Source: Spirochaetia bacterium
Lineage (GTDB): Bacteria > Spirochaetota > Spirochaetia > SZUA-6 > Bin103
Length of the DNA stretch: 64,000 nt
Direction of reading: 5' to 3'
Assembly: GCA_965203905.1 (NCBI GenBank)
Contig: CBDBDQ010000005.1
Location: 5,856,001 to 5,920,000 of the forward strand
Below, piece by piece: positions 1 through 64,000 of this stretch (its first letter is position 1; the number at the start of each line of letters is the position of its first letter). The notes below the pieces were generated by a model. The model was given only the letters and a program-made list of their open reading frames with translations. It was not told where the DNA came from and ran no database searches. The translations under genes were made by a program, and so were the position numbers.

Positions 1-982
1 AGCGGTGCTGCTCCCAGATGAACGAGGCCGGCTCGAATCTCAACTCCTCCTCCGGGTGGAACAGGAAGGCGCGGCTGCAGGGAGTGCCCCAGCGGTTGCG
101 GTACGTGACCAGCAGCTTGCCCGACTGCAGCCGGTGCAGCATGGTGCGCTGACCGTACACCGGGGTGAGCGACGGCTCGCTCCAGGTGCGGCCGGAATCG
201 AAGCTGTGCACCAGCCTGCTCGGCTGGCCGAACTTGCCGCCGCCGAACCCGACCCGCGTCATGGCCAGCAGGTGGCCCGGCTCCAGCTCCACCATCCCCA
301 CCTCGCAGTCGCCGTGGTAGGGCGCGTCGGTGACCGGCCCGAACGGCTGCCAGGTCCTGCCGCCGTCGCTGGAGCCCACCGCGACGTTGCGGTAGTAGAT
401 GCTGCCCCACGGCGCGGGCGGATCGTCCATGGCCGGGTACGGCGCCGACTCGGTGCGCGTGTACAGCAGCGTGCCGTCGGCAAGCTCGACGAGGTAGCCC
501 GGCTCCCCGCCCACCTCGTCCACCTGTTGCGGCGCACTCCAGGTACGGCCGTGGTCCTCGCTCCACAGCAGGTAGTTGGCCATGCCGCGCTCCGGGCGCT
601 GCTGCCAGCGGGTCAGCGTCGGCCAGTCCCGGCCCGAGCTGCGGTGGCCCTCGTCCACCAGCACCACCAGCCGGCCGTCGCGCAGCCGGCTGAGCTGCGG
701 CGCCACCCAGCACGCCTGGTGCTGCCAGACGTTGCGGTGGGCGATGGAGCGGTGGCCCTCCCAGGTGCGGCCGCCGTCCGCGGAGCGGGCGCTCATGATG
801 TGGGTGAAGAGCGCGGTGTGGGAGTCGGACAGGCGGTAGGTCGCGACCAGCCCCTCGGGCGTGGCGCGGATGCCCGCCACCGAGTGGTACCAGCCGCGCG
901 GGTTGGGGCACGGGCCGGGCGCCGGGTCACGCCCGTTGTGATCGGCGATCACGAACTTGCTGGAATCGGGAATCGTGCGCAT
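1..982 (-). CDS. BNR/Asp-box repeat exo-alpha-sialidase-like protein (3' end runs off window)
   Basis: Manual translation from ATG 982 (TAATG overlap with upstream stop): MRTIPDSSKFVIADH...SARSADGGRTW...WSEDHGRTWS, i.e. two Asp-box SxDxGxTW motifs. Absent from the ORF track because it has no stop in the window. Confidence 0.75.
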   Translation of the reverse strand, partial: MRTIPDSSKFVIADHNGRDPAPGPCPNPRGWYHSVAGIRATPEGLVATYRLSDSHTALFTHIMSARSADGGRTWEGHRSIAHRNVWQHQACWVAPQLSRLRDGRLVVLVDEGHRSSGRDWPTLTRWQQRPERGMANYLLWSEDHGRTWSAPQQVDEVGGEPGYLVELADGTLLYTRTESAPYPAMDDPPAPWGSIYYRNVAVGSSDGGRTWQPFGPVTDAPYHGDCEVGMVELEPGHLLAMTRVGFGGGKFGQPSRLVHSFDSGRTWSEPSLTPVYGQRTMLHRLQSGKLLVTYRNRWGTPCSRAFLFHPEEELRFEPASFIWEQHR

Positions 983-1893
983 TACCTGATTGTCTCCTGG
1001 AACCGGTCCCGCAGCACCGGTGCGGCCACCTCGGCGGCGAACTCTTCGAGCCGGCGCGGAGGCCGGCCGGTGATCGCTTCCACTTCGCCGGTAACGCGGT
1101 CGAGGTACCCGGTTCGGCCCAACTCGTACAGCAAGGAGATCGACTCCGCCTCCGCCCGCTCCACGCCGCGCGCCAACATCGATTCCAGGTGCTGCTTCGG
1201 GTCTTCATCGTCATAGCGGATGGCAATGCCGGAGTGCTTCGCCAGTATCGAGGCGGCTTCGGCGAGCGTGAACGACTTGCCACCGGTAAGTACCGCCGGC
1301 CGGCCCAGCGGCGGGCTCGCGAGTACCACGGCCGCACAGGCCGCGATGTCCCGCACGTCCACTGCCGAGATTCTGCCGCGACCCATCGGCACGCGAAGGA
1401 CGAGCGACCCCGCCTCGGCCTGCAGCGCATCGAGCAGGTTCGGCATGAAGTAGTGCGGCCGCAGGTGGGTGTAGTGGACGCCGAGGCTCTCGACGTGCTG
1501 CTCGATCGCGTGGTGGGCCTGCGCCCAGGCGAACGGTGCGTCCCGCGCGCTGTCGCTGGAGGAGAGCGAGACGATGTGCGCTACCCCCGCTTCCGCTGCC
1601 GCTCGTGCCGCCCCGGTTGCCTGCTCCACCTGTTGCGGACCATCCGGCGTCAACAGGAACAGCCGGGCGCATCCGCGTGCCGCCCGCTCGACCGTCTCCG
1701 GTTCGGCCAGATCGCCAAGTGAGTACTCGACCGCGAGCCGGCCCAGGACGCCGCGCGCCCGCGCCCGGTCGCGCACCAACGCCCGCACCGAGGCTCCGCC
1801 CGCCGCGAGTTGCCGCACCAGCTCACGGCCCACCGTCCCCGTAGCGCCCAGCACCAGAACGTGGCCGTCGGCAGAGAACCCCTCACCACGCAT
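982..1893 (-). CDS. NmrA-like NAD(P)H-binding SDR oxidoreductase
   Basis: VLVLGATGTVG Rossmann motif, LRPHYFM, VDVRDIA, PRRLEEFA; likely start ATG 1893 (MRGEGF). Confidence 0.85.
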   Translation of the reverse strand: MRGEGFSADGHVLVLGATGTVGRELVRQLAAGGASVRALVRDRARARGVLGRLAVEYSLGDLAEPETVERAARGCARLFLLTPDGPQQVEQATGAARAAAEAGVAHIVSLSSSDSARDAPFAWAQAHHAIEQHVESLGVHYTHLRPHYFMPNLLDALQAEAGSLVLRVPMGRGRISAVDVRDIAACAAVVLASPPLGRPAVLTGGKSFTLAEAASILAKHSGIAIRYDDEDPKQHLESMLARGVERAEAESISLLYELGRTGYLDRVTGEVEAITGRPPRRLEEFAAEVAAPVLRDRFQETIR

Positions 1894-2307
1894 CACGGTT
1901 TCCGGCTGACGATGGTGCCGGCGTCGGCCAGACTGATGCACAGCCGTCGGCGAAGGCGGCAGCCGCAGTGCCGGCGGCCTGGCCCATCGCCATGATCGGC
2001 GCCTGCACCCGCATCGGCCCCAGCACCGGGCGCTCGCAGTTGACGGCACGGCCCGGGCAGATCAGGTTGCCGACCGTCTCCGGCACCATCACCCGGTAGG
2101 GGATCGGAATCACCGGAGGCTTCGGCAGTGACTTGGGGTCGACCGGTCCTCTGCGCCGCGGTTGATGTCCCAGCCATAGGCGGTGTAGCCGATGGTGTCG
2201 TCGGATTCCCGCCGGTCCAGGACATCCTGCACCGACAGGTAGCCGAGCGCCTTGATGCGTCGTGTCTCCCGCACCCCCAGGCTGGAGGCGACCGCGCGCG
2301 TTCTCAT
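1893..2307 (-). pseudogene. Degraded FAD-dependent oxidoreductase (internal deletion plus frameshifts)
   Basis: AGGAG-ATG at 2307 runs almost immediately into the mid-protein motif LGVRETRRI. IPYRVMVP...NLICPGRA...MAMGQAAGTAAA is in a second frame, and ...ADAGTIVSRKP* (TGATG-coupled to the next gene) is in a third. Confidence 0.75.
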
Positions 2308-2341
2308 AGACTCCTCCCTTGAGTGGTTCCGACTCGGCTGG

Positions 2342-2370
2342 ATTTTGCCCGCCCCGGCAGCCGCCGTCAA
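2342..2370 (-). promoter_or_regulatory. sigma70-like promoter for the pseudogene-NmrA-sialidase operon
   Basis: TTGACG-N17-CAAAAT upstream of the AGGAG/ATG at 2307. Confidence 0.5.
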
Positions 2371-2420
2371 CGATTGCGCATGGCCTCAGATGGCTTCAGC
2401 CGTTACGAACCGGTGCCGCG

Positions 2421-2998
2421 CTACCCGCCCTGTCCTTGGCTGAGCGCCCTGTCGAGCAGATCGGTTACGCCGAGAGTGACCGCCCCTCGACGCAGGTAGG
2501 ACCGGTCCAACCGCCGGCCCTGCACTCCGATGATCCCCAGAATGTCGCGCCATTGGCGGTCAGAGGCCTCGTTTCCGAGCCGATACCAGCGCAGCTTCTG
2601 GAGCAGGATGTCTTCGGCCGTGTACACGTAGAGAAAGCGATCCGGTCCGGTGGCGACCTGCAACCGCACGCGCCGTTCCATCTGTTCGTCGTCGAGTGGG
2701 GTGCCGCCGAGGATGAACAGATCGACTTTGGTTGACGTCTCTTTGTGGATCAGGTTGACGCTCGACCGCGTGCGAATCGCGCCGCGCAGAGTCTCCTCGT
2801 CCGAATAGAATCCGTCTCCGAGATTGGCCAGGAAGGGCTCCACGTCCTCCTGCGTCAGCGCGACTACCAGGTCTACGTCCATGGTCGATCACCCGTCACC
2901 GAACTCGCCACCGACCCGCCGACCAGATACCGAACGCCGCAGCGCTCCAGCGCAGCCGCTACCTGCAGCGCCGCCTGAAGCGGTTCCGCAGGAGCCAT
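2421..2998 (-). pseudogene. Frameshifted nucleotidyltransferase (Pol-beta superfamily)
   Basis: N-terminal frame MAPAEP...YLVGGSVASSVTG and C-terminal frame (ST)MDVDLVV...KVDLF...EDILLQKLRWY...QWRDI; frame break near 2888 inside the GS..DxD motif. Confidence 0.7.
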
Positions 2999-3291
2999 CA
3001 GGACTCGATCAACTCGGCTACCTCGGGGTAGACGCGCACCGCGAGCTGCGGGCCGAGCTTGAGTACGGCGAGGCGCAACAGACACTCGTTCACGGAGGCG
3101 TTGGGATGGCGGCTCCGGATACCGGCCAGGGCCAGTTCCTGCGTGGCACGACTGAGGCTATCTACCGCACGCGCCTTTTCAAGGGGTGACATCTGTCGCC
3201 AGAGGCCGATCTGCAATCGCTCGGCCTCCGGCGATGTATCGCGGCTCAGCATGCCGTGCTCCCTGCGGCTCGGCGAGTCAGGCCTGCTCAT
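2998..3291 (-). CDS. Small helical protein coupled to the nucleotidyltransferase (putative antitoxin)
   Basis: DTSPEAERLQIGLWRQMSPLEK...GIRSRHP; TGATG overlap with the NTase start; TACGAT-N7-ATG upstream. Confidence 0.6.
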   Translation of the reverse strand: MSRPDSPSRREHGMLSRDTSPEAERLQIGLWRQMSPLEKARAVDSLSRATQELALAGIRSRHPNASVNECLLRLAVLKLGPQLAVRVYPEVAELIES

Positions 3292-3388
3292 GCGCTGCAT
3301 CGTATCACAAGGCGACCAGCACATGTCCTTCGTCGGGCACGGACCGGCCGAATACGGAAATGAGCTACACTCACGCCGGGCAGCCAGG

Positions 3389-4732
3389 TTGAGGCCGATT
3401 CCGTCGCGACATCCGTTTCACATACACGCGTCACACCGCCTGGAAGTGCTGGCGGCGCGTCTGGCCGACGAGATGCGCCAGAGACCCGGTGACCCGCTGC
3501 TGGCCGAGCGGATCGTGGTGCCGCATCCGATCATGGGGCAGTGGCTGCGGCTGCAACTCGCCACCGAACTCGGTGTCGCGGCACACCTGCGCATCGAGCT
3601 TCCGGCCGAGTTCGCCTGGGCGGCGATGCGCGAGGCGGTGCCAGCACTGTCGGCGGTGCCGGTGTTCGAACCGGCTTATCTGCGCTGGTGGATTTTCGAA
3701 CGTCTGGGCCGCTGGGACGGCGACGACGAGATTGCGCGCTACCTGGCGGACGGCGATCCCCGCAAGCGGTTCGAACTCGCGGACCGGCTCGCAGTCGCGT
3801 ACGACCGTTGCCTCGTGTACCGGCCCGACCACATCCGGGCATGGCAGGCGGGCGGGTCGAGGGGGTGGCACGCGCGGCTGTGGGCGGATCTGGCGGCCGA
3901 CCGGGAGCCGGATCAGCAACCGTCGAGCCTGCATTGGGTCGACGCCGTGGACAGCTACCGCGGCGCGCTCGCCGGCCGAACGGTGCGTCCGCGGGTGAGT
4001 TTCTTCGCCGTCGCCACGATGTCGCCGTCATTCCTGGAGATGCTCCACCTTGCCACTGCGGCGCTCGACATCCACCTGTTCCTGCTCAGCCCGCGCCACG
4101 ATTTCTGGAGCAATCTCCCGGCGCGCACGGACGGCGGCTACTACGCCGAGGAGAACGAGCTGCTGCAGGCATGGGGCAGGCCGGCGCGCGACCTGCAGGC
4201 CCTGTTGGAAGGTCAGCACGCACCAGTTCAGGCGGACCAACCGGCGCCGCAGAAGGAGGCGTTCGGCGACACTTGCCTCGGCGCCGTGCAGGCGGAGATG
4301 AATGGCGCCGCGGCACCGGCGGCACCGCTCGCCCCGGACGACTCCATCCAGATCCATGTCTGTCACTCCCCGGCGCGCGAAGTCGAGGTGCTCCACGACC
4401 GGCTGCTCGGCGTGTTCGAGGCACACCCCGACATCCAGCCGGCGGACGTGCTGGTCCTGACGCCCGACCTCGACACCTATGCGCCGATCATTGCGGCTGT
4501 GTTCGGCGCCGCCGGACAAATCCGCTTCCAGATCGGCCGCCGGCGCTTCATCGAGGGGGCCGCGGTGACCGCGTTCCTCGACCTGTTGGAACTGCCCGGC
4601 TCGCGCTATGCCGCCAACGCGGTGCTGGCGCCGTTGCGCGCCGCATCGGTACGTGCCTGCTTCGGCATCGGCGAAAATGACCTGGAGGGTATCCGCGATG
4701 CGATTGACGCCGCGATTTGGCAGGGGGTATGA
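3389..4732 (+). pseudogene. recC: Exodeoxyribonuclease V gamma subunit, 3'-truncated (about 447 aa of the usual ~1100)
   Basis: HASHRLEVL, IVVPHPIMGQWLRL, LLQAWGR, SIQIHVCHSPAREVEVLHDRLL, DVLVLTPDLDTYAP; stops at AIDAAIWQGV*; no recB/recD follow. Confidence 0.85.
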
Positions 4733-4744
4733 TTATATCATACC
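4704..4744 (+). promoter_or_regulatory. parDE promoter with palindromic operator
   Basis: TTGACG(4704)-N18-TATGAT(4728). The inverted repeat GGTATGAT-tat-ATCATACC (4726-4744) overlaps the -10; GAGGAGG RBS follows. Confidence 0.7.
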
Positions 4745-4756
4745 GAGGAGGACCGA

Positions 4757-5026
4757 GTGTCCGTCAAGACAACGTTGAGTTTCACCGAGCGTCACCATGG
4801 GTTCCTGTTGGCGAAGGTGAGAGAGGGTGTATTCGCCACGCAAAGCGCCGCGGTGGCGGCGGCCATCGAGCAAATGATCCAGGATGAGGCGGAGCGCGAA
4901 GTGGCGCTTTCGGCGCTTGCCGAAGAGATTCGCGCACGCGCCCGCACGCCGCGGTCGGAGTTCGTGGACCGAGAACGCACGTTTTCTTCCTCGCGCGCCA
5001 CGATCGATGCTGCCCGCGAGCGGTGA
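4757..5026 (+). CDS. parD: ParD-family RHH antitoxin
   Basis: 89 aa; TTLSFT...VREGVFATQSAAV RHH-like N-terminus; GTGA overlap with the toxin. Confidence 0.75.
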   Translation: MSVKTTLSFTERHHGFLLAKVREGVFATQSAAVAAAIEQMIQDEAEREVALSALAEEIRARARTPRSEFVDRERTFSSSRATIDAARER

Positions 5027-5337
5027 ATTATCGGATCCGGTTCCATCCGCTGGTGGCACGGGATCTCGACGCAATCGCCCACTGGATCATCGATCACGCT
5101 GGCGTCGTAGTCGCTGAGCGCAAGCTGAACGAGATCGAGCAGACCATCATGGATCATGCTCACCTGCCGCACAGGGGATCTGTCCGAGATGAAATCGTGC
5201 CCGGACTGCGGGCCATCCCAGCGGCGCGACGAGCCGTGATCGCATTCACGGTCGACGACGCTGCGGCGGAGGTGCTCGTTCATGCCGTCACCTACGGCGG
5301 CGCCGACTGGATGGGCCGCACGCGATCGCGCGCATGA
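5023..5337 (+). CDS. parE: RelE/ParE family toxin
   Basis: YRIRFHPLVARDLDAI...PHRGSVRDEIVPGLR...VLVHAVTYGG. Confidence 0.85.
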   Translation: MNYRIRFHPLVARDLDAIAHWIIDHAGVVVAERKLNEIEQTIMDHAHLPHRGSVRDEIVPGLRAIPAARRAVIAFTVDDAAAEVLVHAVTYGGADWMGRTRSRA

Positions 5338-5374
5338 GTACGGCACCGTCGACCAGTGCCCGTTACCAGGAAGA

Positions 5375-6202
5375 TCAGGTGGCGGCGCGGCGGGCGGCGT
5401 CGAGGTTGGCGAAGCAGTGCTCTGCCACCGGCCAGGGATCGTAGTCGTCACGGCCCCAGATCTGCGCACTCACCTCGACGGTAATGGGGACCTCGAGGCC
5501 GGCGGCGCGCACGGCGCGGAGATAGGCAACCAGGTCCAGCCGATCGTCGCCCGGCAGGGCGAACTGCACCTTGCCGTCCACCATGCGCCCATCCTTGATG
5601 TGGGTGTGCACCGAGTAGTCCGCGGTGAGGTCGAGCGACTGCTGCAACTCGATCCCCTGCACCAGGTAGTGGCTGTAGTCGAAGTTGAGCCGTACGCGGG
5701 GATGGTCCACCGCGTCCATCAGCCAGCGCGCCTTGTGCGGCGTGTCCAGCTCCTGGCCGACGTGCGGCTCCACCGCCAGGATGCAGTTTTCCGCAGTGAC
5801 CAGGTCCGCGTAGCGGCGCAGGCGCCCGGCCACCGCCTCCTTCGACGCGTCCCAGGATCCTGCCTGGGGGCCGAGCGTGGTGGTGACTACCGGAGGCCGA
5901 TCTTCCCACGACAGGTCGCGCGCCAGGCGGCAGGTGTCAGCCAGCAGCGAGGCCTTGGCGTTTGTGTCCTCGTCCGAGGCGCACAGGTGGATCAGGTGCA
6001 TGATCACCGGTGGCGGAAAGCCGGCCCCCTGCAACGCATCGCGCAGCCGTAACCGCGCCTCCGTCCCGAACCGTTCCAGGGCCGTGGGCCAAGCGGGCCC
6101 GCAGTTGATCTCCAGCCCTTCGTAGCCGATCTGTCGAACGCGTTCCACGGCGGTGAGCGGATCGACGCCCTGCAGGGCATAGGTGCTGTACGCTATCTGC
6201 AT
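5375..6202 (-). CDS. Sugar phosphate isomerase/epimerase (xylose isomerase-like TIM barrel)
   Basis: GYEGLE, LAVEPH, LNFDYSH, THIKD, ITVE motifs. Confidence 0.85.
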   Translation of the reverse strand: MQIAYSTYALQGVDPLTAVERVRQIGYEGLEINCGPAWPTALERFGTEARLRLRDALQGAGFPPPVIMHLIHLCASDEDTNAKASLLADTCRLARDLSWEDRPPVVTTTLGPQAGSWDASKEAVAGRLRRYADLVTAENCILAVEPHVGQELDTPHKARWLMDAVDHPRVRLNFDYSHYLVQGIELQQSLDLTADYSVHTHIKDGRMVDGKVQFALPGDDRLDLVAYLRAVRAAGLEVPITVEVSAQIWGRDDYDPWPVAEHCFANLDAARRAAT

Positions 6203-6336
6203 GTGGCGACGTTAGCAGACAGCCGGCACCCCTCCAACCCGGCCATAGCAACCCGTGGCGAAACTTCGGCTGGTCGTGCCTTGCCAGCCGGGTGCCTCGC
6301 CGCTCTCGGTGCGCCCCCGGGTTCCGCCACGGGCTG

Positions 6337-7665
6337 CTACGGGAGCCAGCTCGGCGAGCGGCCGGTCAGCGGCGGGCCGACAGCGGTGTCGCTCTCGGTG
6401 TCCCAGAGCACGATCTCGGGTGCGGTGGCGACCGTTTCCAGGGCGATCCGCTGGAAGGTGAGATAGCGGCCATCGCCACTCCATTGTGCGGGGCCGTGGT
6501 CGAAGGCGGTGTCGTCGGTGAGCTGGCGCGCGTTCCCGTCCTGAGGCACCACCCAAACCTGGCCGCCGCCCGCGGCCCCGGGGACGCGCCGCAGCAGGCT
6601 CACCCGCTCACCGTCGGGAGCCCAGCGCAGCCCCCACTCCTCGAAGCGGCTCTCCGGGGCGTCGAGGGTAAGCGATCCGACGCTCAGGATCACCAGCCGG
6701 GTGCGGAAGTGAGGATCGTTCATGTCCACGTCGGTCACGAACAGCTTGCTGCCGTCCCTATTCCATACCGGCGGCTCCCCGGTGCGGCTGGGAATGAAGG
6801 TCGAGGACGCGTCGCTCATTCGCAGCATGCGAACGCCGTTCTCCAGCGGCGCCACCCAGGCCAGCCACTCGCCGTCCGGTGCCCAGCGCGGCTCGAAGCC
6901 GACGAAGCTGGGGTCCTCCAGCACCGGCCGGACCGTGCCGGCGCGGGTGTCCAGCAGGTACAGCCGCGGGGGTCCCGGCAGGGTGCGGCGGGCGAATGCC
7001 GCCTCGCCGCCGGCGGGCGACCAGCGGGGGCCGAAGCAGTCGTCGCTGCCGCAGTCCAGCAGGCGCCGGTGGCCGCTGCCGTCGCGGGCGACGACGAACA
7101 GGTCGTTGCCGTGCTGATCGCGCGGCGCGGAGTACACGATGGCTGAGCCGTCGGCCGCTACGTGGTAGTCCCACAACCCTTCCGGCTGCTCGGTGAGCTG
7201 GCGCGGGCTTCCCTCGAAGCCGGCACTGAACAGTTGGTCCCGGCCCGCGCCGTCGGGTGCCAGGTAGACCACGGCCAGCGCCGCGGTGGTGAACTGCCAG
7301 CTCAGCGGGCGCAGCAGGCGCCGGTTCTGGCTGCTGGCAAGGCCGGGCTCCAATTGCACCGTGTAGGTAACTCCCGGCTGCAGCGGACGCGACGGACGCA
7401 ACGTCAAGGCCCGCGCCGACCAGATCACCTCGCCCGGCGCATCGGGCGTCAGCGTCAGCGGCAGGTCGGTGGCGCGGGCGTCAGGCACCATCGACTGGTC
7501 GAACACCACCCGCGGCCGCACCATGGTAGAGACCTGCTCGGCGTCCGCCGGAGGCCACACCTCGACCACCCGCACGCCGACGCGGTCGCCGATCAGCGCA
7601 ACGGTGGCGGCCGCCACCGCCAGGGCGGCGAGCACCGCCAGCACCCGGCGGTCGAATGGTGTCAT
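6337..7665 (-). CDS. Secreted Ig-like (Big_5-type) domain plus TolB-like beta-propeller protein
   Basis: Signal/TM segment; VVFDQSM, PLQPGVTYTV...WQFTT Ig domain; repeated W(S/A)PDG-type blades. Confidence 0.7.
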   Translation of the reverse strand: MTPFDRRVLAVLAALAVAAATVALIGDRVGVRVVEVWPPADAEQVSTMVRPRVVFDQSMVPDARATDLPLTLTPDAPGEVIWSARALTLRPSRPLQPGVTYTVQLEPGLASSQNRRLLRPLSWQFTTAALAVVYLAPDGAGRDQLFSAGFEGSPRQLTEQPEGLWDYHVAADGSAIVYSAPRDQHGNDLFVVARDGSGHRRLLDCGSDDCFGPRWSPAGGEAAFARRTLPGPPRLYLLDTRAGTVRPVLEDPSFVGFEPRWAPDGEWLAWVAPLENGVRMLRMSDASSTFIPSRTGEPPVWNRDGSKLFVTDVDMNDPHFRTRLVILSVGSLTLDAPESRFEEWGLRWAPDGERVSLLRRVPGAAGGGQVWVVPQDGNARQLTDDTAFDHGPAQWSGDGRYLTFQRIALETVATAPEIVLWDTESDTAVGPPLTGRSPSWLP

Positions 7666-7680
7666 CGCCGAGGGCCCGCC

Positions 7681-8442
7681 TCAGTAGTAGAGATAGGGTT
7701 GTGGCGGCTGCTCGGCCGGCGCCACCTCCGTGGCCACCAGCACCGGTACCCGCTCGTCGAGAAAGGTCTCGACCGCGAACTCGCCGCTCACCCACACCCA
7801 GGCGTCGTCGTCCAGGAAGTCCGCATCGGGCCAGCGCACCGCCAGCCCGATCGGCGCCGCGTCGGCTACGCAGCAACTCAGCAGGAAGCGGCTCACCATG
7901 AAGGTGCCGGTGGGGAACCGTTCGTCGCGGTACACGAAGCCGCGCACCCGCGCCGACTCTCCGGCGAACCGGTTCAGGTCGACGGCGCCGGTGTCCGCCT
8001 GGTGGAACAGCACCAGCCAGTCGAGAACCGTACGTGGACCGCCGGCGTCGGCCCAGGCAGCCTCGGCGGTGCTGGCCAGCCCGGCCGATGCCGGCACCGA
8101 GCCAAGCTGCAGGGCGCGGGTCGCCATGGCATCGGTGCCCAGCGGCCGCGGCGGAATCAGGGCCAGCGCCACCGGCACTGCCAGAAGCAACACTCCCAGC
8201 CACGGCAGCGGGACGCGCGTGTCTGCCGCGCCGTGTCCGCGCCGCAGCTCCGTGGCCAGAACCACCACGCCCAGCACGGCAAGGCACGCGATGGCGATCA
8301 GGGTCAGCCAGCCGTAGCGCAGATTGATGTAGTAGCCCAGCGAGCCGTCCAGGTGGCGTATCGCCAGCACCGCGGCCAACCCCAGCAGCACGCTCCCGCG
8401 GATGACCGCGGCACTGCGCCGGCCGATGCGAAGTGCGCCCAT
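7681..8442 (-). CDS. TIGR03943/YcgQ-family putative permease subunit
   Basis: YYINLRY, GFVYRD, VSRFLLSCCVADA, WVWVSG, PYLY; TGATG-coupled to the upstream permease. Confidence 0.85.
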   Translation of the reverse strand: MGALRIGRRSAAVIRGSVLLGLAAVLAIRHLDGSLGYYINLRYGWLTLIAIACLAVLGVVVLATELRRGHGAADTRVPLPWLGVLLLAVPVALALIPPRPLGTDAMATRALQLGSVPASAGLASTAEAAWADAGGPRTVLDWLVLFHQADTGAVDLNRFAGESARVRGFVYRDERFPTGTFMVSRFLLSCCVADAAPIGLAVRWPDADFLDDDAWVWVSGEFAVETFLDERVPVLVATEVAPAEQPPQPYLYY

Positions 8443-9581
8443 CAGAACCCCACCTGGGTGGCGAGCAGCAGGCACACCACCAGTGTGGCGCCAAGCGGCA
8501 GCGCGATCAGGTAGGTCACCACCCGGGGCCGGAAAATGCTGGCGAACATCAGCGAGCTCTTGATGTCGACCATCGGTCCGAACACCAGGAACGCCAGGAT
8601 CGAGGCCGGCGTGAAGGTGCCGACGAACGACAGGGCGACGAACGCATCGACGGTCGAACACACCGAGATGACGAAGGCCAGCACGCTCAGCACCAGCACC
8701 GAGCTCACCGCACCGCTGCCGATCCCGAGAATCGCTTCCTGGGGCACCAGCGCCTGCAGCGCGGCGGCGAGCAGAGACCCGGCGACCAGGTAGCGGCCCA
8801 CGTCGAACAGGTCGTCCGCCGCGGCACCGACGGCGGCGTGCAACCGCCGCGCCAGTGGTGCGGCCGTGGGCTCTTCCGCGTGATGGTGATGATTATGGCC
8901 ATGGTGATGATCGTGGTGATGGTGATGACTGTGGCCATGGTGATGGTCGTGGCCATGCCCCGGCTTGTCGCGCAGCACCTCATCGGGCCGGGCGGTCCCG
9001 AACAGGAGGGCGATGAGAGTGGCGAAGGCGAAGCTGAGGACGAAGCGCGCCAGCAGCATCTTGCCGGCGCCGAACGCCGTCAGGGTGCTGGCGAACACGA
9101 TCGGATTCACCACCGGAGCGGCGAGCAGGAAGGCCACTCCCACCCGCAACGGCAGCCCCTTGGCCAGCAGCCGGCGGACCACGACGACGATCCCGCACTC
9201 GCACACCGGCAGCGCGATGCCGAGCGCCGCCCCGGCCAGCGCGCCGAGCACCGGGTGGCGCGGAATCAGCCGCGCCAGCACCTCGGGGCGGACGAATACC
9301 TCCACGAACCCCGACGCCACGGCACCCGCCAGCAGGAACGGTGCCGCCTCGATGAAGATTCCGAGGAAGATCGTGGCGAAGGTATGCAACCGGTCGGGAA
9401 CGGACACGGGAGCGGCAAACGCCGCGTCGATCGATGCCTGCCGCGTGGCGACGAGCCACGCCACCAGCAGCGCCAGAGTCGCCAGCACCACTGCCCAGCC
9501 GATCCAGGTCGTGCGTTCGCGTCGTGCCGATTCGAGTCCGCTGCCACGGATCTTTTTCGTCAGGTGGTGCTGCAGTGACAT
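8442..9581 (-). CDS. DUF318/YcgR-family permease with His-rich loop
   Basis: [38 protein letters not shown]; TATAAT-N7-ATG at 9581. Confidence 0.85.
8880..8957 (-). repeat. CAT/CAC-rich low-complexity tract encoding a poly-His loop
   Basis: Encodes [26 protein letters not shown]. Confidence 0.85.
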
Positions 9582-9616
9582 CGGCGGCATTATAGCGTGC
9601 CGCACACGCCCGCAAC

Positions 9617-9658
9617 TTGACCGCTGCGGCGGCGGCAGTTAGGTTCCCAGGCAAGGAG
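9617..9658 (+). promoter_or_regulatory. Ferritin promoter and RBS
   Basis: TTGACC-N17-TAGGTT, then AAGGAG 6 nt before ATG 9665. Confidence 0.55.
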
Positions 9659-9664
9659 CGCAGC

Positions 9665-10177
9665 ATGATTTCCAGCAACATCACCAAGGCCCTGAACGAC
9701 CAGATCACCAACGAATTCAACTCCAGCTACACCTATCTGGCGATGTCCGCACACTTTGCCGCCCGCAACCTGAATGGCTTCGCGCACTGGTTCCGCGTCC
9801 AGTACGAGGAGGAGCGGGCCCACGCGCTGCGCATCTTCGACCACGTCCTGGAGCGCGGCGGTGAGGTTTCCCTGTGCGTGACCACGCGGCCTTCAGGTAG
9901 CTGGGACAGTCCCCTCAGCGCCTTCACCGAGGCTCGTGACGAGGAGCGGCGGATCGCCGAGTCGATCGACGAGCTGATGGATCTGGCTGCCGGCGAGAAG
10001 GACCACGCAACACGAATCCTGCTGGACTGGTTCGTCACGGAGCAGGTGGAGGAGGAGCGCATCACCACCGAGATCGTGGACCAGTTGCAGATGGTGAGCG
10101 ATTCCCGGATCGGCCTGTTCATGATCGACGAGCGTCTCAAGGACCGCACGGCGTCCGAACCGGAAGACGAGGGTTAG
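9665..10177 (+). CDS. ftn: Non-heme ferritin
   Basis: LNDQITNEFNSSYTYLAMS, GFAHWF, EERAHA, LDWFVTEQVEEE ferroxidase motifs. Confidence 0.92.
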   Translation: MISSNITKALNDQITNEFNSSYTYLAMSAHFAARNLNGFAHWFRVQYEEERAHALRIFDHVLERGGEVSLCVTTRPSGSWDSPLSAFTEARDEERRIAESIDELMDLAAGEKDHATRILLDWFVTEQVEEERITTEIVDQLQMVSDSRIGLFMIDERLKDRTASEPEDEG

Positions 10178-11485
10178 GAGTCTCGCCAAAATAAGTTGGT
10201 CTTTTAGTCACTGTCGGGGAGTCAGCATGTAGTTCCATTCGCCGTGAAACCGATCCCGCTTCAGATTCAGTGCCTGCATCTGTTCGTCGCTCACCGTCTG
10301 CCCCGTCGGGTAGCTGTTGTGGTCCAACTCCGAGCGGATCGTCAAGCCGCTCCTGGTCCTCGTGTGGCCGATCAGGTTCACCACCACCTGCCGGCTCACC
10401 AGCGGTCGCCCGCGCCAGTTCTCGGTGATGTGACAGAACATCCGATGCTCGATCTTGTTCCACTTGCTGGTCCCCGGCGGAAAGTGACACACCGAGATGC
10501 GCAGCCCCGTGGCATCGGCGAACTGCTGCAACTCCACCTTCCACAGCCGACTGCGACTGCTGTTGGAACCGCCCCCGTCGGCCGTGATCAGCAACCGCCG
10601 CGCCTGTGGATACGCCATATGGCCCATCCTCTGCCACCACCTCCGCAGTGTCTCCACGGCGAATACCGCGGTGTCGTGATCCTCCCCCACGCTCACCCAG
10701 CCGGTGTCACCGGTCACGTCGTAGATCCCGTACGGAATCGCCTTGCCGAGCGTCTTATCCACGAAATCGTGCACCTTGACGCGCTCCGGTTGGCCCTTCG
10801 GGCGCCACTCTCGACCCCCGTTGCGGTACTCGCCCACCAACTCCTTTTTCTTGGTGTCAACAGAAACTACCGGCTGCCGCAGAGCCTGAAACGCGCGCAC
10901 CCTCCGGTTGATGTGCTTGAACTGCGCATCGCGGTCGACATGCTGCGTGCCTTCCAGCGTCTTGCGGTTGGCCTGCAGGCTGTAGCCCAACTCATGCAAC
11001 AGCCGGTTCACGGTCCGCTCGCTCACCGGGTGACCGGCCGCCTGCAGTTCCTCGGCCAACCGCGCCGCGCTACTGCAGGTCCACAGCAACGGCCCCATCG
11101 GGTCGCCGCGGGTGACCGGGTCGACCAACCGCTCCAGCGCCTGTGTCAACTTCGGGTCGCGGGCGGTCAACGGCTTACGGCCTGCGCCGGGTCGTCGCTG
11201 GCGTCCGCTGTTGGCTTGTGCCCCTGCTGCTGCGCCGGCATCCAGTTCCTTCAGCCCGGCGTGAATGGTGGTCCGCGAGATCCCGGTGGCGGCTGCCACA
11301 CAGGCGATGCCGCCACGGCCCAGCAGGCGCGCCTCCACCGCAGCCCAGCGGCGCCGGAGGCGCTCGTCAAACAATGGATTCAGGGCTGCGAACTTGGTCT
11401 TGACCGCTTGGGTGAGAATTGGGTCCACTACGTCTGAGTAGATTATCGGCTACTCCTTTCGACCACTTTATTTTGGCGAGAGCCC
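10177..11485 (-). mobile_element. ISAzo13-family insertion sequence
   Basis: 25-bp imperfect terminal inverted repeats GGAGTCTCGCCAAAATAAGTTGGTC / (rc) GGGCTCTCGCCAAAATAAAGTGGTC; flanking TTA duplication at 10174-10176 and 11486-11488. Confidence 0.9.
10208..11428 (-). CDS. ISAzo13-family DDE transposase
   Basis: DERLRRRWAA, GDPMGPLLWT, SVDTKKKELVG, ADGGGSN, HFPPGTSKWNKIEHRMF. Confidence 0.95.
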   Translation of the reverse strand: MDPILTQAVKTKFAALNPLFDERLRRRWAAVEARLLGRGGIACVAAATGISRTTIHAGLKELDAGAAAGAQANSGRQRRPGAGRKPLTARDPKLTQALERLVDPVTRGDPMGPLLWTCSSAARLAEELQAAGHPVSERTVNRLLHELGYSLQANRKTLEGTQHVDRDAQFKHINRRVRAFQALRQPVVSVDTKKKELVGEYRNGGREWRPKGQPERVKVHDFVDKTLGKAIPYGIYDVTGDTGWVSVGEDHDTAVFAVETLRRWWQRMGHMAYPQARRLLITADGGGSNSSRSRLWKVELQQFADATGLRISVCHFPPGTSKWNKIEHRMFCHITENWRGRPLVSRQVVVNLIGHTRTRSGLTIRSELDHNSYPTGQTVSDEQMQALNLKRDRFHGEWNYMLTPRQ

Positions 11486-12613
11486 TTAGCCTTCGGTCTT
11501 CGGCGGCGGCGCACCGGGAAGCGGCCCGCTGCCGACCAGGGTTACTCCCACCCGTTGGCCCAGCGGGTACGGTCGCGCCGCCGGTACGTGCACCGTGAGT
11601 TCGCCCACTCCGGGTGTTGCTTCGACTCGTACCCGCAGCTCGCGGTACTCGCCCATGAAGCGCTGGCCGCAGATCTCTCCGCGTACGCCCCCTGCGCCGT
11701 TGCACTGGTGGGCGGGCGTGACCCGCAACTGCCATGGCCGGACCGAGACCGCCGGCACGCCGGCGACCTGGAACGGGGCCGCCGCGGCAATCTCCCCCAG
11801 AGCGCAAGTCCAGATCCCGTCGCGGCGCTGCACCGGCAGCAGGTTGACGGCGCCGAGATAGCGCGCCACGAAGGCGTTGGCCGGCGCCGAGTAGAGCGTT
11901 TCGGCGTCCCCCACCTGCTCGACGTGTCCGCGCCGCAACAGCGCCAGCCGGTCGGCCACCGTAAACGCCTCGTCGCGGTCATGGGTCACGAACAGCGCCG
12001 TGGTCTCGGTCTGCTGCAGCACCGTCCGCAACTCCCGGAACAACTCCCACTTCAGCACCGGATCGAGGTTGTTGAAGGGCTCGTCCAGCAGCAGCAGCGC
12101 CGGTCGCGGCGCGAGTGCCCTGCCAATTGCGGCGCGCTGCGCCTGTCCCCCGGAGACTTCGTGCGGGTAACGGTCGCCAATGTCGGCGATGTGCACCAGC
12201 TTCAGGGTCTGCTGTGCCAGCTCGCGCCGCCGGCGCTCGGGCAACCGGCGCAGTCCGAAGGCGACATTCTGGCGAATGGTCAGGTGGGGCAGGAGCGCCG
12301 TGTCCTGAAATACCACTCCGACGGCGCGCTCCTCCGGCGGGATCGAGTGGCGCGGGCTGCTCACCAGGGTGCCGGCAAGGGAAACGGTGCCGGCGCTGGG
12401 CTGCTCGAACCCGGCTACCAGCCGTAGCAGGGTGGTCTTGCCGCTGCCGCTCTCACCGAGCAGCGCGAGTACCGCACCGCGCTCCAGTTCCAGCGATACC
12501 TGCCTCAGTGCCGGCCGCGGGTTGCCCGGGAAGTACTTGGTGACCTCGGCCAAACGGAGGTGCGGAGCGGCAGCCTGCGCGGGGTGCATGCCGTTGCCGT
12601 CGTGCATCGTCAA
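11486..12613 (-). CDS. fbpC: Fe3+-type ABC transporter ATP-binding protein
   Basis: GESGSGKT, VSGGQ, LLLDEP, VTHD; TOBE-like tail; GTGA-coupled to the permease. Confidence 0.8.
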   Translation of the reverse strand: MTMHDGNGMHPAQAAAPHLRLAEVTKYFPGNPRPALRQVSLELERGAVLALLGESGSGKTTLLRLVAGFEQPSAGTVSLAGTLVSSPRHSIPPEERAVGVVFQDTALLPHLTIRQNVAFGLRRLPERRRRELAQQTLKLVHIADIGDRYPHEVSGGQAQRAAIGRALAPRPALLLLDEPFNNLDPVLKWELFRELRTVLQQTETTALFVTHDRDEAFTVADRLALLRRGHVEQVGDAETLYSAPANAFVARYLGAVNLLPVQRRDGIWTCALGEIAAAAPFQVAGVPAVSVRPWQLRVTPAHQCNGAGGVRGEICGQRFMGEYRELRVRVEATPGVGELTVHVPAARPYPLGQRVGVTLVGSGPLPGAPPPKTEG

Positions 12614-14442
12614 GAGTCGAGGCGGGCGCTGCTGAGACGCTGCAGCAGGATGACCGGGACTACGCTGATGGCCACGATCATCAGCGCGGGTATGGCTGCC
12701 TCCGCGACCATCTCATTGCCTGCCAGGCGGAATACCCGCGTTGCCAGGGTCTCCAGGTTGAATGGCCGCAGGATCATCGTCAACGGCAGTTCCTTGAGGA
12801 TGTCGACGATCAGCAGCATGGCGGCGCCGATCAGCGCCGGCCGCAGGCTCGGGATCCCTACCCGTACCAGCGCCTGACGCGGGCGCATGCCGGAAGCGCG
12901 CGCGACCTCGTCGAAACGGGTGGTGACCCCGCAGAACCCGGAGTCGACGGCGTGATAACCCACGGCGAAGAAGCGCACCACGTACCCTGCCAACAGCGCC
13001 AGCACGGTACCGGTGATGACGAGACCGGGCGATACCCCGAACAGCAGGCGCGAGGCGCCGATGATGCGGTGGTCGACCCAGGTGTACGCGGTGGCGATCC
13101 CCACGGCGAGCACCGCTCCCGGCACCGCGTAACCGGAGGTGGTCCAACGAGCCAGCGAGCTGACCATACGTCCGGCACGGAGCCGGGTAGTGTAGGCAAT
13201 CAGCACCGCCAGAGTCAGGATGACCAGGGCCGCCGTCGCGGCCAGGCCGACGCTGGTGCCCAGATAGCGGAAGAGCCGCCAATCGATCACGCGCGCCCAG
13301 CTCTGCACCGCCCACCAGAGCAGTTGCGCCACCGGTACCACGAAGCCCAGCAGCACCGGCAGGGCACAGGCGACGCAGGCGGCAGCAGCGGTACGCCCGC
13401 GCAGCCTGATACGGGGCATCGGGCGCTGCACCGCGCCGGGCGCGTGATAGCGGGCACGCCGGCGTTGCCAGCGCTCCAGCGCCATGATCGACACCACCAC
13501 CAGCAACATGACGGCCGCCAGACCCAGGGCGGCGTGCACGCTGCCCAGCGCGAACCAGGCGCGGAAGATGCCGATAGTCAGCGTATCGACGCCGAAGTAA
13601 TGCGTCGCACCGTATTCTCCCAGCGTCTCCATCGCCACCAGCACCATGCCGGCGACGACTCCGGGGCGGGCCAGCGGCAGCACCGCGTGACGCAGCGCCT
13701 GCAGCCCCGAGTAGCCGTGGCTGCGAGCGATCTCCAGGACCGCCGCGCTCTGGCGCGCGAACACGGCGCGCGAGGTCAGGTAGGCATAGGGGTACACGGT
13801 AACGGTCAGCACGAAGCAAAGCCCGGCGAAGGTCTGCAGGTCGAGGGTCGGATAGTTGCCCACGGGAATCGAGAGGCCGCGCCGAAACAGCAGTTGAACC
13901 GGCCCTGCGTAGTCGAATACGCCGACGTAACCGATGGCGGCGATGTAGGTGGGCAACGCCAGCGGCAGGATCAGCAGCCAGCTCAGGGCACGTCGCCCGG
14001 GGAACTCGAACGCCGTGGTACACCACGCCGTGGTCACGCCAACCAGCGCGGAGAGCACGGCAACGACCGCTACCAGGGAAACGGTATTCACTATGTAGCG
14101 GGCCAGCACCGTCTGCGCCAGGTGACGCACTTCCGGCGTGGCGAGCGCGCCGACATGAGCGGCTACCACCAGCAGCGGTACGCCGATCAGGGCCGCCAGA
14201 ACGGCCGGCGCCAGCAGCCAAGCGCGCGAGGTACCGGTGGCGCCGGCCGTGGCCACGCGCAACTGTGGGAGACGCAACCATGCCGCGCGCAACCAGTGCG
14301 GCCACTGCAGCAGCCGCAGGCCCAGGCCGTGGGCGCGTGCAACGAGTCGGCCAGCCGCGAAATCAGCCATCGCCGTCTGCTCGCTCCGGGAGCTGCGCGG
14401 CGACGAACCCAGCCGGGCCGCCACCGGCAGCGGTGAATTCAC
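12610..14442 (-). CDS. fbpB: Fe3+ ABC transporter permease (start may be ATG 14370)
   Basis: FEFPGRR, PLALPTY, YPYAYL, LPLARP, GYAVPG, LKELP, LRPFNLETLA; two permease repeats. Confidence 0.85.
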   Translation of the reverse strand: MNSPLPVAARLGSSPRSSRSEQTAMADFAAGRLVARAHGLGLRLLQWPHWLRAAWLRLPQLRVATAGATGTSRAWLLAPAVLAALIGVPLLVVAAHVGALATPEVRHLAQTVLARYIVNTVSLVAVVAVLSALVGVTTAWCTTAFEFPGRRALSWLLILPLALPTYIAAIGYVGVFDYAGPVQLLFRRGLSIPVGNYPTLDLQTFAGLCFVLTVTVYPYAYLTSRAVFARQSAAVLEIARSHGYSGLQALRHAVLPLARPGVVAGMVLVAMETLGEYGATHYFGVDTLTIGIFRAWFALGSVHAALGLAAVMLLVVVSIMALERWQRRRARYHAPGAVQRPMPRIRLRGRTAAAACVACALPVLLGFVVPVAQLLWWAVQSWARVIDWRLFRYLGTSVGLAATAALVILTLAVLIAYTTRLRAGRMVSSLARWTTSGYAVPGAVLAVGIATAYTWVDHRIIGASRLLFGVSPGLVITGTVLALLAGYVVRFFAVGYHAVDSGFCGVTTRFDEVARASGMRPRQALVRVGIPSLRPALIGAAMLLIVDILKELPLTMILRPFNLETLATRVFRLAGNEMVAEAAIPALMIVAISVVPVILLQRLSSARLDS

Positions 14443-14467
14443 CTACATTCGCAAGCGTAATGCGGGG

Positions 14468-14498
14468 AGTGTATCTGAAGCTCGATTAATCATGTCAA
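14468..14498 (-). promoter_or_regulatory. Candidate fbpB promoter
   Basis: TTGACA-N19-TACACT (long spacer) in an AT-richer intergenic gap. Confidence 0.35.
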
Positions 14499-14522
14499 GC
14501 ACCCGCCACCGGAATCTTCACG

Positions 14523-16916
14523 TCACCCGGCGGCCCCGCCGGCGCCCTCGAACGGACCGGCGAAGCGGTACTCGTGGCCGGCCTCGGTGCCGGTGTTAAC
14601 CCGCCAGCCGCGCCAGCGCAGCCGCAGCGGGTTGCCCAGCAGCGACTCCACCCGTACTTCCCGCGGCGCCCCGTCGCGCCAGGCGACGTCCACCTGGAAC
14701 CCGCCACGGGCGCGCAGCCCGCTCACGCTGCCCTCGGTCCATGCCGTCGGCAGCGCCGGCAACAGATCGAGCGCGTCGCGATGCGACTGCAGCAGCAGCT
14801 CCGCGATGCCCGCGGTGACGCCGAGGTTGCCGTCGATCTGGAACGGGGGATGGGCGTCCAACAGGCTGATGTAGACGCCGCCGCCTTGCATCCGGTCGTC
14901 CGGATCGCCCGGCTCCACCACGCGCAGCAGGTTGCCGATCACCCGCAGCGCGCGGTCGCCGTCACCGAAGCGCGCCCACAGCGCCACCCGCCAGCCCATC
15001 CCCCAGCCGGTGCTCTCGTCGCCGCGCCGATCCAGGGAGACGCGCGCCGCAAGGTAACGGTCGCGGTCGCGCTCCGGCGTCAGCGCGGCCCCGGGGTAGG
15101 CGCCGTACAGGTGGGAGACGTGGCGATGGTGCGGCTCCGGCTCCTCGAACTCATCGGAGAACTCCAGCAACTGGCCCCGGCTTCCCACCGCCAGCGGCGC
15201 CAGGCGCGCCAGGGCCGCGCGCAGCTCCGTGCACAGGGCATCGACGGAACGGCCGGTGAGCTCGGCGGCCGCCAGGGTGTGCTCGAACAGCTCGCGCACG
15301 ATGGTCTGGTCCACCGCGCTGCCGGCGCACACCTCGGCAGCCTCGCCGGTGGCGGGGTCGATGAAGGCGTTCTCGGGCGACGTGGACGGTGACACCACCA
15401 GCTCGCCGGCCTCGTTCTCGGTGAGCAGGTCGAGCAAGAACTCGGACGCACCACGCAGGATGGCGCAGCCGTGCTCGGCCAGGTAGGCACGGTCGCCGCT
15501 GAACAGGTAGCTCTCGTACACGTTGCGCGCCAGCCAGGCGCCGCCCAGCGGCCAGAAGGCGTGCCGGGTCTTGAAGTGCACCGGGGCGCTCCAGCGCCAC
15601 AGGTCGGTATTGTGATGGGCACACCAGCCGCGGCTACCGTACAGGGCGCCGGCGGCGGAGCGGCCACTGCGGCTGAGCTGCTCCACCATGGCCAGCACCG
15701 GCTCCTCGCACTCCGCCAGGTTGCATACCCGCGCCGGCCAGTAGTTCATCTGGGTGTTGATGTTGATGGTGTAGCGCCCGGCCCACGGCGGCTGCACCAG
15801 GTGGTTCCAGATCCCCTGCAGGTTGGCCGGCTCCGAGCCGGGGCGCGAGCTGGCGATCAGCAGGTAGCGGCCGTAGTCGAACAACAGCTCGCACATGCCC
15901 GGATCGTCGTCCGCACCGGCCAGCGCCGGCAGCCGGCGGTCGGTGGGCAGCGCCTCCAGATCGGGGCGGTGGCCGCCCAGCCGCAGCGAGACGCGGTCGA
16001 ACAGGCGGCGATGGTCGGCGCGATGCTCGGCGGCAAGCTCCTCGTGGCCGCGGGCGGCGGCCCGCGCGACGATCTGCAGGGCCTCGGCATCGATGGCTCG
16101 ACCGGCGGAGCCGGGTTCGCGCTCATGCCTGTCGAAGCTGGTGACTATGGTCAGCAGCACGCGCGCCGCGTCGGCCGCGCGCACCTGGACCTGTCCATCG
16201 GCGGCCTCGACCCGGGCATCGGCGCCGCTGGCGAGCACGCGCACCGCGATGCAGTAACGCACCGCCCGCTGCGCGCGCTGCTCCTCGTTCCACATCCGGT
16301 CCAGGCTCTTCCGTGGGCGGCCGTAGTCCGGGTTCATGTTGAAGGCCCGCCCCCACCCGACCACCGTATAGGCGGCCACCGTCGTGGTGTGAAAGAACGG
16401 CATGGGAGAGCGCAGGCGCGCGGTAAACTCGAGCGCCCGGGGGCCGGAGGCCGACAGCGCGATGCACAGGCAGGCCGCGGGATGGGACAGAAAGCTCTCC
16501 TGCCGGAAGGTCACCCCGCCGCTGGTGAACACCACCTCGGAGGTGGCGTCGCGCAGCGAGAGGCCGCGTCGATAGCCGCCGTGGTCCGCGGCCGGAAGCC
16601 GCCGCTCCAGCAGCAGGTCGCCGGCGGTCTGGTAGGACTGGCACTCGTCACGCGTCAGCAGCACCTTGCGGTCGATGAATTCGGTGGCACGGCTGAACTC
16701 GCGGCGCCGGATCATCTCCCGCGCCGTGGCGATCAGCTTCGGGGTCTCGGGATTGAAGGAATACTCGGGTGGACCCGACCAGATGGTGTCGGCGTTGAGC
16801 TGGAAGCGCTCGGTGGGCACGCCGCCGAACACCATCGCCCCCAACGCGCCGTTGCCCAGCGGCAGAGCGCCCTCCCAGTAGGAGGCGGGGGCCTGGTACC
16901 AGAGATCCGGTGTCAC
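14523..16916 (-). CDS. Glycoside hydrolase family 95 (alpha-L-fucosidase-like)
   Basis: [52 protein letters not shown]; likely start GTG 16916. Confidence 0.92.
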
Positions 16917-16920
16917 CCGC

Positions 16921-18492
16921 TCAATAGATGCTGTCCAACTGCCAGGCGTCGAGCGACTCCAGCACCGCGGGAGCCCCCTGCGCCCGCAGCGACACGCCGA
17001 GGCTGTCGCCACGCTCGGGATAGACCCGCTCGGCCAGGCACTGGCGGCCGTTGACGAACACCTCCACCACGCTGCGGTCGACGAATACCCGCAGTTGCAG
17101 CTTCTCCTGTGGCGCCAGGCGCAGCGAGGCGGTCTCCGGCGCCCGCGACAGCACGTCCGGGGCGGTCGACGAGTAGGCGTTGTCCAGGGTGACCAGGCTG
17201 TCGCGCGCCATGGTGCCGTGAATGCGGTCGCGGAAGCCGCGTTCGGGGTAGTACCCGAAGCGGGTGAACTCCTCGCGTCCCGGGGAGCGCAGTACGTTGA
17301 GTTCCACCATCGGGGCGCTGCCGGCGTCGATCTCGGCGGCCAGCTCCATGACGTTGCCGCTCACACCGTCCAGCACCACTTCCCGGTTGGCCGGCAGGAC
17401 CGTGCGGCCCACGTGACGGTGGGCGCCGCGCAGCGACTCGACGGCCGCCACCGGCTCCTGGGTGATGGCGTCGCCGTCCACGGTCAGCCGCCGCGGCAGG
17501 GTCATGATCTGGTTCCAGCGGTGAGTCGGCTTGGCCGGGTTCATGTTGAAGAGCACGATCACCCCGCCCTCCCCGTCCGGGGTCGCGGAAGGCGCGTGCA
17601 CGCCGGCCGGATTCGAGGGACCGTGGTTGAACTTGGCGCCGTAGGTCACCACGAACTTGTCGCGCTCCGTGTCGTAGTCGCCGAGCAGGTACTGGCCGCC
17701 GCTCATGTGGCTGTAGAACAGGAGGATGTGGCGCTGCCCTGCGCCGCTGCCGATCGGCCAGAAGTAGGGACAGGCGCCGTCGTCGCCCACCAGGGTGTAG
17801 AGGTCATCCTCCACGAACGGGTGCAGGTACTCCCACGTGGCCAGGTCATCGGAGCGCAGCAGGAAGTTGGCGCGGATCGGCTTGCCGCCGGGTCCGACCG
17901 GGCGGGTACCCGCGGACAGCGAGTAGTAGCGGCCCCCCTGCTTCCAGATGCAGGGATCGAACACCCGGTACGGCTGCGGCGAGCCGTCCGCCTGGCGCAT
18001 GGGGATGACCGGTCCGTTGGTCACCTTCTCCCAGTTGAGCAGCAGCGGGTCGCTGGAGGTTGCCACCATGTTGCCCACCTCGGTGCCGTGGTAGATGGCG
18101 ATGACGCGATCCTCCTCCACCAGCGTGGCCCCGGAGAAACACTTGTCCTCCGGGCTCGGGTAGATGCAGTAGGGCAGATCGCGCCAATGGATCAGGTCGT
18201 CACTGACCGCGTGGCCCCAGTGCTGGCGCGTGTCCTCCGGCGGATACGCCTGGTAGAACAGGTGCCAGCGTCCCTGCCAGAAACACAGTCCATTGGGATC
18301 GTTGAGGCTGGCCTCGGGATTGACGTAGTGGTACTGCGGGCGATGCGGATCCCCGGAGTAGCCGGCACGGGAGGCGTGCAGCCGCTGCAGCAGCGGATTC
18401 TCGGCCAGGGCCCGTTCCTGCTCTTCCAGAGTGGTCGGGAACGTGTGGAACGGCACCTTCGACTTGGGGTGTACTTGAAAATTGGCACTCAT
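16921..18492 (-). CDS. Glycoside hydrolase family 32-like protein (atypical catalytic motifs)
   Basis: [40 protein letters not shown]; RDP and EC appear as FDP and AC. Confidence 0.85.
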
Positions 18493-18565
18493 GGTCGCGC
18501 TGCACCTTACGCCTATCGCCCCAACGCCGCAACGCAGCATTCAGACACGGTCGGGTGGCGGGCGG

Positions 18566-19450
18566 TCAATCGCCGTCGCCGCCCAACTCCGCCAGCCGGC
18601 GCTCCAGTTCCGCGATGCGTTCCTCAGCCGCGGCACGAGCCGCCCGCTCTCGCTCCAGTGCCGCGTCCTTCGCTGCGCTCTCCCGCCTCATCCGCCCCCA
18701 CGTCTCCGCCACCTCGTCCTCCAGCGCCATCGAGTCCGCCACCTCCACACTCGCCACCGCTCCCTCCAGCCGCCGCAGCACCGGCGCGTAGATCTCCGGT
18801 ATCTCCCGCTCGTCCACCTCCAGCACGTGCCGATCACCCGGCACCCGCAACTCCTGGTCGAACACGCTCAGCAACCGCTCCAGGTCCGACCTCCGCCGCG
18901 ACGCCAGCAACGGCACCTGCACCACCCAGCAGTCGTGGCTCAGCGCTTCCACGAACTCCTCCCGCTCGCTCAGCCGCTCCCCGCTCACCCCGTCCACGTA
19001 CTCCCGCGCCACCCGCAGCACCGTCGTCGCCGTGCGCGGCAGGCATTCCCCCAGGATGTAGATCGCGCGCAGCGGCCGGTGCCGTCGCCGCCCGTCCGCC
19101 CCCTCGTCGTAGTTGTCGCGGTCCGCGTAGTGGCGGCCCAGATACTCGCGGAACCGCATCACCTCGTCGGTGAAGCGCGCCTTCTGCACTTCCACCAGCA
19201 CCCGCAGCCGCTCACCAGTCGCCGTGCGCACCGTGGCCGCGAAGTCCACCCGTCGCACCGTCAGCAGCGCCCCGGACGGCGGCTCACCCGGTGCCGTCGC
19301 CGGCGACGACCGCGCCGCGCGCTCCTGTGGCAGCGCCTCCAGGCTCACCACTTCCTCGCCCAGCACGGCCCCGACCAGCAGCCGCGCGGCAGCGTGGTCG
19401 TCCATCAGGTACTTGAAGGCAGCGTCGTACATCGGGTTGGCGATCCGCAT
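18566..19450 (-). CDS. Rpn-like PD-(D/E)XK nuclease-family protein with coiled-coil tail
   Basis: NPMYDAAFKYLM, RVDF...VEVQK, RFREY; E/R/A-rich C-terminus; TTGCCG-N17-TAACCT-N6-ATG upstream. Confidence 0.7.
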   Translation of the reverse strand: MRIANPMYDAAFKYLMDDHAAARLLVGAVLGEEVVSLEALPQERAARSSPATAPGEPPSGALLTVRRVDFAATVRTATGERLRVLVEVQKARFTDEVMRFREYLGRHYADRDNYDEGADGRRRHRPLRAIYILGECLPRTATTVLRVAREYVDGVSGERLSEREEFVEALSHDCWVVQVPLLASRRRSDLERLLSVFDQELRVPGDRHVLEVDEREIPEIYAPVLRRLEGAVASVEVADSMALEDEVAETWGRMRRESAAKDAALERERAARAAAEERIAELERRLAELGGDGD

Positions 19451-19479
19451 CGCTTCAGGTTAATTCGCCGCCCGCGGGT

Positions 19480-19515
19480 CGGCAAGCGACCGACGTTCGG
19501 AACCGGTCGTTGCCG
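19480..19515 (-). terminator. Stem-loop after the FAD oxidoreductase operon
   Basis: CGGCAA(G)CGACCG...CGGTCGTTGCCG inverted repeat; no U tract. Confidence 0.35.
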
Positions 19516-19533
19516 GGACCGTTCATTGAGGGA

Positions 19534-21531
19534 CTAACCGACGAGACTTCCGCTCCGATCCAGCGCCGCGACGACCATCAGACAAGCCTCCCCGCGCGTC
19601 AACGGGCGCGCGTCTCCGGCGCCGGCATCGTGGGTGGCGGTTGCCGGCTCGCCAGCGCGAAATTCCGAGCCGCGGGAGCGTGCGGCCGTCGTCAGCAAGG
19701 CCCCGAACCGCGCCCGGTCGACGCCGTCGTCGCCGTGTCCCGATGGACGTTCTGCCGCGCTCGCCCGGTATACCGCGCGCGCCGTGGCCATGGTGGCGCG
19801 ATCGGCGTCGGCTCCACGCGGCGGACCCGCCAGCAACTCGCCGCAGGCGCGCGCCCACACCTCCGCCACCGCCGCGCTCAGCGGATCGCCGGGCCGGGCA
19901 TCGTAGTCGGCGAAGAATCCACGGGTGCCCAGGTACTGGACCGCCGGCACCCACGGCGCGGCGGTGGCCATGTCGAAGTCATTGAAGAAGCTGACCATCA
20001 TCGGCGCGGCCACCAGGCGCCGCACCAGCAGGTCCGGGTCCAGGTCACCGGGTGCGGTGCGTGTCTCCCGGGCCAGGGCACACGCAAAGCCGGCGGCCTC
20101 ACCGAGCTGCATGAACACGCTTTCGAGCCGGATCGTGCCCCACCCTACATGGGTCGCCGAGACACAGAGCGGCACCAGCAGGTTGACCAGGCGGCGATCC
20201 AGCAGACATCGAAACGGCACCTGCCCCGGCCGGGTGATCTCGCTGAGCAGGATCAGCCCTTCGCCGTCGCTGCCCGGAGTGGTTTCCTCGGAGACCTCGT
20301 GCGAATCCATGAACCACTCGGTGACCGCCACCGCATCGGCGTGGATCGGCGTGCGCGCGATGCCGCGCGCGAGCGATCCGTCATGCTCGGTGAATACCGC
20401 GCGGCCGCGGATGCGGCGCGCCTCGCGCACGTACAGCTCGTAGGGAACGTGATCGTTGTCGGCGAACTCGTCCGCCGCCAGCCCCCACCGGCGCGCGTCG
20501 GCACGCACTTCTGCCGGCACCTCCGGGTCGTTCTGCAGGAACCAGACCAGCCCGATATGATAGTCGCGGTAGCGGTCGACGATGGCACGCCGTTGCGGCC
20601 AGTCGGCATCGGGGTAAGCCCAGCCCTCGCCGATGTAGTTGGTCCACCAGTTGGCCTTGGCGTTCGGGATCGGGTTGCCGCGGATGCGCGGCCAGCGCCC
20701 CCGGAAACGGCGCAGGAAGTAGCCGCGGTCGTAACGTGCCGGGCGCGGCGGCTGGTGCTGGTTGGCCGGGTCGCGCGACATGCACAGCCGCAGGTGGTAG
20801 GACTGCACCTTGTGGTCGCCCGCGCCGGTGCTGCCGGCGAAGATCTGCGTGTTGATGCTCTGGAACGGCCGCAGGTTCAGCGCGCCTTCCACCGCGGCGC
20901 GCGGGTAGGTCGCGACCCCGTCGTTGTTGACCCGCACCGAGAGGATTCTCCCCGCGTGCGGCTCGCCGAACTCGTTGCGGTCCTCGCGTCCCACCCGGTA
21001 CGGCACTCCCGCCTGTGCCGCCAGGTCGGCGGTATAGGTGGCGTCGACGAACAGGTCGGCGGCCAGCCGCTGCCGTTGCTGGCCGCCATCCCGGCACAGG
21101 TGCACGGCGAAAACCCGATCGGCGTTGCGCTCCACGCCGTCCACCAGCCAACCCCGCATCACCGCGATCGCCGGCTGTTCGGCGAGCAGTTGCTCGAGCA
21201 CCGCCTCGGCGACATGCGGCTCGAAGGTGAGCCGATTGCCGGACGAGGTGCGGTCACCCGGCAGGCAGGTGCGATATTGGGGCGACTCCTCGCCGTACCG
21301 CTCGCGGTAGTAGTCCTTGATACGGTCGCAGATTTCGTCGTACAGCGGCGCGCGGCGGCCGTCGTACTGGGTGTCCATGACGCCGATGCCGGAGGACAGC
21401 ATGCCGCCGACATGCCGGTCCTCGGAGACCAGCGTTACCGAGAGCCCTTCCCGCGCGGCGCGCACCGCGCAGGTGATGCCGCACGGCGACGAGCCGATGA
21501 CGACCAGGTCGGGCTCAGCCGTCCCGGGCAC
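19534..21531 (-). CDS. FAD-dependent oxidoreductase (FAD_oxidored family), paralogue 2
   Basis: VVIGSSPCG, HVGGM, FVDATYTADLAA, LYVREARRIRG, SATHVGWGTIRLE. Confidence 0.85.
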   Translation of the reverse strand: MPGTAEPDLVVIGSSPCGITCAVRAAREGLSVTLVSEDRHVGGMLSSGIGVMDTQYDGRRAPLYDEICDRIKDYYRERYGEESPQYRTCLPGDRTSSGNRLTFEPHVAEAVLEQLLAEQPAIAVMRGWLVDGVERNADRVFAVHLCRDGGQQRQRLAADLFVDATYTADLAAQAGVPYRVGREDRNEFGEPHAGRILSVRVNNDGVATYPRAAVEGALNLRPFQSINTQIFAGSTGAGDHKVQSYHLRLCMSRDPANQHQPPRPARYDRGYFLRRFRGRWPRIRGNPIPNAKANWWTNYIGEGWAYPDADWPQRRAIVDRYRDYHIGLVWFLQNDPEVPAEVRADARRWGLAADEFADNDHVPYELYVREARRIRGRAVFTEHDGSLARGIARTPIHADAVAVTEWFMDSHEVSEETTPGSDGEGLILLSEITRPGQVPFRCLLDRRLVNLLVPLCVSATHVGWGTIRLESVFMQLGEAAGFACALARETRTAPGDLDPDLLVRRLVAAPMMVSFFNDFDMATAAPWVPAVQYLGTRGFFADYDARPGDPLSAAVAEVWARACGELLAGPPRGADADRATMATARAVYRASAAERPSGHGDDGVDRARFGALLTTAARSRGSEFRAGEPATATHDAGAGDARPLTRGEACLMVVAALDRSGSLVG

Positions 21532-23557
21532 GGTCGAGGACCGCCATGATCACTCGTGCCGCCTGTCCACGCAGCAGCGGACCGGCCGCGGACGGCACCG
21601 CGGCGGCGGCCAGCAACTCGTGCGTTGCCGCCGGCGGCGACTCGGTGCCGCAGCCTGCTCCATTGTGCCGGACAGCGATGCGCCGGGCGGCGATCTGCCT
21701 GGCCGCGCGTTCGGCGAACCACTCCGCCGTGACCGCGTCGCCCGAGTCCGGCGGCACCTGGCGCGCGACCTGCGAGGGGTTGCTCGTGCCGCCATCTTCG
21801 CCGCTGTCGAGCCAGTACCCGATTGCGCGCACCCACGCCGCGGCCACCCCTGCGGTCAGTGGCTCCAGGGGACGAGCGTCGTAGGAGTTGAAAAACCCGC
21901 GCACCGCAAGCCGTTGCACCGCCTCGAACCACGGCGCGCGAGCGTCCTCCAGGGCGTCGTTGAAGAAGCTGATGCGCGTTCCCTGCGCCAGCAGCCGCCG
22001 TTGCAGCCGATCCACGTCGACCTCGGCGACGAGGCCGTGCCCGTCCTCGGCCGCGAGCCGGCACGCCACCGCGCTCGCCTCCCCCAGCGGCATCCAGGTC
22101 GGCTCCAGGCGAATCGTGCCCCAGCCGACGTGCGAGGCGGACAGGCAGACCGGCACCAGCAGGTTGTCGACCTCGCGTGGCAGCAGCGCCCGGTACGGCA
22201 CCTGGCCCGGCCGGGTCACCTCGCTGAGGAGGATCTTGCCCTCCCGGTCGCTGCCGGGGACCGTCTCCCAATGGCACTCGTGCGAGTCCATCGGCCACTC
22301 GGTGAAGCCGACCGCATCGGGGTGGATCGGCGCCCGCTCCAGGCCGCGCGCCAGCGTGCCGTCGTGCTCGGTGAACACCGCCCTGCCGAGCAGCCGCCGC
22401 GTCTCGCGCGCGTACATCTCCCACGGCACGTGGTCGTTGTCGGTGTAGGCAGCGCCGTCGAGCCCCACCAGCGACGCATTGGCGCGAATCGGTTCCGGCA
22501 CCTCCGCGTCGTGCTGCAGGAAGTGGAGCATGCCCAGCGCGAAGTCACGATGCCGGGCGTAGACACGGCGCCTCTCTTCCCAATCGCCGTCGGGATAGGT
22601 CTCGCCACCCTCGGGCAGGTTGGGCCCGTTCCAGCCGACCGTCGACCTGCCGGCGCCGGATCCGGGGTTGCCGCCGAAGCCCCAGCGGTCGCGCAGCGCC
22701 AGGAACAGCGCGCGCGGATACCAGTCCGGCCGCGGCGGCGCCACCCGGCGTGCCGGGTCGCGGGTCAGCGACAGGCGCATGTTGTACGCCTGAATCGCGC
22801 GGTCGCCTTCACCGGTCGAGCCGGCGAACAGCTCGCCCGTGATGGCGAAGAAGGCACGCAGGTTGAGCACACCACTCACCGCGGCGTGCGGATAGGTCGC
22901 CACCCCGCCGGGGGCCCGCTTCAGGGAGGTGAACACGCGGCCGGCATGCGGCTCGCCGTATTCCTCGCGCCCCTCGCGGCCCACGCGGTAGCTGACTCCG
23001 GCGCAGGCCGCCAGGTCCGCCTCGTAGGAGGCATCGACGAAACTCGGTGCCGCATGGCGCGCCGCACCCGGCGTCGCCGCACCCCGGCGCCGTGCATCGC
23101 TCCCCTGCCCTGCATCCGGGTACGGCGCCGTCCACAGCGCGAGGATGCGGCGCCCGGCGCGCTCGACCGCCACCGGGACCACCTCGCGCAGCAGGCGGAT
23201 CCGTTCCTCGTCCGCGACCATCGCCTCCAGCACCGTCTCCGCGTCGCGCGCCGCGAACTGCGGCCGCCCGCTGGACTGCCGCCGCGAGCGCCAGTGAGCC
23301 GCCTCGTGCTCGGGCGACCCGTCCCCGTACACACCCCGGCAGTGCTCGACGATCCGCCGATGCAGCTCGTCGAACAGCGGCGCCCGCGCTCCCTCGTAGA
23401 GGGTGTCGAAGGTGCCGAGCCCGTTGGCCAGCATGCCGCCGAGGTGCCGGTGATGGTGCAGCAGCAGTACCTCGGCACCGTCGCGGGCGGCGCGCACCGC
23501 GCAGGCGATGCCGGCCGGCGTCGCCCCGTAGACAATCAGATCGTGTTCTCCCTTCAC
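21515..23557 (-). CDS. FAD-dependent oxidoreductase (FAD_oxidored family), paralogue 1
   Basis: IVYGATPAG, HLGGM, FVDASYEADLAA, YARETRRLLG, SASHVGWGTIRLEP; start GTG 23557. Confidence 0.85.
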   Translation of the reverse strand: MKGEHDLIVYGATPAGIACAVRAARDGAEVLLLHHHRHLGGMLANGLGTFDTLYEGARAPLFDELHRRIVEHCRGVYGDGSPEHEAAHWRSRRQSSGRPQFAARDAETVLEAMVADEERIRLLREVVPVAVERAGRRILALWTAPYPDAGQGSDARRRGAATPGAARHAAPSFVDASYEADLAACAGVSYRVGREGREEYGEPHAGRVFTSLKRAPGGVATYPHAAVSGVLNLRAFFAITGELFAGSTGEGDRAIQAYNMRLSLTRDPARRVAPPRPDWYPRALFLALRDRWGFGGNPGSGAGRSTVGWNGPNLPEGGETYPDGDWEERRRVYARHRDFALGMLHFLQHDAEVPEPIRANASLVGLDGAAYTDNDHVPWEMYARETRRLLGRAVFTEHDGTLARGLERAPIHPDAVGFTEWPMDSHECHWETVPGSDREGKILLSEVTRPGQVPYRALLPREVDNLLVPVCLSASHVGWGTIRLEPTWMPLGEASAVACRLAAEDGHGLVAEVDVDRLQRRLLAQGTRISFFNDALEDARAPWFEAVQRLAVRGFFNSYDARPLEPLTAGVAAAWVRAIGYWLDSGEDGGTSNPSQVARQVPPDSGDAVTAEWFAERAARQIAARRIAVRHNGAGCGTESPPAATHELLAAAAVPSAAGPLLRGQAARVIMAVLDRARDG

Positions 23558-23568
23558 CCGGCGCCCCC

Positions 23569-24459
23569 TCAGCCCTTCACCGATCCCACCATCACGCCCT
23601 TCACGAAGTACTTCTGAATGTAGGGGTACACCAGCAGAATCGGAACCGTGGTGACGATGATCGCCGCACACTGCACCGTGAACCCGGGCGGGATATCGTC
23701 GAACTCGGCCAGTCCGTCGCCGCTCAGCTCGACGTTTGCAGCGGACGCCATGATCTGCCGCAACATCAACTGCACCGGCCACTTGCGCGAGCTGTTGATG
23801 TAGATCACCGCATCGACCCACGAATTCCAGTGCTGCACCGCGTAGAACAGGGCGATGGTAGAGATCGCCGCCATGCTCAGGGGAATCACGATGCGGAACA
23901 CGATCTGCAAGGTATGGGCGCCGTCCATCACCGCGCTCTCCTCGATCTCGGCGGGAACACTGAAAAAAAAGTTGCGCAGCAGCAGGGCATACCAGGGATT
24001 CACCAGGATCGGAATCACCAGCGCCCAGACGGAGTCGATCAGTCCGACCGAGCGCACCAGGAAGTAGGTCGGAATCAAGCCGCCACTGAACAGGATGGTG
24101 ACGAAGATGAAGAAGGTGATGCCCTTGACGTACGGCAGCCGCGTCTTCGACAGGCCATACGACAGCAGCACGGTCACCAGCATGTTCAGAAGTGTGCCGA
24201 CGACGACCCGGAACAACGTGATTCCATAGGCGCGCACGATCTGCCCCGATCCGCCCAGCAGCATCCGGTACGCGTCCAGCGTCGAGTCGCGCGGCGGCAG
24301 CAGGTTGACGCGCGCCGCGGCCGACGTCAGGTTGCCGACGAACGAGTTCACCAGCACGTTGTAGATCGGAAACGCGAACAGCAGGGCCACGATGCTCAGG
24401 AACACGTAGTTGGCACCCTGAAACAGCCGCTCGCCGCTGAGCTGGCGCGTGCCTACCAC
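23569..24459 (-). CDS. Carbohydrate ABC permease
   Basis: FSGGLIPTY, EESAVMDGA, YPYIQKYFVKGVMVGSVKG. Confidence 0.9.
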   Translation of the reverse strand: MVGTRQLSGERLFQGANYVFLSIVALLFAFPIYNVLVNSFVGNLTSAAARVNLLPPRDSTLDAYRMLLGGSGQIVRAYGITLFRVVVGTLLNMLVTVLLSYGLSKTRLPYVKGITFFIFVTILFSGGLIPTYFLVRSVGLIDSVWALVIPILVNPWYALLLRNFFFSVPAEIEESAVMDGAHTLQIVFRIVIPLSMAAISTIALFYAVQHWNSWVDAVIYINSSRKWPVQLMLRQIMASAANVELSGDGLAEFDDIPPGFTVQCAAIIVTTVPILLVYPYIQKYFVKGVMVGSVKG

Positions 24460-25430
24460 AACCCCGCCTCCCCCCAGCGCTTGGAGAACCGGTTGGCCAC
24501 CACCACCAGGGCCAGCGCGATTACCGACTTGAACATCCCGGCCGCCGCCGCGTAGGAGTAGTTGAAGTTGATCAGACCCTCGCGGTAGACGTAGGTGTCG
24601 ATGATGTCGCCGGTCGAATACACCGCCGGGGAATAGAACGCCAGGATGTGATCGAAGCCGACATCCAGGATGCGGCCCATGCGCAGGATGAAGATGATGA
24701 TGATCACGGGGAGGATGCCGGGGATGGTGATCTGCCACACCTCCTGCAGCTTGGAAGCGCCGTCGATCCGCGCCGCCTCGTAGAGATTCGGGTCGATGTT
24801 GCTCATCGCCGCCAGGTAGAGGATCGAGCCCCAGCCGGTGGCATGCCACACCGTGGTGGCGACGATGATCGCCTGGAACATGCCTGGCTCGGCCAGAAAG
24901 TGGATCGGCTGCCCGCCGCCGCTCTTGATCAGCAGGTTCACCAGCCCATTGGTCGGACTGAGCAACGCATAGGTGAGGCTGTAGACCACCACCCAGGACA
25001 GGAAGTGCGGCAGGTAGGAGATGGTCTGCACCGTGCGCTTGAACGCGCTGACGCGTACCTCGTTCAGCAGCAGGGCGAGGATGATCGGCGCCGGAAAGCC
25101 GAGCACCAGTTGCTGCACGCTGATCGAAACGGTATTGCGCAGGACCGGTAGAAAGTAGTAGCCGCTGAACAGCCGCTGGAAGTACTTGAACCCGGCGAAG
25201 CTGCCGCCAAAAAAGATCTCCTGCGGGCCGCCGAACGGGTTGAAGTCCTTGAACGCGATGATCACGCCGTACATCGGCACGTAGCGGAACAGCACGAAGA
25301 ACAGGAGCGCCGGCAGCATCAGGAAGTAGATCCAGCGATGCTGCCGCAACAGCGCCAGCCGGCGCCGCCGTTTCGCTCCGCGCTCCGCGCGCCGCTGCGC
25401 GGTCGCAGGAATGGCCGGTGCGGTACTCAA
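24453..25430 (-). CDS. Carbohydrate ABC permease (LplB-like)
   Basis: YVPMYG, YLPHFLSWV, LYEAARIDGA, IIDTYVY. Confidence 0.9.
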   Translation of the reverse strand: MSTAPAIPATAQRRAERGAKRRRRLALLRQHRWIYFLMLPALLFFVLFRYVPMYGVIIAFKDFNPFGGPQEIFFGGSFAGFKYFQRLFSGYYFLPVLRNTVSISVQQLVLGFPAPIILALLLNEVRVSAFKRTVQTISYLPHFLSWVVVYSLTYALLSPTNGLVNLLIKSGGGQPIHFLAEPGMFQAIIVATTVWHATGWGSILYLAAMSNIDPNLYEAARIDGASKLQEVWQITIPGILPVIIIIFILRMGRILDVGFDHILAFYSPAVYSTGDIIDTYVYREGLINFNYSYAAAAGMFKSVIALALVVVANRFSKRWGEAGLW

Positions 25431-25476
25431 GCCGCGTGCGCTAGCCGGGCGTGGCGCGCACGGGTCGGCATTGCGA

Positions 25477-27027
25477 TCAGTTCAGGGCGCCCGATGCCAC
25501 GTACGCTTCGGTCAGCAGCTTGTTGAGGCGCTGCAGGCCGATCTTGTCGAGATCCTCCAGGAACTGGTCGTACTCGGACAGCGGACGGGTGCCGAGAATG
25601 AACTTCAACGTCTCCTCCTCGACCATGCGATCGAGGTCCGAACGCTGCACTTCCTCCTGCACCGTGGCCCAGTCGACGATGACGTTGTGCAGGGCAGACT
25701 CCTTGGCGCGGCGGAAGTCGAACATGCCGCCGTCGCTGAACTGCCCGCGCTCGAAGATGTAGTCGTAGATCATCCCCAGTGCCGGGTTGTCCGAGCCGAG
25801 GGCGAACTTGTCCGAGAGGACGGTCATCGACAGCGAGGTGCCGCGCACGAACTCGCCCTGGTAGCGGCCGGTACCGAGCCGGTCGAGGGTGTTGATGATG
25901 CCGAAGTCGGGCTCGCGCGTACCCCACTCGTAGTCCTTGCCCTCGATCCCGTAGCGCAGCAGCGCGTACGCGTCGTAGCCCGAGTAGGCGTAGTCGAGGA
26001 ACTCCATGGCGGCCTCCGGCTCCTGGCTGGAAGCGGTGATCATTACCGCGCCGCCGGTGTTCTGGGGGTAGGCGGTCTCCGCCACCCCCTTGGGGCCGCG
26101 CAACTCGGGTGCCATCAGGTAGCGCGCGTTGGGGTCCATTTCCGCGAGCTGGGCGCTGGCGGTATGGGTGACCGACGAGTACCAGGCGCCGACCACCGGC
26201 ACCACTCCGCTGGCCACGTGCGCGCGCATGTCGGTCATCTTGATGTTGAAGAAATCGGGGTTGATGTAGCCGGCCGCGAACCAGTCGCGCATCAACTCCA
26301 GGTACTCGCGGTACCCCGGATCCTCGACCGAGTGGCGGATCGAACCGGTGCTCGTGTCGTACCAGTTCGGCCAGCCGGCCTCGAGATAGCCGGCGGCCAA
26401 GGTCATGTTCATGCCGCGCAGGTCCATCAGCATCACGATGGTGTTGCCGTTGCCGGCCGGATCCTCCTGCTTGAAGAACTCCAGCAGGTCGCCGAGCTCG
26501 GCGATGGTGGCGGGCACCGGCTTGGCGTAGCGCTCCAGCCAGTCGGCACGGATCCAGACCGGGTTGGCGAGCCGTGCCGAGTTGTTCGGGATGCCCCAGA
26601 TCACCCCGTCGGCATCGGTCACGGTCGGCCACAGGGAGGGCCGCAGCCACTCGCGGATGTTGGCGCCGTGAGCGTCCAACAGGTCGCCGATCGGGCGGAT
26701 GACGTTGCGCGCGCTGAATTCGGGCCACGAGTCCTTGAACGTGTCGAGCCGCTCGCCGGACGAGAGCAGCAGCGCCAGTTTCTCATCGGCCTGCTGGCTC
26801 GGCGAGAAGATCGAGTGCGGGCGGATGCCGATGCGCTTGACCACCTCCTCCTGGATCTCCTCCAGCGCCTCGGGCGTGGACGGCTGCGCGTTCGACGTGC
26901 TGAAGATGTAGACGTCGCGGATTGCCGGCTCAGCCGAACCCTCCGCATCGGCGGCGGCGAACGCCGCCATCGGCGCCAGCAGCGCCGCGGCGATGGCGAC
27001 AATCAGGGCCTTCGAGATTCGTTCCAT
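25477..27027 (-). CDS. Sugar ABC extracellular solute-binding protein
   Basis: Signal peptide; DGVIWGIP, IRADWL, DPAGNG, YGIEGKDY. Confidence 0.85.
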   Translation of the reverse strand: MERISKALIVAIAAALLAPMAAFAAADAEGSAEPAIRDVYIFSTSNAQPSTPEALEEIQEEVVKRIGIRPHSIFSPSQQADEKLALLLSSGERLDTFKDSWPEFSARNVIRPIGDLLDAHGANIREWLRPSLWPTVTDADGVIWGIPNNSARLANPVWIRADWLERYAKPVPATIAELGDLLEFFKQEDPAGNGNTIVMLMDLRGMNMTLAAGYLEAGWPNWYDTSTGSIRHSVEDPGYREYLELMRDWFAAGYINPDFFNIKMTDMRAHVASGVVPVVGAWYSSVTHTASAQLAEMDPNARYLMAPELRGPKGVAETAYPQNTGGAVMITASSQEPEAAMEFLDYAYSGYDAYALLRYGIEGKDYEWGTREPDFGIINTLDRLGTGRYQGEFVRGTSLSMTVLSDKFALGSDNPALGMIYDYIFERGQFSDGGMFDFRRAKESALHNVIVDWATVQEEVQRSDLDRMVEEETLKFILGTRPLSEYDQFLEDLDKIGLQRLNKLLTEAYVASGALN

Positions 27028-27175
27028 TGCTCACTCCCATCAAGTGGTTGATCGCTGCGAGCGTGGCCCACGCCTGAACTGGCGTCAAGCGAGCCTCGGC
27101 CTCGGTCTGAGCGTCCGCACCGCCCGGTACAGGAAGGTGCAAATCTGGTAGGCTGCCGGCGGAGTTTGTGATCAA

Positions 27176-28810
27176 GTGACTGGCTATGAAGTGATGGCGC
27201 GCGTGCTCGCCGCCGAGGGTGTAACGGATCTTTCCGCGTTCCCGATGCAGGAGTTGATCGAGACCGGTGCCCGCATCGGGATCCGTCCGATCATCTGCCG
27301 CCAGGAGCGGACCGGCGTCAACATCGCCGACGGCTACGCGCGGGTGACCAACGGCACCCGGCTCGGGGTGTTCACCATGCAGTACGGCCCCGGCGCCGAG
27401 AACGCGTTCGCGGGGGTGGCGCAGGCCTATGCCGACTCGGTGCCCCTGCTGCACCTGGCCGGCGGGGCGCCGACCAGCCGCCAGGGCGTGGCCCCCACCT
27501 TCGAGCCGGTGCGCGCCTACCGCTCGGTGACCAAGTGGGCGGCCCAGATCAGGGATGCGGCCGACGTCCCCGCCATGGTGCGGCGCGCGGTCGGGCAGCT
27601 CAAGCACGGGCGCCGCGGCCCGGTGCTGCTGGAGATGATCCACGATGCGATGCAGCGCGACTATCCCGGCGCCGAGGTCGACTACACCCCGGTGACGCCG
27701 CGACGCTCCGCGGCGGCGGGCGAGGATGTCCGCGACTTGGTCGCCGCCCTGCTGGCGGCGCGCAACCCGGTGCTGATCGCGGGACAGGGCGTCCTGTACG
27801 CCGAGGCGTGGGACGAGCTGGTCGCCTTCGCCGAATTGGCGCAGATCCCGGTGCTCACCACCCTGGCGGGCAAGAGCGCGTTCCCGGAGACCCACGCGCT
27901 GGCCCTCGGCACCGCCGGCCTGACCTACACCCTGATGGTGTCCCGGTTCCTCGCCGAGGCCGACTTGATCGTGGGTGTCGGCACCAGCTTCACCCGCAAT
28001 ACCTTCACCACCCCGATGCCGGACGGCGCCGCGCTGGCCCAGGTGACCAACTGCGGCGAGGACATCGGCAAGGATTATCCCGTGGCTCACGGGGCGGTGG
28101 GAGACGCCCGCCTGGTGCTGGACCAGATGCTGGAGGAGTACCGCCGCCAGGACGGCCGCAAGGTGCGCGGCGACGGCGGCGGGGCGGCGCAGCGGGTGGC
28201 CGCCGTCACGGCCGAGTTCGCGGCCCAGTGGGAGCCCGACTTCAGCTCCGACGAGGTGCCGATCAGTCCCTATCGCGTGATCCGGGAGCTGGAGCGGGCG
28301 TTCGCCGGGCAGAGCACCATCGTCACCCACGACTCCGGCTACCCGCGCGACCAGATGGTGCCGATGTGGAAGACGCTGGAGCCGCGCGGCTACCTGGGCT
28401 GGGGCAAGTCCACCCAGCTCGGCTACGGTCTGGGACTGGCGATCGGGGCCAAGCTGGCGGCGCCGGAGCGCAACGTCATCAACGTGATGGGAGAGGCCGC
28501 GTTCGGGATGTCGGGCCTGGACATCGAGACGGCGGTGCGTTCCGAGATACCGATCCTCACCGTGGTGCTCAACAACGGCGTGATGACCAAGTACGACCAC
28601 CACATGCCGGCCGCCACCGAGCGCTACGGCAGCAACCGGCTGGGGGGAAACTACGCGGCGGTCGCCGCGGCGCTCGGGGCACACGCGCAACGGGTGGAAG
28701 CTCCGGATGAGCTGGGCCCCGCTCTGGCGCGCGCCCAGGCCGCCAACCGCGAGGGACAGACCGCCCTGGTGGAGGTGCTGAGCAAGGCCGAACCGCGCGT
28801 CGCGCCGTGA
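27176..28810 (+). CDS. Thiamine pyrophosphate-requiring enzyme (ALS-like)
   Basis: CRQERTG, QYGPG, AYADSVP, GEAAFGM...VLNNG TPP-binding motif. Confidence 0.88.
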   Translation: MTGYEVMARVLAAEGVTDLSAFPMQELIETGARIGIRPIICRQERTGVNIADGYARVTNGTRLGVFTMQYGPGAENAFAGVAQAYADSVPLLHLAGGAPTSRQGVAPTFEPVRAYRSVTKWAAQIRDAADVPAMVRRAVGQLKHGRRGPVLLEMIHDAMQRDYPGAEVDYTPVTPRRSAAAGEDVRDLVAALLAARNPVLIAGQGVLYAEAWDELVAFAELAQIPVLTTLAGKSAFPETHALALGTAGLTYTLMVSRFLAEADLIVGVGTSFTRNTFTTPMPDGAALAQVTNCGEDIGKDYPVAHGAVGDARLVLDQMLEEYRRQDGRKVRGDGGGAAQRVAAVTAEFAAQWEPDFSSDEVPISPYRVIRELERAFAGQSTIVTHDSGYPRDQMVPMWKTLEPRGYLGWGKSTQLGYGLGLAIGAKLAAPERNVINVMGEAAFGMSGLDIETAVRSEIPILTVVLNNGVMTKYDHHMPAATERYGSNRLGGNYAAVAAALGAHAQRVEAPDELGPALARAQAANREGQTALVEVLSKAEPRVAP

Positions 28811-28982
28811 GCGGCGGACGCCACTCTGCGTGGCGGTAACGGCAGCCTGGCCACAGCCGCAGGGACACCCGCAACGGGGACCGTGCGACACCTCCGCGGC
28901 ACTGCGGAGCCCCGAGACGGCGCCGTATCCGGCGCCGATTGCCTGCGGAATCAGGCCGATCGAGTACGCCCCGAGGTGCGCG

Positions 28983-30083
28983 TCACCCCACGTGGACTGA
29001 TGAAGGTGCCACGTCTCGGACTTTCTCGGCAACGATATAGAAATTGATCGAGAGCAGTTGCAGCCGGTCGACCTCGTACCAGGCCTCGCCGCCAGCATTC
29101 AGTCGGTCCAACATCATGGCCCAGTGGCGCGGCAGAATATGCCACTTCGAGAGTCGCGATATCCACCTGCCAAGTGCCTTGTAGTGGCGATTCAAGTACC
29201 CGTACAGTACCACGCTGTTGCTGTTGTCGTTGCTGCTGGCATCCAGGTCCTCCGCGTGGACGATCTCGAAACCCGAGTCCTGCAACCACTGCAAGTACTC
29301 GGTGGCGAGTGGTGAATACAGTATCGTCAACAGCGGTTTGGTCTTTACCACCAGCTCCCGGTGCGCCTGATTGTTTCGGTCATAGTGCGGGTTACGAACG
29401 CAACCCAGTATCACAAAACGCCCACCGACACTCAGGAGACGATTGACATGAGCGAAGTAGAGTGGCTTGTTGTGGGCGTAGTTCAGCGATTGAATCTGGT
29501 AGGCCGCAGAAAATTCTCTGTCTGAAAAAGAGTCGAATGTCTCTGCCAGGTTGAAATCACCGAGGAGGAAGCGATTGGGAGTCTTGCTGTTGCTGGCAAG
29601 ATCCTGCGCGATCTCGACCTGGACCGGATCGATGTTGATCCCACACACCGTACAGCCGGTCTGTTGGTACACGTTGATCGCCACGAGGCCCCGACCACAG
29701 CCCAGGTCCAATACTCTGCTGTCGGCGTTCAGGACCGGACGCAACGCCGCGATGACCTTGTCCTCAAGCAGTGCCTGGTTCTTCAACAACGATCCGTTCC
29801 GGTCCAGGAGCGGGGGCAAGTACATCTTGTCGACCTGTCCAAGAGCGCACAGGAAATTCAATACCCGATACAGGTCACGGAGACATTTCTGATAGAACTG
29901 TAGGTGTCCTGGGCCGAATTCCTCCCTCATTTCTTCCTCGGAAATGAAGTCATGCGAGAGCATGTCGTACGACCGTATGTAGTCGTATATGGCTTCTCTG
30001 GGCATACGAAGCAGTCGATAAATCGTCTGAATTACGGTGATTATTCTCTTCACGATGATGCGTCCTGGCGGGTCCGACTGCAT
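28983..30083 (-). CDS. Class I SAM-dependent methyltransferase, sterol-methyltransferase-like layout, low GC
   Basis: RVLDLGCGRG, GINIDPVQV, GDFN, LSVGGRF; about 50% GC in a spot-checked line versus about 70% in the flanks. Confidence 0.8.
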   Translation of the reverse strand: MQSDPPGRIIVKRIITVIQTIYRLLRMPREAIYDYIRSYDMLSHDFISEEEMREEFGPGHLQFYQKCLRDLYRVLNFLCALGQVDKMYLPPLLDRNGSLLKNQALLEDKVIAALRPVLNADSRVLDLGCGRGLVAINVYQQTGCTVCGINIDPVQVEIAQDLASNSKTPNRFLLGDFNLAETFDSFSDREFSAAYQIQSLNYAHNKPLYFAHVNRLLSVGGRFVILGCVRNPHYDRNNQAHRELVVKTKPLLTILYSPLATEYLQWLQDSGFEIVHAEDLDASSNDNSNSVVLYGYLNRHYKALGRWISRLSKWHILPRHWAMMLDRLNAGGEAWYEVDRLQLLSINFYIVAEKVRDVAPSSVHVG

Positions 30084-30150
30084 ATTGTAACATACGGTCG
30101 GGAACCGTGTCTCGCTGCGGTCGGCAGCCAGCAGATCGTGCTGTGAGGTA

Positions 30151-31368
30151 TCAGTTCGCGGCGGCGGATTCCGTGCCGGTGGCCAGGCGCAGCACCACCC
30201 GGCAGGCCAGCTCGAAGTCGTCCAAGTCCAGGGTCTCGTTCACCGTGTGGGCGTTGCGCTGGCCGACCCCCATGGTGACCGTCGGCAGGCCGCGCGCGGT
30301 GAGGGAGTTTGCGTCCAGGCCACCGTCGGCGATGCGGTACTCGGGGCGGTGGCCGGCCGCCTCCACGGCTGCCGCGGCCGCCACCACGCACGCCTCGTCC
30401 AGAGTCAGCTTGAACGACTCGTAGTCCTGGCTGGCGACCACCTTGACCCGACCGGTCACCCCTTCGCTGCTGATCACCTTGGAGGCGGCGCGGCGGAAGG
30501 CGAGATCGATCTCGCGCACGATGCGCTTGCGGAAGGCCGGGTCGTGACTGCGCGCTTCGGCGCGTATCGTGGCTCGCTCCGTAACCACGTTGGTGGCCTC
30601 GCCGGCATGGATCACGCCCACGTTGCTGGTGCCGCTGTTGCCTTCCCGCTCGATCTTGCCGTGCCAGCCGCTGCGATCCAGGTCGGCAATGGCGCGTGCC
30701 GCGATGGCGATGGCGCTCACGCCGCGCTCCGGGGCGGTGCCGGCGTGACTGGCCACGCCCCCCACCTCGATCTGCAGGCGGTAGGCACCGGTGGCGCCGA
30801 CCACCAGGCTCGCGGCGCTGCCCCCGTCCCAGTTGAAGGCCAGCCGCGGATTGCCCAGGAACGCCTTCGACACGCGCTGCGAGCCGTGCAGGCCGACTTC
30901 CTCCTGCACGAACCAGCAGAACGTGACTGGCGGGTGCGGCAACCCGCGCTCGGTGATCTCCAGCGCCGCGGCCAGCAACGCGGCACAGGCGGCGCGGTTG
31001 TCGGCCCCGAGGCCGGTGTCGCGTCCCGCCGCGCGCACCGTTCGGCCGCGCAGCACCGGCTTGCTGCCGACACAGATCGGCACCGTGTCGAGATGCCCCG
31101 CCAGCAGCCGCCGCGGTCCCCGGCGCGTACCCGGAAGCTTGAGCACCAGGTTGCCGGTGTCGCCGCGCAGTGGCGTGCGCTGGTGAGCCTTGTCGGTGGC
31201 GACCAGCTCCGCGGCGACTCCGGCGTCCTGAAGCTGGCGCGTGATGTAGTCGGCGACTCCCGCCTCCTCTCCGCTCTTGCCGGCAATCGCCATCAACTCC
31301 AGGGCCAGCCGCCGCGCCCGCGCCAGGTCGGGCTGCGGAGCCGTCAGGGCAGCGTCACTTGCACTCAT
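30151..31368 (-). CDS. M20/M28-family metallopeptidase (peptidase T-like)
   Basis: GHLDTV, GADNRA, QEEVG, SHAG, GGLDAN, NAHT. Confidence 0.88.
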   Translation of the reverse strand: MSASDAALTAPQPDLARARRLALELMAIAGKSGEEAGVADYITRQLQDAGVAAELVATDKAHQRTPLRGDTGNLVLKLPGTRRGPRRLLAGHLDTVPICVGSKPVLRGRTVRAAGRDTGLGADNRAACAALLAAALEITERGLPHPPVTFCWFVQEEVGLHGSQRVSKAFLGNPRLAFNWDGGSAASLVVGATGAYRLQIEVGGVASHAGTAPERGVSAIAIAARAIADLDRSGWHGKIEREGNSGTSNVGVIHAGEATNVVTERATIRAEARSHDPAFRKRIVREIDLAFRRAASKVISSEGVTGRVKVVASQDYESFKLTLDEACVVAAAAAVEAAGHRPEYRIADGGLDANSLTARGLPTVTMGVGQRNAHTVNETLDLDDFELACRVVLRLATGTESAAAN

Positions 31369-32393
31369 CGGCTCAGGCTTGCCGGCTGCGGCGCGGTCAT
31401 TGGCACCGCGGCGTGGTATTGGTACGTGGGATCCACCTTCTGCCGGCGCAGAATCGCTATGATGCCGCTCCAGGTCGCGATCAGCCCGCGTGGACTCGGC
31501 GGCAAGTCGTGACGAATCAGCCGGTGCAGACGCCCCAGCCGGTAGCACGGGACCGCGGCGTACATGTGGTGCTCGATGTGGAAGTTCATATGCCAGTAAA
31601 GGAAGCGCAGGATCGGGTTGAGCATGATGGTACGGGTGGAGAAGCGGAAGTCGGCCACGTTGTCGCGCAGTCCCACGTGCTGCGCCGCGTTGCACAGGTA
31701 CTGCACACCGCCGGCGTAGAAGCGTGAGAAGGTGGTGACCAGCGGCACCGCCCACCACCCGAGTGCGAGGCAGATCACGACGATGGCGCCGTGGCCCAGA
31801 AACAGGATGCGGGCCCAGTTGAACAGCCGGCGGCGCTGTGCCGGATCCGACTCCGGAAACAGGTGGCTCTCCCACTCCCCCTGCACCCGGCCAAAGCACC
31901 AGCGCAGATTGCTTTGCGCCGTTTTCACGATCCCCAGGACGTCGACCGCCGCCAGGCGCAGAAACGTGCGCAGGGTGATGCGGGTGGGCAGCACCACCTC
32001 GAGGTCGTCCGGAGGATGCAGCGTGTACTTGTGATGCGCGGTGTGGCTGGCCCAGAAGTGCACATGGCTGTACCAGCCCCAGAACGCGAACACCCACAGG
32101 AACACCCGGTTCAGCCACCTGGTCCTGAACACCGAATCGTGCACCAGTTCATGAAAGCCGTTCACCAGGAAGCTGCTGCAGGTGCCGTGCACCAGGAACA
32201 GCAGCAGCACCAGCGGCCAGGTCAGCCTGCCCACCGACCACACGGCGACGCCTCCGGTTACCACCAGCACCGCGAGGTAGCCCAGCGTCTGGACATAGCC
32301 CAGCAGGTCGTTGCGCCGGTTCAGCTCGATCAGCGTCTCCCTGCTGACCGGCGACCGGTACCAGGAGATCCGAGGCGCTCGGTGTTCACCCAC
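31365..32393 (-). CDS. Fatty acid desaturase-family membrane protein
   Basis: His boxes HELVH, HTAHH and HIEHH; ATGA overlap with the peptidase. Confidence 0.85.
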   Translation of the reverse strand: MGEHRAPRISWYRSPVSRETLIELNRRNDLLGYVQTLGYLAVLVVTGGVAVWSVGRLTWPLVLLLFLVHGTCSSFLVNGFHELVHDSVFRTRWLNRVFLWVFAFWGWYSHVHFWASHTAHHKYTLHPPDDLEVVLPTRITLRTFLRLAAVDVLGIVKTAQSNLRWCFGRVQGEWESHLFPESDPAQRRRLFNWARILFLGHGAIVVICLALGWWAVPLVTTFSRFYAGGVQYLCNAAQHVGLRDNVADFRFSTRTIMLNPILRFLYWHMNFHIEHHMYAAVPCYRLGRLHRLIRHDLPPSPRGLIATWSGIIAILRRQKVDPTYQYHAAVPMTAPQPASLSR

Positions 32394-32458
32394 GGGGTTA
32401 AACCTATCATTTCCGGTTCTGGCTGTGCCATCGTACAGTCCGCACAGGAGGTGACAGC

Positions 32459-33448
32459 ATGCGATACCTGGTTCTGGGCGCCGGCGCGATCGGAGGGACG
32501 CTCGGCGGCCATCTGTATCGCGCCGGGCGCGAGGTGGTGCTGATCTCACGTCCCGCCCACGTGGCGGCGATTCGGGCCGGAGGTCTGCGCCTGGTCACCG
32601 GCGACGGCGACTACCGGATCGACGTGCCGGCGGTCGACTCGGTGGCCGCGGCAACGCCGTTCAGCGGCGAGGACGTGGTGCTGCTCACCTGCAAGGCACA
32701 GCACACGGTTGCGGCCCTGGGCGAGCTGCGCGCGGCGGGGGCGTCGCCCACCCTCCCCATCGTCTGCTGTCAGAACGCCATCTGGAACGAGTCCCACGCG
32801 CAACGGGTGTTTTCCAGCGTCTACGGCGCCGTGGTGTTCGTCCCGGGGTTCTTTCTCGACCCCGGCGAGGTGATCAACGCGCGCGTCGGCCACTACGGCT
32901 ACCTCGAGGTGGGCCGCTACCCCGCGGGTACCGACGCGCTCTGCGCCACCCTGGTGGAGGACCTCGCAGCCGCCGGCTTCGCCGCCGCAGTGAACGGGGC
33001 CGTGATGCGCGCCAAGGGCGCCAAGTGCCTGGGCAACCTGGCCAACGCCGTCGCCGCCATCACCGGCAGCCAGCGCGGCGCCGAAGCCTTCATGGCGCGC
33101 GCCCGCGACGAGGCGCGTCGGGTGTGGCGGGCCGCCGGCATCGACTTCGAGGAGAGCGAGGAGTTCGACGTCCGCCGCAAGGAGCGCTATCTCGGGAGCG
33201 ACCGCTGGCCCCGGGACCACGGCCCGCCGCGCCAGGGCGGATCGTCGTGGCAGAGCCTGCTGCGCGGCGCCGGCAGCATCGAGAGCGAGTTCCTCAACGG
33301 CGAGGTGGTGCGGCTCGGGCGCCTGCTCGGCATTCCCGCGCCCTGCAACGAGGTGCTGTGGCGGCGAGCGGAAGAGATGGCCCGCGACGGCAGCTCACCG
33401 GGCCGCTACTCCATCGCCGAGCTCACCCGCCAAGCCGAATCAGGTTGA
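32459..33448 (+). CDS. Ketopantoate reductase-family protein
   Basis: LGAGAIGG, CCQNA, KCLGN, SSWQSL, ESEFLNGEVV. Confidence 0.85.
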   Translation: MRYLVLGAGAIGGTLGGHLYRAGREVVLISRPAHVAAIRAGGLRLVTGDGDYRIDVPAVDSVAAATPFSGEDVVLLTCKAQHTVAALGELRAAGASPTLPIVCCQNAIWNESHAQRVFSSVYGAVVFVPGFFLDPGEVINARVGHYGYLEVGRYPAGTDALCATLVEDLAAAGFAAAVNGAVMRAKGAKCLGNLANAVAAITGSQRGAEAFMARARDEARRVWRAAGIDFEESEEFDVRRKERYLGSDRWPRDHGPPRQGGSSWQSLLRGAGSIESEFLNGEVVRLGRLLGIPAPCNEVLWRRAEEMARDGSSPGRYSIAELTRQAESG

Positions 33449-33456
33449 TGCTTCGG

Positions 33457-33837
33457 TCAGGGGTCGTCAACGCGGAACTGCCATCCGCGGGCTACTGCAC
33501 AGTCTCTGAGTGACGACGACTTGCGCTTGATCTGATTCGTACCGAACTTGCTGAAATCGATGAGTATGTGCTCCAGAAAGGTCTGTGGATCAGGGAGGAC
33601 GGGAAGGTCTTGGGCGCTACATTCGAGCACGGTAACGGCAAGCACTCCGAGCGGCGGATTCTGGTCCTCGCGGGTGTAGTGAGAGCAAGCGTCCTGTGGA
33701 GTGATCTGGTCTCCGTCGTATACCGAGAGTTGCTTGTTATCGCTTGGTCTGGGACGGAAGGCCTGGGAAGATACTGTCCCCGACTGCACCCACATCGTGG
33801 CACTGATGACGCGGTGGAGCAGCGTCTCCTCGTTCAC
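33457..33837 (-). CDS. Hypothetical 126-aa protein, possible ADP-ribosyltransferase-fold toxin
   Basis: LLHR...SSQAFRP...LSV...EHILIDF pattern; GTGA overlap with the upstream gene; low GC. The fold call is inference. Confidence 0.55.
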   Translation of the reverse strand: MNEETLLHRVISATMWVQSGTVSSQAFRPRPSDNKQLSVYDGDQITPQDACSHYTREDQNPPLGVLAVTVLECSAQDLPVLPDPQTFLEHILIDFSKFGTNQIKRKSSSLRDCAVARGWQFRVDDP

Positions 33838-34958
33838 TTAGCGAGCTCGGCCAACTGACTGATCTTGTCGACAAGCCACGACCATCCCTGGTTCGCATCA
33901 AGACTCAGGGAGCGTGTTTCCTCCTGCGAGTAGCCCCTTTCGTACGATAGCCACTCAGCCTGCCGCGTGGCGAGGTCGATTTCGAGGGTGACTGATTGGA
34001 CCCCTATCGACCACTCCATTTCGATTCCTCCCGTGGGCGTGGGAAACGTATGGGGTAGTGGAAGTTCATCTGGATAGTACTGATCAAAGCTCACTGCTAA
34101 CCAGTCCAGTTGATCATGTTGCGGGGCGACTCCGTCGCCGTCCAACCAGCCCGCCTTCATTCCGCGGAACTCTTCGAGCCGCGCCGGAACGTCGAGCGGA
34201 TCCAGCAGAGCAGTGTGTTCAACGGACTGAACGCGGACCAAGCGATCCTGCCGATCGTACCTGCCAAGCCCTTGTATCAGGACCTTGGTGGCGTCCCTGT
34301 AGCCGTTGAAAGCCTCCATAATCGCATCAAGATGCTGATCAGATACCACACCTGTGACCTTGCGTCCTCCGGCCATCTGCAATTCGAAGGTCATTCGGTC
34401 CTGATCAAGTTCCGGAATCAATCCACGAACCCGTATCTCAGCCGTCAGCTCTTTGATTCGTGATGACGCCAAGACCAGTCTTCGACGAGATTCTCGGGTG
34501 AGTCGTGTTACGCTCGTGCGTGACGGTGTAGTGAACTCGATCGACTCACCAGCGCGCAGACTTCGGCCAATTCTGTCAAAGTATCCCAGACACTTCTCGG
34601 GGAGATAGTCGACGACCGACTGGTTCTGTTCTGCCGCAGCAATGGCTCCAACAATCGCTTCGCGAGCGTGTTCAAAATAGCCTTGGAACGGAGGCGGTAT
34701 CTCAGGTAGCGTAGGAACAGCGGATTCCACACTGATCACTGGGATCGCGCTGCCGTCCTGAAGCCCGGTGAGTTTGAATGAAACGCTATCAGCGAGCCCC
34801 TTTGGCGAGCGAGTACGGCCAGGGTTATGCTTCAGGAAACACCACTTGGCGACTTCAATCGCCATCTCTCCGAGACCGGCAAGATCACCAAGAACATCTA
34901 GCGGGATGGCGCCCCCTTCGAAACGACGCCCCCGTAGACGCGGCCGTAAGAACTCCAT
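33834..34958 (-). CDS. Hypothetical 374-aa multi-domain protein (partner of the putative toxin)
   Basis: Long low-GC ORF; central beta-rich OB-like segment; C-terminal RLEE..GWLDGDG.AP...PTPTGGIEMEW domain. Confidence 0.7.
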   Translation of the reverse strand: MEFLRPRLRGRRFEGGAIPLDVLGDLAGLGEMAIEVAKWCFLKHNPGRTRSPKGLADSVSFKLTGLQDGSAIPVISVESAVPTLPEIPPPFQGYFEHAREAIVGAIAAAEQNQSVVDYLPEKCLGYFDRIGRSLRAGESIEFTTPSRTSVTRLTRESRRRLVLASSRIKELTAEIRVRGLIPELDQDRMTFELQMAGGRKVTGVVSDQHLDAIMEAFNGYRDATKVLIQGLGRYDRQDRLVRVQSVEHTALLDPLDVPARLEEFRGMKAGWLDGDGVAPQHDQLDWLAVSFDQYYPDELPLPHTFPTPTGGIEMEWSIGVQSVTLEIDLATRQAEWLSYERGYSQEETRSLSLDANQGWSWLVDKISQLAELAK

Positions 34959-35048
34959 GCCTGGCACTTCGTCCCCCGTTCTACTCCTATTGTACCGTAA
35001 TCAACGCACGTAGAGCAGTTTCACGATACATCAGCGGGCTGATCCGAT

Positions 35049-35084
35049 GTTGCGAGGCCGTTCCACGCGGAACGGCCTCGCAAC
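35049..35084 (-). terminator. Perfect 16-bp stem hairpin after the ABC operon
   Basis: GTTGCGAGGCCGTTCC-acgc-GGAACGGCCTCGCAAC, 25 nt past the SBP stop; no U tract. Confidence 0.7.
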
Positions 35085-35109
35085 GGAAGAAAGAGTGACG
35101 GACGGTCAG

Positions 35110-36750
35110 CTACTGCAGCGCGGCTGCGGCGTCCATCGCCGCCTGGAAGGTGTCCACGTACTCCTGGACGCCCAGGGCATCCAGGCCGGCAACGTAGCCA
35201 TCCCAATCGTTGTCCAGATCCTTCTGGCCGGTGATGAATGCGGCCATGTTCTGGCGCACGTAGGTCTGCACCTCGGCCTGGATCTGGGCGATCCGCTGTG
35301 CGACGTCCTCCGGGAAGTAGAGACCGCCCGAAGTGCCGCGGCCGATCGGCACGCGCATGTCCGGCGCCGGCACGTGCGGGATGTACTTGTCGCTCTCCAG
35401 GACCAGGAACCGCTCATAACCCTCGACCTTGGTGATGTCCTGATCGGCCACCCAGCCGTTGAACAGGTCGAAGTGCCAGAAGATCAGCTCCATCATCCAG
35501 GCGTCCTGGCGCGGCGTGTCGCCCCAGGCATGGGGGGCACCCCACACGATGCCCGGCTGGCCGTTCAGGCCGAGCTCGCCCTCCCGGGCATAGCGCCAGT
35601 TGACGACGCCCTCGGAGTTCTCCTGGATGCCCCAGATCTCCATGATCGTGCCTTCCTCGGTATACGCCCAGTTGGCCATCTCCATCGCCTTGCGTGCCTG
35701 GGCGTCGTTCGCCTTGTCGGTGATGGCGAACTTGCCCCGGTCAACGCCGGACGGCCAGTAGGCGGTCTGCCGCAGACCGGTGGGACCCATCAGCGGCGGT
35801 ACCGCCCGGTACTGCGGCCACAGGTCGTCGTTGCGCGGGAGCATGCGGTTGTGGCCCGCGGTGTAGGAACCCACCACGTAGGGCTCGGTGTTGGTCACCG
35901 CGCGCGCGGCATCGAGGTTCTGGGTGAACGCCTGCGGGTCGATCAGACCCTGCGCGTACAGGCCGCGCATGTAGCGCAGGCCGTCACGCCACTCCGGCTT
36001 GTTGGCGTTGAAGTCCACTTCCTTGTTGTGGTTCATGTACAGGTAGCTGGAACCGTCGTTGTAGATGAACGGGTTCATCGGGTAGTCGTAGACGTCCGCG
36101 GACCAGGTGCCGGTGGCGCCGGTCAACGGAATCTCGTCCGCCTCGCCGTTGCCGTTCGGGTCCTGATCCTTGAATGCCAGCAGCACCGCCTCCAGGTCTT
36201 CGGTGGTGTCCGGCATCTGCAGCCCCAGCGTGTCCAGCCAGGTGGTGTTCATCCACAGCTTCTGCCGCACCGAGCAGTGGTAGCACTCCTCGAAGTGGGG
36301 CAGCGTATAGATGTTGCCGTCCGGGGTGGTGATCTCGGGCCGGAAGTACGGTTTGAACTCGAATGCCGCCAGAATGTCCGGGGCCTGGGCGATCAGGTCG
36401 TTCAACGGTTGCAGGACGCCCTGGCCGCCGTAGCGCATCTGGTCGGCGTTGGTGAAGTGGCCCGACCAGAAGATCTCCGGATAGTCACCGGATGCCAACA
36501 GCAGGCTCTGCTTCTGCTGCGCCTCCTGGCTCGGCACCGCCACCCATTCGATCTTCACGCCGAATTTCTCTTCCATCCAGGCGGTGTACTCGTTCTCCGG
36601 CGAATCCAGGGTAATGATGCGCGGATTCAGTCGGCCGAACATGGTGAGCGGGACCGCGTCGCCCGCGGCCGCTCCCTCGCCCTCGCCCGCGGCGAAGGCC
36701 AATGTGCCGGCCAACAGCAGTACGGCCAGCGTCAATAGAGTCTTTCTCAC
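35110..36750 (-). CDS. Sugar ABC extracellular solute-binding protein
   Basis: AAGGAGG RBS; signal peptide RKTLLTLAVLLLAGTLAFAAGEGE; LASGDYPE, DGNIYTLP, DPNGNG. Confidence 0.88.
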   Translation of the reverse strand: MRKTLLTLAVLLLAGTLAFAAGEGEGAAAGDAVPLTMFGRLNPRIITLDSPENEYTAWMEEKFGVKIEWVAVPSQEAQQKQSLLLASGDYPEIFWSGHFTNADQMRYGGQGVLQPLNDLIAQAPDILAAFEFKPYFRPEITTPDGNIYTLPHFEECYHCSVRQKLWMNTTWLDTLGLQMPDTTEDLEAVLLAFKDQDPNGNGEADEIPLTGATGTWSADVYDYPMNPFIYNDGSSYLYMNHNKEVDFNANKPEWRDGLRYMRGLYAQGLIDPQAFTQNLDAARAVTNTEPYVVGSYTAGHNRMLPRNDDLWPQYRAVPPLMGPTGLRQTAYWPSGVDRGKFAITDKANDAQARKAMEMANWAYTEEGTIMEIWGIQENSEGVVNWRYAREGELGLNGQPGIVWGAPHAWGDTPRQDAWMMELIFWHFDLFNGWVADQDITKVEGYERFLVLESDKYIPHVPAPDMRVPIGRGTSGGLYFPEDVAQRIAQIQAEVQTYVRQNMAAFITGQKDLDNDWDGYVAGLDALGVQEYVDTFQAAMDAAAALQ

Positions 36751-36812
36751 TTGGAAAGCTCCTCCTTGATAAGTGTTTTCCCGGTGCAACGCACCGTGGT
36801 GGAATCCATGGT

Positions 36813-37733
36813 TTAACCCTTCAGCGACCCGATCATCACGCCCTTTACGAAGTGCTTCTGAGCAAATGGATAGAGTACCATTACGGGCACGCTGGCGATC
36901 ACGATGACCGCGTACTTGAGGATGTCGACCAGGCCCTCGCGGGCGATCTCCTGACTGGCGCGCATGGTGGCGCGGGCAGCGTCGTTGAGAATCAGCACGT
37001 TGCGCAGGATGATCTGCAGCGGAAACAAGTCGGTATCGTGCAGGTAGACCAGCGCATCGAAGTAGGCGTTCCAATGCCCCACGGCGTACATCAGGATCAA
37101 CACCGCGATGATCGGCTTCGACAGCGGCAACACCACCGACCACACGAAGCCCAGGTCGCTGCAGCCGTCGATGTCCGCCGCCTCCACCAGTTCATCGGCA
37201 ATGGTGGACTGGAAGAAGGTTCGTGCGATGATCACCTGCCACACCGCCAGCGCCTGCGGCAGCACCATCGCCAGGCGCGTGTTGAGAATGCCCACGGCGC
37301 GTACCGTCAGGTAGGTGGGGATCAGGCCGCCGTAGAACATGAGCGTGAACACCAGTCCCATCATGATCACCTTGCGGCCGTAGAAGTCGCGCCGCGACAA
37401 CGGGTAGGCGATCAGGATGGTCATCGTGACATTGGTCAGCGTCCCGAAGGTGGTGTAGATGATGCTGTTCTGAAAGCCGCGCAGGATCTGCGGGTACGCG
37501 AACGCCGTCCGATACCCGTGCAACGTCGGCTCGACCGGCAGCAGCCACACCTTGCCGGTGGTCACCGCGCGGCCGGAACTGAACGAGGAGCTGATTACGT
37601 AGATGAGCGGATACAGCACCACGAGCAGGATGATGGTGAGAAACGCGATAACGAAAACCAGGAACACCCGGTCGCCGAACGACTCCCGGATGCGGGTGCC
37701 CGGCAGCGGCGTCGCGGCGGATGCGGTTACCAC
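36813..37733 (-). CDS. Carbohydrate ABC permease
   Basis: FYGGLIPTY, EAADIDGC, YPFAQKHFVKGVMIGSLKG. Confidence 0.9.
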   Translation of the reverse strand: MVTASAATPLPGTRIRESFGDRVFLVFVIAFLTIILLVVLYPLIYVISSSFSSGRAVTTGKVWLLPVEPTLHGYRTAFAYPQILRGFQNSIIYTTFGTLTNVTMTILIAYPLSRRDFYGRKVIMMGLVFTLMFYGGLIPTYLTVRAVGILNTRLAMVLPQALAVWQVIIARTFFQSTIADELVEAADIDGCSDLGFVWSVVLPLSKPIIAVLILMYAVGHWNAYFDALVYLHDTDLFPLQIILRNVLILNDAARATMRASQEIAREGLVDILKYAVIVIASVPVMVLYPFAQKHFVKGVMIGSLKG

Positions 37734-38698
37734 AGGCTGTGCTCCGAGACGCGCCGCGCAATGGCGTTGATGGCAATGATGAGGGTGAAGTTGATCACCG
37801 AGTTGAACAGGCCGACCGCGGCGCCGAAGCTGAAGCTGGCGTTGATCAGGCCGATCTTGTAGACGTAGGTGGCGATCACCTCGGAGTTGGGCAGGTTGAG
37901 CGGGTTCTGCAGCAGGAACACCTTCTCGAAGCCGAGGTTCATCACCTCCCCCGATTGCAGGATCAGCAGGATGACGATCGTCGGCAGAATGCCGGTCAGG
38001 TCGATGTGGCGGATCTTCTGCAGGCGCGAGGCGCCGTCGATGCGCGCCGCCTCGTACAGCTCCGGGTTGATGCCGGCCAGCGCGGCCATGTAGATGATGG
38101 CACCGAACCCGGAGCGCTGCCAGATCTCCGAGAACACGTAGATCCACGGAAACGCGACCGAAATGCCCATGAAGTCGACGGGATCCATACCCAGGAGGCG
38201 CGCCAGGTTGCCGGTGAATCCGACCCGTGGGTTGAGGAACAGGATGATCATCGACGCCATCACCACGGTGGAGATGAAGTGCGGGAAATAGGTGACCATC
38301 TGCACCGAGCGCTTGAACGTGCCGTTGCGGATCTCGTTGAGCGCCAGCGCCAGGATGATCGGCGACACGAAGCCGAGGGTCATCACCAGCACGTTGATCG
38401 ACACCACGTTGCGGATCAGCGGGACGAAGTTGGGGGACTTGAAGAACAGCAGGAAGTGTTCCAGTCCCACCCACTCGCTGCCCCAGATGCCCTGCACCGG
38501 CGAGTAGTCGCGGAACGCGATCTGGGCTCCCACCATCGGGATGTACTTGAAGATGATGATGTAGGTCAGGGGAAGCGCCACCATCAGGTAGTACTGCCAA
38601 TGGCGGCGGATCTTGATCCACGGCGTACTCCGTCGGGCCCGGGAGTGCGCCGCCGCGGGCTCCACGCGCACGGAGCCCGCCGTTTCGACGTTGCCCAT
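37727..38698 (-). CDS. Carbohydrate ABC permease (LplB-like)
   Basis: YIPMVG, YFPHFISTVV, LYEAARIDGA; GGAGG RBS. Confidence 0.9.
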   Translation of the reverse strand: MGNVETAGSVRVEPAAAHSRARRSTPWIKIRRHWQYYLMVALPLTYIIIFKYIPMVGAQIAFRDYSPVQGIWGSEWVGLEHFLLFFKSPNFVPLIRNVVSINVLVMTLGFVSPIILALALNEIRNGTFKRSVQMVTYFPHFISTVVMASMIILFLNPRVGFTGNLARLLGMDPVDFMGISVAFPWIYVFSEIWQRSGFGAIIYMAALAGINPELYEAARIDGASRLQKIRHIDLTGILPTIVILLILQSGEVMNLGFEKVFLLQNPLNLPNSEVIATYVYKIGLINASFSFGAAVGLFNSVINFTLIIAINAIARRVSEHSLW

Positions 38699-38794
38699 CA
38701 AACCTCCGTTTGGGTTATCGATTGGTGATGAGGATGGGGTGAATCCCTCTATATATACAGATCCTGCGGGCTGCTGTCGACCCCCGGCGCGGGT

Positions 38795-39829
38795 TCAGTC
38801 GGCGAAGGTGCGCAGGGAGAGCTGGCGCTGCAGATGACACGCCACCAGGTGCGACTCGCCTTCGGTGGTCGTCGCCTCCACCAGCTCCGGTTCCTCCACG
38901 CTGCAGCGCGGTTCGCGGTAAGGACAGCGCGTATGGAACGGACAGCCGGTGGGTCGCGTCCCGTAGGAGGGACTCTCGCCGGGCTTGACCAGGTGCAGCT
39001 TGCGCGCGGTGGGATCGGGATTGGGCGACGAGGTGAGCAGCAGCTCGGTGTAGGGGTGCTTCGGATGGGCGAAGATCTCGGCGCGGCTGGCCAGCTCCAC
39101 GATGCGCCCCAGGTACATGATCGCCACCCGGTCGCTCAGGTAGCGCACCACCGCCAGGTTGTGGGCGATGAACAGGTAGCTCATGGCGCGCCGCTCCTGC
39201 AGGCTGCGCATCAGGTTCAGGATCTGCGCCTGCACCGACACGTCGAGCGCCGAGACCGGCTCGTCGGCGATCACCACCCGCGGCTCCAGGATGAACGCGC
39301 GCGCGAACGCCAGCCGCTGCCGCTGCCCGCCCGAGAAGGAGTGCGGGTAGCGGTTCATGTAGACCGGGTCGAGTTGCACCAGGCGCAACATCGCCGCCAC
39401 CCGCTCCTTGAGCTCGGCGCCGCCCTGCGCCAGACGGTTGTTGATCAGCGGCTCGCCGACGATGCGCAGCACGGTCATGCGCGCGTTGAGCGATGCGAAC
39501 GGGTCCTGGAACACCACCCGCACCGCGCGCCGCAGCGCCCGCAGCTCCTCCGCCTCCATCCTGACAATGTCGCGCGCCGGCGCGTCGGGCTCCGCCGTGT
39601 ACCAGATCCGGCCGGCGGTCGGCTCCTCGCTGCGCACCAGGCACAGGCCGGTGGTGGTCTTGCCGCAACCGCTCTCGCCCACCAGCGCCAGCGTCTCGCC
39701 GCGCCCCAGCTCGAACGAGATCCGGTCCACCGCGCGCACCTCGCCCTGGCGGCGGCGCAGCAGCCCCGTCTCCTTGAGGTAGGTCTTGCTGAGCCGCTCG
39801 GCGGCGATGATCGGCCGGTCGTGGATCAC
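38795..39829 (-). CDS. oppF: Oligopeptide/dipeptide ABC ATP-binding protein (OppF/DppF-like) with island-supplied start
   Basis: GESGCGKT, FSGGQRQR, DEPVSALD, HPYT, GCPFHTRCP. Confidence 0.88.
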   Translation of the reverse strand: MIHDRPIIAAERLSKTYLKETGLLRRRQGEVRAVDRISFELGRGETLALVGESGCGKTTTGLCLVRSEEPTAGRIWYTAEPDAPARDIVRMEAEELRALRRAVRVVFQDPFASLNARMTVLRIVGEPLINNRLAQGGAELKERVAAMLRLVQLDPVYMNRYPHSFSGGQRQRLAFARAFILEPRVVIADEPVSALDVSVQAQILNLMRSLQERRAMSYLFIAHNLAVVRYLSDRVAIMYLGRIVELASRAEIFAHPKHPYTELLLTSSPNPDPTARKLHLVKPGESPSYGTRPTGCPFHTRCPYREPRCSVEEPELVEATTTEGESHLVACHLQRQLSLRTFAD

Positions 39830-39853
39830 AACGATCGAGCGGCGGCCCTCGTG

Positions 39854-40178
39854 CTACGCCACCGCATCGCAGAACACCATCTCCCAGCCGTGAAACGCAG
39901 GGTGACGTAGCGGCTGCGTTCCGCCGTAGGACGGCGCCCGATGTCGGTGCCGGCGAACCGTGGCGTCGAAGTCGTTCGCCCAAAACGGTCGTAGTAGTTC
40001 TCCAGCAGCGACACCCACAGCGACTTGCCGAACCGCCGCGGGCGGATGAGGAATGCGAAGCGCTCCTGCTCCAGGCGCCGCAGGAAGCGGGCCTTGTCGA
40101 CGTACAGCCACCGGTTCAGGCGAATGCGCCCGAAGTCGCCCTCGCCGGAGGGAAGCGCGGGTAAGCGGTGTCGTCCAC
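39854..40178 (-). pseudogene. AAA-ATPase-like/PD-(D/E)XK protein remnant (large internal deletion)
   Basis: N-terminal GDFGRIR...YVDK...RPRRFGKSL...RYVTLRF abuts a C-terminus-like FHGWEMVFCDAVA*; frameshifts present. Confidence 0.75.
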
Positions 40179-40198
40179 TGCCGAACCTTGCCGGAATC

Positions 40199-40227
40199 AC
40201 TGTACCGCGTTCGCACCGGCCCCTCAA
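40199..40227 (-). promoter_or_regulatory. Island-internal promoter pointing toward the AAA remnant and oppF
   Basis: TTGAGG-N17-TACAGT. Confidence 0.45.
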
Positions 40228-40360
40228 ACGCTCGGCCGGCGACGGGACGAAGGAACGTGAGACGACCTCTGCACGGTATGCCATCGCACGGACATCGGCG
40301 TCGAGAAGTCACGGACTCCATGGATTCCATCACCCTTCGGGCGCCGGCGCCAGACCGTCG

Positions 40361-40386
40361 AGGTCGAATCGCGAAGCGATCGACCT
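40361..40386 (-). terminator. Hairpin downstream of the island gene pair
   Basis: AGGTCGA(A)TCGC-gaa-GCGATCGACCT. Confidence 0.35.
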
Positions 40387-40433
40387 GTGCGCCCGAACGG
40401 TGAACACGCGGACACCAGTCACAGGCGAACCGC

Positions 40434-41723
40434 TCAACTGAGAGTATGGCACGCCCCACGAATGCGGTTCCGGTTGCGAATCTGGTCCTCGATCACGTAG
40501 GATGAAACGTTGAATCCGTCCGCTATTTCGTCCGCGTCGTAACCGTCCTCCCACATATCCACGACACTTCCGACCGGAGCAAGGAACTCCGCGGCAAACG
40601 CGCGGCCGGTCGCCTGCCGTTCGGCGTGATGGAGATCGTTTATCACCGACCGCGGAGTGTCGCGAAAGCATACGGCGTCGCCGACTGCCCGAGCGAACGC
40701 GAAATTGTTGGACCTCGTGCCGCCGTCCGCGGATTTGCTGTCCCGCCGATGGTCGCGCAGATGGATTCGGGTTCCGCCGTCAGGACGCGATACCAGCGCC
40801 CGCACACCGCGGAACAACTTGGCGGGCGCGAACGTTGCACCGCCCAGTTTTCTGGCAAGGATCGCGTGCGATGCGAAGCGGTGGTCCGACCCGATGCCCA
40901 AGGCGTCGCGGAACGCGCGAGCCGCTCGGTAACCTGCCGACCACGGACGATCATCCCGATGCTGTCGGATCATGGGTGCAATTTGACTGGCGACGTGAGC
41001 GAGCTCCGGTAGGCTCGATTGCGCTGCCGGCCGGGACTCTACCTGATCCACAAAGTCCGTCACCGTCACCGACCGTTCCTTCCTCGTGAGACCGGCCAGG
41101 AACTCGATCAGAGGTTCTTTCGAGAATACGCTGCCGGCCCGCTCGATGAATAGGGCTTCATCCTCTGCAATGGCGTACGGATCCAACCCCAAGGCTCCTG
41201 CCGCCTCGCAGAAAGCCTGCTCATCGGGATCGTTGCGAGATCCCGCAACACGCGACCAACACAGGGCGACTTCACTGTTCCGAACCCCCTCACCGGCAAG
41301 CCTGTCTACGACGTTCTCGATGAAGCGGGACAGTGTGGACTCGGCCGCCCCTCTCGGAAGCGTCTCATCTCCGGCGAACGGGAAGCGCAGGTGGGGGTTC
41401 TCGCTGTAGAAGGTCCTTCCCGTGACCTCGAACGTCGAGCCGTCGGCCCTGAAGCTCAGATCGGGAAGTGCGAATCCAGTCCGGTAGCGTTGTATGCGAT
41501 ATTCGCGGTCGCGACCGCCGAAAATACGCCACCAGTCGTTCGCGAGGCCTTCGGCAAGGTGGACGGCGGGCACGATGAGTGGCTCCGTGTCGTCGTTGGA
41601 CACGAAGTCGACAAACCGGCAGGCGTTCTGGTCCGAGACGTAGATCCGCAGATCGCACAGCGTCGCGCGTTCCTCAGCCGCGCGATTCAAACCGCCGTCA
41701 ATCCAATCTACGGAAAACCTCAT
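40434..41723 (-). CDS. Hypothetical protein with C-terminal ImmA/IrrE-like domain lacking HExxH
   Basis: NNFAFARAVGD...ERQATGRAFAAEFLAP...IADGFNVS..VIEDQIRN matches the IrrE_N layout (FtlAHElGH...AnxFAaelL). Confidence 0.65.
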   Translation of the reverse strand: MRFSVDWIDGGLNRAAEERATLCDLRIYVSDQNACRFVDFVSNDDTEPLIVPAVHLAEGLANDWWRIFGGRDREYRIQRYRTGFALPDLSFRADGSTFEVTGRTFYSENPHLRFPFAGDETLPRGAAESTLSRFIENVVDRLAGEGVRNSEVALCWSRVAGSRNDPDEQAFCEAAGALGLDPYAIAEDEALFIERAGSVFSKEPLIEFLAGLTRKERSVTVTDFVDQVESRPAAQSSLPELAHVASQIAPMIRQHRDDRPWSAGYRAARAFRDALGIGSDHRFASHAILARKLGGATFAPAKLFRGVRALVSRPDGGTRIHLRDHRRDSKSADGGTRSNNFAFARAVGDAVCFRDTPRSVINDLHHAERQATGRAFAAEFLAPVGSVVDMWEDGYDADEIADGFNVSSYVIEDQIRNRNRIRGACHTLS

Positions 41724-42123
41724 CACGTTCACTCTTCGGGATCGGCCAGCCCTTGTAGTGCCCAGCGGCGGTGTTCATGCAGTAGCCACACCAATACTGA
41801 CCGGAAGAATCCCTATACCAAATCCTGTGTGGGTACTTCTGGTCGGACTGCACGAACTGGTAGTTTCCTTCCTCGATCGCCCTCCGGACCCATCCCGTTG
41901 CCCGGACGCGATCTTCATCCTCTGTCAATGGGCAGATCGTTGTCTTCTGCTTGTGAGCGCGTCCGACCCGTCCACCTCGCAGTTGCCGGCCCTTGGGTAA
42001 TCCTCCCCACCACCGGCGAAGCTTGTGCTCGGCGCTGCCCTCATACCGGGCCCCTGCCGCCAAGTCCCGTCGCTCCGCGCGAGACAACGGGGGCCGTACG
42101 GGTCTCTGCATTGGTCGTCTCAT
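41698..42123 (-). CDS. Small basic hypothetical protein, putative toxin
   Basis: YEGSAEHK...TICP...YPHRIWY...N..GHYKGWP; overlaps the start of the partner gene. Confidence 0.6.
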   Translation of the reverse strand: MRRPMQRPVRPPLSRAERRDLAAGARYEGSAEHKLRRWWGGLPKGRQLRGGRVGRAHKQKTTICPLTEDEDRVRATGWVRRAIEEGNYQFVQSDQKYPHRIWYRDSSGQYWCGYCMNTAAGHYKGWPIPKSERDEVFRRLD

Positions 42124-42259
42124 CCCACAGTCCAAGCCTGCATGGGCAAGCAGCGAGCATCAAGGTATCGGCACAACAACCATACAACAACCGCAGGAGG
42201 GACCCGAAGAAACCACATCTGAATCCCCTGCACGGCGATGATCGGCCGGCGTGCCTCCA

Positions 42260-43276
42260 CTACCCCGCTCCCCCGTTCCGCTGCAGGCAGGCCACTTCAT
42301 GCTCAGCCGCGAGCGCCACCGTCGCCGGCATCTCGGCGTCGCAGCGTCCCGGCACGAACTCGTCGCAGCGGGTGTGGAACGCACACCCCGGCGGCATCTC
42401 GTAGGGGCTCGGCACCATGCCCCGGATCGGCGTCAGCGCTTCGAGCGGGCCGGAGAGGCGCGGGATCGACGCCAGCAGCGCCCGCGCATAGGGATGCTCG
42501 GGCCGCGCGAACAGCGCACCGACCGGCGCCGTCTCCACCACCCGCCCGAGGTACATCACGACGACGCGTTCGGTGACCTCGGCGATCACCCCCAGGTCGT
42601 GGGTCACCAGGATCACCGCCATCTGCATGCTGCGCTGCATCTCCAGCATCAGGTTCAGCGCCTGCGCCTGCAGCGTCACGTCCAGCGCGGTGGTGGGCTC
42701 GTCGGCGATCAGGATGCGCGGCTCGCAGGCCACGGCCATGGCGATCATCGCCCGCTGGCGCATGCCGCCGCTGAGGTTGTGCGGGTAGGCGGCCAGGATG
42801 TCGGGATCGGTCAGGCCGACGCGGCCGAGCACTTCGAGCGAGCGCTCGGTCAGCTCCCGGCGCCGGCGCTGCCTGGGGATCTGTTGCGCCTCGTCCATCA
42901 TCGCGATCGCCTCGCCGATCTGGCTGCCGATGGTGTGCACCGGGCTGAACGACGTCATCGGTTCCTGGAAGATCATCGAGATGTCGTTGCGGCGGATCGA
43001 CTTCATGGTCTCGCTCTCGCGCGCTTCATCGGTAATGGTCACCGTCTCGCCCACCGCGTGGTATCGGACCCTCCCGCGCGTGACGCGGGCCACCGGCGGC
43101 AGGATGCCGAGGATCGTCAACGCGGTGACGCTCTTGCCGCAGCCGCTCTCGCCGATGATGCCGAGCACTTCGTTGCGGTTCAGGGTGAAGCTGACGCCGT
43201 TCACCGCCCGCACCGTGCCTTCCTTGGAAGGAAACTCCACGTACAGGTCATCGACCTCCAGCAGCGTCTCGGCCAC
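42260..43276 (-). CDS. oppD: Oligopeptide/dipeptide ABC ATP-binding protein (OppD/DppD-like)
   Basis: [36 protein letters not shown]. Confidence 0.9.
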
Positions 43277-43278
43277 GA

Positions 43279-44421
43279 TCACACCTTGGCATAGGGGTCG
43301 GCGGCGTCGCGCATGCCGTCGCCGATGAAGTTGAACGCCAGGATGGCGGCCACCACGAAGAACGCGGGAATGAACAGCCACTGGGCCGCGATCAGGTTGC
43401 GCAGGTGTCTGCACTCCTGCAGCATCACCCCCCAGCTTATTGCCGGCGGCTGCAGCCCGAGGCCGATGAAGCTGAGCGCGGTCTCGCCCAGGATCATGCC
43501 GGGGATGGCCAGGGTCAGCTCGGCGATGGTGTGGCTCAGGAACGAAGGCAGCAGGTAGGAGAAGATCAGCTTGCCGTGGCCGACGTTGTCGAGGCGGGCG
43601 GCGCGGATGTACTCCTCCCGCTTGAGCGCCATGAACTTGCCGCGCACGGTACGGCTGCCACCGGTGACCACCCCGATCAAAGCCAGGATCACCGTAATCA
43701 GCACGAAGCGCTGCACCACCGAGAGCCGCACCGGCAGCGCCGCCGCCAGCGCGATCCACAGCGGCAGCGTGGGCACGCTCATGAAGGTCTCGGTGATGCG
43801 CATGATCACCTTGTCCACCACCCCGCCGAGCAACCCCGCGATGCCGCCGATGAACAGGCTCGGGAAGAAGCCGATCAGAATGCCGACGAAGCCCACGGTC
43901 AGCGAAATGCGCGACCCGTACACGATGCGCGAAAACAGGTCGCGCCCGAGTGAGTCCTTGCCCAGCAGGCTGAAGATGCGGCCGTCGCGCAGGCCGAACA
44001 GGTGCAGGTTGCTGGGAATCAGTCCCCACATGCGGTAGGGGTCGCCGCGCACCAGCAGGTACAGCGGTTGCACGATGGTCGTGTCCACCGAGTAGAGGTA
44101 CTCCCAGGTGTCGGGATCGACGGTCTTGACGATCGGGTGCACGAACGGGCGCGGGTGGAAGCGGCCGGCGGCGTCGAAGAACCTGATCCGCTGCGGCGGC
44201 GCCAGGGTGAACTCCTCGTCGTACGAGCGCGGGTCGTAGGGAGAGATGAACTCGGCGAAGATGACGCCGAGATAGAGGAAGCCGATGAAGCCGAGCGCCA
44301 CCACGGCGACCCGGTGGCGCAGGAAGCGCCAGCGCATGAGCTGCCACTGCGAGGCGTAGGCGTGCTGACCGGTCGCCACCCGCGGATCGCCGAGCTGCAG
44401 CGACGCGCCCGAGGTGCTCAT
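43279..44421 (-). CDS. oppC: Oligopeptide ABC permease (OppC-like)
   Basis: GKDSLGRDLFSR, ETALSFIGLG, GDGMRDAADP. Confidence 0.9.
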   Translation of the reverse strand: MSTSGASLQLGDPRVATGQHAYASQWQLMRWRFLRHRVAVVALGFIGFLYLGVIFAEFISPYDPRSYDEEFTLAPPQRIRFFDAAGRFHPRPFVHPIVKTVDPDTWEYLYSVDTTIVQPLYLLVRGDPYRMWGLIPSNLHLFGLRDGRIFSLLGKDSLGRDLFSRIVYGSRISLTVGFVGILIGFFPSLFIGGIAGLLGGVVDKVIMRITETFMSVPTLPLWIALAAALPVRLSVVQRFVLITVILALIGVVTGGSRTVRGKFMALKREEYIRAARLDNVGHGKLIFSYLLPSFLSHTIAELTLAIPGMILGETALSFIGLGLQPPAISWGVMLQECRHLRNLIAAQWLFIPAFFVVAAILAFNFIGDGMRDAADPYAKV

Positions 44422-45407
44422 ACCGCGTCCCGGATGCGTGGGTCGACGATCCCCAGCAGGATGTCGGAGAGCAGAATGCCCACCACCGTCAGCCCCAGCT
44501 CGATGAACAGGATGCTGCCGGCCAGGAACATGTCCTGCGCCATGGTGGCCTGCAGCATGATCGGCGCCAGCGTGGGCAGGCCCAGGGTGACAGACACCAT
44601 CAGCTCGCCCGACATGAGACTGGCCAGGAGCCATCCCAGGCGCACGATGAACGGGTTCAGGGCCACCCGGAACGGGTACTTCAGCAGCAGCCGCGCGCCG
44701 CTCACCCCCTTGGAGCGGGCCACCATCACGTAGGGCTTCTCCAGCTCGTCGAGCAGGTTGGCGCGCATGATCCGCACCTGCTCCGCGGTACCGGCGGTGG
44801 CCATGACGATGGCCGGGATCCACAGGTGGTTCAGCAGATCGAGGAACTTGGGCAGGCTCCAGGCCGCGTCCAGGTACTGCTGCGACATCAGGCCGATGGT
44901 GGCGGTGCTGCCGGTTAGCGTGAACACCATCCACGCCAGCACCAGGGCGAAGATGAAGTTGGGCACCGCCAGCCCGATGAAGCCGATGAAGGTAATGCAA
45001 TAGTCGAGCCAGGAGTGTTGCCGCACCGCCGACACGATGCCGATCGGGATCGCCATCGCGTTGAGCAGCAGGAACGAGATGAACGACATCAGCGCGGTGA
45101 GTGGCAGGCGCTCCGCCAGGATCACCCCGACCGGCTTGTTGAACAGCATCGAGTAGCTGAAATCGCCGCGCAGGATGTTCCCGAGCCAGAAGAAGTACTG
45201 CACCATGATCGGCTTGTCGAGATCGTACTGGGCGTTCAGCGATGCGATCAGCTCCGGAGTGATGTCGACGCCGCGGTTGCGCATCAGGGCGATCTTGGCG
45301 TCGATCACGTTGCCGGGAGGAAGCTGGATGATGACGAACACGATCACGCTGCCGATCAACAGCACGGGAATCATCATCAGCACGCGCCGCAGCACGTAGA
45401 CGGTCAT
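44418..45407 (-). CDS. oppB: Oligopeptide ABC permease (OppB-like)
   Basis: YVLRR, LPPG, YVMVARSKG, DPRIR. Confidence 0.9.
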   Translation of the reverse strand: MTVYVLRRVLMMIPVLLIGSVIVFVIIQLPPGNVIDAKIALMRNRGVDITPELIASLNAQYDLDKPIMVQYFFWLGNILRGDFSYSMLFNKPVGVILAERLPLTALMSFISFLLLNAMAIPIGIVSAVRQHSWLDYCITFIGFIGLAVPNFIFALVLAWMVFTLTGSTATIGLMSQQYLDAAWSLPKFLDLLNHLWIPAIVMATAGTAEQVRIMRANLLDELEKPYVMVARSKGVSGARLLLKYPFRVALNPFIVRLGWLLASLMSGELMVSVTLGLPTLAPIMLQATMAQDMFLAGSILFIELGLTVVGILLSDILLGIVDPRIRDAV

Positions 45408-45474
45408 CGGTCAGAAACAGGCCGCCTCCGCCGCCACGCGGTGCGCATGGCGGCGGCCAGCGGCGGGCGCCGGT

Positions 45475-47484
45475 CTACTGGCGCACGAACAGAACGTCGA
45501 AGAACAGGTAGCTGGCCTCGGAGCTCAGCGGCTCGTCCGGCACGTTGCCCACCCTGTTGTGGAAGTAGTAGAAGGAGACCTGCGGGATATCGACCTTCGA
45601 CTCCAGCGGCGAGATCGACCACAGCCCTTCGCTGAAGATCTTCACCACCTCCTGCTCGATCCGCTTCCTGGCGTCGACGCCCATCGCCCGCGGATACTCC
45701 TCGGACAACTCGTACAGCCTCTTCACCCCGTCCGGTGGCTCCACTCCCTCGGCGCCGCCTGAGTGCAGCCAGCGCGCCCACGGGGTGGAGACGTGGTAGC
45801 CCTCCGGATTGCTCGGCACCACGTGCGGAAAACGCGCGATGCTGGCGGTCGGTATGCCGCGTCCGATATCGACGGGGCCAACCAGGATGTCGTAGTCGCC
45901 GGTGGTCAGTTTCTCCCCGTACGCGTCGCCGGCGTAGGGTCGAATCAGGAACTCGATGCCGACCTTCTCGAATTGCTCCTTGTAGATTTCCGACATGGCG
46001 ACCTCTGCGCTCTTGTCGGTCTCGACCAGCCCGATCAGCTCCAACGGCTTGCCGCTCGGAAGGGTGCGCGCGGTGCGGTTCGAGTTCCACGCCAGTCCCA
46101 GCTCGTCGAGCATGCGGTTTGCCGCGTCCGGATCGTGCTCCTTGTAGGGCTCGTCGGCCGGGTGCACGAGGTCACCCGCCACCGGCGTCTGCGACAGCGT
46201 GTACTGACCGCGGAACAGCAGGTCGTTGATTTCCTGACCGTCGATCGCCAGGGCAACGGCGCGCCGGAACTTGATGTCGTTGAACAACTCTCGGCGTTCC
46301 GAGTCCTCGCTCGCAAAGTTGAAGTACACGGTGCCGTGATACATGATGGCCGACATCGCCGCGTGCAGCCTGAAGTTGCCGTCCTCCTCCGCGTTGCGCA
46401 GCACGCTGAAGTTCGAAATGTCGCCGAAGTCGCCGCGCAGGCCGAAGTCGATCTCGCCGGCGAGGCCCTGCAGCAGATAGGCATCGCTGCCCATCCCCAT
46501 CAGCGGAACGCGGATGGCGTCGATGTAGGGAAGTTGATTCCCGGCCACGTCCACCTTGAAGTAATAGGGGTTGCGCTGGAACACGCCCAGCGTGTCGCTC
46601 TTGCTGTCCAGCCGCCACGGGTGGATCACCGGCAGCTCGGTGTTGAAGTTGCTCCAGATCACGTATTCCTTCCAATACGCCATCCAGGTGGTGAAGCCGG
46701 CTTCCTTGGCCACGCTCTCCGCCTTGTCGCGCCCGGCGACGCCGGGATGGAACTGGCCCATGTAGTGTTCCGGCAGAAACGAATCGGGGAACCAGCGCAT
46801 CATGTTGTTGGGCAGGTTCGGGTAGGAGCCGGCGAAGTGGAACTCGAAGGTGACGTCGTCGACCACGTTCAGGGTGGCCATCTCCCCGCCGACCTTGAGG
46901 TTGCCGATGCCGTGCGGGTTGAGCTCGCTGTCGGCGGCGTCGTGGTCGAACCAGAACCGGATGTCCTCGGTATCGAAGGTCTCGCCATCGCTCCAGCGCA
47001 GGCCGTCGCGCAGGCGGATGGTGTACACCGAGGCGTCCGCATTGGGCTCGTACGAGGCGAACACGTTGGGCAGCAGCGTTTCGCCGTTCACCGGTATGGT
47101 GAGGCCCCACTGGCGCATGTACTCGTCGTTGATCCAGCCGGGATCGCCGGGAATCACCAGGGTGCCGCCGTAGACGCCGATCTGATGGGCGGGGGCGATG
47201 ACGATCGGGTCGTTCGGCAGGCGCTCGCCGACCGGCGGCAGGTCGCCGCTGGCCACCAGCGCGGCCAGCACCGGCGCCTCGCCATACTCCAGCGTGCGCC
47301 CCGTGGCCGCCGCGTACTCGGCGGGCGAGTTGTAGAACACCGGCACGCCCGACCCGACGAACCACTCGTTGCCGGCGGCGCCGGCAGGCATGGCATCCGG
47401 CTCCTCCTCCGCCGGGGATGCAAGCAGCGGCAGCGCCGCCGCCAGCAGGGTCATTCGTATCAGAATAGTCCTCAATGTCTTCAT
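45475..47484 (-). CDS. Family 5 ABC substrate-binding protein
   Basis: LPPVGERLP, GVYGG, LRDGLRWSDG, RNPYYFKVDVAGNQLPYID, FRRAVALAID. Confidence 0.88.
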   Translation of the reverse strand: MKTLRTILIRMTLLAAALPLLASPAEEEPDAMPAGAAGNEWFVGSGVPVFYNSPAEYAAATGRTLEYGEAPVLAALVASGDLPPVGERLPNDPIVIAPAHQIGVYGGTLVIPGDPGWINDEYMRQWGLTIPVNGETLLPNVFASYEPNADASVYTIRLRDGLRWSDGETFDTEDIRFWFDHDAADSELNPHGIGNLKVGGEMATLNVVDDVTFEFHFAGSYPNLPNNMMRWFPDSFLPEHYMGQFHPGVAGRDKAESVAKEAGFTTWMAYWKEYVIWSNFNTELPVIHPWRLDSKSDTLGVFQRNPYYFKVDVAGNQLPYIDAIRVPLMGMGSDAYLLQGLAGEIDFGLRGDFGDISNFSVLRNAEEDGNFRLHAAMSAIMYHGTVYFNFASEDSERRELFNDIKFRRAVALAIDGQEINDLLFRGQYTLSQTPVAGDLVHPADEPYKEHDPDAANRMLDELGLAWNSNRTARTLPSGKPLELIGLVETDKSAEVAMSEIYKEQFEKVGIEFLIRPYAGDAYGEKLTTGDYDILVGPVDIGRGIPTASIARFPHVVPSNPEGYHVSTPWARWLHSGGAEGVEPPDGVKRLYELSEEYPRAMGVDARKRIEQEVVKIFSEGLWSISPLESKVDIPQVSFYYFHNRVGNVPDEPLSSEASYLFFDVLFVRQ

Positions 47485-47508
47485 GGATACCTCCAGCGCC
47501 GTGGGCCC

Positions 47509-47553
47509 GGCGCAATTTTGCGCCAGTATTGGAAACCGCGCGGGAGGTGTCAA
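47509..47553 (-). promoter_or_regulatory. opp operon promoter with palindromic operator
   Basis: TTGACA(47553-47548)-N17-AATACT, followed immediately by the GGCGCAA-aa-TTGCGCC palindrome (47509-47524). Confidence 0.6.
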
Positions 47554-48908
47554 CTTCCCGCGGGCGGGTGCGGCGGGTGCGTGCGGCCGATCCCGATCGC
47601 TTCTTCAAGGAGAGAGCGCAAGCTGGCCACAGCGTAGAGCGGGACTGAAACTACAGGCCCGTCACGACGATAGCCACCGGAGTAGACGCGCAACGCCAAC
47701 GGCGGCCGATAACGCTCGACGAACGCCGCCAGGCTGCGTAGGCGGCCCACCTTGCCTGACTTGACCTCGACCGGGATCACGCGACCCGCGGCCGCCGTGA
47801 GGTAGTCGACCTCGGCGCTGCTGGAGCTTCTGTGCCGGTGCCAGTAGAACAGCTCCGGCCGTTCGTATGGGCTCCGATGCGCCAGCAGTTCCTGCCCCAC
47901 GAACTGCTCGGCAACCGCGCCGTCGTTGATGCGCATGGGATCGCCGTGCAGGAGCTGCTCGGTTGCCCCGCACAGGTTCTGCATCAGACCGACGTCGACC
48001 ATGACGAGCTTGTAGTGGCGGTCGTCCGCCTCCGCGCCCAGGGGCAGTCCGGCTCCCGAAGTCGAGCAGACGCGGTGCACGATCCCCGCCCGCTGCAACA
48101 GCTCCACCGCCGCGCGCAGATCGCGTGAGCGGCTGTCCGGGTCGACCTTCGAATACATGAACTTGCGCCCGACCAGGCGCGCCGCGTGCAGGAACACCCG
48201 GTCCAGGTGATGGTGGCTGGAGGCCCGTGCGTACTTGCCGAAGTCGTCACGAAGGGTCTGGGTGATGGCGGTCTGAAGCCGGCTGGCGCGAGCCACGCTG
48301 CCGCTCTCCAGGTACTCCGCGACCACGGCCGGCATGCCGCCGAGCAGCAGGTAGGTCCGCAGCAAAGACACCAAGTGCTCGTGGACGGCGCTGGTCGGGG
48401 TGACGGTGCCCACTCTGGACGCCCGCAACGCGGGCTCCTCGCCAACCGCCGTCAAGAACTCCGCGAACGACAGCGGAAACATGAACAGGGGTTGGATGCG
48501 GCCCACCGGAATGCGCAACCGCTCCGCCTCCAGGGCGAATTCGAGGAGCGATCCCGCACCGATCACGTGCAGGTCGGGTACCTGCTCGTAGAAGTAGCGC
48601 AACGCCATGACGGCGGCCGGGCACTCCTGGATCTCGTCGATGAACAGCAGCGTGCGACCGGGATCGACCCGCGTTCCTCGGAGAATCCCGATCTGGTCGA
48701 GAATCGCGCGCGGTTCCAGAGTGTCGAAGCAGCGCCGGTAGCGAGGCTGCTGCTCCAGGTTGATCGAGGCGACATCGGAGAAGCTCCGTTCGCCCAGCGC
48801 CGTAACCGCGTAGGTCTTGCCGACCTGGCGGGCGCCGCGGATCAGCAGGGGCAGCCGGCGGCTGTCCCGCGCCCAGGCGTCCAGCACGTCGTCCACCAGT
48901 CTCTTCAC
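47550..48908 (-). CDS. AAA_14 ATPase with DUF4143/PD-(D/E)XK C-terminus
   Basis: GARQVGKT, LFIDEIQ, GGMPAVV, DVGL, EVD...PVEVK. Confidence 0.9.
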   Translation of the reverse strand: MKRLVDDVLDAWARDSRRLPLLIRGARQVGKTYAVTALGERSFSDVASINLEQQPRYRRCFDTLEPRAILDQIGILRGTRVDPGRTLLFIDEIQECPAAVMALRYFYEQVPDLHVIGAGSLLEFALEAERLRIPVGRIQPLFMFPLSFAEFLTAVGEEPALRASRVGTVTPTSAVHEHLVSLLRTYLLLGGMPAVVAEYLESGSVARASRLQTAITQTLRDDFGKYARASSHHHLDRVFLHAARLVGRKFMYSKVDPDSRSRDLRAAVELLQRAGIVHRVCSTSGAGLPLGAEADDRHYKLVMVDVGLMQNLCGATEQLLHGDPMRINDGAVAEQFVGQELLAHRSPYERPELFYWHRHRSSSSAEVDYLTAAAGRVIPVEVKSGKVGRLRSLAAFVERYRPPLALRVYSGGYRRDGPVVSVPLYAVASLRSLLEEAIGIGRTHPPHPPAGS

Positions 48909-49216
48909 AACTCCTCCAAGGTGATGCTCCGTACGCGCGTCGGTAGTGCCGACTCACCATACGACAGGTATCGGTAAAAAACAAGGGTAATAAACACCGA
49001 CTAATGGCTATATTACACCCATAAATTAACCAATCACGGATGATAGCGACGATTTGCCGCAGATCCACGACGGACAGTGTGGGCAAGTGGGCGGGGTTAT
49101 GGCAGACTCGCTCGAAGGAGTCCTGCACCCATGCCGGTTTGTTTCTTGAGCTCCACCAGACTTGCCACACGGGCAGGAGCGGCTGCGCCGCGCGCCGCTG
49201 GCGCAGGTGCGGTCGG

Positions 49217-50257
49217 ATGAGCGCCAGCCCGCCGGCGGAGCCGGCCGATCCTGCCGTGCGGTCGGTGATTTGCGTGCACCGGCAGTTCGAACGCAGTTGG
49301 CCCTACACCGCCGATCACTGGCAGGACCGCTGGCGACAGAGCGGCGGCTGTGAGCTGATCCGTACCGACGCCGAAGATGCCTCACCGGCGCAGTTGGTGC
49401 ACGACCCGGCTTCGGTACGGCGGCTGGTGCTGCTGGGATTCTCCGTCGGAGCACACGATCTGGACTCCTTCGCAACGCTGGAGGAGTGCTATCTGGACTG
49501 GCACGGAGGCTCGGAGGCGGCGGTCACCGCTGCCAAGGAGCGCGGCGTGAGCTTCATCCCGCACCGCGTCGACGTCTACTGGGGCCAAACCGTCGCCGAG
49601 TACGCCTTGGCAATGACCATCTGCGGGTTGCGCCGGATTCCGCAGAATCACGGCGCCATGCAGACCAGCCTGGCGCCCTGGGACTACTCGCCGGAGGCCA
49701 GCACCATCGGACCGCGCGGGGGCCAGTTCGGAGACGACCCCCGGTTCTGCAACGGCACCGTGGCCGGCAAGCGGGTGCGCGTGGTCGGGGTCGGCAACAT
49801 CGGCGCCCGGTACGCCTCCTGGTGCGCGGCGCTGGGCGCCGAGGTGGCAGTGTGGGACCCGTTTGCGCCCGATGCCTCGTTCGTGGCGGCCGGGGCCGAG
49901 CGCCGGTTTCACGTCGAGGAGCTGGTCGCCGATGCCGAGATCTTCGCGCCGATGGTGCCGCTCACCGATTCGACCCGCGGCCTGATCACCGCGGAGCTGA
50001 TCGACGCGCTGCCGAGATACGGCCTGGTGGTGCAGGTCACGCGTGCCGCCGTGTGCGACACCGAGGCGCTGTACCGGCGGGTGCTGAACGACGAGCTGGC
50101 GCTGGCCGCCGACGTGTTCGAGGAGGAACCGCTGCCGCTCGACTCGCCCCTGCTCGGCCGTCACAACGTGGTGCACACCCCGCACGCCGCCGGGCGCACG
50201 CGGGACGCCAACCATGCCTTCGCCGCCGACGCGATCGCCCGCTTCCGGCCACGCTGA
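49217..50257 (+). CDS. D-isomer 2-hydroxyacid dehydrogenase-like protein
   Basis: TVAEYAL, VGVGNIG, PLTDSTRGLI, ADVFEEEP, TPHAAG. Confidence 0.85.
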   Translation: MSASPPAEPADPAVRSVICVHRQFERSWPYTADHWQDRWRQSGGCELIRTDAEDASPAQLVHDPASVRRLVLLGFSVGAHDLDSFATLEECYLDWHGGSEAAVTAAKERGVSFIPHRVDVYWGQTVAEYALAMTICGLRRIPQNHGAMQTSLAPWDYSPEASTIGPRGGQFGDDPRFCNGTVAGKRVRVVGVGNIGARYASWCAALGAEVAVWDPFAPDASFVAAGAERRFHVEELVADAEIFAPMVPLTDSTRGLITAELIDALPRYGLVVQVTRAAVCDTEALYRRVLNDELALAADVFEEEPLPLDSPLLGRHNVVHTPHAAGRTRDANHAFAADAIARFRPR

Positions 50258-50273
50258 GATCGAGGCTCGGCCT

Positions 50274-51695
50274 GTGGACCGCGCTCGCACCCTGGACCGG
50301 CCCAACGTGCTGCTGCTGTACACCGACCAGCAGCGCCGGGACAGCGTCGGCTGCTATGGATCGCCGTTTGCCGCGACGCCGCATCTCGACGCGCTGGCGG
50401 CGGGCGGGCGCCGCTTCGACCGCTGCTACGTGCAGAGCCCGGTGTGCGTGCCGAGCCGCTTCGCGTTCCTCACCGGGCGCTACTGCTCGTCCACCGGCGT
50501 GGGCGGCAACGGTCCCGAGTTCCCGGCCGACCTGACGCCGGTCAACCGGCTGCTGTCGCCCTACGGCTACCACGGCGCCCAGATCGGCAAGCTGCACTTC
50601 GTGCCTCATTCCAACCGCAATCACCGCGATCCGACCCCCAGCTACGGATTCGATACCTGCATCCTGTCGGACGAGCCGGGCTGCTACGACGATGCCTACA
50701 CCCGCTGGGTGGAGCGGGTGGCTCCCGACCAGTTGGGTCGCGTTCGCACCGCGCTGCCCCCGGCGGCAATCGAGGGTCCGCAGGATCTGCCGGACTACCC
50801 TGCGCCCGGCCGCAACACCCACGAGCCCTACCTGTTCGAGGCCGACGAGGACCTGACCCACAGCGCCTTCGTCGCGGCCGAGACCTGCCGCTTCCTGGAA
50901 GGGATCGGAGATGCGCCGTTTCTGGCGATCGCCGGGTTCTACGCCCCGCATCCGCCGATCAATCCGCCGCGGCGCTGGGTCGAACTGCTCGCGGACCGCG
51001 ACCTGCCGCTGCCGCGGATCGGCGCCGGCGAGCCGGTGTCTCCCGCCATCGCCGGGCTGAGCGACGCCGAGCGGCGCCGCATGGTGCACTACTACCACGC
51101 GCTGGTGAGCCACGTGGACGACCAGATCGGCCGCATCCTGGCGACCCTGGAGGCGGCCGGGCTGGCGCGGCGCACCATCGTCATCTTCACCTCCGATCAC
51201 GGGGAGTACCTGGGCGATCACGGCCGCATCCAGAAGGGAATGCCGCACAGCGTGATCACCAACGTGCCCTGCATCGTGCGCCTGCCCGGCGATCCTCGGG
51301 CCGGGGACGTGGTCACGGAGGTGGTGGAGCAGATCGACCTGACGGCGACGATCCTGGACTACTGCGGGGTGCAGGTGCCGCGCTTCGTGCAGGGCTGCTC
51401 GCTGCGGCCGCTGCTGGACGGCAGCGGCGAGTGGCACAAGGGTTCCGCCCTTACCGAGGCGTTCTCGGAGTACGGCGCTGCCGGCAGCGTCACGCTGCAG
51501 ACGGCCCGCTACCTGTACGGCTGCGACACGCGCGGCCGCGAGCTGCTGTACGACAAGCGGGAGGATCCGGCCGAGCTGTGCGACGTGGTCTCCGACGGAA
51601 GCTACGCGCCGGTACGCGACGAGTTGCGGCACCAGCTCAACGTGCGCCTGCAGCAGGCGCGCTTCAGTGCCCGGCCACGGGTGGCGCGCTACTGA
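50274..51695 (+). CDS. Sulfatase (formylglycine-dependent)
   Basis: PNVLLLYTDQQR, CVPSR...LTG, GKLH, SDHG. Confidence 0.9.
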   Translation: MDRARTLDRPNVLLLYTDQQRRDSVGCYGSPFAATPHLDALAAGGRRFDRCYVQSPVCVPSRFAFLTGRYCSSTGVGGNGPEFPADLTPVNRLLSPYGYHGAQIGKLHFVPHSNRNHRDPTPSYGFDTCILSDEPGCYDDAYTRWVERVAPDQLGRVRTALPPAAIEGPQDLPDYPAPGRNTHEPYLFEADEDLTHSAFVAAETCRFLEGIGDAPFLAIAGFYAPHPPINPPRRWVELLADRDLPLPRIGAGEPVSPAIAGLSDAERRRMVHYYHALVSHVDDQIGRILATLEAAGLARRTIVIFTSDHGEYLGDHGRIQKGMPHSVITNVPCIVRLPGDPRAGDVVTEVVEQIDLTATILDYCGVQVPRFVQGCSLRPLLDGSGEWHKGSALTEAFSEYGAAGSVTLQTARYLYGCDTRGRELLYDKREDPAELCDVVSDGSYAPVRDELRHQLNVRLQQARFSARPRVARY

Positions 51696-51696
51696 G

Positions 51697-52101
51697 TCAG
51701 GAGCGCAGCCCGCTCCACGGGGACTGCTCGTGGACTTCTTCCAGCTCGTAACCCTCGGCGCCGACGCAGGGGGCGAGAATGGCCAGCACCTTGGCCGGCG
51801 CCGCGGAAACGTTGAAGGAGGCGTGCACCATGGCGGCGGGGATGAAGGCTGAATCGCCGGCGCGCAGGGTGCGCCGGTTGCGGTCCACCCACTGCTCGAT
51901 CTCGCCGTCGAGCACGTAGATCACCTCTTCCTGGTTGGGGTGGCGGTGAAAGTTGTGGCCGCCGCCGGGGTCGAGCTTCACCTCGATCACCACCAGCTGC
52001 TCGGCGGCCGTGGTCTCCGGACGGCTGTGCCAGCCGAGCTCGAACCCCTCCATCGCATCGCGCTCCACCTCGTCGCGCGCAAAGAACCGACCCTGACTCA
52101 T
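51697..52101 (-). CDS. Cupin domain protein
   Basis: HNFHRHPNQEEVIYVLDG...GDSAFIPAAMVH. Confidence 0.88.
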   Translation of the reverse strand: MSQGRFFARDEVERDAMEGFELGWHSRPETTAAEQLVVIEVKLDPGGGHNFHRHPNQEEVIYVLDGEIEQWVDRNRRTLRAGDSAFIPAAMVHASFNVSAAPAKVLAILAPCVGAEGYELEEVHEQSPWSGLRS

Positions 52102-52146
52102 GCCCTGACCATAGTGGCAGCCGCGCCGCGTGTCGACCCGGCCGCG

Positions 52147-53859
52147 TCAGCCTGCGCGACGGCCCTGGAGTGCCTGCCGGCGGCGCGCGGTGGCGGCGGC
52201 GTCGACCTCGCCGGTCGCGGCATCGAGCACAACGCCGTAGTGCCGTGCCGCGGCCGGCGCGGAGACGTACCCCTGGCGCACGTCTTCCGCCACCGCCGCC
52301 GGATCGCGCCGTTCCGGGGGATGGAAACCGCCGCCGCCGGGGAGGCGCAGGATGAAGCGTTCTCCCGGTTGCAGGGTGTAGCGGAGCTTGGGGTGCAGCG
52401 CGCGGCCGTCGCTGTGCAGGACCGCGCCCGCGGTTCCGGACCGGCCGCCGGCGAGGCCGCGTGCCGCGACCCGGGTGCGGTCGTACATCGGGGAATGCAC
52501 GGCGGGATGGCCGGTGACGACCTCCAGCTCCATCTCCTGGCCCAGTCCGCCGCGAAAGCGGCCCGGCCCGCCGGAGTCGGTCAGCAGCGCGCGCCGGTGC
52601 ATCAGTACCGGTGCGACCGCCTCGATCGCCTCCGCCGGCACCCCGGTGATGCCGCTCGGGAACGCGGTGGCCGAGAGGCCGTCGCGGTCGGCGCCGGCGC
52701 CCATGCCGCCGGCGGAGAAGAAGATGTAGGCGAACACCTCGCCCTGGTCTCCGGAGCGGCCTTCCAGCATGGTGTTCCACAGCCCGGCCGAGCCCTCCGC
52801 GATCACCCGCTCGGGCACCGCCTGCGCCAGCGCCGCCAGGATCGGCTGCGACACGAAGTGCCCGATCAGGTGGCGCGCGCCGACCGCCGCGGGACGCAGA
52901 CAGTTGAGGATCGAGCCTCGCGGCGCGGTTACGGTGAGCGGCCGGAACGAGCCTTCGTTGTTGGGCACCGTCGGTGCGACCACCGCCATCGTCGTGTAGG
53001 TGGAGTACGCCTGCGTGTAGTTCAGCACCACGTTGATGCCGCGCTCCACCTGTGGCGAGCTGCCGGCGTAGTCGATGGCGATGGCGTCGCCCGCCACCCG
53101 CAGGCTGCAGTTGATCTGCAGCGGGTCGTCGAACCCGTCGATGGTCACCGCGCTGCGGTAGGTGCCGTCGGGAATCTCCCGGATCGCCGCCCGCACCGCG
53201 TCCTCGGTACGCTGCAGGAGCAACGGGCCGAGCGTCTCCAGGTCGGGCAGCCGGTACTCGTCCAGCATCTCGACGAGCTTGCGCGCACCGACCACGTTGC
53301 CGGCCTGCTGCGCGTACAGGTCGCCGATCACCATCTCCGGTACCCGCACGTTGGCGCGGATGATCTGCAGCAGCTCGCGGTTGGGCTCGCCGCGGCGGAA
53401 CAGTTTCAGCAGCGGGATGGCGAGCCCTTCCTCGAACACCTCGCGGGCGTCCGCGCCCATGGTCAGCCCGCCGATGTCGGTGGCGTGACAGGTGCTCGCG
53501 AACCAGCCGACGCCACGGCCGCGATGAAACACGGGAGTGACCACGGTCAGATCGAACAGGTGGCCGGCGGAGGCCCACGGATCGTTGGTGACCAGGGTAT
53601 CGCCAGGCTGCAGCGACGCCAGCGGATGGCGCGGCACCACGTAGTCGCGCACGCAGTTGGCCATGGTGTTGATGTGGCCGGGGGTGCCGGTGACGGCCTG
53701 CGCCAACATCCGGCCCTGGGCGTCGAATACCCCGGCCGAGAGGTCGCCCGCCTCGCGCACCACGGTGGTGAACGAGGCATGCATCAGCGCCGCGGCCTGC
53801 TCGTCCACGATCGAGATCAGCCGATTGCGCAGCACCTCCAGGAGAATCGGATCGATCAT
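52147..53859 (-). CDS. Hydantoinase B/oxoprolinase family protein
   Basis: SIVDEQ, TNDPW..GHLFD, HATDIGG, DSGGPGRFRGG, PGGGG. Confidence 0.9.
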   Translation of the reverse strand: MIDPILLEVLRNRLISIVDEQAAALMHASFTTVVREAGDLSAGVFDAQGRMLAQAVTGTPGHINTMANCVRDYVVPRHPLASLQPGDTLVTNDPWASAGHLFDLTVVTPVFHRGRGVGWFASTCHATDIGGLTMGADAREVFEEGLAIPLLKLFRRGEPNRELLQIIRANVRVPEMVIGDLYAQQAGNVVGARKLVEMLDEYRLPDLETLGPLLLQRTEDAVRAAIREIPDGTYRSAVTIDGFDDPLQINCSLRVAGDAIAIDYAGSSPQVERGINVVLNYTQAYSTYTTMAVVAPTVPNNEGSFRPLTVTAPRGSILNCLRPAAVGARHLIGHFVSQPILAALAQAVPERVIAEGSAGLWNTMLEGRSGDQGEVFAYIFFSAGGMGAGADRDGLSATAFPSGITGVPAEAIEAVAPVLMHRRALLTDSGGPGRFRGGLGQEMELEVVTGHPAVHSPMYDRTRVAARGLAGGRSGTAGAVLHSDGRALHPKLRYTLQPGERFILRLPGGGGFHPPERRDPAAVAEDVRQGYVSAPAAARHYGVVLDAATGEVDAAATARRRQALQGRRAG

Positions 53860-56024
53860 GCGCCGCCTCCCGCCGCCGTGAAGCTCAGCAGCAGGCAGCC
53901 GGCCGCGCCCACGGCGGCGCTCCAGCCCGGCGGCACCACCGTGGTGGATTCCGCCTCCTCGATGATGGCCGGTCCCGCGGCGCCGAAGTCCGCGGCCAGC
54001 AGGTGACGCTGGTATACCGGCGTGCGCAGGAACCCGGCGGCGCCGTCGAACAGCGCGTCGCGAAACTCGAGCCCTGCTCCCGGGTGCGCCTCCGCGGCAG
54101 CGCGGTCAGGTCGGCCTGCTGCCGGGCCGGTTCCGGCGGCCACCGCGTCACCCCGCTGCAGCAGCCGCGCCGGGAGCCGCCCGTGGTCAGGGCGCGGCCC
54201 GGCCACCGAGACGCGCCAGTTCACCACCTCCAGCGGCACGCCCTCGCTGGTCTGGCCGTAGAAGCGCGCGTACTCGCGCTCGAAGCGGCGCTGCACTTCG
54301 TTCAGCAGGGCGCGGTCCGGCATGCCGGACGGCACCGGCACGCGGATCTCGTACCCCTGCCCCACGTAGCGGAGGTCGGCGGAGCGATGCACGGTCATCG
54401 CCTCCTCGGCCACGCCGGCCGCCGCGACGCGATCGCGTCCCTCCCGCTCCATCTCCCTTAGCATGGCGCCCAGAGCCGGCAGGTCGACCCGTTCGAGACG
54501 CGCCAGGTGACTACGCGTCAGGTCGAAAGCGATCGGCGCCAGCAGCAGACCGAAGGCCGATCCAACCCCCGCCAGCGGGGGAATGACCACGCTGTCCAGT
54601 CCCAGGCGGCGCGCCACGCCGCAGGCGTGCACCGGCCCGGCGCCGCCGGTCGCCACCAGGGCATGGCGCCGGGTGTCGAGGCCGCGCTCGGCGGCATGCA
54701 CCCGCGCGGCGGCCGCCATGTTCTCGTTGACCAGTTCATGGATGCCCCAGGCCACCCGCACCGGGTCCATGCGCAGCGCCGCGGCCAGCTCGCCATGGGC
54801 CGCCCGGGCGGCGGCCAGGTCCAGCGTGATCGTGCCCCCGGCGAAGCTCAGCGGATCGAGGTAGCCGAGGAGCAGGTCGGCGTCGGTCACCGTCGGCTCC
54901 CGGCCGCCGCGGCCGTAGCACGCAGGACCCGGCTCCGCACCTGCGCTGTCGGGGCCCACCGTCGGGAGCCCGAGCGGCCCGAGGCGGGCAATGCTGCCGC
55001 CACCGGCGCCGATCTCGATCATCTGCACGGCGGGCACCAGCAGCGGCAGTCCGCTGCCGCGCTTGAAGCGGTGCACCCGTGCCACTTCCGACTCCACGGT
55101 CACCGCAAGCTCGCCGCGGGCGGCGAATACGGCCTTGGCGGTGGTGCCTCCCATGTCGAAGGCGAGCACGTCGTCGTGCCCGCAGCGGCGGCCCCAGAAG
55201 GCGCCGGCCAGGGCGCCGCCGGCGGGTCCGGACTCGACCAGGCGAATGGGGAAATCCGCGGCGGTGTCCACGGTCGCGGTGCCGCCGTTGGAGAGCATGA
55301 TGTGCAACGGCGCGCCGATGCCGGCCGCGCCGAGCCCTTCCTGCAGCCGGCGCAGGTAGCCGGCTGCCAGCGGCTGCACGTAGGCATTGGCGACCGCGGT
55401 GGAGGTGCGTTGGTACTCGCGCAGGGCCGGGGCCACGCGGTGCGAAAGGGTCACCGGCAGATCGGGCAGCCGCTCCCGCAGCACCTCGGCGGTGGCGGCC
55501 TCGTGCGCCGGGTTGGCATAGGAGTGCAGGAAGCACACCGCCACCGCCTCGATCGCCCGCTCCCGCAGCACGGCGCAGATTCGTTTCAGGGCACCGGTTT
55601 CCAGCGGCCGGAGCACGGCCCCAGCGGCGTTCATCCGCTCCGGCACCTCCAGGCGCAGACGCCGCTCCACCAGTGGTGCGGGCTTCACCAGGCCCAGGTC
55701 GTAGATGTCGTAGCGGCCTTCGGTGCCGATCTCCAGGGCATCACGGAACCCCGCGGTGGTCAGCAACGCGGTGCGCGCGCCGCGCCGCTCGATCAGGGCA
55801 TTGGTCACCAGGGTGGTGCCGTGAATGACGCGGGCCACCGTTTCCGGCGCAACCCCGGCCTGCGCCAGCAGCGCACGGGTCCCCTGCAGTACGCCGAGTG
55901 CGGGGTCCGCGGTAGTGAGCACCTTGCCGGCGTGAGACCGCTGGCTGGTGAGATCGAGGAGCAGCAGATCGGTAAAGGTGCCGCCGATGTCGACGGCCAA
56001 CAGCGAGCCCGGTTGGTTGGTCAA
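53856..56024 (-). CDS. Hydantoinase A/oxoprolinase family protein
   Basis: VDIGGTFTD, HGTT, ESGPAGG, DMGGTT, GAGGGS, GPACYGRGG; likely start TTG 56024. Confidence 0.9.
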   Translation of the reverse strand: MTNQPGSLLAVDIGGTFTDLLLLDLTSQRSHAGKVLTTADPALGVLQGTRALLAQAGVAPETVARVIHGTTLVTNALIERRGARTALLTTAGFRDALEIGTEGRYDIYDLGLVKPAPLVERRLRLEVPERMNAAGAVLRPLETGALKRICAVLRERAIEAVAVCFLHSYANPAHEAATAEVLRERLPDLPVTLSHRVAPALREYQRTSTAVANAYVQPLAAGYLRRLQEGLGAAGIGAPLHIMLSNGGTATVDTAADFPIRLVESGPAGGALAGAFWGRRCGHDDVLAFDMGGTTAKAVFAARGELAVTVESEVARVHRFKRGSGLPLLVPAVQMIEIGAGGGSIARLGPLGLPTVGPDSAGAEPGPACYGRGGREPTVTDADLLLGYLDPLSFAGGTITLDLAAARAAHGELAAALRMDPVRVAWGIHELVNENMAAAARVHAAERGLDTRRHALVATGGAGPVHACGVARRLGLDSVVIPPLAGVGSAFGLLLAPIAFDLTRSHLARLERVDLPALGAMLREMEREGRDRVAAAGVAEEAMTVHRSADLRYVGQGYEIRVPVPSGMPDRALLNEVQRRFEREYARFYGQTSEGVPLEVVNWRVSVAGPRPDHGRLPARLLQRGDAVAAGTGPAAGRPDRAAAEAHPGAGLEFRDALFDGAAGFLRTPVYQRHLLAADFGAAGPAIIEEAESTTVVPPGWSAAVGAAGCLLLSFTAAGGGA

Positions 56025-56270
56025 GGCAGTTTCCGGCAGCGGCTGGGAGTGAGCGGCCAAAATGATGCATCCTGGCACCACCATAGTGGATCACCCAGCA
56101 CAGGATTTCAGGACCCACAGGGTCCTCGGACAGCGAGCGGGCGCGCAAGTCCCGCGACAGCCGCGGAAACGCGTCGGCTTTGGCCATCGCGGGGACTGTA
56201 CGTGGGCGGCAAGCCGGGACGCAAGGTTGCCGCAACGGCGGCCGCGGCACGCCGCACACGGCAGGTAGCG

Positions 56271-57506
56271 GTGTACCGCGGCTATCCCATCGCGGTGGTG
56301 GTCTTCCTCTCCACCGGGCTCACCATCGGTACCAGCCAGTACGCCTTCGGCGAATTCGCCGCTCCTCTGCGCGACCACTTCGGCTGGAGCCAGACCGAGC
56401 TCAACCTGTCGCTCACCCTGGCGGTGATCTCCGGTGTGCTGGCGCCGCTGATCGGGCGCGCCGCGGACCGCTGGGGCGCGCGTCCGGTGACCGTGATCTC
56501 GCTGCTCCTGGTGGCGGCCGGCTTCCTGCTGCGGCCCCTGATCGACTCGCTGTGGCACTGGTACCTGTTCAGCGCCCTGGTGTACGCCGGCTTTCCCGGC
56601 GCCACCACGTTGCCCGCCGGCAAGCTGGTGGGGTTGTGGTTCCCCGCCACCCGCGGCCGGGTGATGGGGGCGGTGACCGCCGGCAACAACGCCGGCGGCC
56701 TGACCATGCCGCCGCTGGCGGCGGCGATGATCGCGCTCGGCGGCTGGCAGTGGGGATTCCTGGCGTTCGGCGGTGTGCTGCTGCTGCTGGCGCTGGTCGC
56801 CATGGTCATCATTCGCGAGGACGAGACCCTGGTGGCGCGGGAGATGCGTGCGACCGGACGCTCGGGCTCGGTGCATGCCTCGCGCCAGCTCACGCGCAGC
56901 GGCGTGACCCTGCGCCAGGCGCTGCGCAGCCGCCGCTTCTGGTTCCTGCTGTGCGGACTGTTCGGCGCCACCTTCACCTACCAGGGGGTATTGACGCAAC
57001 TCCGCCAGCACTTTGCCGAGCACGGCTTCGCCCCCGCACTCGCCACCACCGGCCTTGCGGTGATCGCGGCCATGGGAATCGGCTCGAAGCTCGCCTTCGG
57101 TCGCGCCAGCGAGCGCTGGAGCGCGCGCCGTGCCTGCGTGGTGAGCGTGGCCTTTCAGACCGTGGGGCTGGTGATCATGGCGCTGGCCGACAGCGTTCCG
57201 CTGATGTGGTGCGGCATCATCGTGTACGGGCTCGGGTTCGGCGGCCTGGGCGCGTTGCTGGCGCTGGTGGTGCAGGAGGCGTTCGGCATGAAGGCGTTCG
57301 GCAGCATCCTCGGCGTGCTGCAAATGGCGATGATCGGCTCCATGGCGGGCGCCCCGGTCCTGGCCGGGGCGATCCACGACCGGACCGGTTCTTTCTCCGG
57401 CGCCTTTCTGATCATTGCCGGCATCTTCGTCGCCGCCATCGTCTCCCTGCTGGCGGCCGGCGACGACACGGCGGCCGAGTCAGAGGGAGGGCTGAACCGA
57501 AAGTGA
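56271..57506 (+). CDS. MFS transporter
   Basis: About 12 hydrophobic segments; GRAADRWGAR, WFPATRG, GRASERW. Confidence 0.85.
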   Translation: MYRGYPIAVVVFLSTGLTIGTSQYAFGEFAAPLRDHFGWSQTELNLSLTLAVISGVLAPLIGRAADRWGARPVTVISLLLVAAGFLLRPLIDSLWHWYLFSALVYAGFPGATTLPAGKLVGLWFPATRGRVMGAVTAGNNAGGLTMPPLAAAMIALGGWQWGFLAFGGVLLLLALVAMVIIREDETLVAREMRATGRSGSVHASRQLTRSGVTLRQALRSRRFWFLLCGLFGATFTYQGVLTQLRQHFAEHGFAPALATTGLAVIAAMGIGSKLAFGRASERWSARRACVVSVAFQTVGLVIMALADSVPLMWCGIIVYGLGFGGLGALLALVVQEAFGMKAFGSILGVLQMAMIGSMAGAPVLAGAIHDRTGSFSGAFLIIAGIFVAAIVSLLAAGDDTAAESEGGLNRK

Positions 57507-57549
57507 GCAACCGCTTTGCAGTTCGACGGGAGCGTGGTATGGGTGAGGC

Positions 57550-58350
57550 ATGCATCCGTTTACCCAGCTCTCCCTGCCCGCGGGGGCAGCCGCCGTGCAC
57601 TGGTTCGAGCAGGCCAGCTTCGCCCTGACCGACGCACCGGGCACGCTGCTCCTGGTCGACCCGTACGCTCCGCACGAGCGGCCCGCCGAGCGCTTCATCC
57701 ACGCCCGTCCACCGCTGGACGAGACGGAGTGGCCGCCCAACTTCGTGCTGTTCACCCACGCCCACGACGACCATACCAACTCGGAGACGGTAGCCCGCAT
57801 TCACGCGGCGGCGCCGCGGGCGCGCTATCTCGGCCCGCGGGAGTCGATCGACCAGGTAACAGCCGAGACCGGCGTCGAAGCCGGGCAATGCACCGCGGTC
57901 GTTCCCGGCCAGCGGGTGGCGGCCGGCACCATGGCGATCAACGTGGTGTACGCCAAGCCGCCGGCCGGCGATCCTGACGCCGGCATCGCGCCGCCCGACA
58001 CCCCGCACTTCGGTTACGTCGTCGAAGCGGGGGCGCTGCGCATTTACCTGAGCGGAGATCCAATCAACAACTTCGCCGACCATGTGGCGCTCACCGATGC
58101 CGTAGCGGAGCTGCGGCCGGACGTCGGCTTCTTCACCAACCACCCCACCGAGGGCGAGTTCCCCTACTTCGCCGGCAGCGCGAAGATGGCGCGGCGCTGC
58201 GGGGTGCGGCTCGCCTGTCCGGCCCACTACCAGTGCTTCGTGGCGCGCAACTACGACCCGGCCGAATGGGCGGCGGCGCTCGCCGCCGAGGGCGTTGCGA
58301 CCCGCATCCTCCCGCGCAACACCCACCACGTGTTCACCGCCGGAAGCTGA
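57550..58350 (+). CDS. MBL-fold metallohydrolase (UlaG-like)
   Basis: VDPY, THAHDDH, YLSGD, PAHY. Confidence 0.85.
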   Translation: MHPFTQLSLPAGAAAVHWFEQASFALTDAPGTLLLVDPYAPHERPAERFIHARPPLDETEWPPNFVLFTHAHDDHTNSETVARIHAAAPRARYLGPRESIDQVTAETGVEAGQCTAVVPGQRVAAGTMAINVVYAKPPAGDPDAGIAPPDTPHFGYVVEAGALRIYLSGDPINNFADHVALTDAVAELRPDVGFFTNHPTEGEFPYFAGSAKMARRCGVRLACPAHYQCFVARNYDPAEWAAALAAEGVATRILPRNTHHVFTAGS

Positions 58351-58372
58351 CCGCGGCCGGGCGCCGGCCCAA

Positions 58373-59218
58373 CTACCCCCAGGGTTCTTCGGTGCCCGTC
58401 TGCCGCCACAGGCGTTGCAGATAGGCGCTGCTGCGCTCCAGGTTGTGCCACAGCCGCTCGTGGCCGGCCATCTCGAACAGCGCCTGGCCGAACAGGCGAC
58501 GTGCGACGACTGCCGGGATCAGCCGGGGCCAGTCGACGTCGCCGGCATCGACCACGGGCTGGAGGCGGCCGTCGCAGCGCTGCTTGAAGTGCAGCATGCC
58601 GACCTGCTCCGGCGTCAGCGAGGCGAGCACCGCCGCGGGGTCCGTGGGCTCCTGGATGAACGTGAAGTTGCACGGATCGAAGCAGATGCGCAGTCGACCG
58701 GCGGCCGCTCCGAGTTCGGTACGCGCCGCGGCGATCGCGGCCGTCAGCAGCGGCCACGGCTGCCACGCATTTTCCACCGACAGCAGCGCGTTATCGTGCG
58801 CCAGCGCCGCGGTGAGACGGGCGATGGTGCGCCCCGCGGCGGCGGGACCGCTGGCGGATAGCTGATCGGCCGTGGTGCTCAGGTCCACCAGCCGCACGTG
58901 CGGTCGATGGTGCCGCGCCACGGCGCGCGCGACCCCGACGGCCGCTTCGAAGTACCGGTGGCGCGGTCCGGTGTCGGGTTGCAGAAACGGCACCTCGTAC
59001 GCCGCCACGAAACGCATTTCCGGAAACCGCCGGGCAAGCGCTTCCAGTGCCGCCACGTCGGGCAGGTGCTCGGGCGCCGACTCGTAGCCGCCGAGAGACT
59101 TCTGGCGCAACTCGATGACCCGGTAGCCGCGCTCGGCCGCGGCGGCCACCAGATCGGCCAGGTCCGCGCCCGCCGCGAGTTGCACGCTCCATACGTTGGA
59201 CACCAGCCCCAACAGCAT
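58373..59218 (-). CDS. Xylose isomerase-like TIM barrel protein
   Basis: IELR, SVEN, CFDPCN, LHFKQ, GDVDW, LFE. Confidence 0.75.
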   Translation of the reverse strand: MLLGLVSNVWSVQLAAGADLADLVAAAAERGYRVIELRQKSLGGYESAPEHLPDVAALEALARRFPEMRFVAAYEVPFLQPDTGPRHRYFEAAVGVARAVARHHRPHVRLVDLSTTADQLSASGPAAAGRTIARLTAALAHDNALLSVENAWQPWPLLTAAIAAARTELGAAAGRLRICFDPCNFTFIQEPTDPAAVLASLTPEQVGMLHFKQRCDGRLQPVVDAGDVDWPRLIPAVVARRLFGQALFEMAGHERLWHNLERSSAYLQRLWRQTGTEEPWG

Positions 59219-59301
59219 CCGTCAGGTTCCCCGGCGGACTGTAGGGCGCGAGCGCGGCGCCGTCAAACCGCGGTTGCGTCGCGTCGTTCGGCAGTAACAA
59301 A

Positions 59302-60669
59302 GTGAGCGCCATGCCAAAGCGCGCGGCAGACCTCCCCAACGTGGTCTACATCGACTGTCACGACCTGGGTGACTGGCTCGGCTGCTACGACCGGCCCTAC
59401 CTGGAAACACCTCACCTGGATCGGCTGGCCGCGGGCGGCGTGCGGTTCACCCGACACACGGCGACCGCGCCGATCTGCATGCCGAGCCGCGCCTCGATCT
59501 TCACCGGGCTGATGCCACACGAAGTGGGCGTCACCGGCCAGGAGGCGCTGGAGCCCACCGCGACCTGCATGGCGGCGCGGTTCCGGGATGCCGGGTACCG
59601 CACCGTGGCATGCGGGCGCCTGATGATTCTCAATGATCCCCGGTGGGTAGGGTTCTCGGAGCAGCTTCCCGCGGACGATGGCGACAAGCCGGCTGCCGCG
59701 GCGGGCTTCATCGCCGCGGCGTGCGACGACTCCCGGCCGTTCTTTCTGTCGGTGTCGCTGCAGCAGTGTCATCGCCCGTTCGGCACGCGCCACGACCCGG
59801 CGCTGGTGGAGCGGATCGCGGTTCCCCCGTACCTGCCGGACACCATCGCCACGCGTCGCGACCTGGCCACCCTGGCATGGCAGATACGGGACATGGATGC
59901 CCGTGTCGGGCGCATCCTCTCGGCCATCGACGAAGCCGGACTGCGCGACTCGACGCTGGTGGTGTTCACCACCGAGCACGGACCCGCGGTGGCGCGGGCC
60001 AAGCACACCACCTACGACTCCGGGCTGCGCAGCGCGCTGCTGCTGCGCCTGCCCGGCGTGATTCGCTCCGGAAGCGCCGTCGAACACCTGTCCAGCAGCC
60101 TCGACCTGCTGCCTGCCGTAACCGACCTGTGCGACCTGCCGGCGCCGGCCGCCATCCACGGCGTGAGCTGGGCGCCCTACCTGGCCGGCAGGCACGCCGC
60201 CGCCCCCCGCGAGTGGGCGTTCAGCGAATTCAACTGGGGCCGCCGCAGTGGCCGCTGGTACTACACTCCGAGCCGCGCCATCCGCGGCGTACGATACAAG
60301 CTGCTGCGCAGCTACCGGCGGGTTCCGATCTACGTGGACAACGGCTGGCTGGCGCGCTACGCCGGTGACCGGGCCACGGTCGAACGTTGGTATGGCACGC
60401 CGCTGCCGGAGACCCAGCTTTTCGACCTGCAGGCGGATCCGTACGAACTGCACAACCTGGCCGGAAATCCCGCGTTCGCCTCGATCCGGGCCGAGCTGGA
60501 TCGGCGGCTGGACCACCACCTGCGCGCCACGGCCGACCCCATCCTGCACGGCCCGGTACCCAACCGTGCCGGCGAACCGGAGGTGGCACAGTGGCAGGAA
60601 CAGCCGGATGGCAGCTTCTGTCTTGCACCTGACGACCCCGCGGATCCCGGCGAGATCTCTTTCACCTGA
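59302..60669 (+). CDS. Sulfatase (sulfamidase-like)
   Basis: PNVVYIDCHDLG, CMPSRASIFTG, PPYLPD, TEHG...RAK, LFDLQADPYE. Confidence 0.88.
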   Translation: MSAMPKRAADLPNVVYIDCHDLGDWLGCYDRPYLETPHLDRLAAGGVRFTRHTATAPICMPSRASIFTGLMPHEVGVTGQEALEPTATCMAARFRDAGYRTVACGRLMILNDPRWVGFSEQLPADDGDKPAAAAGFIAAACDDSRPFFLSVSLQQCHRPFGTRHDPALVERIAVPPYLPDTIATRRDLATLAWQIRDMDARVGRILSAIDEAGLRDSTLVVFTTEHGPAVARAKHTTYDSGLRSALLLRLPGVIRSGSAVEHLSSSLDLLPAVTDLCDLPAPAAIHGVSWAPYLAGRHAAAPREWAFSEFNWGRRSGRWYYTPSRAIRGVRYKLLRSYRRVPIYVDNGWLARYAGDRATVERWYGTPLPETQLFDLQADPYELHNLAGNPAFASIRAELDRRLDHHLRATADPILHGPVPNRAGEPEVAQWQEQPDGSFCLAPDDPADPGEISFT

Positions 60670-60722
60670 CGTGCCGCAAGGTCACGGTTCACCTTGAGAA
60701 CGAAGCGCAGTACGCTCGCGAC

Positions 60723-61556
60723 ATGAGCAGCGCTCCGTTCGTTACCCGTCTGCGCTTTCCGCTGGACGCCGCCGAGGTCGAGGCCTACCACCGCGACGGC
60801 GTGCTGGGACCGTTCCAACTGGTCCCGCCCGAGCAGATGGCACCGTTGCGGCAGCAGATTCTGCGTGAGGTCATCGCGCCGGCGGAGCGGGGGGATGCCG
60901 ACCTGCACTACCACGACCGCCACCTCGACCACCGCGTGGTGTGCCGCCTGTGCCGTGGGCCGGAGCTGGTGGATCGGATCGCCTCGCTGCTCGGGCCCGA
61001 CCTGATGATCTGGCGCAGCAACTTCCAGGTGAAGTACCCGGCCGCCGAGGCTGCCGGCGGCGACAAGGGCCCCGTCGACGTGCCGTGGCACCAGGACGGG
61101 GCCTACTTCGGCCTGCAGCCGCTGGTCCTGGTGTCGGCCTGGATCGCGATCACCGAGGCCACCGCCGACAACGGCTGCCTGCGCGTGGTTCGCGGCTCGC
61201 ACACCACCACCTTCGCACACCGGAACGACTCGGAGCGCACCACCTTCGGCCGCTCGGTGCCACAGGACGCCATCGACCCTGCCGCGGTGCGCACGCTGGA
61301 GCTGCGCCCCGGCGAGTTCGTGCTGTTCAACGAGAACACGCTGCACGCCTCCGAGCCCAACCGCACCTCCACGCCCCGCATCGGCCTGACGCCGCGCGTA
61401 TCGGTGCCGTTCGTGCGCGTCACCGGCAACCCGCGCGGCGCCGGCCGCGACCGCGCGCGCCACGCTCCCGACGAGCCGCGGGAGGTGGCGATGCTGCGCG
61501 GCCACGACTACACCGGCCGCCAGTGCGTGGTCCCGCTGCCCTGCCCCGCCGGATAG
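60723..61556 (+). CDS. Phytanoyl-CoA dioxygenase (PhyH) family protein
   Basis: WHQD, NGCL..GSH, LHAS.PN....R. Confidence 0.9.
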   Translation: MSSAPFVTRLRFPLDAAEVEAYHRDGVLGPFQLVPPEQMAPLRQQILREVIAPAERGDADLHYHDRHLDHRVVCRLCRGPELVDRIASLLGPDLMIWRSNFQVKYPAAEAAGGDKGPVDVPWHQDGAYFGLQPLVLVSAWIAITEATADNGCLRVVRGSHTTTFAHRNDSERTTFGRSVPQDAIDPAAVRTLELRPGEFVLFNENTLHASEPNRTSTPRIGLTPRVSVPFVRVTGNPRGAGRDRARHAPDEPREVAMLRGHDYTGRQCVVPLPCPAG

Positions 61557-61571
61557 CCCCACCCGGCCAAG

Positions 61572-62300
61572 CTACGCCGAGCGCAGAATCGCGAAGTCGC
61601 TGTCCTTGGCGCTGACCGCGCTGGCCTCCTGGTAGGTGAGAATGAAGGCGCGCCGGTGCCCGGCGGTGTGGTTGCCGAGCGAGGAATGGAACAGCTTGTT
61701 GGAGAACAGCACCGCGGTGCCGGCCGGCACTTCGCAGTACACGGTGCCCTTCAGTTCGCGTTCTCCCGGCAGAAAGCTCAGGCGGCAGGCGCCGTGGTCG
61801 CGCGAGGATCGTGGCTGGTGCGGGATGATGTGGCGCCGGTGGCTGCCGGGCACCACGCGCAGGCAGCCGTTGGCGCGACAGGTGTCCTGCAGCGGCAGCC
61901 AGATCGACATGCGCCGCTCGCAATCTCCGTAGATGTGCCAGTACGCCTCGTCCTGGTGCCAGTGGCAGACGTTGCGCGGCTCGTACGGCCCCTTGCTGAT
62001 CAGCTTGGCCGAGAACACCGCGACGCCCGGATACACCAGGTCCTCGATCAGGCTCAGCATCCGCGGGTCGGCCGCCAGTTCGCGCGAACGATCCGAGTCG
62101 GTACCCAGCCGGTGAATCTGGTTGCGCCGCTGCTCGTCGGCGGCGATTTCCGGATCGGCCAGGCGTTCGCGGTACTGGCGCTCGAACTCGGCGTCGAGCT
62201 CGGCCAGCTCCGCGCGCGGCAGCGCATCGGGCGCCAACAGGTAGCCGTCGCGCGCAAACGCGGCTCGCTGCTCCTCGGTAAGACGGTTCACGAGCAGCAC
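61572..62300 (-). CDS. PhyH family dioxygenase
   Basis: WHQDEAYW, NGCLRVVPGSH, FHSSLGN...RR. Confidence 0.9.
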   Translation of the reverse strand: MLLVNRLTEEQRAAFARDGYLLAPDALPRAELAELDAEFERQYRERLADPEIAADEQRRNQIHRLGTDSDRSRELAADPRMLSLIEDLVYPGVAVFSAKLISKGPYEPRNVCHWHQDEAYWHIYGDCERRMSIWLPLQDTCRANGCLRVVPGSHRRHIIPHQPRSSRDHGACRLSFLPGERELKGTVYCEVPAGTAVLFSNKLFHSSLGNHTAGHRRAFILTYQEASAVSAKDSDFAILRSA

Positions 62301-62307
62301 GCCAAGG

Positions 62308-62934
62308 TCAGACCTGGGCGGAGTCGAAGATGGCCGCAACGTCAGCGGAGAATCCCTGCAACAGGTGGGAGGCCGCGCGCGTCCCCCGCCGATAGGTGCC
62401 GTGCTTCCGGTACTCGTCGCCGGCCAGCACCAGCACCGTCACCGTCGCGGTGTCAGGGTCGACGAGCCAGTATTCGGGAATGCGCGCCGCAGCGTAGTCG
62501 CGGCGCTTGTCGAACCGGTCGCGCTCAGGCCGGTCCGGACCCACCACCTCGACCACCAGATCGGCGCCGGTCCAGAAGCGGTTGCCGCGACGGGGGTCCG
62601 CCGCGTCGCGCACCAGCAGCAGGTCCGGCTCGCGAAACGCGTCGGTGCGCACCCTGAGGCGCAAGGGCGCGTACAGCACCTTGCCGCCGCGAGTCTGCAG
62701 ATGTGCGAGCAACTGGCCGTAGAGATGGGCCGAGATGCACTGATGTTCCTCAGTCGGCATCGGCAGGACCTCGATGCAGCCGTCGGTCAACTCCAGCAGG
62801 CGATGGCCGTGATCGGTCAGCCACAGGTACTCAGCCTCTTGCCACCAACCTTGCCGCGGGAGCGTGTCGAGCACGAACGAGTCGACCGCTTCCTGCGCCG
62901 GAGGCGTGGTCGCGGGGTCTGTTCGGGTCGCCAT
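62308..62934 (-). CDS. Uma2 family endonuclease
   Basis: ELTDG, REPDL, DLVVEV, KRRDYAAARIPEYWLVDP. Confidence 0.9.
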   Translation of the reverse strand: MATRTDPATTPPAQEAVDSFVLDTLPRQGWWQEAEYLWLTDHGHRLLELTDGCIEVLPMPTEEHQCISAHLYGQLLAHLQTRGGKVLYAPLRLRVRTDAFREPDLLLVRDAADPRRGNRFWTGADLVVEVVGPDRPERDRFDKRRDYAAARIPEYWLVDPDTATVTVLVLAGDEYRKHGTYRRGTRAASHLLQGFSADVAAIFDSAQV

Positions 62935-62945
62935 GGGAACGCGGC

Positions 62946-63848
62946 TTAGCGCCCCACCTCCTGCCGTTGCCGCAGCGTTGCCGCCTCCCACTCCTCCCAG
63001 GTCGGCAGTGGCGCGGCGCTGAGCACCGGCAATGGTACGCGACCATTTCCCCGCTGGCGCCCGCGAAGCTCCTCGATCGCCTCGCGGGAACTCCCGCTGA
63101 GCACCTCGGGCGGCGCGTGGTAGCGGAAGTCGACGCTCCAGCGCGAGGAGTCGGTGTGATTCATCTTGCTGGTGTGGAAGGTGAGGTTGGTCAGGAACAG
63201 GACATCGCCGGCGGCCATCTCGAGGGGAGTCGGCGTGCCGCGCTGCTCGATCTCCTCGGTGGTGCGCACGTTCATGTCCTCGCCGCGCCCGGCGTCGATC
63301 AACCCCCAACGGTGGCTGCCGGGCAGCACCCATATACAGCCGTTGTCGACCGTGGCGTCCACCAGCGGCACCCACACCGTGACGATGTGGCTGGCCTCGG
63401 AGTAGCCCACCTTCTGGCCCGGACGCGGTTCGTTGTAGTAGTGGCTGTCCTGGTGCCACGGGAAGGCGGTGATCTCCGCCTCCGGAATCTTGGTGCGAAT
63501 GTTCAGGCCGCCCAGCTCGACCACCTCGGGGCCGAGCACGGCGCCGAGCACCCGCAGGATGCCGGGGTGCTTGAACAGGTCGTAGAACACCCTGCCAAAG
63601 CTGGCACCGATCCAGCCGCGCGGCGAGAACTCCATCTCGCGGCAGATGGTTGCAAAGCGGCGCTGGAACGGCAGCTCCTCGTAAGGTGAGGAGATCTTGC
63701 CCTCGGCGTGCAGTCCGGCAGCGTACTCGTCCACTTGCGCGGCGAGGAACTCGCGCACCGGGTCGAGCTCCGCCGGAGCCAGGATGCCGCGCTCCACCAG
63801 GTAACCGTCGCGCTCGTAAGCGGCGCGAATCGCTGAGTCGTCACTCAT
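62946..63848 (-). CDS. PhyH family dioxygenase
   Basis: WHQDSHY, NGCIWVLPGSH, FHTS...RWSVDFRY; TTGCGC-N17-TACAGT-N7-ATG upstream. Confidence 0.9.
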   Translation of the reverse strand: MSDDSAIRAAYERDGYLVERGILAPAELDPVREFLAAQVDEYAAGLHAEGKISSPYEELPFQRRFATICREMEFSPRGWIGASFGRVFYDLFKHPGILRVLGAVLGPEVVELGGLNIRTKIPEAEITAFPWHQDSHYYNEPRPGQKVGYSEASHIVTVWVPLVDATVDNGCIWVLPGSHRWGLIDAGRGEDMNVRTTEEIEQRGTPTPLEMAAGDVLFLTNLTFHTSKMNHTDSSRWSVDFRYHAPPEVLSGSSREAIEELRGRQRGNGRVPLPVLSAAPLPTWEEWEAATLRQRQEVGR

Positions 63849-63948
63849 GGCTGTCACTGTACGCTCCGTGGAGCGGCGGCGCAACGCCACGAACGTGCCC
63901 CTTTTCAGCACACGGCGAACGTGATGCTCCCGCGCTGATTCGTAGCGC

Positions 63949-64000
63949 TTACTCCTGGTCCTCCTGGCGATAGAACCTCGAGTAGTAGCCGCCGTAGGTC
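63949..64000 (-). CDS. C-terminal end of a gene entering from beyond the window
   Basis: Reads ...TYGGYYSRFYRQEDQE* with GC3-rich codons. Confidence 0.35.
   Translation of the reverse strand, partial: TYGGYYSRFYRQEDQE

What the first reader, a model, noticed from the sequence alone, without database searches (positions are those of the whole stretch)
33457..34958. Low-GC two-gene module: putative ART-fold toxin with a multi-domain partner and no chaperone
Seen: two GTGA-coupled hypothetical genes (about 57% GC in a spot-checked line) wedged between a ketopantoate reductase-like gene and the ABC operon hairpin, with a TACAAT -10 at 34989-34994. The 126-aa protein has an early-strand Arg (LLHR), SSQAF.P, LSV and a late EH, a spacing reminiscent of the R-S-x arrangement of ADP-ribosyltransferase folds. 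Established: ART toxins that modify nucleic acids act in phage defence (DarT; CmdT of CmdTAC, which uses a SecB-like chaperone). Inference: here a 374-aa protein (unknown N-domain, OB-like middle, GW.G...P.P.GG..EW C-domain) could serve as sensor and antitoxin, which would be an undescribed arrangement.
Basis: inference. Interest (0 to 1): 0.75.

Follow-up and report, generated by a model that had tools for sequence, protein, structure and literature searches.

The report
Catalogued, untested two-gene phage-defence candidate
This low-GC gene pair is a copy of a widespread two-gene cassette already listed as an untested phage-defence candidate (PDC-M32); its two proteins are predicted to bind each other, but what the small one does chemically is still unknown.

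Summary
The two overlapping minus-strand genes are real. B is 33457-33837 (126 aa). Their GC is 54-59%, against 64-74% in the flanks.

They are not an undescribed arrangement. They match PADLOC-DB models PDC-M32A (E 3.7e-136) and PDC-M32B (E 2.8e-42). PDC-M32 is one of 145 untested "phage defence candidates" predicted by embedding in known defence systems.

In 80 related loci from many phyla:
- B follows A on the same strand in 77.
- The pair sits inside a type I restriction-modification operon (hsdM-[A-B]-hsdS-hsdR) in 18.

A has a central OB-fold domain. Its C-terminal domain is predicted to bind B (ipSAE 0.85, best control 0.00).

The ART-fold idea has only weak support. The best Foldseek hits are ART-fold proteins (KptA/Tpt1, AvrPphF, ParT), but none is significant (E >= 0.6, TM 0.32-0.43). 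No profile search finds any ART family.

Best reading: a horizontally acquired sensor/scaffold (A) plus small effector (B) of abortive-infection type, with B's chemistry unresolved. It is a new member of a known but uncharacterised kind.

The parts
33834..34967 (-). Gene A (PDC-M32A), 377 aa from GTG 34967; stop TGA at 33836-33834
   Evidence: ORF list. PADLOC PDC-M32A E 3.7e-136, profile 5-373 of 376. phrog_30544 E 7e-88. Homologues align from the GTG. AF2 pLDDT 90.3, pTM 0.75.
34563..34967 (-). A, N-terminal domain (aa 1-135), Arg-rich and conserved (P9, G13, R15, F16, P22, L23, R51, P55, G72, S73, F130, G134)
   Evidence: Invariant columns in 58 sequences. Secondary structure. The first ~75 aa weakly match PDC-M63B (E 0.025) and phrog_6603 (E 1.2e-4). 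No PDB fold match was identified for this domain.
34203..34550 (-). A, middle region (aa 140-255) holding an OB-type beta-barrel (about aa 172-256: b1-b2-b3-helix-b4-b5)
   Evidence: Foldseek: 4gop_A RPA prob 1.00, 8bbz SilF prob 1.00, 3i4o_A IF1 prob 0.97. Strand/helix order E174-188, E193-197, E203-207, H210-221, E228-237, E243-255. Placing the hits on this stretch is my inference from the topology.
33837..34199 (-). A, C-terminal domain (aa 257-377): helix, five-stranded sheet, helix. Conserved D259, G273, W274, G279, W289, P305, P309, E318, W319, W362. Predicted B-binding surface.
   Evidence: Invariant columns. Predicted contacts at A 257-258, 263, 266-267, 270, 274-278, 306-312, 316, 318, 325, 327, 340-351.
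33457..33837 (-). Gene B (PDC-M32B), 126 aa, GTG start at 33837; small alpha/beta protein, presumed effector
   Evidence: PADLOC PDC-M32B E 2.8e-42. phrog_31579 E 3.3e-31. AF2 pLDDT 90.3, pTM 0.85. Conserved R9, F27, P29, S38, G64, E72, H90, L110, R117, G118, W119.
33834..33837 (-). GTGA overlap of the A stop and the B start (translational coupling)
   Evidence: Read directly from the sequence.
34972..34977 (-). GGGGGA, Shine-Dalgarno-like, 4 nt upstream of the GTG start of A
   Evidence: Read directly from the sequence; function is inferred.
34989..34994 (-).
   Evidence: Present, but no two-hexamer promoter passes the scan (0 found).
35049..35084 (.). Perfect hairpin (16-nt arms, 4-nt loop) between the end of the ABC solute-binding gene (35110) and the pair. 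Likely terminator of the upstream operon, which would make the pair its own transcription unit.
   Evidence: Inverted repeat I3, 100% complementary. The terminator role is inferred; the T-tract scan did not list it.

Best explanation
The locus is a horizontally acquired, intact copy of PDC-M32. This is a two-gene cassette that spreads among many bacterial phyla and often sits inside type I restriction-modification operons.

Shown:
- Family membership.
- Conserved A-then-B gene order with start/stop overlap.
- Association with defence loci.

Predicted:
- A and B form a stable heterodimer.
- A's C-terminal sheet/helix domain grips B's conserved S24-Q25-x-F27-x-P29 loop and B's C-terminal helix.

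Inferred:
- A is the sensor/scaffold. Its OB fold and arginine-rich N-domain read a nucleic-acid cue, or hold a nucleic-acid substrate.
- B is the catalytic effector, with conserved R9, S38, E72, H90 and R117 left uncontacted in the model.
- Phage infection switches the complex on, and it damages a nucleic acid or depletes a cofactor. This aborts infection, in the manner of other cassettes embedded in restriction operons.

B's chemistry is unresolved. NAD+-dependent transfer by a minimal ART-like fold is the leading guess. A metal-independent RNase is the main alternative.
For: Membership: PADLOC PDC-M32A E 3.7e-136 and PDC-M32B E 2.8e-42.

Pairing: B lies directly downstream of A on the same strand in 77 of 80 related loci. 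One of the other 3 holds a degraded B remnant.

Spread: record titles of the 80 loci include Latescibacterota, Spirochaetia, Planctomycetota, Chloroflexota, Desulfobacterota, Gemmatimonadota, Verrucomicrobiota, Negativicutes, Bacteroidota and Gammaproteobacteria. GC is 54-59% against 64-74% in most flanking windows.

Defence context:
- hsdM upstream with hsdS and hsdR downstream, all on the pair's strand, in 18 of 80 loci. At least one type I RM gene in 24 of 80.
- Type III RM beside the pair in L001, L004 and L014.
- CBASS cyclase plus phospholipase in L001.
- TIR proteins in L058 and L011, AbiU in L068, GmrSD/HEC-06 in L041, PDC-S14 in L076, PDC-S15 in L053.

Complex: ipSAE 0.85 (three runs 0.84, 0.85, 0.85) against a best control of 0.00. 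That mark was reached by 116 of 157 solved complexes and 2 of 215 mismatched pairs. The runs agree in at least 94% of contacts, and partner pLDDT is at least 89. The counts hold only roughly because my own alignments were used.

Interface: it coincides with the invariant columns of A's C-domain (P305, P309, E318, W319) and with B's S24/Q25, beside its F27/P29.

OB fold in A.

Effector-like conservation in B: R9 128/130, S38 127/130, H90 128/130, E72 115/130 plus 10 D, R117 117/130.
Against: - No member of PDC-M32 has been tested. The only paper in the library that names it lists it in a prophage (PMC12429752, passages). A study that tested eight PADLOC candidates did not include it (PMC12881386, passages).
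- In this window the pair is not in a defence island. The neighbours scanned by Pfam, long ORFs from about 17 kb on one side to 14 kb on the other, are transporters and metabolic enzymes. The only other PADLOC candidate hit is PDC-S01, 12.6 kb away.
- The embedding result is not independent of how PDC-M32 was defined.
- A is split into two ORFs in L074 and L080 while B looks intact. This does not fit a B that is lethal without A, unless these are assembly errors.
- B has no significant structural or sequence relative of known function, so its role as effector rests on size, conservation pattern and analogy.
Confidence: 0.55

Rival explanations
1. B is a true ART-fold, NAD+-using toxin (an R-S-E-like triad R9/S38/E72, or H90 at the usual E position) that ADP-ribosylates nucleic acid or protein. 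A is both its antitoxin and the phage sensor.
For: - Four ART-fold proteins are among the Foldseek PDB hits, and two carry the lowest rmsd in the list: 1wfx KptA (rank 1, E 0.64, prob 0.41, rmsd 3.8 over 99 columns) and 7kw8 Tpt1 (prob 0.51, TMq 0.43, rmsd 3.8 over 93 columns). The others are 1s21 AvrPphF ORF2 and 6d0i_C ParT.
- R9 lies in strand 1 and S38 in strand 2 of the model, as in R-S-E enzymes (the R-S-E layout itself is recalled knowledge).
- An ADP-ribosylglycohydrolase gene (PF03747, E 6.5e-57) lies directly downstream of the pair in L063.
- A is predicted to bind B.
Against: - No Foldseek hit reaches E <= 0.001, and all TM-scores are below 0.5.
- BFVD gives no named match.
- No Pfam family recurs among the 130 members scanned; each match is in one member only. 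NCBIfam gives none for the window's B.
- The PDB sequence profile search gives 0 hits at E <= 10.
- hhalign against E. coli KptA gives probability 0.48%.
- E72 follows strand 3 rather than opening strand 5, and the residue at that place is His.
- The glycohydrolase neighbour occurs in 1 of 80 loci only.
- No macrodomain or other reversing enzyme is part of the cassette.
- The predicted interface does not cover R9, S38, E72 or H90.
Confidence: 0.25
2. B is a metal-independent endoribonuclease or other nuclease, with His/Glu acid-base catalysis and Arg stabilising the transition state. A's OB fold delivers it to RNA or ssDNA. The cassette would then work like the anticodon nuclease PrrC, which sits in a type I RM operon and fires when phage disables restriction.
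For: - The conserved polar set R9, E72, H90, R117 is the kind of residue set used by barnase/RNase T1-type and RelE-type toxins (recalled knowledge).
- A has an OB fold.
- The pair nests between hsdM and hsdS/hsdR in 18 of 80 loci, the position PrrC occupies (recalled; the Payne preprint names PrrC as almost exclusively embedded in type I RM).
Against: - No RNase or nuclease fold appears among the listed Foldseek hits.
- There is no sequence-family match.
- In this window, and in most related loci, no type I RM is adjacent, so guarding an RM complex cannot be the general mode.
Confidence: 0.15
3. The cassette is not an immune system. It would be a selfish addiction (toxin-antitoxin) module, or an accessory of mobile DNA that merely rides in variable regions such as restriction operons and prophages.
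For: - Patchy spread across phyla and a low-GC insertion here between housekeeping genes, with no defence neighbours.
- PHROG families exist for both proteins.
- Integrases, transposases or a prophage-type repressor lie near some copies: L018, L056, L066, L074, L026, L079.
- Three of the four plasmids holding distant relatives are typed as mobilizable.
Against: - Only 4 of 72,556 plasmids and 0 of 50,697 phage records hold a relative at E <= 1e-5.
- No mobility gene lies among the long ORFs scanned around the pair in the window.
- The precise, repeated nesting inside type I RM operons and beside other defence genes is typical of immune cassettes.
Confidence: 0.15
4. The roles are reversed. The 377-aa protein A is the effector, acting for example by sequestering nucleic acid through its OB fold. 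B is a small regulator or immunity partner.
For: - A is the larger and more conserved protein: mean column identity 63% against 53% for B in comparable samples.
- A persists without B in L045 and L054, and with a degraded B in L001.
Against: - A shows no catalytic-domain match.
- B carries a compact set of nearly invariant polar residues that lie outside the predicted interface, which is typical of an enzyme.
- Loss of B with retention of A is also what is expected if B is the costly part.
Confidence: 0.1

Closest known systems
PDC-M32 (PADLOC-DB v2.0.0 phage defence candidate, multi-gene no. 32; Payne et al., bioRxiv 10.1101/2024.01.29.577857)
   Same: Both proteins match its models over their full length. 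The genes are adjacent, on the same strand and overlapping. Relatives are nested in type I RM operons, which is how the candidates were found.
   Different: This copy stands alone among housekeeping genes. The family itself has no tested function and no described mechanism. The preprint's supplementary tables, which may hold its annotation, could not be opened.
DarTG and CmdTAC (ART-toxin defence/TA systems)
   Same: A small presumed effector is paired with a protein partner. The context is defence-associated. There is a weak structural hint of an ART-like fold in B.
   Different: There is no macrodomain (DarG) and no SecB-like chaperone (CmdC). Neither protein matches any PADLOC model other than PDC-M32, apart from a marginal match of A to PDC-M63B. 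B is 126 aa, which is smaller than DarT or CmdT as I recall them. The partner is a 377-aa three-domain OB-fold protein.
PrrC-type cassettes embedded in type I restriction-modification operons
   Same: The position is the same, between hsdM and hsdS/hsdR, in 18 of 80 related loci. An abortive-infection logic is plausible.
   Different: The pair has no ABC-ATPase or anticodon-nuclease domain. It has two proteins instead of one. Most copies, including this one, have no adjacent RM system.
Tpt1/KptA RNA 2'-phosphotransferase (minimal ART-fold NAD+ lobe)
   Same: It is the best Foldseek match for B: 1wfx at rank 1, and 7kw8 with prob 0.51 and rmsd 3.8 over 93 columns.
   Different: E is 0.64-0.86 and TM is below 0.5. 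hhalign probability is 0.48%. B lacks the second lobe. The Tpt1 catalytic Arg-His-Arg-Arg tetrad (recalled) was not matched.

Membership tests
PDC-M32 (PADLOC candidate system) | A protein that matches a PDC-M32A model | tested here: met
   E 3.7e-136, residues 4-374 on profile 5-373 of 376.
PDC-M32 (PADLOC candidate system) | A protein that matches a PDC-M32B model | tested here: met
   E 2.8e-42, residues 1-122 on profile 1-121 of 123.
PDC-M32 (PADLOC candidate system) | The two genes adjacent on one strand | tested here: met
   GTGA overlap at 33834-33837. The same order holds in 77 of 80 related loci.
PDC-M32 (PADLOC candidate system) | Embedding in BREX, DISARM or type I RM (the basis of discovery; not required of every copy) | tested here: not met
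   The window neighbours scanned are transporters and metabolic enzymes. It is met in 18 of 80 related loci for type I RM.
PDC-M32 (PADLOC candidate system) | Anti-phage activity | not testable with these tools
   No test is in print in the library searched: 'PDC-M32' is found in one paper, as a listing only. It was not among the eight candidates tested in PMC12881386.
ADP-ribosyltransferase (ART) superfamily | ART fold recognisable against solved ART structures | tested here: inconclusive
   KptA, Tpt1, AvrPphF ORF2 and ParT are among the listed hits, but with E 0.64-1.9 and TMq 0.32-0.43. There are 0 hits at E <= 0.001.
ADP-ribosyltransferase (ART) superfamily | Sequence-profile match to an ART family (RES, DarT, Tpt1, toxin ARTs) | tested here: not met
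   Pfam finds no family for the window protein, and no family recurs among the 130 members scanned. NCBIfam finds none. The PDB profile search finds 0. hhalign against KptA gives 0.48%; that test used a single KptA sequence, so its sensitivity is low.
ADP-ribosyltransferase (ART) superfamily | Catalytic triad on strands 1, 2 and 5 (H-Y-E or R-S-E; layout recalled) | tested here: inconclusive
   R9 is in strand 1 and S38 in strand 2, both above 97% conserved. The third position, at the start of the 90-94 strand, is His (128/130). E72 follows strand 3. No coordinates were available to check spatial clustering.
ADP-ribosyltransferase (ART) superfamily | NAD+ binding and ADP-ribose transfer | not testable with these tools
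   This needs biochemistry.
Type II toxin-antitoxin module | Direct protein-protein binding of the two products | tested here: met
   Prediction only: ipSAE 0.85 against a best control of 0.00; mark reached by 116 of 157 solved complexes and 2 of 215 mismatched pairs.
Type II toxin-antitoxin module | Toxicity of one product, neutralised by the other | not testable with these tools
   Indirect only. B is lost or degraded with A kept in 3 of 80 loci. A is split with B intact in 2 of 80.
DarTG | Macrodomain antitoxin (DarG) beside a DarT-family toxin | tested here: not met
   Neither protein has a Pfam or PADLOC match to DarT or DarG.
CmdTAC | Three genes including a SecB-like chaperone | tested here: not met
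   Only two genes lie between the ApbA-like gene and the ABC operon hairpin. PADLOC shows no CmdTAC match.

The most novel reading that the evidence does not exclude
B founds a new class of very small effector enzyme. It would be either a stripped-down ART-like fold with an R-S-H/E active site or a fold with no solved relative. It works only when docked on an OB-fold sensor, and it modifies phage or host nucleic acid on infection. The family has 1361 cluster representatives and repeatedly nests between hsdM and hsdS. It would then be a widespread, mechanistically new abortive-infection system that backs up type I restriction when phages disable it.
Probability: 0.2. Interest if true: 0.8.

Novelty: new member of a known kind. 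Interest (0 to 1): 0.45.

Why it matters
PDC-M32 is common and crosses many phyla. B alone has 1361 representatives at 50% identity, and 296 relatives of A were confirmed in species-representative genomes. Despite this it has no tested function, no Pfam family and no solved relative.

This work adds three things to the catalogue entry:
- a confident predicted A-B complex with a defined interface;
- a domain map of A, with an OB fold in the middle and a B-binding C-domain;
- a short list of candidate catalytic residues in B (R9, S38, E72, H90, R117).

These make the system directly testable. If B proves to be a minimal ART-like enzyme or a new fold, that would extend the range of defence effectors. 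If the cassette guards type I restriction, it would add a second example beside PrrC. For this particular window the finding is ordinary: one more solo copy of a listed candidate.

Tried and rejected
- Pfam and NCBIfam on both proteins gave nothing at E <= 1. Pfam on 130 diverse B members gave 35 families, each in one member only, which I take as chance.
- The PDB sequence profile search gave 0 hits for B. For A it gave only a marginal Vps4 MIT match (E 0.45), which I take as chance.
- Foldseek of B against BFVD gave a best hit that is an unnamed 149-aa protein (E 0.063, prob 0.96, TMq 0.48) and nothing informative.
- Foldseek of A against PDB gave weak Polo-box matches (E 3e-3 and up, rmsd 15-17 A). 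I read these as two sheet-plus-helix modules aligned separately, not as homology.
- The ESM Atlas search for B returned only its own unnamed clusters. The nearest named family was DUF6098, at 0.92 with 165 shared features, which is a lead only; Pfam did not confirm it. For A residues 1-137 it returned DUF6575 at 0.77, below any useful level.
- hhalign of the B profile against E. coli KptA gave probability 0.48%.
- The search for fused forms of B found one 327-aa protein carrying PF00496, probably a gene-calling artefact. The longer cluster representatives have unrelated, low-complexity-looking extensions. I take B to be a stand-alone protein.
- tblastn of A against phage records gave no match. 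Against plasmids it gave 4 distant matches at 24-30% identity.
- The promoter scan found no two-hexamer site.
- A 16-nt imperfect direct repeat flanks the pair. I considered it as an insertion scar and set it aside as possibly chance.
- Literature searches for a characterised equivalent found none.

Not checked:
- The supplements of the Payne preprint were closed.
Full report
**What is there.**
Two ORFs lie on the minus strand between a ketopantoate-reductase-like gene (32459-33448, +; ApbA and ApbA_C) and the solute-binding gene of an ABC transporter operon that ends at 35110.
- A is 33834-34967.
- B is 33457-33837.

The stop of A and the start of B share GTGA at 33834-33837. GC in 400-nt windows is 0.54-0.59 across the pair and 0.64-0.74 in most flanking windows. 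The pair therefore looks horizontally acquired.

A perfect hairpin (16-nt arms, 35049-35084) separates the pair from the upstream operon. It has no matching -35, and the two-hexamer scan found nothing.

Homologues of A align from the GTG at 34967 (consensus MxxxEFLRPRL), and GGGGGA lies 4 nt upstream of it.

**Identity.**
Pfam and NCBIfam give nothing for either protein. PADLOC-DB v2.0.0 gives full-length matches: A to PDC-M32A (E 3.7e-136) and B to PDC-M32B (E 2.8e-42).

I read passages of Payne et al. (bioRxiv 10.1101/2024.01.29.577857). [quoted passage not shown] They were found because homologues are embedded in BREX, DISARM or type I RM systems, and the authors call them untested.

The term "PDC-M32" occurs in one paper of the library, PMC12429752 (passages read). 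That paper only lists it in a Sinorhizobium prophage. A study that tested eight PADLOC candidates did not include it (PMC12881386, passages).

PHROGs holds both proteins as families of unknown function: phrog_30544 and phrog_31579.

The arrangement is therefore catalogued, not undescribed. Its function and mechanism are unknown.

**Distribution and pairing.**
- B has 97 relatives in the 90%-clustered set and 1361 cluster representatives at E <= 0.001 in the 1.84-billion-protein library.
- A has at least 430 relatives.
- In species-representative genomes, 296 stretches encode a relative of A, and 80 loci were kept.
- Their record titles include Latescibacterota, Spirochaetia, Planctomycetota, Chloroflexota, Desulfobacterota, Gemmatimonadota, Acidobacteriota-type Holophagales, Verrucomicrobiota, Negativicutes, Bacteroidota, Nitrospirota/Nitrospinota, Armatimonadota-type Fimbriimonadaceae, and many Gammaproteobacteria.
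- A profile of B finds a B gene directly downstream of A on the same strand in 77 of 80 loci.
- Of the other three, L001 holds a frameshifted remnant and L045 and L054 hold none.
- A is split into two ORFs in L074 and L080 while B is intact. These could be real breaks or assembly errors.
- No fused form of B was found.

**Context of relatives.**
I took type I RM proteins identified by Pfam in the neighbourhoods as phmmer queries.
- 18 of 80 loci have hsdM upstream and both hsdS and hsdR downstream, all on the pair's strand.
- One more has a variant order, and five have partial sets, several of them cut by contig ends.
- In all, 24 of 80 loci have at least one type I RM gene at E < 1e-15.
- Among the 37 loci with at least 8 kb on both sides, 13 show the nesting.

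Other neighbours:
- type III RM in L001, L004 and L014;
- a CBASS cyclase with a phospholipase effector in L001;
- TIR proteins in L058 and L011;
- AbiU in L068;
- GmrSD/HEC-06 in L041;
- DndB in L024;
- PDC-S14 in L076 and PDC-S15 in L053.

Only 89 of 325 neighbouring ORFs of 250 aa or more were scanned by Pfam. These were the 23 cluster representatives and the 66 nearest singletons. The counts for these other systems are therefore lower bounds.

About a third of the well-flanked loci, like this window, show only housekeeping or mobile-element neighbours. The nesting reproduces the way the candidate was discovered, so it is not independent evidence.

**Structure of A.**
The AF2 model is confident (pLDDT 90.3, pTM 0.75). 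It has three parts:
- An N-terminal alpha/beta domain (aa 1-135) with many invariant residues, several of them arginines.
- A middle beta-barrel whose strand/helix order (three strands, helix, two strands, aa 174-255) is that of an OB fold. Foldseek matches RPA, IF1 and SilF with probability 0.97-1.00.
- A C-terminal helix, five-strand sheet and helix (aa 257-377) carrying the invariant D259, G273, W274, P305, P309, E318, W319.

No PDB relative was found for the first and last domains. The weak Polo-box matches have rmsd of 15-17 A, and I do not read them as homology.

**Structure of B.**
The model is confident (pLDDT 90.3, pTM 0.85). It is a small alpha/beta protein with five to six strands and a long C-terminal helix.

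In 130 diverse members the most conserved residues are F27 (130/130), R9 (128), H90 (128), S38 (127), G64, L110, A114, R117, G118 and W119, plus E72 (115 E and 10 D).

Foldseek against the PDB finds nothing at E <= 0.001. However:
- rank 1 is KptA (1wfx, E 0.64);
- the hit with the highest probability is Tpt1 (7kw8, prob 0.51, TMq 0.43, rmsd 3.8 over 93 columns);
- AvrPphF ORF2 and ParT also appear.

All four have ART-type folds. This recurrence is a hint, not a demonstration.

Against it:
- The PDB sequence profile search is empty.
- hhalign against E. coli KptA gives 0.48%.
- No Pfam family recurs over 130 members.
- BFVD gives no named match.
- R9 and S38 sit on strands 1 and 2 as in R-S-E enzymes (layout recalled). 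The third position is His90, while E72 follows strand 3.
- An ADP-ribosylglycohydrolase gene directly follows the pair in L063, but in that locus only (1 of 80).

**The complex.**
With both alignments, the complex prediction gave ipSAE 0.85 (0.84, 0.85 and 0.85 in three runs) against 0.00 for all three controls. That mark was reached by 116 of 157 solved complexes and 2 of 215 mismatched pairs. The runs share at least 94% of contacts, and the partner's pLDDT is at least 89. The counts hold only roughly with my own alignments.

The interface joins A's C-domain (257-351, including the invariant P-x-x-x-P-T and E-W motifs) to B residues 12-32, 56, 59 and 101-109. This region includes S24 and Q25 of the conserved S24-Q25-x-F27-x-P29 loop, and the C-terminal helix. 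No like complex is known to me, so memory of a solved structure is unlikely to explain the score.

R9, S38, E72, H90 and R117 of B are not among the contacts. The model therefore looks more like a scaffold holding an exposed enzyme than a plug in an active site. Residues that are not listed are uncertain rather than free.

**Most likely mechanism.**
- *Shown:* membership of PDC-M32, conserved coupling, and association with defence loci.
- *Predicted:* a stable A-B heterodimer through A's C-domain.
- *Inferred:* A reads or holds nucleic acid through its OB fold and Arg-rich N-domain. B is the catalytic effector. Infection turns the complex on a nucleic-acid or cofactor target, and the infected cell stops supporting the phage.

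For copies nested in type I RM operons, a PrrC-like back-up role is plausible. For solo copies such as this one it cannot apply.

I give this overall reading 0.55. Within it, an ART-like NAD+-using B stands at about 0.25 and a metal-independent nuclease at about 0.15. A non-immune addiction module (0.15) and reversed roles (0.10) remain open.

**Novelty and verdict.**
The module, the OB-like domain, the partner binding and the defence link hold. "Undescribed" does not hold, and "ART fold" remains a weak lead.

The locus is a new member of a known but uncharacterised kind. As a genome feature it is ordinary. As a family it is a good candidate for experiment, because the complex, the interface and the candidate catalytic residues are now defined.

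Noticed in passing
window 47550-48908 (-): A 452-aa AAA_14 + DUF4143 ATPase matches PADLOC candidate PDC-S01 (E 6.2e-134). It lies 12.6 kb from the pair, so the window holds two listed candidates. In PMC12881386 (passages), PDC-S01 was tested and was not among the four candidates that protected.
   Followed up: partly
window 28983-30083 (-): A second low-GC island (0.54-0.56 against about 0.70). It encodes a 366-aa class I SAM-dependent methyltransferase (Methyltransf_23/31/25/11, CMAS-like). It has only a generic PADLOC mad2 match and no link to the pair was seen.
   Followed up: partly
window 33467-33482 and 35062-35077: A 16-nt imperfect direct repeat (14 of 16) brackets the pair. One copy lies in the 3' end of B and the other in the upstream hairpin. 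It could be an insertion scar or chance.
   Followed up: no
L063 11012-12157 (+): An ADP-ribosylglycohydrolase gene (PF03747, E 6.5e-57) lies directly downstream of the A-B pair on the same strand in a Schlesneria MAG. It is the only such case in 80 loci.
   Followed up: yes
L001 11104-11376; L045; L054; L074; L080: Decay patterns. B is a frameshifted remnant in L001 and is absent in L045 and L054 while A is kept. A is split into two ORFs in L074 and L080 while B is intact.
   Followed up: partly
window 34743-34967 (A residues 4-79): The first ~75 residues of A weakly match another PADLOC candidate protein, PDC-M63B (E 0.025 and 0.057), and phrog_6603 (E 1.2e-4). This hints at an N-terminal module shared between candidate systems.
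   Followed up: no
L076 12766-13770; L053 12856-13779; L058 11726-12649; L011 11883-12815: In several type I RM operons a further embedded gene lies between the A-B pair and hsdS/hsdR: PDC-S14, PDC-S15 (FRG domain), or a TIR-domain protein. These operons carry stacked cassettes.
   Followed up: partly
window 33649-33810 (B residues 10, 12, 13, 62): The window's B and its closest relatives differ from the family consensus at four well-conserved positions: V10 (Q in 112/130), S12 (H in 85/130), A13 (P in 107/130) and P62 (S in 112/130). This marks a divergent subclade.
   Followed up: no
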